A stretch of DNA of 18,036 nucleotides, taken from Thermoanaerobaculia bacterium (lineage in GTDB: Bacteria; Acidobacteriota; Thermoanaerobaculia; Multivoradales; UBA5704). The notes below the pieces were generated by a model that saw only the letters and a list, made by a program, of their open reading frames with translations, was not told the origin of the DNA and made no database searches. How positions within the stretch are numbered: the stretch's first letter is position 1; each line of letters starts with the position of its first letter. Shown here one piece after another: positions 1-18,036 of the stretch. The stretch lies in NCBI GenBank assembly GCA_044226625.1, contig JBGAGQ010000091.1, positions 1 through 18,036 on the forward strand. The letters run 5' to 3'. A program made the position numbers and the translations under genes.

Positions 1-450
1 TCGTTCGTGCTCGAGCCCACGCTCGGATATCAGGCCTATTTGAGCGACGCCGCGGGATGCCCGCGCAACCAGATCTCGCCGGACGAAGATCTCTATCTCA
101 CTTTCCGTGGACCGCTCGCGCCGAAATCGGCCCGCGTTTTCCTGGTGCCGGACCGGCCGAGCTGGGACGATCCCCTTCCCCTGCTCGAGGCGCGGGAAGG
201 GATCGGTCCGAACGGCCAGCTGCTTTCGGCGGGCGGCGGCTCGCTCGGCACCCTGCTGCTCTGGCCGGCTGATCTGAAAGGAAGGCGCTCCGGGTATTAC
301 GCGCTGGTCGTCCGAACCGACCTGGCGGACGATCGTCCGCTCCTCGCCACGACCGATCGATTGCTGTCCCACCTGCCGCCCGGCGGCTGGCGCTCGACCG
401 AAGAGGGGGTGCGGATCAACGATTGGGACTGCGGTCCGCCGCGGCACTGA
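1..450 (+). CDS. Hypothetical protein, C-terminal part (5' end lies outside the window)
   Basis: Frame 1 is open from base 1 (TCG TTC GTG CTC...) to TGA at 448-450. Composition is protein-like (YQAYLSD, LYLTFRG, GYYALVVR), unlike the Arg/Pro/Ala-rich shadow ORFs. No family recognised. Confidence 0.6.
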   Translation, partial: SFVLEPTLGYQAYLSDAAGCPRNQISPDEDLYLTFRGPLAPKSARVFLVPDRPSWDDPLPLLEAREGIGPNGQLLSAGGGSLGTLLLWPADLKGRRSGYYALVVRTDLADDRPLLATTDRLLSHLPPGGWRSTEEGVRINDWDCGPPRH

Positions 451-3097
451 GCACTCCGGCGAGCGCCTCGCGCGCCTCCTCGATGCGGCGATGCCCGGCG
501 GGAAACGCCGCCTGCCGGATCGCGAGCGCGCGGCGCAGCTGAGTCTCCGCCTCGGCGTAACGCCCCTTCTCGGCCAGCAGCCGGCCGAGCGGCAGGAGGG
601 CGAAGGAAAGAGCCGGGTCGGCGGAGCCCATCGTCTCCTCCTGGATCGCGAGCGCCTCGCGCAGGAACCGCTCGGCCTCGTGGGTGGCACTCCGCTCGCG
701 CACGACCGCGGCCAGTTGTAAGAGGGTTCGGGCGACCTCGACGTCACGGGGACCGAGCACGCGCCGCTGGATCGCGAGCGCCCGCCGACCGAGCTCTTCG
801 GCCCGTGGCAGTCGCCCCGCGGAGAGCTCCACCTTCGCAAGCAGCGAGAGCGCCTCGGCGGAGCGCGCGTGCTCCTCGCCGAACGCTTTGCGGACGATCG
901 TGAGCCCCCGCTCGGCGGCGCTTCGCGCGCGCGGCAGATCGCCGGTCTGGCGCGCCACGGTCGCGAGGTTCAGGAGCGCGGTCGCGACGTACGGATGATC
1001 GGCGCCCAGCACCTTGGCGCGCAGGGCGACCGTTCGATCGAGGAGCGCGAGCGCCCCCGCCGTGTCGCCCCGATCGAATTTCACCGAGGCGAGGTCGTTG
1101 AGCGTGGTGAGCGACGCCGGATGGTCCTCCCCCAACAGAGCGCGGCGGAGGTCGAGAACCTCGACAAGTTCCCGCTCCGCCTCCTCGAGGCGGCCGGTTC
1201 GGTACCAGACCTGAGCGCGAGAGTGGCGCACTTCAGCCACCGCGAGCGAGCGGTCGCCGAAGGCTTCCTTCCGGATCGCGAGCGCGTCGTCGAGGCTCCG
1301 CTCCGCCTCCTCGACCCGCCCTCGGCCGAGCTCGACCGAGGCGAGGCGATAGAGCGCGGTCGCGCGGTCGAGCGCCTCGGGCGAGCCGGGGCGAGCTTCG
1401 GCGGGCAGGAGGTCGAGCGCGGTGCGAATCTCGCCGGCCGCCCGTTCGTAGGCGCGGCGGTCGTCGTGGAGCTGGCCGAGGTCGATCAGCGCTCGCGCCA
1501 CGAGCGCCGGCTCCTCACCGCGTCGGCGGCGCAGCTCCAGCGCGCGGCCGAGGAGCCGCTCGGCCTCGTCGTAATGGCCGAGCCGAGCATAGACCCGGCC
1601 GATCGTCCCGGCGAGCGTCGCCTGCACCTCGGGGCCCATGCTGCCGTGACCGGGCGCGAGCAGGTCGCGGCCGCCGCGATCGAGGATCTCGCGCGCCGTG
1701 GGCTCGGCGCCGCGCGCCACGGCCGGATCGACCGCCTCGAACAGGCCGACCAGGAAGCCCGCGACCTGCTCCGTTTTCGCCTGTTCGATCCGCGCCTTGC
1801 GCATCTGGAGGACAGTGGAGACGAATCCGCCGGCCAGGGCGAGGGTCACGAGGCCGGTAGCGGCGACCGCGGCACGATGGCGCACGACGAACCGCCCGAC
1901 ACGGTACAGGCTCGAGTCGCCGCGCGCGGTAATCGGCCGGCCGGCGAGATGGAGACGAAGGTCCTCGGCGAGCCGCTCGACCGAAGCGTAGCGGCGATGC
2001 GGCTCCTTCCGCAGCGCCTTGCCGACGATCGTGTCGAGATCCCCCGCGAGCCGGCGCCGCAGTCGGGCTGGCGTGGTCTGCCGGAGGGCCGCCAAGCCGT
2101 TCGCGTCGGCTCCCTCGCTCGCCTCCTGAACGGCCGCCTCGCTCGGCGCTCCGGGGCTCTCGCCGCAGACGAGCCTCTCGGCCTCGGCCGGGCGAACGCC
2201 GCGGAGCGGAAAGACCGGCCGCCCGGTGAGGAGGAGGAAGAGCAGCGCGCCGAGCGAGTACACGTCGGTCGCGGTGGTGAGCGCCTCGCCACGGAACTGC
2301 TCCGGGCTCGCGAACTCCGGCGTGAGCCAACGCTCTCCCGCCAAAGTGAGGCCTTCCCGACCGTCGTCGAGGACCTTGGCGATGCCGAAGTCGAGCAGCT
2401 TGGGAACCCCGTCGCCGGAGACCAGGATGTTCGAGGGCTTGATGTCACGATGGATGACCAGGCGCCGATGAGCGTACGCCACGGCCTCGCAAACCCCCAG
2501 GAACAGCTCGATCCGCCGCTCGGCCGGCAGTCGCAAGCGGTCGCAATGGACGTCGATCGGCTCGCCGTCGATCCGTTCGAGGACGAAGTAGGGCGTGCCG
2601 TCGTCCGCGGTCCCCGCGTCGAAGACCCGTGCGACGTTGAGATGCGTGAGCGTCGCGAGGATCCGCCGCTCCTCGACCAGCCGCTCCCGGTCGCGCGAGG
2701 AGGCGAAGCGCCGGTCGACCATCTTGAGCGCCACCTCGAGCGGGAATCCCTCGTCCTCACGGGTAGCGAGATAGACGGTGCCGGATCCCCCGCGACCGAG
2801 CTCGCGGATCAACCGATAAGGCCCGACCGAGCCGAGAGGCGCTCCGCCCTCTGCCCCTGGCTCCGTGGTCGAGCTCGCGCCGCGCCGGTCTTCCAACCAA
2901 CCGGCCGCGCGATCGACGATGCGCGCGAGCGGATCGTCCTCCTCGGCCGTCGCGGATTCGGCGAGGAGCCCGGCGAGCTCGTCGGCGAGCGCCGGATCTT
3001 CGGCGCGTAGATCCTCGATCAGCCGCGGAGCCTCCTCCGGCCTCTCCGTCGCTCGAAAAAAGATCTCGGCGAGACGATCCCAGGTTCGGGGATCCAT
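416..3097 (-). CDS. Hanks-type Ser/Thr protein kinase with one TM helix and C-terminal TPR repeats (893 aa)
   Basis: Kinase motifs GRGGSGTVY, VALK, HRDIKPSN, DFG and TPEFASPE; TM segment AAVAATGLVTLALAGGFVSTVL; then ~42-aa TPR repeats (ALAIRKEAFG..., LGEDHP, LGADHP). Start reassigned to ATG 3097 (MDPRTWDRL), which overlaps the sigma factor stop (TGATG). Confidence 0.93.
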   Translation of the reverse strand: MDPRTWDRLAEIFFRATERPEEAPRLIEDLRAEDPALADELAGLLAESATAEEDDPLARIVDRAAGWLEDRRGASSTTEPGAEGGAPLGSVGPYRLIRELGRGGSGTVYLATREDEGFPLEVALKMVDRRFASSRDRERLVEERRILATLTHLNVARVFDAGTADDGTPYFVLERIDGEPIDVHCDRLRLPAERRIELFLGVCEAVAYAHRRLVIHRDIKPSNILVSGDGVPKLLDFGIAKVLDDGREGLTLAGERWLTPEFASPEQFRGEALTTATDVYSLGALLFLLLTGRPVFPLRGVRPAEAERLVCGESPGAPSEAAVQEASEGADANGLAALRQTTPARLRRRLAGDLDTIVGKALRKEPHRRYASVERLAEDLRLHLAGRPITARGDSSLYRVGRFVVRHRAAVAATGLVTLALAGGFVSTVLQMRKARIEQAKTEQVAGFLVGLFEAVDPAVARGAEPTAREILDRGGRDLLAPGHGSMGPEVQATLAGTIGRVYARLGHYDEAERLLGRALELRRRRGEEPALVARALIDLGQLHDDRRAYERAAGEIRTALDLLPAEARPGSPEALDRATALYRLASVELGRGRVEEAERSLDDALAIRKEAFGDRSLAVAEVRHSRAQVWYRTGRLEEAERELVEVLDLRRALLGEDHPASLTTLNDLASVKFDRGDTAGALALLDRTVALRAKVLGADHPYVATALLNLATVARQTGDLPRARSAAERGLTIVRKAFGEEHARSAEALSLLAKVELSAGRLPRAEELGRRALAIQRRVLGPRDVEVARTLLQLAAVVRERSATHEAERFLREALAIQEETMGSADPALSFALLPLGRLLAEKGRYAEAETQLRRALAIRQAAFPAGHRRIEEAREALAGVLSAAADRSPNR

Positions 3098-3813
3098 CAG
3101 GCCCCCCGGCGCAGCTCGCACGCGAGCCAGGTGCGGGCGAGCTTCAAGTCGCGCTCGACCGTGGCGTGGGAGAGGCCGAGATGGCCGCAGGTCTCGTCGA
3201 TCGTCATGCCGGCGAAGTAGCGCAGCTCGACCACCTGGGCGCGGCGGGCGTCGACCTCGGCGAGCCGCAACAGTGCCTGATCCAGCGCCAGCAGCTCGGC
3301 CTCTGCGTCCTCCGTCGGGCCGCCCCCCTGCGCGCTCGCGGAAGCCCCGAGGTCCGACGGTTCCCATTCCATCGGGCGCACGCCGCCGCCGCGCTTCTCG
3401 GCCTGCCGCCGCCGCGCCTCGTCGACCAGCACCTGGCGCATCACCCGGGCGGCGATGGCGAAGAAATGCCCCCGGCTTTCCCAGGAGACGTCGGCTCCCG
3501 CCAGACGGAAATAGGCCTCGTGCACGAGCGCGGTCGCCTGCAGAGTCCACTGGCCCGCGTCGCGTTGAATCTGCGCGCGGGCAAGCCGCCGCAGCTCGTC
3601 GTAGACCAGGGGCACCAGGCGATCGAACGCGGCGCGGTCGCCTCCCCGCCACGCCTGGAGCAGAACCGTGACGTCGGCTCTCTCGCCGGCCTCGGCTGGT
3701 CGAGGGAGCGGATTGACGGGTGGATCGACGGACGGGTCGCCCGCGACCGGGAGTCGACGAACCGGTGGACCGGCAGGGCTCAAGGGTGAGGTCCTCGCGG
3801 TGGAGTGTGCCAC
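3097..3813 (-). CDS. ECF-type RNA polymerase sigma factor (TIGR02999/ECF43-like, kinase-associated)
   Basis: Family-typical segments DVTVLLQAWRGGDRAAFDRLVPLVYDELRRLA, TLQATALVHEAYFRL, HFFAIAARVMRQVLVDEARRRQAEKRGGG, and region 4 VVELRYFAGMTIDET...ATVERDLKLARTWL. Start uncertain (GTG 3813 or TTG 3783; no clear RBS). Confidence 0.9.
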   Translation of the reverse strand: MAHSTARTSPLSPAGPPVRRLPVAGDPSVDPPVNPLPRPAEAGERADVTVLLQAWRGGDRAAFDRLVPLVYDELRRLARAQIQRDAGQWTLQATALVHEAYFRLAGADVSWESRGHFFAIAARVMRQVLVDEARRRQAEKRGGGVRPMEWEPSDLGASASAQGGGPTEDAEAELLALDQALLRLAEVDARRAQVVELRYFAGMTIDETCGHLGLSHATVERDLKLARTWLACELRRGA

Positions 3814-3877
3814 CGGAGCCGGAGGAGACTCAAGCCGCGCGGTTTTGTCGAAACCGCGGGTCCGGCGAAGTGGATCC

Positions 3878-4591
3878 TCAGGGGGTGATCAGGCCGCCCG
3901 CGAGCGCCTGGAGCGCTCGGCCGTACGCCGGGGCGATGAGCGCCTTGAGCAGCAGGTCGACGAGGATGCCGGCTCCCGCGAGCGCGAAGATCTTCCCGTC
4001 GTCCCGATCGAAGGGCCAGGCCTTGCGGACGAGCAGAGGCCGGGCCAGCAGGCTGCCGAGGAGGACGAAGGCCGCCACCCGGATCACCGACCAAGGCACC
4101 CAGGCCACCAAGGAGCCGAGCAGCGGATGGTGGGACGCCGCCGCGTATGAACCGACGAAGTAGCTCATGTAGGCGGTGAGCGCGGCGCCCAGCACCAGCC
4201 CCAGATACCCCGCCGAGACGTAGGTGAGCACGGCGAACAGGCTCAGGTGGAGCAGATGGATCGGCACGAACTGGAGCGGCGAGTTTTCCGGCGCCATGCC
4301 GGTGGAGATCCAGCCGAACATCTCGTGCCGGTAGGGCTCGCCGTTCACGATCCCCCGAGCGGCCGCCTCGGGCGCGAGCTGAGTCAACGCGATGACGCCG
4401 AGCGAGAGGAGCACCGCCCAGGTCATCCCCGCGAACCAAGCGCCCCGCACGTCCTCCTCCTTCACCCGGGCGCGGAACGTCGGATAGAGCGTGAGCGGAG
4501 CGAGGAGCGGAAGCAGAATTTGGCCGCCGGGAACGAACGCGAGCGCCACGACCAGCGGCGTCGCGAGCAGTGCGATCCGCCCCCGGCTCAC
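3878..4591 (-). CDS. Multi-pass membrane protein of unknown function (237 aa)
   Basis: Several hydrophobic helices from VSRGRIALLATPLVVALAFVP onward. GTG at 4591 overlaps the SDR stop (GTGA), so the longer 4903 start is unlikely. Confidence 0.8.
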   Translation of the reverse strand: MSRGRIALLATPLVVALAFVPGGQILLPLLAPLTLYPTFRARVKEEDVRGAWFAGMTWAVLLSLGVIALTQLAPEAAARGIVNGEPYRHEMFGWISTGMAPENSPLQFVPIHLLHLSLFAVLTYVSAGYLGLVLGAALTAYMSYFVGSYAAASHHPLLGSLVAWVPWSVIRVAAFVLLGSLLARPLLVRKAWPFDRDDGKIFALAGAGILVDLLLKALIAPAYGRALQALAGGLITP

Positions 4592-5301
4592 AGCGCCCCT
4601 CCCGCCGGCCCGACGTGGATCTCTTCGAGGAGGCTCGACTCCGGAGCGTCGAGCGCCCAGGCGATGGCGCGGGCGATCTCGCGGGGCGGCACCATCTTCG
4701 ACCGATTCCAATCGCCCGGCATGTCGTCCCAGATCGGCGTATCCGTGGCGCCGGGGAAGAGCGCCGAGATCCGGACGCCGCTGCCGGCCAGCTCTTCGCG
4801 CAGCGCGGCGACCAGACCGTCGAGCCCCCACTTGCTCGCGCAATAGCCAGTCCATCCGGGGAAGCCCCGGCGCGCCGCGGCGGAGAGAATCGGAAAGAAC
4901 CACCCCCGGCGCCGCTCCTTCATCCCCAGCAGAAAGGACCGTAGTAGATGGAAAGTCCCGCCGAGATTGACCGACAGCATGGCGGCGAACGCCTCGGGCG
5001 TTAGCGTCTCGAGCGGACCGATGGTGGCCACTCCGGCCGCCGGCACCAGGATCTCGGCGCCGCCGTAACGGGCGTCGACCTCGGCAGCGGCCCGGTCGAC
5101 CGCCGCCGCGTCGGCCACGTCGCAGATGAGGGCCAGCCCCTCCCCCCCGGCCAGCGAGAGCGTTTCGTCGAGCGGCTCGAGCCGCCGGCCCAGGAGCACC
5201 AAGGGAAACCCGCGGCGGCCGAGCTCGAGCGCGATCTCCCGGCCGATGCCCGAGCCGGCGCCGGAGACGACGGCGGCGAGAGGGGACGTAGCGGACGGCA
5301 T
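4588..5301 (-). CDS. Short-chain dehydrogenase/reductase (classical SDR, probably NADP-preferring)
   Basis: Rossmann motif SGAGSGIG, basic GRR after beta-2, AAG (NNAG equivalent), catalytic S...YCASK, PGATDT. Confidence 0.93.
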   Translation of the reverse strand: MPSATSPLAAVVSGAGSGIGREIALELGRRGFPLVLLGRRLEPLDETLSLAGGEGLALICDVADAAAVDRAAAEVDARYGGAEILVPAAGVATIGPLETLTPEAFAAMLSVNLGGTFHLLRSFLLGMKERRRGWFFPILSAAARRGFPGWTGYCASKWGLDGLVAALREELAGSGVRISALFPGATDTPIWDDMPGDWNRSKMVPPREIARAIAWALDAPESSLLEEIHVGPAGGAL

Positions 5302-5308
5302 GCCTCCG

Positions 5309-5317
5309 AGCTTACCA
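5309..5317 (-). promoter_or_regulatory. Putative extended -10 promoter (TGG TAAGCT) 7 nt upstream of the SDR ATG; probable leaderless transcript
   Basis: Minus strand reads cTGGTAAGCTcggaggcATG. The GGAGG is only 1 nt from the ATG, too close to act as a normal RBS. Confidence 0.45.
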
Positions 5318-5362
5318 GCCGAGAAGCCCGGAGCGCCTCACGCCCGAACGCCTCGCTCGGGA

Positions 5363-5800
5363 TCAGCTCGCGCTCTGAGCCTCACTCGGAGTCGGCGCGG
5401 CGAGATCCTCGAACACGATGCCGATGTCGGAAACGCCGCTCGCGCGGCAGAGGTCGAGGAAGTCAGCGACCCGGCCGTACTCCAGCTCGCCATCGGCCGC
5501 GACGAACACCACCGGGACGGACCGCCCGGAGAGCGCCTCGCCGAGCCGTTCGGCCAGTTGCAGCCGAGGGATCTCGGTCGAGTTCAGATAGATCACGCCG
5601 TTACGGTCGAGGCGAAGGATCAGCTGCGAGGTCGGAGGCGGCGCGACCTCCTTCCGGCTCGGCGGCACCTGGACCGAGTGGCCCAACTGGACCACAGGCG
5701 TCAGGCACATGAAGATGATCAGCAGCACCAGGACGACGTCGACCAACGGGGTGATGTTGATCTCGCTGCGCGGGCCGCGGCGATCGCTCGAAAGATCCAT
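5363..5800 (-). CDS. exbD: Biopolymer transport protein ExbD/TolR (145 aa)
   Basis: SEINITPLVDVVLVLLIIFM TM motif with the essential Asp; periplasmic VFVAADGELEYGRVADFLD...GVSDIGI. Strong RBS AAGGAGGT (5809-5816) 8 nt before ATG 5800. Confidence 0.9.
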   Translation of the reverse strand: MDLSSDRRGPRSEINITPLVDVVLVLLIIFMCLTPVVQLGHSVQVPPSRKEVAPPPTSQLILRLDRNGVIYLNSTEIPRLQLAERLGEALSGRSVPVVFVAADGELEYGRVADFLDLCRASGVSDIGIVFEDLAAPTPSEAQSAS

Positions 5801-5927
5801 GGTCTCGTACCTCCTTGCCGGCTTGGACCGACCGAACCGAATCCCGGTTCCCGGACCGCTGCGCATTCCTCGGCCGCGGGGCGGGATAGACTCCAGAGGT
5901 CGCTTCTTTCCTCGGGGAGGGTTCCGC

Positions 5928-7376
5928 GTGGCCGAGAGCCCGGGTGGTAGCCGCCAACCGTTGTCGAGCGTCGATTTCGCCTGGCTACGGATGGACGAGC
6001 CGACGAACCTGATGCTGATCAACGGCGTCCTGGTCCTCAGGGCCCCGCTCGCCATCGGGAGCCTGCGCGCGGTCATCGCCGAGCGCCTCCTGCCGATCGC
6101 GCGCTTCCGGCAACGGGTGATCGAGGGGCCGGGCGGCGAGACGCGGTGGGAAACGGCGGAATATTTCGAGCTCGACCGGCACGTTCTCGAAGAGGCGTTG
6201 CCCGAACCGGGCGGCGACCGCGAGCTCGCCGCGGTGATCGACCCACTGCTCGGCGAGCCGCTCGACCGCTCGCGACCGCTTTGGGAGTTCCGGCTGATCC
6301 ACAACTACCAGGGGGGCTCGGTGTTGATGGGGCGCATCCATCACGCCGTGGGCGACGGGATGGCGCTGATGCTCGTCCTGCTGTCGCTCGCCGACCGCCA
6401 CCCCGACAAGCGGACCGCCGTGCCCTTCGTGAGCGCGGGCGAGCTCGAGCGAGCGGTCGATCCCCCGGCCGAGCGGGGCGGCAATCCTTTTACCCGAATC
6501 TTCCAGCAAACACGGCCCGACGTGGCCTCGATCCGCAGCGAAGCCGAGCAGGTGATGCCCGAGGGGATGAAGCTGCTGCTCCAGCCGAGCGAGGCGTTTC
6601 GATCGCGCCGGATCCTCACCGCCCTCTCCTCGGTTGCCTCGTTCCTCCGCCTGGTCGCCCGATGGCCCGATCCGCGGACCCTATTCAAAGGACCGCTCGG
6701 CGTGGCGAAGAAGGCCGCCTGGTCCGAGCCTCTCCAGGTCTCGGACGTCAAGGCGCTCGGCCAGGCGTTCGGCGCCTCGATCAACGACGTGCTGCTCACC
6801 GCAATGGCCGGCGCGCTGCGGCGCTATCTGCTCGCTCGCGGCCAGCGGGCCGACCGGCTTTCGTTCCGCGCCGCAATGCCGGTCAACCTGCGCGGCCTCG
6901 AAGAGATGGCCGCCCTGGGCAATCGCTTCGGCTTGGTCTTCCTGTCGATCCCGGTGGGCATCGCCGATCCGGTCGAGCGCCTGGCGGAGCTGCGGCGACT
7001 GTCCAAGAAGCTACGGCTGTCGACCGAGCCGGTGGTGGTCTACGCAATCCTCCGCCTGCTCGGGAAGGTGCCGCATTTCATCCAGCGTCTCGTCGTTGGG
7101 ATCTTCGCCACCAAGACCACGGCGGTGATGACCAACGTCCCCGGACCGCGCGAGGAGCTCTTCCTCGCCGAGGTGCCGATCCGCGACATCTTCTTCTGGG
7201 TGCCGCAATCGGGCCGGGTGGGCCTCGGGATCAGCATCTTCAGCTACAACGGCCGCGTCCGCCTGGGCATCGGCACCGACGCGGGACTGGTCGACGATCC
7301 CGAGCGGATCGTCGAGGAGTTCCACCGCGAGTTCGAGGACATGCAGCGCCTCGCCCCGGCGATGGCGAGCCGCTAG
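5928..7376 (+). CDS. Wax ester synthase / acyl-CoA:diacylglycerol acyltransferase (WS/DGAT, 482 aa)
   Basis: N-terminal LSSVDFAWLRMDEPTNLM, PLDRSRPLWEF, catalytic HHAVGDG (HHxxxDG), SINDVLL, MPVNLR, TNVPGP, SIFSYNG. GTG 5928 preceded by GGGGAGG (5914-5920). Confidence 0.92.
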   Translation: MAESPGGSRQPLSSVDFAWLRMDEPTNLMLINGVLVLRAPLAIGSLRAVIAERLLPIARFRQRVIEGPGGETRWETAEYFELDRHVLEEALPEPGGDRELAAVIDPLLGEPLDRSRPLWEFRLIHNYQGGSVLMGRIHHAVGDGMALMLVLLSLADRHPDKRTAVPFVSAGELERAVDPPAERGGNPFTRIFQQTRPDVASIRSEAEQVMPEGMKLLLQPSEAFRSRRILTALSSVASFLRLVARWPDPRTLFKGPLGVAKKAAWSEPLQVSDVKALGQAFGASINDVLLTAMAGALRRYLLARGQRADRLSFRAAMPVNLRGLEEMAALGNRFGLVFLSIPVGIADPVERLAELRRLSKKLRLSTEPVVVYAILRLLGKVPHFIQRLVVGIFATKTTAVMTNVPGPREELFLAEVPIRDIFFWVPQSGRVGLGISIFSYNGRVRLGIGTDAGLVDDPERIVEEFHREFEDMQRLAPAMASR

Positions 7377-8381
7377 CTACTCCCAGCCGCGCCACGACTG
7401 GAGCATCTGGATGTAGTTCGCCCGCTCGTACGCCGACGGGTCGGGGCACTTGGCGAGGCTCATGTTGCCGCGCATCTCGCGCACCGAAGCGTAGCCGCGC
7501 TCGCCCATCCAGCCGACCACCTCGTCGTAGACCAGACGCAGGTAATCCGGGCCGTGTTTGAGCAGGGCCGAAACCATCTGCACCGCGTGCGCTCCCGCCA
7601 TGATCGCCTTGATCGCATCCTTCGCTCCGTGAACGCCGCCGCTCGCGGCGAGCGACGGGCGGATCTTGCCCGAAAGGATCGCCAGCCAACGCAGGCGCAG
7701 GGCCAGCTCGTCCGGCGTGGAAAGGTGCAGGCTGCGCTCGACCTCGAGATTTTCGATGTCGAGGTCGGGTTGGTAGAACCGGTTGAACAACACCAGCCCA
7801 TCGACCCCGGCGGCGTCCAGCCGGAACGCGAGGTTCGCGAGCGCCGTGTGGAAGGGCGATAGCTTCACCGCCACCGGAATCTTCACCTCGGCCTTGACCG
7901 CCGCCGCCATCTGGACGATCCGGGTTTCGATCTCCGGGCCGGTCTCGTAGAGGTCGGTCGCGAGCCGGTAGACGTTCAGCTCGATCGCGTCCGCCCCCGC
8001 CTGCTCGAGCAGCGTCGCATGGGAGAGCCAACCGCCGGGGGTGACGCCGTTCAACGACGCGATCACCGGGATGCGCACCGCCTCCTTGATCTTTCGCAGC
8101 TGCTCCAGGTATTCGTCGGGGCCGAGCGCGAAGTCGTCGCGCGCGGGAAGGTAGGAGGTCGCCTCGGCGAAGGACTCCCCCGCCTCTTCGAACGCCGCGA
8201 CGGTCGCGAGCGCTTCGGCGGCGAGCTGCTCCTCGAACAGCGAGTGCATGACGATCGCCGCCGCCCTCGAGTCCTCCAGACGCCGCACGGTATCGAGATC
8301 GTCGACCATCGGCGAGGCGCCGACGATCAACGGATGGGCGAGCGGCAGCCCGAGATAGGTGGTGGTCATGTCGAGGGTCAT
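7377..8381 (-). CDS. Dihydroorotate dehydrogenase-like FMN protein (nifJ-associated DHOD_like family, 334 aa)
   Basis: TTYLGLPLAHPLIVGASP, SLFEEQ, IPVIASLNG, GADAIELN, IPVAVKLSP, GLVLFNRFYQPD, LAASGGVH, AYERANY. ATG 8381 overlaps the nifJ stop (ATGA). Confidence 0.9.
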   Translation of the reverse strand: MTLDMTTTYLGLPLAHPLIVGASPMVDDLDTVRRLEDSRAAAIVMHSLFEEQLAAEALATVAAFEEAGESFAEATSYLPARDDFALGPDEYLEQLRKIKEAVRIPVIASLNGVTPGGWLSHATLLEQAGADAIELNVYRLATDLYETGPEIETRIVQMAAAVKAEVKIPVAVKLSPFHTALANLAFRLDAAGVDGLVLFNRFYQPDLDIENLEVERSLHLSTPDELALRLRWLAILSGKIRPSLAASGGVHGAKDAIKAIMAGAHAVQMVSALLKHGPDYLRLVYDEVVGWMGERGYASVREMRGNMSLAKCPDPSAYERANYIQMLQSWRGWE

Positions 8382-11300
8382 GTCGCGATCTCCTCCTCTT
8401 CGGGCTGGTACTCGGCCACCGTGATCCCCGCGAGCTGCCGGTAGATGTCCCATCGCTCGGCAGCCTGGCGCTCGGCCGCGCGGGTGAGCTCGCGGAACCG
8501 CTCCCGATCGATCTTCTCGACCATGCGGAAGCGCGCCTCGTTCTTCATGTAGTCGCGCACCCGCACTTTGGGAGTCGCCGAATCGAGTTTGAGCGGCGGC
8601 TCGCCCGCCGTCACCCGCCGCGGATCGAAGCGATAGAGCGGCCAGATGCCGCTGCCGACCGCGAGCTCCTGCTGGCTCACGCCGTGGACCATGTCGTAGC
8701 CGTGGGCGATGCAGTGGCTGTAGGCGATCAGCAGCGACGGCCCGGGGAACGCCTCGGCTTCGAGGAACGCCTGGACGGTCTGGTTGATCTTCGCGCCGAA
8801 CGCGATCTTCGCGACGTAGACGTGGCCGTAGGCCATCGCGAGCAGCCCCAGGTCCTTCTTGCCGCGGCTCTTGCCGGCGGAGGCGAACTTCGCCGCCGCG
8901 CCGAGCGGCGTCGCTTTCGACGCCTGGCCGCCGGTGTTCGAGTAGACCTCCGTGTCGAGCACCAGGAGGTTCACGTTCCTGCCGCTCGCGATCACGTGGT
9001 CGAGCCCGCCGTAGCCGATGTCGTAGGCCCAGCCGTCGCCGCCGACCAGCCAGACGCTCTTCGGCACGAGGGCGTCGGCGACCGCGGCAAGACGCTCTGC
9101 GGAGGCACCTCCGATCTCACCCAGCCGCGCCTTGAGCGCCGCCACCTGCTCGCGCCGCTCCGCGATGCCTGCCTCGGTCGAAGGCTCGGGCGCGAGAAGC
9201 GCGCCGCGCAGTTCGTCGCCGAGCTCGGGCCCGAACGCCCGCAACAGGTCGCGCGCGTGCTCGCCCTGGCGCTCGACCGCGAGGCGCATCCCGAGGCCGA
9301 ACTCCGCGTTGTCTTCGAACAGCGAGTTCGACCAGGCCGGGCCGCGTCCGTCGCGGTTGGTCGTGTACGGGGTGGTCGGCAGGTTGCCGCCGAAGATCGA
9401 AGAGCAGCCGGTCGCGTTCGCGATCAGCAGCCGATCGCCGAACAGCTGGGTGAGCAGTTTGATGTAGGGCGTCTCGCCGCAGCCGGCGCACGCGCCCGAA
9501 TACTCGAACAGCGGCTCGAAGAATTGCGAGCCCTTGGCGTCGATCCTCTTGATCCGCGAGCGGTCGGTCTCGGGCAGCTCGAGGAAGAAGGCGTAGCGCT
9601 CCCGTTCGCGTTCGCGCACCGGCCGCTGCGGCGCCATGTTGATCGCCTTCCGGCGCGGATTCGTCTTGTCCTTGGCCGGGCAAATCTCGACGCAGAGGTT
9701 GCAGCCGGTGCAGTCCTCGGGTGCCACCTGTAGTGTGTAACGGAGGCCGCCAATCTCGTTCCCCTTGCCCGGGGAGGAGAGGAAGCCCAACGGCGCGTCG
9801 GCGAGAGCGCTCTCGTCGTACGCCTTCGCGCGGATCGCCGCGTGCGGACAGACGAACGTGCACTGGTTGCACTGGATGCACAGGTCGGGCTCCCAGAGAG
9901 GAATCTCGAGCGCGATGTTGCGCTTCTCCCATTTCGCCGTGCCGACCGGCCAGGTGCCGTCGACCGGGAACGCCGAAACCGGAAGCAGGTCTCCCTTGCC
10001 CGCGAGCATCAACGCCGTCGCGCGCTGCACGAAATCGGGCGCCTCGACCGGCACCGTGGGGGGCAGCGGCCGGCCGTTCGGCGCGGTGTCCGGAACCGCG
10101 ACCTCGTGCAGGCTCGACAGGGTCGCGTCGACCGCCCGGAAGTTGCGCTGGACCAGGTCGGCGCCTTTCTTCTCATAGGTCTTTTCGATCGCGCCTTTGA
10201 TCGCAGCGATCGCCTCCTCGCGCGGCAGGACGCCGGAGATGGCGAAGAAACAGACCTGCATGATCGTGTTGATCCGGCGCCCCATGCCGGTTTCGCCCGC
10301 GACCCTGTAGGCGTCGATCGCGAAGAGGCGCAGCTTCTTCCTCTGGACCTCCTCCTGGACCTCGAGCGGAAGATGGTCCCAGACCGACTCGGGCCCGTAC
10401 GGAGCGTTCAGCAGGAAAACCGCGCCCGGCACGGCGGCGGCGAGGAGGTCGAAGCGGGTGAGGAAGTCGAACTGGTGACAGGCGACGAACGAGGCGCTCC
10501 GGATCAGATACGTCGAGCGGATCGGATCGGGACCGAACCGAAGATGCGAGATCGTCGTCGCGCCCGACTTCTTCGAGTCGTAGACGAAATACCCCTGGGC
10601 GAAGTTGTCGGTCCCCTCGCCGATGATCTTGATCGTGTTTTTGTTCGCCCCCACGGTCCCGTCCGAGCCGAGGCCGTAGAAGATCGCCCGCACGACGCTC
10701 GCGGGCTCGAGATCGAAGCCGTCGTCGATCGGGAGCGAGAGATGTGTGACGTCGTCGCGGATGCCGACCGTGAAGCGGCGGCGCGGAGCCTCGCGCGAGA
10801 GCTCGTCGAAGATCGACGCGACCATGGCCGGCGTGAACTCCTTCGAGGAGAGCCCATAGCGGCCGGCGACGACCGCGGGCATCGATCCCGTGGGTAGCGT
10901 GGCGGCAGCCTGGGCCTCGGCGAGCGCGCCGAGAACCGCTAGATACAGCGGATCGCCCACCGCCCCCGGCTCCTTGGTCCGGTCGAGCACGGCGAGCCGA
11001 CGGGCGGAGGTGGGGAGCACGGACAGGAAGTGGCCGAGCGAGAACGGCTGGAACAGGCGGACCTCGATCAGGCCGACCCGCTCGCCCCGGCTCGCCAGGA
11101 ACTCGACCGTCTCCTCGGCCGCGCCGCATCCCGAGCCCATCATCACGATCACGCGTTCGGCTTGCGGATGCCCCACGTAGTCGAACAGCCGGTAGCGCCG
11201 GCCGGTGCGATCGGCGAAGCGCTCCATCTCTTCGGCGACGATCCCCGGGCAGGCGTCGTAGTAGCCGTTCGCCGCTTCGCGCGCCTGGAAGAACGTGTCG

Positions 11301-11965
11301 GGGTTCTGCGCCGTGCCGCGCAACACCGGGTGATCGGGCGAGAGCGCCCGCGTCCGGTGCGCCGTGATCGCCTCTTCGGGTATCAGCGCGCGGAGGTCGT
11401 CGTCCGAAAGCTCCTCGATCTTCGCCACCTCGTGCGAGGTGCGGAAGCCGTCGAAGAAATGGAGGAACGGAATCCGCGACCGAAGCGTCGAAGCGGTCGC
11501 GATCGCCGCCAGGTCGTGCGCCTCCTGGACCGAGGCGGAGGCGAGCATCGCGAAGCCGGTCGACCGGCACGACATGACGTCCGAGTGGTCGCCAAAGATG
11601 GAAAGAGCGTGCGTGGCGAGCGAGCGCGCCGCGACGTGCATCACGAACGGCGTGAGCTCGCCGGCGATCTTGTACATGTTGGGGATCATCAGCAGGAGCC
11701 CCTGCGACGCGGTGAACGTCGTCGCCAGCGCCCCCGCTTGCAACGCGCCGTGGACCGCCCCGGCCGCTCCTCCCTCGGACTGCATCTCGATCACCTCGGG
11801 GACCGTGCCCCAGAGGTTCTTCGAGCCCTTGGTCGCCCACTCGTCGGCCAGCTCGCCCATCGCCGACGACGGAGTGATCGGATAGATCGCGATCACCTCG
11901 CTCGTTCGATAGGCGACCGAAGCCGCCGCCTCGTTGCCGTCGATCGTCATCCGCCGCCCTGGCAT
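8378..11965 (-). CDS. nifJ: Pyruvate:ferredoxin (flavodoxin) oxidoreductase, single-chain (1195 aa)
   Basis: DGNEA, YPITP, EMQSEGGA, TFTASQGLLLM, two ferredoxin motifs (CIQCNQCTFVCP, CTGCNLCVEICP), GACAGCGE, ANATGCSSI, TPP motif GGDGWAYDIG. RBS AGGAGG (11973-11978) 7 nt before ATG 11965. Confidence 0.97.
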   Translation of the reverse strand: MPGRRMTIDGNEAAASVAYRTSEVIAIYPITPSSAMGELADEWATKGSKNLWGTVPEVIEMQSEGGAAGAVHGALQAGALATTFTASQGLLLMIPNMYKIAGELTPFVMHVAARSLATHALSIFGDHSDVMSCRSTGFAMLASASVQEAHDLAAIATASTLRSRIPFLHFFDGFRTSHEVAKIEELSDDDLRALIPEEAITAHRTRALSPDHPVLRGTAQNPDTFFQAREAANGYYDACPGIVAEEMERFADRTGRRYRLFDYVGHPQAERVIVMMGSGCGAAEETVEFLASRGERVGLIEVRLFQPFSLGHFLSVLPTSARRLAVLDRTKEPGAVGDPLYLAVLGALAEAQAAATLPTGSMPAVVAGRYGLSSKEFTPAMVASIFDELSREAPRRRFTVGIRDDVTHLSLPIDDGFDLEPASVVRAIFYGLGSDGTVGANKNTIKIIGEGTDNFAQGYFVYDSKKSGATTISHLRFGPDPIRSTYLIRSASFVACHQFDFLTRFDLLAAAVPGAVFLLNAPYGPESVWDHLPLEVQEEVQRKKLRLFAIDAYRVAGETGMGRRINTIMQVCFFAISGVLPREEAIAAIKGAIEKTYEKKGADLVQRNFRAVDATLSSLHEVAVPDTAPNGRPLPPTVPVEAPDFVQRATALMLAGKGDLLPVSAFPVDGTWPVGTAKWEKRNIALEIPLWEPDLCIQCNQCTFVCPHAAIRAKAYDESALADAPLGFLSSPGKGNEIGGLRYTLQVAPEDCTGCNLCVEICPAKDKTNPRRKAINMAPQRPVRERERERYAFFLELPETDRSRIKRIDAKGSQFFEPLFEYSGACAGCGETPYIKLLTQLFGDRLLIANATGCSSIFGGNLPTTPYTTNRDGRGPAWSNSLFEDNAEFGLGMRLAVERQGEHARDLLRAFGPELGDELRGALLAPEPSTEAGIAERREQVAALKARLGEIGGASAERLAAVADALVPKSVWLVGGDGWAYDIGYGGLDHVIASGRNVNLLVLDTEVYSNTGGQASKATPLGAAAKFASAGKSRGKKDLGLLAMAYGHVYVAKIAFGAKINQTVQAFLEAEAFPGPSLLIAYSHCIAHGYDMVHGVSQQELAVGSGIWPLYRFDPRRVTAGEPPLKLDSATPKVRVRDYMKNEARFRMVEKIDRERFRELTRAAERQAAERWDIYRQLAGITVAEYQPEEEEIAT

Positions 11966-12088
11966 GTCACGGCCTCCTGGGAGCAAGAACCGCTCTCCGA
12001 GAAGCTACTGCCGGGGGAAATTCCAGTCGCCACCCGGCCGGGCGGGCGGCAGGTTCTCGATGCCTAGGCGGGCTCGCGGGGCCCATGG

Positions 12089-12212
12089 AGGGAGCTCCGG
12101 GCCGCTGGGTCGGTTTTTGGACCCGGCTCCGGCTCCTTCGGGTGCGCGCCTGCGGCGCTGCCAGTCGCTCTCGCCGGGTCAAAAACCGACGCTGGGCGGC
12201 CCTCGTCGGACT
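12089..12212 (+). repeat. Structured intergenic repeat, copy A (REP/MITE-like, ~124 bp)
   Basis: About 84% identical by manual alignment to the reverse complement of 12978-13100. Internal inverted repeat GTCGGTTTTT(G)GACCCGGC (12109-12127) / GCCGGGTCAAAAACCGAC (12173-12190). Confidence 0.88.
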
Positions 12213-12252
12213 TCCGAGGATGGCGAACGCGCGTGTTCGCGCCCTTAATCCA

Positions 12253-12305
12253 GTCGAAGCCCCTCGCGGGTCATTCCAGCCAGCCCGGTTTGAGGGGTTC
12301 CCTAC
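12253..12305 (-). terminator. Hairpin starting at the vapC stop codon (terminator-like or REP-like)
   Basis: Minus strand GTAGGGAACCCCTC...GAGGGGCTTCGAC with an inner CGGG/CCCG pair. No clear U-tract. Confidence 0.35.
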
Positions 12306-12685
12306 ACTCGCTCCAGCTGAGGCAGCGCGTCGAAATGCCGATCCCGGGCGGAGAGAACCAAGCCATTCTCGAGGACTAGGGCGGCGATCCAAAGGTCGTT
12401 CGTGGGGATCGGAGTCCCTTGCTCCTTGAGCTGCCGATAGAGGCTCGCTTAGTGCCGGGTCGTCGCTTCGGTCGCCCAAAGCACCGCGACTCCCGGCTTG
12501 GAAAGGAAGCGCTGCAGGATCCTCTCGTTCTCTCGGCCTCGGGTACCCAACGAAAACCCCGCGCGGAGCTCGGCCAACGTTACGAAGGGTAAGAAGACCG
12601 CCTCGGCCCGCTCGACAAGCCGTTCGAGGTCAGCATCGCCCCGGCAGAGATCCGAGAACCGATTGGTGTCGAGCGCGAGCCTCAA
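12302..12685 (-). pseudogene. vapC: VapC-family PIN-domain toxin interrupted by one in-frame TAA (12449-12451)
   Basis: Reads MRLALDTN...FVTLAELRAG...ATTRH*ASLYRQLKEQGTPIPTNDLWIAALVLENGLVLSARDRHFDALPQLERV* in one frame. PIN motifs DTN, E, D-x-W-IAA and RDRHF are present. TTG 12685 overlaps the antitoxin stop (TTGA); GTG 12691 is an alternative start. Confidence 0.88.
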
Positions 12686-12924
12686 CGCCACAACTCGGGA
12701 TCGATCTTCCTCTGCTCTTCGAGGGCGCGATCCACTTCCGGATCTTCGACCCAGTTTCCGGCCACGTCGGAGAGATCCCGTCTCTTGAGTTCCTCTCCCC
12801 GAAGAGCAAAGGCCTGAAGCAAAGCCTCGAGAGCAACCTCGTTTAGGCTCTTTCGCTCCGCCTGGGCTCGATGGCGCAACGCTTGGTCGAGGTGCGGGGG
12901 TACGTTGCGGAGGGTGTACTGCAT
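12682..12924 (-). CDS. Ribbon-helix-helix antitoxin (VapB/FitA-like, 80 aa)
   Basis: MQYTLRNVPPHLDQALRHRAQAERKSLNEVALEAL has the Arc/FitA RHH pattern (beta strand TLRN, SLN turn); acidic C-terminus; lies directly upstream of and overlaps the PIN gene. Confidence 0.85.
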   Translation of the reverse strand: MQYTLRNVPPHLDQALRHRAQAERKSLNEVALEALLQAFALRGEELKRRDLSDVAGNWVEDPEVDRALEEQRKIDPELWR

Positions 12925-12959
12925 GCAGGCATCTTAGAGATCCCATGCAGGCAGGTCAA
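12922..12959 (-). promoter_or_regulatory. Sigma70-type promoter of the TA operon (TTGACC-17-TAAGAT), leaderless, with a 10-bp direct-repeat operator candidate
   Basis: Minus strand TTGACC (12954-12959), 17 bp, TAAGAT (12931-12936), GCCTGC, ATG. TGCCTGCATG occurs at 12944-12953 and 12922-12931. Confidence 0.7.
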
Positions 12960-12977
12960 GGAGACTAACCTGCCCGC

Positions 12978-13100
12978 AGTCCGAGGAGGGCCGGATCGTC
13001 GGTTCTCGACCCGGCGGAAGCCGACTGGCAGCGCCGAAGGCGCGCACCCGAAGGAGCCGGAGACGGGTCGAGGAACCGACCCCGGGGCCTGGAGCTTCCC
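12978..13100 (-). repeat. Structured intergenic repeat, copy B (inverted relative to copy A)
   Basis: Reverse complement aligns to 12089-12212, including a 41-bp core with one mismatch. Own internal stem GTCGGTTCTCGACCCG (12998-13013) / CGGGTCGAGGAACCGAC (13064-13080). Confidence 0.88.
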
Positions 13101-13108
13101 ACCCGGCA

Positions 13109-13789
13109 CTACATCTCGGCCCACCTCCGAATCAGGTTGTGGTACACGCCCGTGAGCTGAACGATCGGCGCCGGGTCCGCTAGGTGCTCGCCAGCCCGCC
13201 GAATCCCGGTGTCGAGGTCGAAGAGCAGTGTGCGCGCGCCGTCGTCGCGCACCATGCTCTGGATCCAGAAGAACGAGCAGACGCGGGTGCCGCGGGTGAC
13301 CGGCCGGACGTGGTGGAGGCTGGTCGAGGGGTAGAGCACGAGATCCCCCGCCGGGAGCTTCACGGGATGGACGCCGTAGGTGTCCTCTACGATCAGCTCG
13401 CCCCCGTCGTAGGTGTCGGGCTCGGCGAGGAAGAGCGTCGCGGAGAGGTCGGTGCGGATGCGATGCGGCGTTCCCGGGACCTGGCGGATCGCGTTGTCGA
13501 CGTGGGTACCGAAGGACTGGCCGCCGGAATAGCGGTTGAACAGCGGCGGGAAGACCTGGAGCGGCAGCGCCGCCGAGACGAACAGGGCGCTCCGCTGAAG
13601 CGCGGCGAGGATCATCTCCCCCACCTCGCGTGCAACCGGGCTTCCCTCGACCAACTGCTCGTTGTCTTTCGCTCGGGCCGACTGCGGGCCGGCGGTCGCC
13701 TTGCCGTCGATCCACTCAGCTGAATCGAGCAGTCGGCGTGCCTCGGCGACCTGTTCGGACGTGAGGAGAGAGGGTATTTGAATCAGCAT
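13109..13789 (-). CDS. piuC: PKHD-type Fe(II)/2-oxoglutarate-dependent hydroxylase (PiuC/YbiX family, 226 aa)
   Basis: [77 protein letters not shown] 6 nt before the ATG. Confidence 0.95.
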
Positions 13790-13808
13790 CTTGGGCTCCG
13801 TCTTGGGG

Positions 13809-16124
13809 TCAGAACGAGATCTGCGTGGTCAGCGCCAGCGAACGGCCGGGACCGGGGATGAAATGCCCTCCGCCGACCCGATCGATGTAACGCTCGTCGG
13901 CCAGGTTCGAGCCGTTGAGCCGCAGGGAGAGATGGTCGTTCACCGTGTAGGACACCGTGGCGTCGAGCGTGAGATAGGCCGGCGCGCGGCGGTTGTTGGT
14001 GTTGTTGCTGAAGCGGGCGCCGACGTAACTGCCGCCGCCGCCGACCTCCCAACCCGAACGGAAGCGGTACGACGACCAAAGGCTCCAAGAGTCCTCCGGC
14101 GTGTTCGCGAGCCGCTTGCCGACCTCGGCGGGAGTGTTCGAGCGGACGACCTCGCTCTCCATGTGCGAATAGCCCGCGAACACCGACCACCGGCGCGTGA
14201 GCCGGCCGGTGAGGCCGACCTCCAGGCCGTCGACCCGCTGCTCCCCGTCGAGCACCGTCGGTGGATCCCCAGGCAGGCCGGGCGTCCGGGCGTTCGTCTT
14301 TTCGCTGCGAAAGACCGCGGCGTTCGCCGACAGGCGCGAGTCGAAGAAATCCCACTTCGTCCCCAGCTCGAACGTGCGGCTCGTCTCGGGTTCGAGATCG
14401 ACCGTCGCCGCCGTGAGGCTCAATCCGGTGGCGCCGTCGGCCGAGGGGTTGAACGACGTGCCGGCGCCGAAATAAGCGCTGCCTCGGGCACCCCAACCGC
14501 GAACCACCGCGGCGCGCCAGCTCACCTGCGAGTCGATCCGCTCGAAAGCGAGCGCCGTTCCGTCGGCCGCCACGTTCTCGAAATCGACCGCGAAGCGATC
14601 CCATCGAAGGCCGGCCGAGAGCTTCCACTCGGCGCCGAGCGAGACGGTGTCGAACAAGTACGCGGCGGCTGTGTCGGCCTCGCTTTCCGTGCGCGCGCCG
14701 GTCAAGACCACCGGCCCGGCGTAGGCCTGGTGCGGATTGGGATCGTAGAGATCGGCGAGCGGAGCCGTGGGGCCCGTGCGCAGCCGGTTGCGGGAGGTCT
14801 CCCGCGAAATCTCGACGCCGGTTGCGATCGAATGCTCGACCGCTCCGGTCCGGGTCTCGAGCACGAGATCGGTTTGATGGGCGAGGATGCCGTCGTCGAG
14901 CAGACGGGACTGAAGCTGGCGGTTCAGGTCGGTCGTCTGATCGCTCGCGAACCGCGGCGCCGTGATCACCGAGTCGCGTTTCGCCTCGCCGTTTCGCACC
15001 ACGCTCTTGAGCATCGCGGACGAGCCGAGGTTGCGCTCCACGACCGCCGTCGCGATGGAGGTCGAGAGATCCTCGTGATCGCGGTCGATCAACCCATAGA
15101 AATTGCCGAACGAAACCGGCGCCGGCCGATCGGCGAAAGCCGCGAGCGGCCGGTTCGTCGCAGGCACCCAAGGAATGCCGTACTCCGGCAGGTTGTCCTG
15201 CGACAGATAGGAGTAGGAAAGCCGACCGCGCGTTTCGCCCCCGAGGCCGATCGCGAGCGACGGCGAGACGCCCCAACGGCTGTTTTCGACCTCGTCGCGT
15301 CCGGGGGTGTCCCCCCGGCTCCAGACGGCGTTGACCCGCAGCGCGGAATCGCGAAACGCCTCGCCCTCCGTGCTCGAATCCGCGAGCCCCACGGGATGAT
15401 TGACGTCGAGCGTCGCGCGCTCGAAGCGGTCGGTGCCCAAGGAGAGCGCGGCGGAGCGTGCCGAGGCGAGGATCGGCGCCTTGGTGATCAGATTGATCAC
15501 GCCGCCGGTCGAGCCGCGGCCGGCGATCGTCGACGCGGGCCCCTTGGCGACCTCGACCTGGTCGAGGTTGTAGGGGTCCCGCGAGTAGGCGCCGAAGTCG
15601 CGCACCCCGTCGACGAAGATGTCGTTGCGCGCCGCGAAACCGCGGATCGCGAGGTTGTCGCCGGGCAGACCTCCCCCGCCTTCCCCCGCCTGAAGGCTGA
15701 TCCCCGTCACGTTACGCAGGACGTCGCGCAACGTCGTCGCCCCCTGCTCGGCGATCAGCTCGCGCGGCACCAGGGTGATCGTCTGCGGCGTCTCGCGCAG
15801 CGGAGCCGTGTACTTGATCGACTCGGGCCGTGCCGGGGCCGTGACCTCGATCGTGTCGGTGACGGGCGGAAGCTCTGGATCGCCGTCCGCGGGCGCCGCG
15901 TCTTTTCCGGTCGAGCCCTCCTCCGGTCCGGCCGGCCGGCCGATCGCCGGGGGCTCGGAGGAGGAAGCTCGATCGGCCGCTCCGGCGGGACTCGCGATCG
16001 GCAACGCGACAGCAGCAGACGTCGCCGCGGCGAGCGCTAGCGTCGCCATCCAGGAGGGGCGTGACGCGTGCTTCTTCGCCAACCGGCGCCGGTGGCGAGC
16101 GACTTTGCGGGACATCCTTCTCAC
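13809..16124 (-). CDS. TonB-dependent siderophore receptor (Fiu/PiuA-like, ~771 aa)
   Basis: TonB box DTIEVTA, plug motifs [28 protein letters not shown]...[14 protein letters not shown]...GGVINL; C-terminal NLADERY...PGPGRS...ISF. GTG 16124 overlaps the PepSY stop (GTGA) with AAGGAG 7 nt upstream; ATG 16115 is an alternative. Confidence 0.95.
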
Positions 16125-17326
16125 GGGCGTTCTCCTTCCTGGGTTCGGACGGCGTTTCGAGAGCGGAATCGGGACATTCGAGGGACGACGAGCCGTCGCC
16201 AGGCGAGGGCGAACCCGGTCCAGACCATCACCAGAGAGCCCGCGGAGGCGATCCCCGCGGCGAGCTGGCCGAGCGGGCCGCCCGCCTCCCCGGTGTGGAG
16301 GAAGCGGAGCCAAGATCGGGCGCGCCGCCCGGCGCTCTCCTCGGCGAACGGACGCCAGGCGACGAGCGCGCCGCTCTTCCGATCGAGCTCCAGCGTGGCG
16401 CGCAGATCGGGGCGGCCACGGTGGGAGCGCGCAATCGAGAAGGTGATCGTCTCGTCGTCCGGCTTCGGCAGGCGGACCGCGATCGTCCGCCAGCCCGCGA
16501 CCTGGGACCGGGCGGTACGGAGGAGGGGGTCGATGCCGGCGAGGCTCGACGGATCGAAGGCTTCCGGCCGGTCTCCCGATCCGGTTCGCTCGCGCGCTCC
16601 CGCCGGGCGGGGCGTCTCACGAGGCGGCTCGCCGCCCGCCCATCGAAACAGAAGCCCGTTCGCCCAGTCGTAGGACATCACCACGCCCGAGACCGTGATC
16701 ACCAAGAGCGCTGGCGCGGTCCAGAGACCGATCGCGTGATGCCAGTTGAAATCGCGCGCCTTGCCCGAGAGACCACCGCGGAACCAGGCGACGGCGCGCA
16801 GCCGCCGCCGATCGAGGACTCGCGGCACCCAGAGATAGAGGCCGGACAGGACGAGGGCGAGAAACGCGAGGTTCGCGGCCCCGGTCAACGCGCGGCCGAG
16901 CTCCCTCCGCTCGGAGCCGAGTGCCAGAAAGCGATGTACCTCAGTAGACGCGCGGAAGAACGCGCGGAGGCGCTTTGCCCCGAAGCCGACCGGCGCGCCG
17001 GTATAGGGATCGATGAAGAGGACCCCTTCGCGGCCAAGCGCGAGGGCCGTCGCCGTTCGCGGATCGGCGGCGACCGAGAGGCTCGTGGGGACGACCTCGG
17101 GGTGAACCGCGAGGGTCCGCCGGACCTGTTCCTCGACCGAAAGGGGTGCAGCACCGGCGGGAGGAACGACCCGCGAGACCGAGAGGTCCGCCCGCTCGAC
17201 CAACTGCCGCTCGAAGGTGAGCAGGACGCCGGTCAAAGCCATCGCGAAGACGATGGCGCCGGCCACTAGCCCGGTTGCGAGATGAAACCAGAACGCCACG
17301 GGTCGCAACGGCAGAGGCAGCCTCAT
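16121..17326 (-). CDS. PepSY-associated TM helix protein (PiuB-like iron-regulated membrane protein, 401 aa)
   Basis: FWFHLATGL...ALTG, FIDPYTG, VHRFL, LSGLYLW, FNWHHAIGLW...SG, LRFLHTGE...G, VWTGFALAWRR (His-bearing helices). ATG 17326 preceded by GGTGGAG. Confidence 0.92.
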   Translation of the reverse strand: MRLPLPLRPVAFWFHLATGLVAGAIVFAMALTGVLLTFERQLVERADLSVSRVVPPAGAAPLSVEEQVRRTLAVHPEVVPTSLSVAADPRTATALALGREGVLFIDPYTGAPVGFGAKRLRAFFRASTEVHRFLALGSERRELGRALTGAANLAFLALVLSGLYLWVPRVLDRRRLRAVAWFRGGLSGKARDFNWHHAIGLWTAPALLVITVSGVVMSYDWANGLLFRWAGGEPPRETPRPAGARERTGSGDRPEAFDPSSLAGIDPLLRTARSQVAGWRTIAVRLPKPDDETITFSIARSHRGRPDLRATLELDRKSGALVAWRPFAEESAGRRARSWLRFLHTGEAGGPLGQLAAGIASAGSLVMVWTGFALAWRRLVVPRMSRFRSRNAVRTQEGERP

Positions 17327-17502
17327 GGGCGCTCCACCGGCGTACACGACCCGCCGCGCGGCCGACCTGCTCGCCGCATATACTTCCCCCGTAATCGAAA
17401 GCCGTCCGGACCCGTCCGGGCGGCGCGGTTATCGGGAGCGCGACCGAGCCGACCCCGCCAAGGATGCCTCGGTTGCCTCCCGCTTTCTTGGTCTCGTCAA
17501 CT

Positions 17503-17523
17503 TATTGAGACTTAATCTCAATA
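17503..17523. promoter_or_regulatory. Fur-family operator (perfect 8-5-8 palindrome TATTGAGA-CTTAA-TCTCAATA)
   Basis: Resembles the 7-1-7 Fur motif (TGAGACT-T-AATCTCA versus TGATAAT-N-ATTATCA). AT-rich island upstream of an iron-uptake operon. Confidence 0.78.
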
Positions 17524-17533
17524 GCGAGAAGAG

Positions 17534-17563
17534 ATTCTGGACCGCCTCGGTCCGGATTGTCAA
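17534..17563 (-). promoter_or_regulatory. Putative sigma70 promoter of the iron-uptake operon (TTGACA-18-CAGAAT)
   Basis: Perfect TTGACA at 17558-17563 and CAGAAT at 17534-17539 on the minus strand, placing the start near 17527, just before the Fur-like box. Confidence 0.55.
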
Positions 17564-17760
17564 TCCGTCGATTCCTGACCCCCGCCCGCCATCGCAAGCG
17601 ACGCCCCGACCGGATCGGCCTCGAAACGATCGCGCCAAGCCGGAGGGCGCCACGAAGGTCTGTCCCGCCGCCGCGGACCGCCTCCTTTTGCCCTCGAATC
17701 CCGCGCGACGCGAGAAGTTGAATTTTCAGCGCCGAGAACGCTTCGGGGACTTCCCGCGCG

Positions 17761-17895
17761 ATTCCTGATCCAGGAGAATGAATCCTGAACCGGGGGAATC
17801 ATTTTTTAACTCCCAGAATCGTTTTTTAAGTCCGGGAATCGTTTTTTATCTCCAGGAATCGTTTTTCGACCCTGAAAATCGATTCTCCAGCTTAA
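17761..17895. repeat. Degenerate 20-bp tandem repeat array, consensus ~GAATCGTTTTTTANNTCCNG
   Basis: GAATG/GAATC/AAATC recur at 17776, 17796, 17816, 17836, 17856 and 17876, each followed by a T/pyrimidine tract. GC is 40% (56/140 over 17761-17900). Confidence 0.85.
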
Positions 17896-18036
17896 AAGTA
17901 CGTCCTCGCCCTGCCCCGTCTTGCAGCATTTGGCCGCAGGGCAAAGTGCGCACTCAGCGGGGTTTGATGGGCGGTCAGCTAAGGAGTTGATGAGGCAGAA
18001 GCGGCGTCTGATCGCGAAGCGCCGCACGGGTGGCCT

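Follow-up and report, generated by a model that had tools for sequence, protein, structure and literature searches.

MITEs (miniature inverted-repeat transposable elements) that form hairpins, among them ERIC (~127 bp), Correia/NEMIS, RUP and Nezha, have been reviewed by Delihas 2011 (PMC3184786). Going by the descriptions in that review, the repeat family analysed here resembles them in being ~85–125 nt long and free of genes, with ends that pair into one long hairpin, and in lying mostly between genes at copy numbers that vary widely among relatives, with flanking direct repeats and with truncated or deleted copies. It differs from the elements as described there in its low copy number (1–37), in an apical core conserved more than the ends, in flanking repeats of ~7–9 nt that are mostly A+T-rich and are not TA, and in the seating of many copies in palindromes that are short and perfect; the search for its parent insertion sequence yielded none, and the likeness is one of description, not of sequence.

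Pairs of miniature elements are also described as the ends of larger units. IMU (Poirel 2009, cited through PMC3184786) and TIME-COMP1/2 (PMC4133298) carry a 5-bp duplication around the whole unit, and their transposition has been seen. According to the accounts in these sources, our locus shares with them the bracketing of cargo by two miniature-element copies, which in TIME-COMP1 are also in opposite orientation, and departs from them in that its unit of copy A, toxin-antitoxin (TA) genes and copy B lacks an outer duplication and a second occurrence, that the cargo is found elsewhere without repeats and that one repeat of the pair includes the flanks of the other. The ccdO157 module is a decaying TA locus in a variable, REP-bearing spacer (PMC3184786) and, as summarised there, is comparable in being a chromosomal TA, which some relatives carry in defective form or lack, at a variable intergenic site whose spacer holds palindromic repeats; the genes (vapBC against ccd) and the repeats differ, and the vapBC unit, moreover, is located differently from species to species. 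Rickettsia palindromic elements (RPE; PMC10969869), to judge from the outline in that source, offer a parallel for in-frame copies within protein-coding genes, which in our family occur in the NRPS adenylation domains of two genomes (G090 and G091); in our family such copies are infrequent, are confined to one gene family and do not include the two copies of the window.

The window, by which we mean the whole stretch of DNA analysed, is an entire contig of 18,036 bp (C99) from a 6.6-Mb metagenome-assembled genome of 133 contigs with an estimated contamination of 5.5%. The original prediction held that two inverted repeats bracket a TA module in this window and read the resulting ~1-kb unit as a cargo cassette bounded by REP/REPIN- or MITE-type repeats and mobilised in trans, or else as an insertion or inversion hotspot. 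The evidence says that the repeats and the TA genes arrived separately and that the locus is an ordinary repeat-rich, rearranged spot, not a new mobile gene cassette. What survives of the prediction is the presence of MITE-like repeats at synteny breakpoints of a rearranged region; the trans-mobilised cassette of ~1 kb does not. The value of the result is in part corrective, an apparent repeat-bounded TA cassette being explained as two independent things whose meeting looks like chance but is explicable. Our search of the full-text literature found no paper joining Thermoanaerobaculia and miniature inverted-repeat elements.

Organization of the repeat pair and the genes around it

A repeat search of the window returned inverted arms at 12090–12167 and 13022–13099, which span 78 nt and are 88% complementary, the runner-up pair in the window reaching only 38 nt and 74%. 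By BLAST, copy A (12090–12212) and copy B (13099–12978) are 84.7% identical over 124 nt, with a 41-nt core that holds one mismatch, so that the inverted repeats of ~124 bp in the original prediction are real; its placing of copy B 8 bp from the piuC stop codon was likewise confirmed. Neither copy wholly contains an open reading frame (ORF) of at least 50 aa. When folded, each forms one long hairpin, and in the alignment the differences between the A and B stems are compensatory. The fold of copy A has a free energy of −80.4 kcal/mol (z −3.55), and that of copy B is not better than those of shuffled sequences.

The genes around the pair all lie on the minus strand, in the order TonB-dependent receptor, piuC-like gene, copy B, promoter-like site, ribbon-helix-helix (RHH) gene, vapC, spacer, copy A and nifJ-type gene, with 124 nt between copy A and the probable nifJ start (Table 1). 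No promoter-like site other than that of the TA genes was found in 11850–13250, and the TA promoter region carries a repeated 10-nt operator-like word. The RHH gene matches PF22513 (FitA-like_RHH) at 26.7 bits, slightly below the cut-off of 27, and vapC, with its stop codon read through, matches PF01850 (E 6.3e-13). An RHH gene, an overlapping PIN gene and one promoter-like site make up the layout of a type II VapBC module.

Table 1 Features of the repeat pair and its surroundings in the window
Feature	Position	Strand	Details
piuC-like 2OG-Fe(II) hydroxylase gene	13109..13789	-	stop codon 13109-13111
Repeat copy B	12978..13100	- (family-model orientation -)	8 nt between copy B and piuC stop codon
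TA promoter	12925..12961	-	-35 at 12959-12954, -10 at 12936-12931
RHH (FitA-like) antitoxin gene, intact	12682..12924	-	10-nt overlap with vapC start
vapC (PIN-domain toxin) gene	12302..12691	-	in-frame TAA 12449-12451
Spacer	12213..12301	-	89 nt, vapC stop to copy A; short GC-rich hairpin
Repeat copy A	12090..12212	+ (family-model orientation +)	hairpin element proper ~12110-12189
Pyruvate:ferredoxin oxidoreductase (nifJ-type) gene	8378..11986	-	probable ATG 11965

The original prediction had placed a promoter, an RHH antitoxin and vapC between the copies, and this content is as described except that vapC is not an intact gene, its reading frame being interrupted by TAA at codon 81 of 129. 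The stop codon was confirmed by an independent unitig of run X1, which covers 12140–12754 at a depth of 13 with zero differences, and three relatives have a Tyr codon at this position. It precedes the parts of the protein that we take to carry the third and fourth of the PIN domain's four acidic residues. Values of dN/dS are 0.03–0.09 for the RHH gene and 0.05–0.10 for the part of vapC after the stop, no higher than before it; since the two parts of vapC are equally constrained, the nonsense change is recent.

A dispersed hairpin repeat family of Thermoanaerobaculia

The ~45-nt core of the repeat occurs seven further times in the genome, giving nine copies in total (6.6 Mb), two of which sit within a 2,053-bp tandem duplication on contig C93. 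A covariance model built from the eight distinct genome copies scores copy A at 76.1 bits (12120–12181) and copy B at 64.8 bits (13008–13068). At E ≤ 0.001, 10 of 61 genomes (the source and 60 relatives) gave matches, with 0–37 matches per genome; among the seven genus-mates, five had none, one had 25 and one had a single match, and other genera had 34, 37, 6, 4 and 1. At E ≤ 1e-5, 14 of 92 family genomes had between 1 and 23 copies. The repeats are thus dispersed, structured, non-coding copies of mobile type, as had been predicted. Many matches lie at contig ends; since copies interrupt assemblies and sit at synteny breakpoints, knowledge of the family helps annotation.

Within genus-mate G006, the element is a hairpin of 95–100 nt in two subfamilies whose stems differ by compensatory changes. 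Across 54 aligned copies, all eight pairs of the outer stem have changed on both sides, with a covariation score that none of 500 shuffles reached, and the pairing arms measure 19–35 nt in 46 of 53 copies. The core, which carries one small apical hairpin, lacks symmetry. Its conservation exceeds that of the ends, which is not what MITEs usually show and may point to some further constraint.

Flanks were compared for 46 of the 53 copies, the seven with a hairpin score under 8 being left out. In 12 of these 46 copies, 7 or more of the 8 nt next to the ends match as a direct repeat, whereas 2.3% of pairs did so when left and right flanks were mismatched (0 of 5000 permutations); most copies have none, and some have inverted flanks instead. 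The flanking words are ~7–9 nt long and often A+T-rich within a G+C-rich genome, and other copies are seated in short perfect palindromes of 8–11 bp. Truncated and internally deleted copies are also present. Complete copies in G090 and G091 run in frame and antisense between two conserved motifs of the NRPS adenylation domains, as one would expect if the DNA had been inserted.

Outside full copies, the arm pattern in G006 matches only truncated or deleted ones, and the search for a parent insertion sequence there gave neither an autonomous element nor a transposase whose ends match; the assemblies are fragmented, so that an insertion sequence may be unassembled. With no autonomous element found, we infer transposition from the flanking repeats alone, which are seen in about a quarter of the copies. 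The family is short, below the ~400 bp that bounds MITEs, lacks a transposase gene, forms a long hairpin, shows flanking duplication and is dispersed in copies that vary between relatives, all of which are features of MITEs. These sequence features fit a low-copy, patchily distributed, long-hairpin, MITE-like repeat that was probably inserted in genomes of Thermoanaerobaculia (Acidobacteriota).

REP elements carry the motif GTAG and, to our knowledge, make no target duplications. Like REP and REPIN sequences, the repeats analysed here are GC-rich, palindromic and intergenic, and some copies in genus-mates start with GGTAG, recalling the REP motif. Unlike REP/REPIN-RAYT systems, they are low in copy number, have an asymmetric core in place of two inverted REPs and show flanking duplications, no Y1 transposase gene adjoins any copy, and copies A and B are without GTAG. 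The sole match to the Y1 transposase family (PF01797) in the genome lies on C79, a contig without a repeat copy. Matches to PF01797 are present in 53 of 61 genomes irrespective of the repeat, and those listed for G006 are on contigs other than those with copies. On these grounds, the REP/REPIN-RAYT assignment in the original prediction can be set aside; of the RAYT or other transposase flanked by the same repeat that it suggested looking for, no Y1 gene was found beside a copy, and the search in G006 gave no transposase with matching ends.

Relationship between copies A and B

With only nine copies of the family in 6.6 Mb, the close pairing of A and B is not due to chance, the expected number of chance pairs within 1 kb being ~0.01 by our own calculation (36 pairs x 2 kb / 6.6 Mb). 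Copy A is bounded by a 7-nt direct repeat without mismatch (12103–12109 and 12190–12196), and the flanking 7-mers of copy B are degenerate. The outer 13 and 16 nt of copy A are common to copy B as well, and in the alignment the match continues past the 7-mers of copy A, over 12 positions on one side, of which 10 agree, and over 16 on the other, of which 15 agree (25 of 28 in total). Either one copy duplicates the other together with its flanks, or both represent a private, longer subfamily.

We regard the first of these as the better explanation and as a probable one: both copies would be MITE-like repeats, copy B being a local inverted duplicate of copy A and its flanks, and the TA genes would be a separate, relocating unit rather than the cargo of a cassette. 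Copies A and B would then belong to a mobile repeat that is small and non-coding, folds into a long hairpin and is dispersed in low numbers in some Thermoanaerobaculia. Judged by their sequence, the flanks of copy A, taken without the element, would pair into a small GC-rich hairpin whose loop holds the 7-mer, and copy A accordingly has the look of a primary insertion into such a loop, with a 7-bp duplication. Copy B appears to be a diverged inverted copy of A that includes the flanks of A, and its possession of these flanks points to a local segmental duplication and not to a second transposition. Template switching at the long hairpin may have produced the duplication. At most, the repeats would serve the transcripts of piuC, the TA genes and nifJ as putative stable stem-loops.

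That the 124-nt form is instead the full length of a private subfamily with a longer outer stem, A and B being independent insertions into neighbouring intergenic hairpins by local hopping, seems to us unlikely. With only two copies of 124 nt to go by, it keeps some weight: their shared flanks lengthen the hairpin, and stems extend 5–11 bp past the usual ends in about 9 of 46 other copies and in both copies of G097, as this explanation would have it. G097 also holds the only other close inverted pair that we saw, 3.7 kb apart; what it brackets is the housekeeping genes yceD-plsX-fabD-fabG, so that of the proposal to list what lies between paired copies the outcome is a second pair, without TA genes as its content. 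Against a private subfamily, the likeness within the G097 pair stops at the element ends, and the exact 7-nt direct repeat of copy A falls inside the stretch that A and B share. A third 124-nt copy was also found neither in the genome, where the A/B flanks have no further occurrence, nor in the 92 family genomes, where a 33-nt pattern specific to A and B matches the source genome alone (1 of 92), nor in the metagenome collection (0 records).

Conservation of the core and the question of function

The apical core is nearly invariant across genera, and the loop of its small hairpin holds inserts of variable length in G010, G015 and G016. The family might amount to more than a MITE in decay: a nearly invariant core of ~45 nt with covarying stems, such loop inserts, many copies centred exactly on short perfect palindromes or hairpin loops, and in-frame NRPS copies would suit a mobile element of structural specificity, one that seeks out hairpin loops and whose folded apical core is read by some enzyme, or a functional structured RNA; we give this view little weight, slightly less than a private subfamily. 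The A/B pair would on such an account be two neighbouring hairpins that had both been struck. The conserved apical core, the insertion in palindromes and the in-frame NRPS copies are odd features of the family that merit a closer look.

Another explanation holds that the repeat is primarily a functional structured RNA or single-stranded DNA motif, such as a transcript insulator or stabiliser, a protein-binding hairpin or a ribozyme, kept on both sides of the TA genes by selection. Besides the near-invariance of the core, the covariation of the stems and the loop inserts, it could draw on three G-U pairs that are retained on one strand, and on the position of copy B, in sense orientation, 8 nt past the piuC stop codon. 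We find it improbable. The G-U excess consists of three invariant core pairs and proves nothing, counts of G-U and A-C being balanced in the outer stem, where covariation was found. Rfam returned nothing at gathering score in the window, and a search of 11900–13300 gave three chance-level matches only (E 0.67–1.9). The family is absent from most relatives, copies are inserted inside coding sequence, flanking duplications are present and the fold of copy B does not exceed that of shuffles. Orientation towards neighbouring ORFs was mixed, with no consistent direction, in a crude tally whose ORF calls, made from GC content by codon position, are unreliable. Taken together, the features of the family do not fit a dedicated regulatory RNA.

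The toxin-antitoxin module occurs without the repeats

The TA unit is found at 77–82% nucleotide identity in genus-mates G001, G003, G006 and G007, with unrelated flanks. The homology starts exactly at the −35 box and stops at the vapC stop codon; the 89-nt spacer beyond has no relative in other genomes. In G006 the 3' end of vapC is truncated. G001 and G006 share the left neighbour of the TA unit, and the homologue of that site in the source genome is without TA genes. The repeat model has no significant match in 46 further TA loci of other species and six additional loci (best E 0.049). A stretch at C34:8877–8900, suggestive by eye of a repeat remnant at the TA site of G001 and G006, was not counted, because the loose pattern that picked it out gave seven matches against three in a reversed-sequence control and nhmmer did not list it; four of the seven, C34 included, lie outside the full copies found by nhmmer and the model. 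In the explanation that we prefer, the RHH-vapC module is a separate unit running from promoter to stop codon that occupies different sites from species to species within the genus, its toxin gene here having recently gained the nonsense codon.

Sequencing runs bear on the order of events. Run X1, which is probably the source sample (93% of sampled words), was used for this purpose, and runs X2–X18, with small shares, were excluded from habitat and strain claims. One contig of 298 nt in X1 is 88% identical to the window over 12725–12961, continues with 13 other letters and then resumes at 13109. By joining 12961 to 13109, it indicates that a related strain has the TA genes beside piuC without copy B; as this is one contig of a different strain, deletion of copy B could equally account for the junction. 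Under the preferred explanation, copy B most likely arose once the TA module already adjoined piuC. Record 5 of X1 continues for 296 nt past the vapC stop in sequence that is not on the window and gives no reading on copy A.

These data bear directly on the cassette. As a composite, non-autonomous transposon, the unit would have the two repeats as its ends and the TA genes as its cargo, and would be moved in trans like IMU or TIME-COMP. Inverted MITE-like copies do bracket a self-contained cargo of ~0.77 kb between unrelated operons, and transposing MITE-bounded composite units are known from published descriptions (PMC4133298; PMC3184786). If true, the cassette would be for TA genes, on a chromosome, what IMU and TIME-COMP are for their cargo. 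We nevertheless judge it very unlikely. No direct repeat surrounds the whole unit, the outer flanks of A and B being inverted homologues, whereas copy A has a direct repeat of its own and copy B has the flanks of A. No second unit occurs in the genome, in the 91 other family genomes or among metagenome, plasmid and phage matches. TA homologues stand without repeats in the four genus-mates and at the 46 further loci, and copy B is missing beside piuC in the related X1 strain, where the TA genes occupy the same site. To this are added the search in G006 for a transposase with matching ends, which found none, the 15% divergence of the copies and the fold of copy B. It is on the repeat-free homologues, the missing outer duplication and the missing second unit that the cassette of the original prediction founders. 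That prediction had named two observations that would speak against it, an abundant repeat and relatives with the TA genes but no repeats; the repeat is not abundant, and the relatives are as described.

An attC-bounded integron gene cassette was also considered and rejected, since A and B face in opposite directions, the remaining copies stand alone at dispersed sites and none of the 12 large window ORFs scanned encodes an integrase. Nor did that scan find a recombinase, and it is highly improbable that the two arms bound a segment which can invert or excise and so switch the direction of the TA promoter, an idea prompted by their bracketing of a promoter-containing segment, given also that the arms are 15% diverged and that no strand-changing joint is among those listed for four runs, in contigs that cannot reveal rare forms. 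The inversion or excision that the original prediction proposed checking for thus left no joint in the contigs of these runs, in which rare forms are invisible.

A repeatedly rearranged neighbourhood

In G006, the wax-ester synthase gene corresponding to window 5709–7376 directly adjoins piuC at a distance of 6 nt, so that relative to this genus-mate the source genome has 7355–13108 as extra DNA between the two genes. The nifJ block within it (7377–11966), made up of a dihydroorotate-dehydrogenase-like gene and nifJ, has a counterpart in G004 alone, where it lies between other genes. After the synthase gene, a third neighbour follows in G001, G003 and G007 and a fourth in G004. Copy A lies at the junction of the nifJ block and the TA genes, and copy B at that of the TA genes and the piuC block; the repeats mark breakpoints in a repeatedly rearranged region. 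An empty piuC-nifJ site, which the original prediction had suggested seeking, was found in none of the relatives searched. As nifJ and piuC are adjacent in none of them, none of these genomes could show the 1-kb unit's site unoccupied.

The age of the pair can be set against that of the species. Copies A and B have diverged by 15%, compared with a synonymous divergence between species of about 0.4–1.5, which would make the duplication younger than the species splits if the repeats evolve near-neutrally.

Genomic contexts of the RHH-vapC unit

Across five species of this genus, the RHH-vapC toxin-antitoxin unit is a discrete block that spans the -35 box through the stop codon. It occupies four or more different genomic settings and has no recognisable ends. 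In the genus-mate G006, vapC is truncated at its 3' end. Relative to the corresponding locus of G006 (L079, on contig C73), the wax-ester synthase gene is separated from piuC (a piuC-like 2OG-Fe(II) hydroxylase gene) in the window by an extra 5.75 kb (7355-13108), which comprises a dihydroorotate-dehydrogenase-like gene, nifJ, hairpin repeat copy A, the RHH-vapC unit and copy B. At the left junction of this segment, the stop codons abut with zero spacer.

Elsewhere in the window's genome (G000), at the counterpart of the site bearing the unit in genus-mates G001 and G006, a 22-24-nt stretch (contig C34, 8877-8900) resembles the hairpin repeat core minus its central hairpin. A loose pattern gave 7 matches versus 3 in the control, a result compatible with chance.

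Hairpin repeats and tandem arrays in other settings

A second close inverted pair of the hairpin repeat family was detected in another genome, G097, with arms 97% complementary and spaced 3.7 kb apart, enclosing yceD-plsX-fabD-fabG. Both copies are placed centrally within perfect palindromes of 8-11 bp.

Location of the features described
Feature	Location	Details
RHH-vapC unit	window 12302-12961	homologues on L082, L083, L086, L092
Inverted hairpin repeat pair	L160 (G097:C8) 2146-2207 and 5935-5996	62-nt arms
Hairpin repeats in NRPS gene	L158 (G091:C61) 2227-2287, 5482-5541, 8698-8758	
Hairpin repeats in NRPS gene	L159 (G090:C1) 2487-2547, 5742-5802	
Tandem duplication	L004 (G000:C93) 3563-7670	2,053 bp
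Tandem array	window 17774-17893	~5 units of 20 nt, with T-run

In G090 and G091, two species of a genus other than the window's, consecutive modules encoded by an NRPS gene hold complete ~105-nt copies of the hairpin repeat in their adenylation domains, in frame and antisense, inserted between two conserved adenylation-domain motifs. These copies are reminiscent of the in-frame Rickettsia palindromic elements (PMC10969869).

The duplication units on C93, ~100% identical except for single-base length differences, each hold one hairpin repeat copy, and the adjoining gene (L004 2335-3603) encodes integrase-core and Mu-transposase C-terminal domains.

The array of 20-nt units in the window sits at the contig's end. 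Similar ~125-nt arrays occur on C10, C79, C81 and C51, and part of one on C9, making five further sites in the genome. In genus-mate G003, a similar array lies ~640 nt upstream of the toxin-antitoxin unit (L091 2068-2323).
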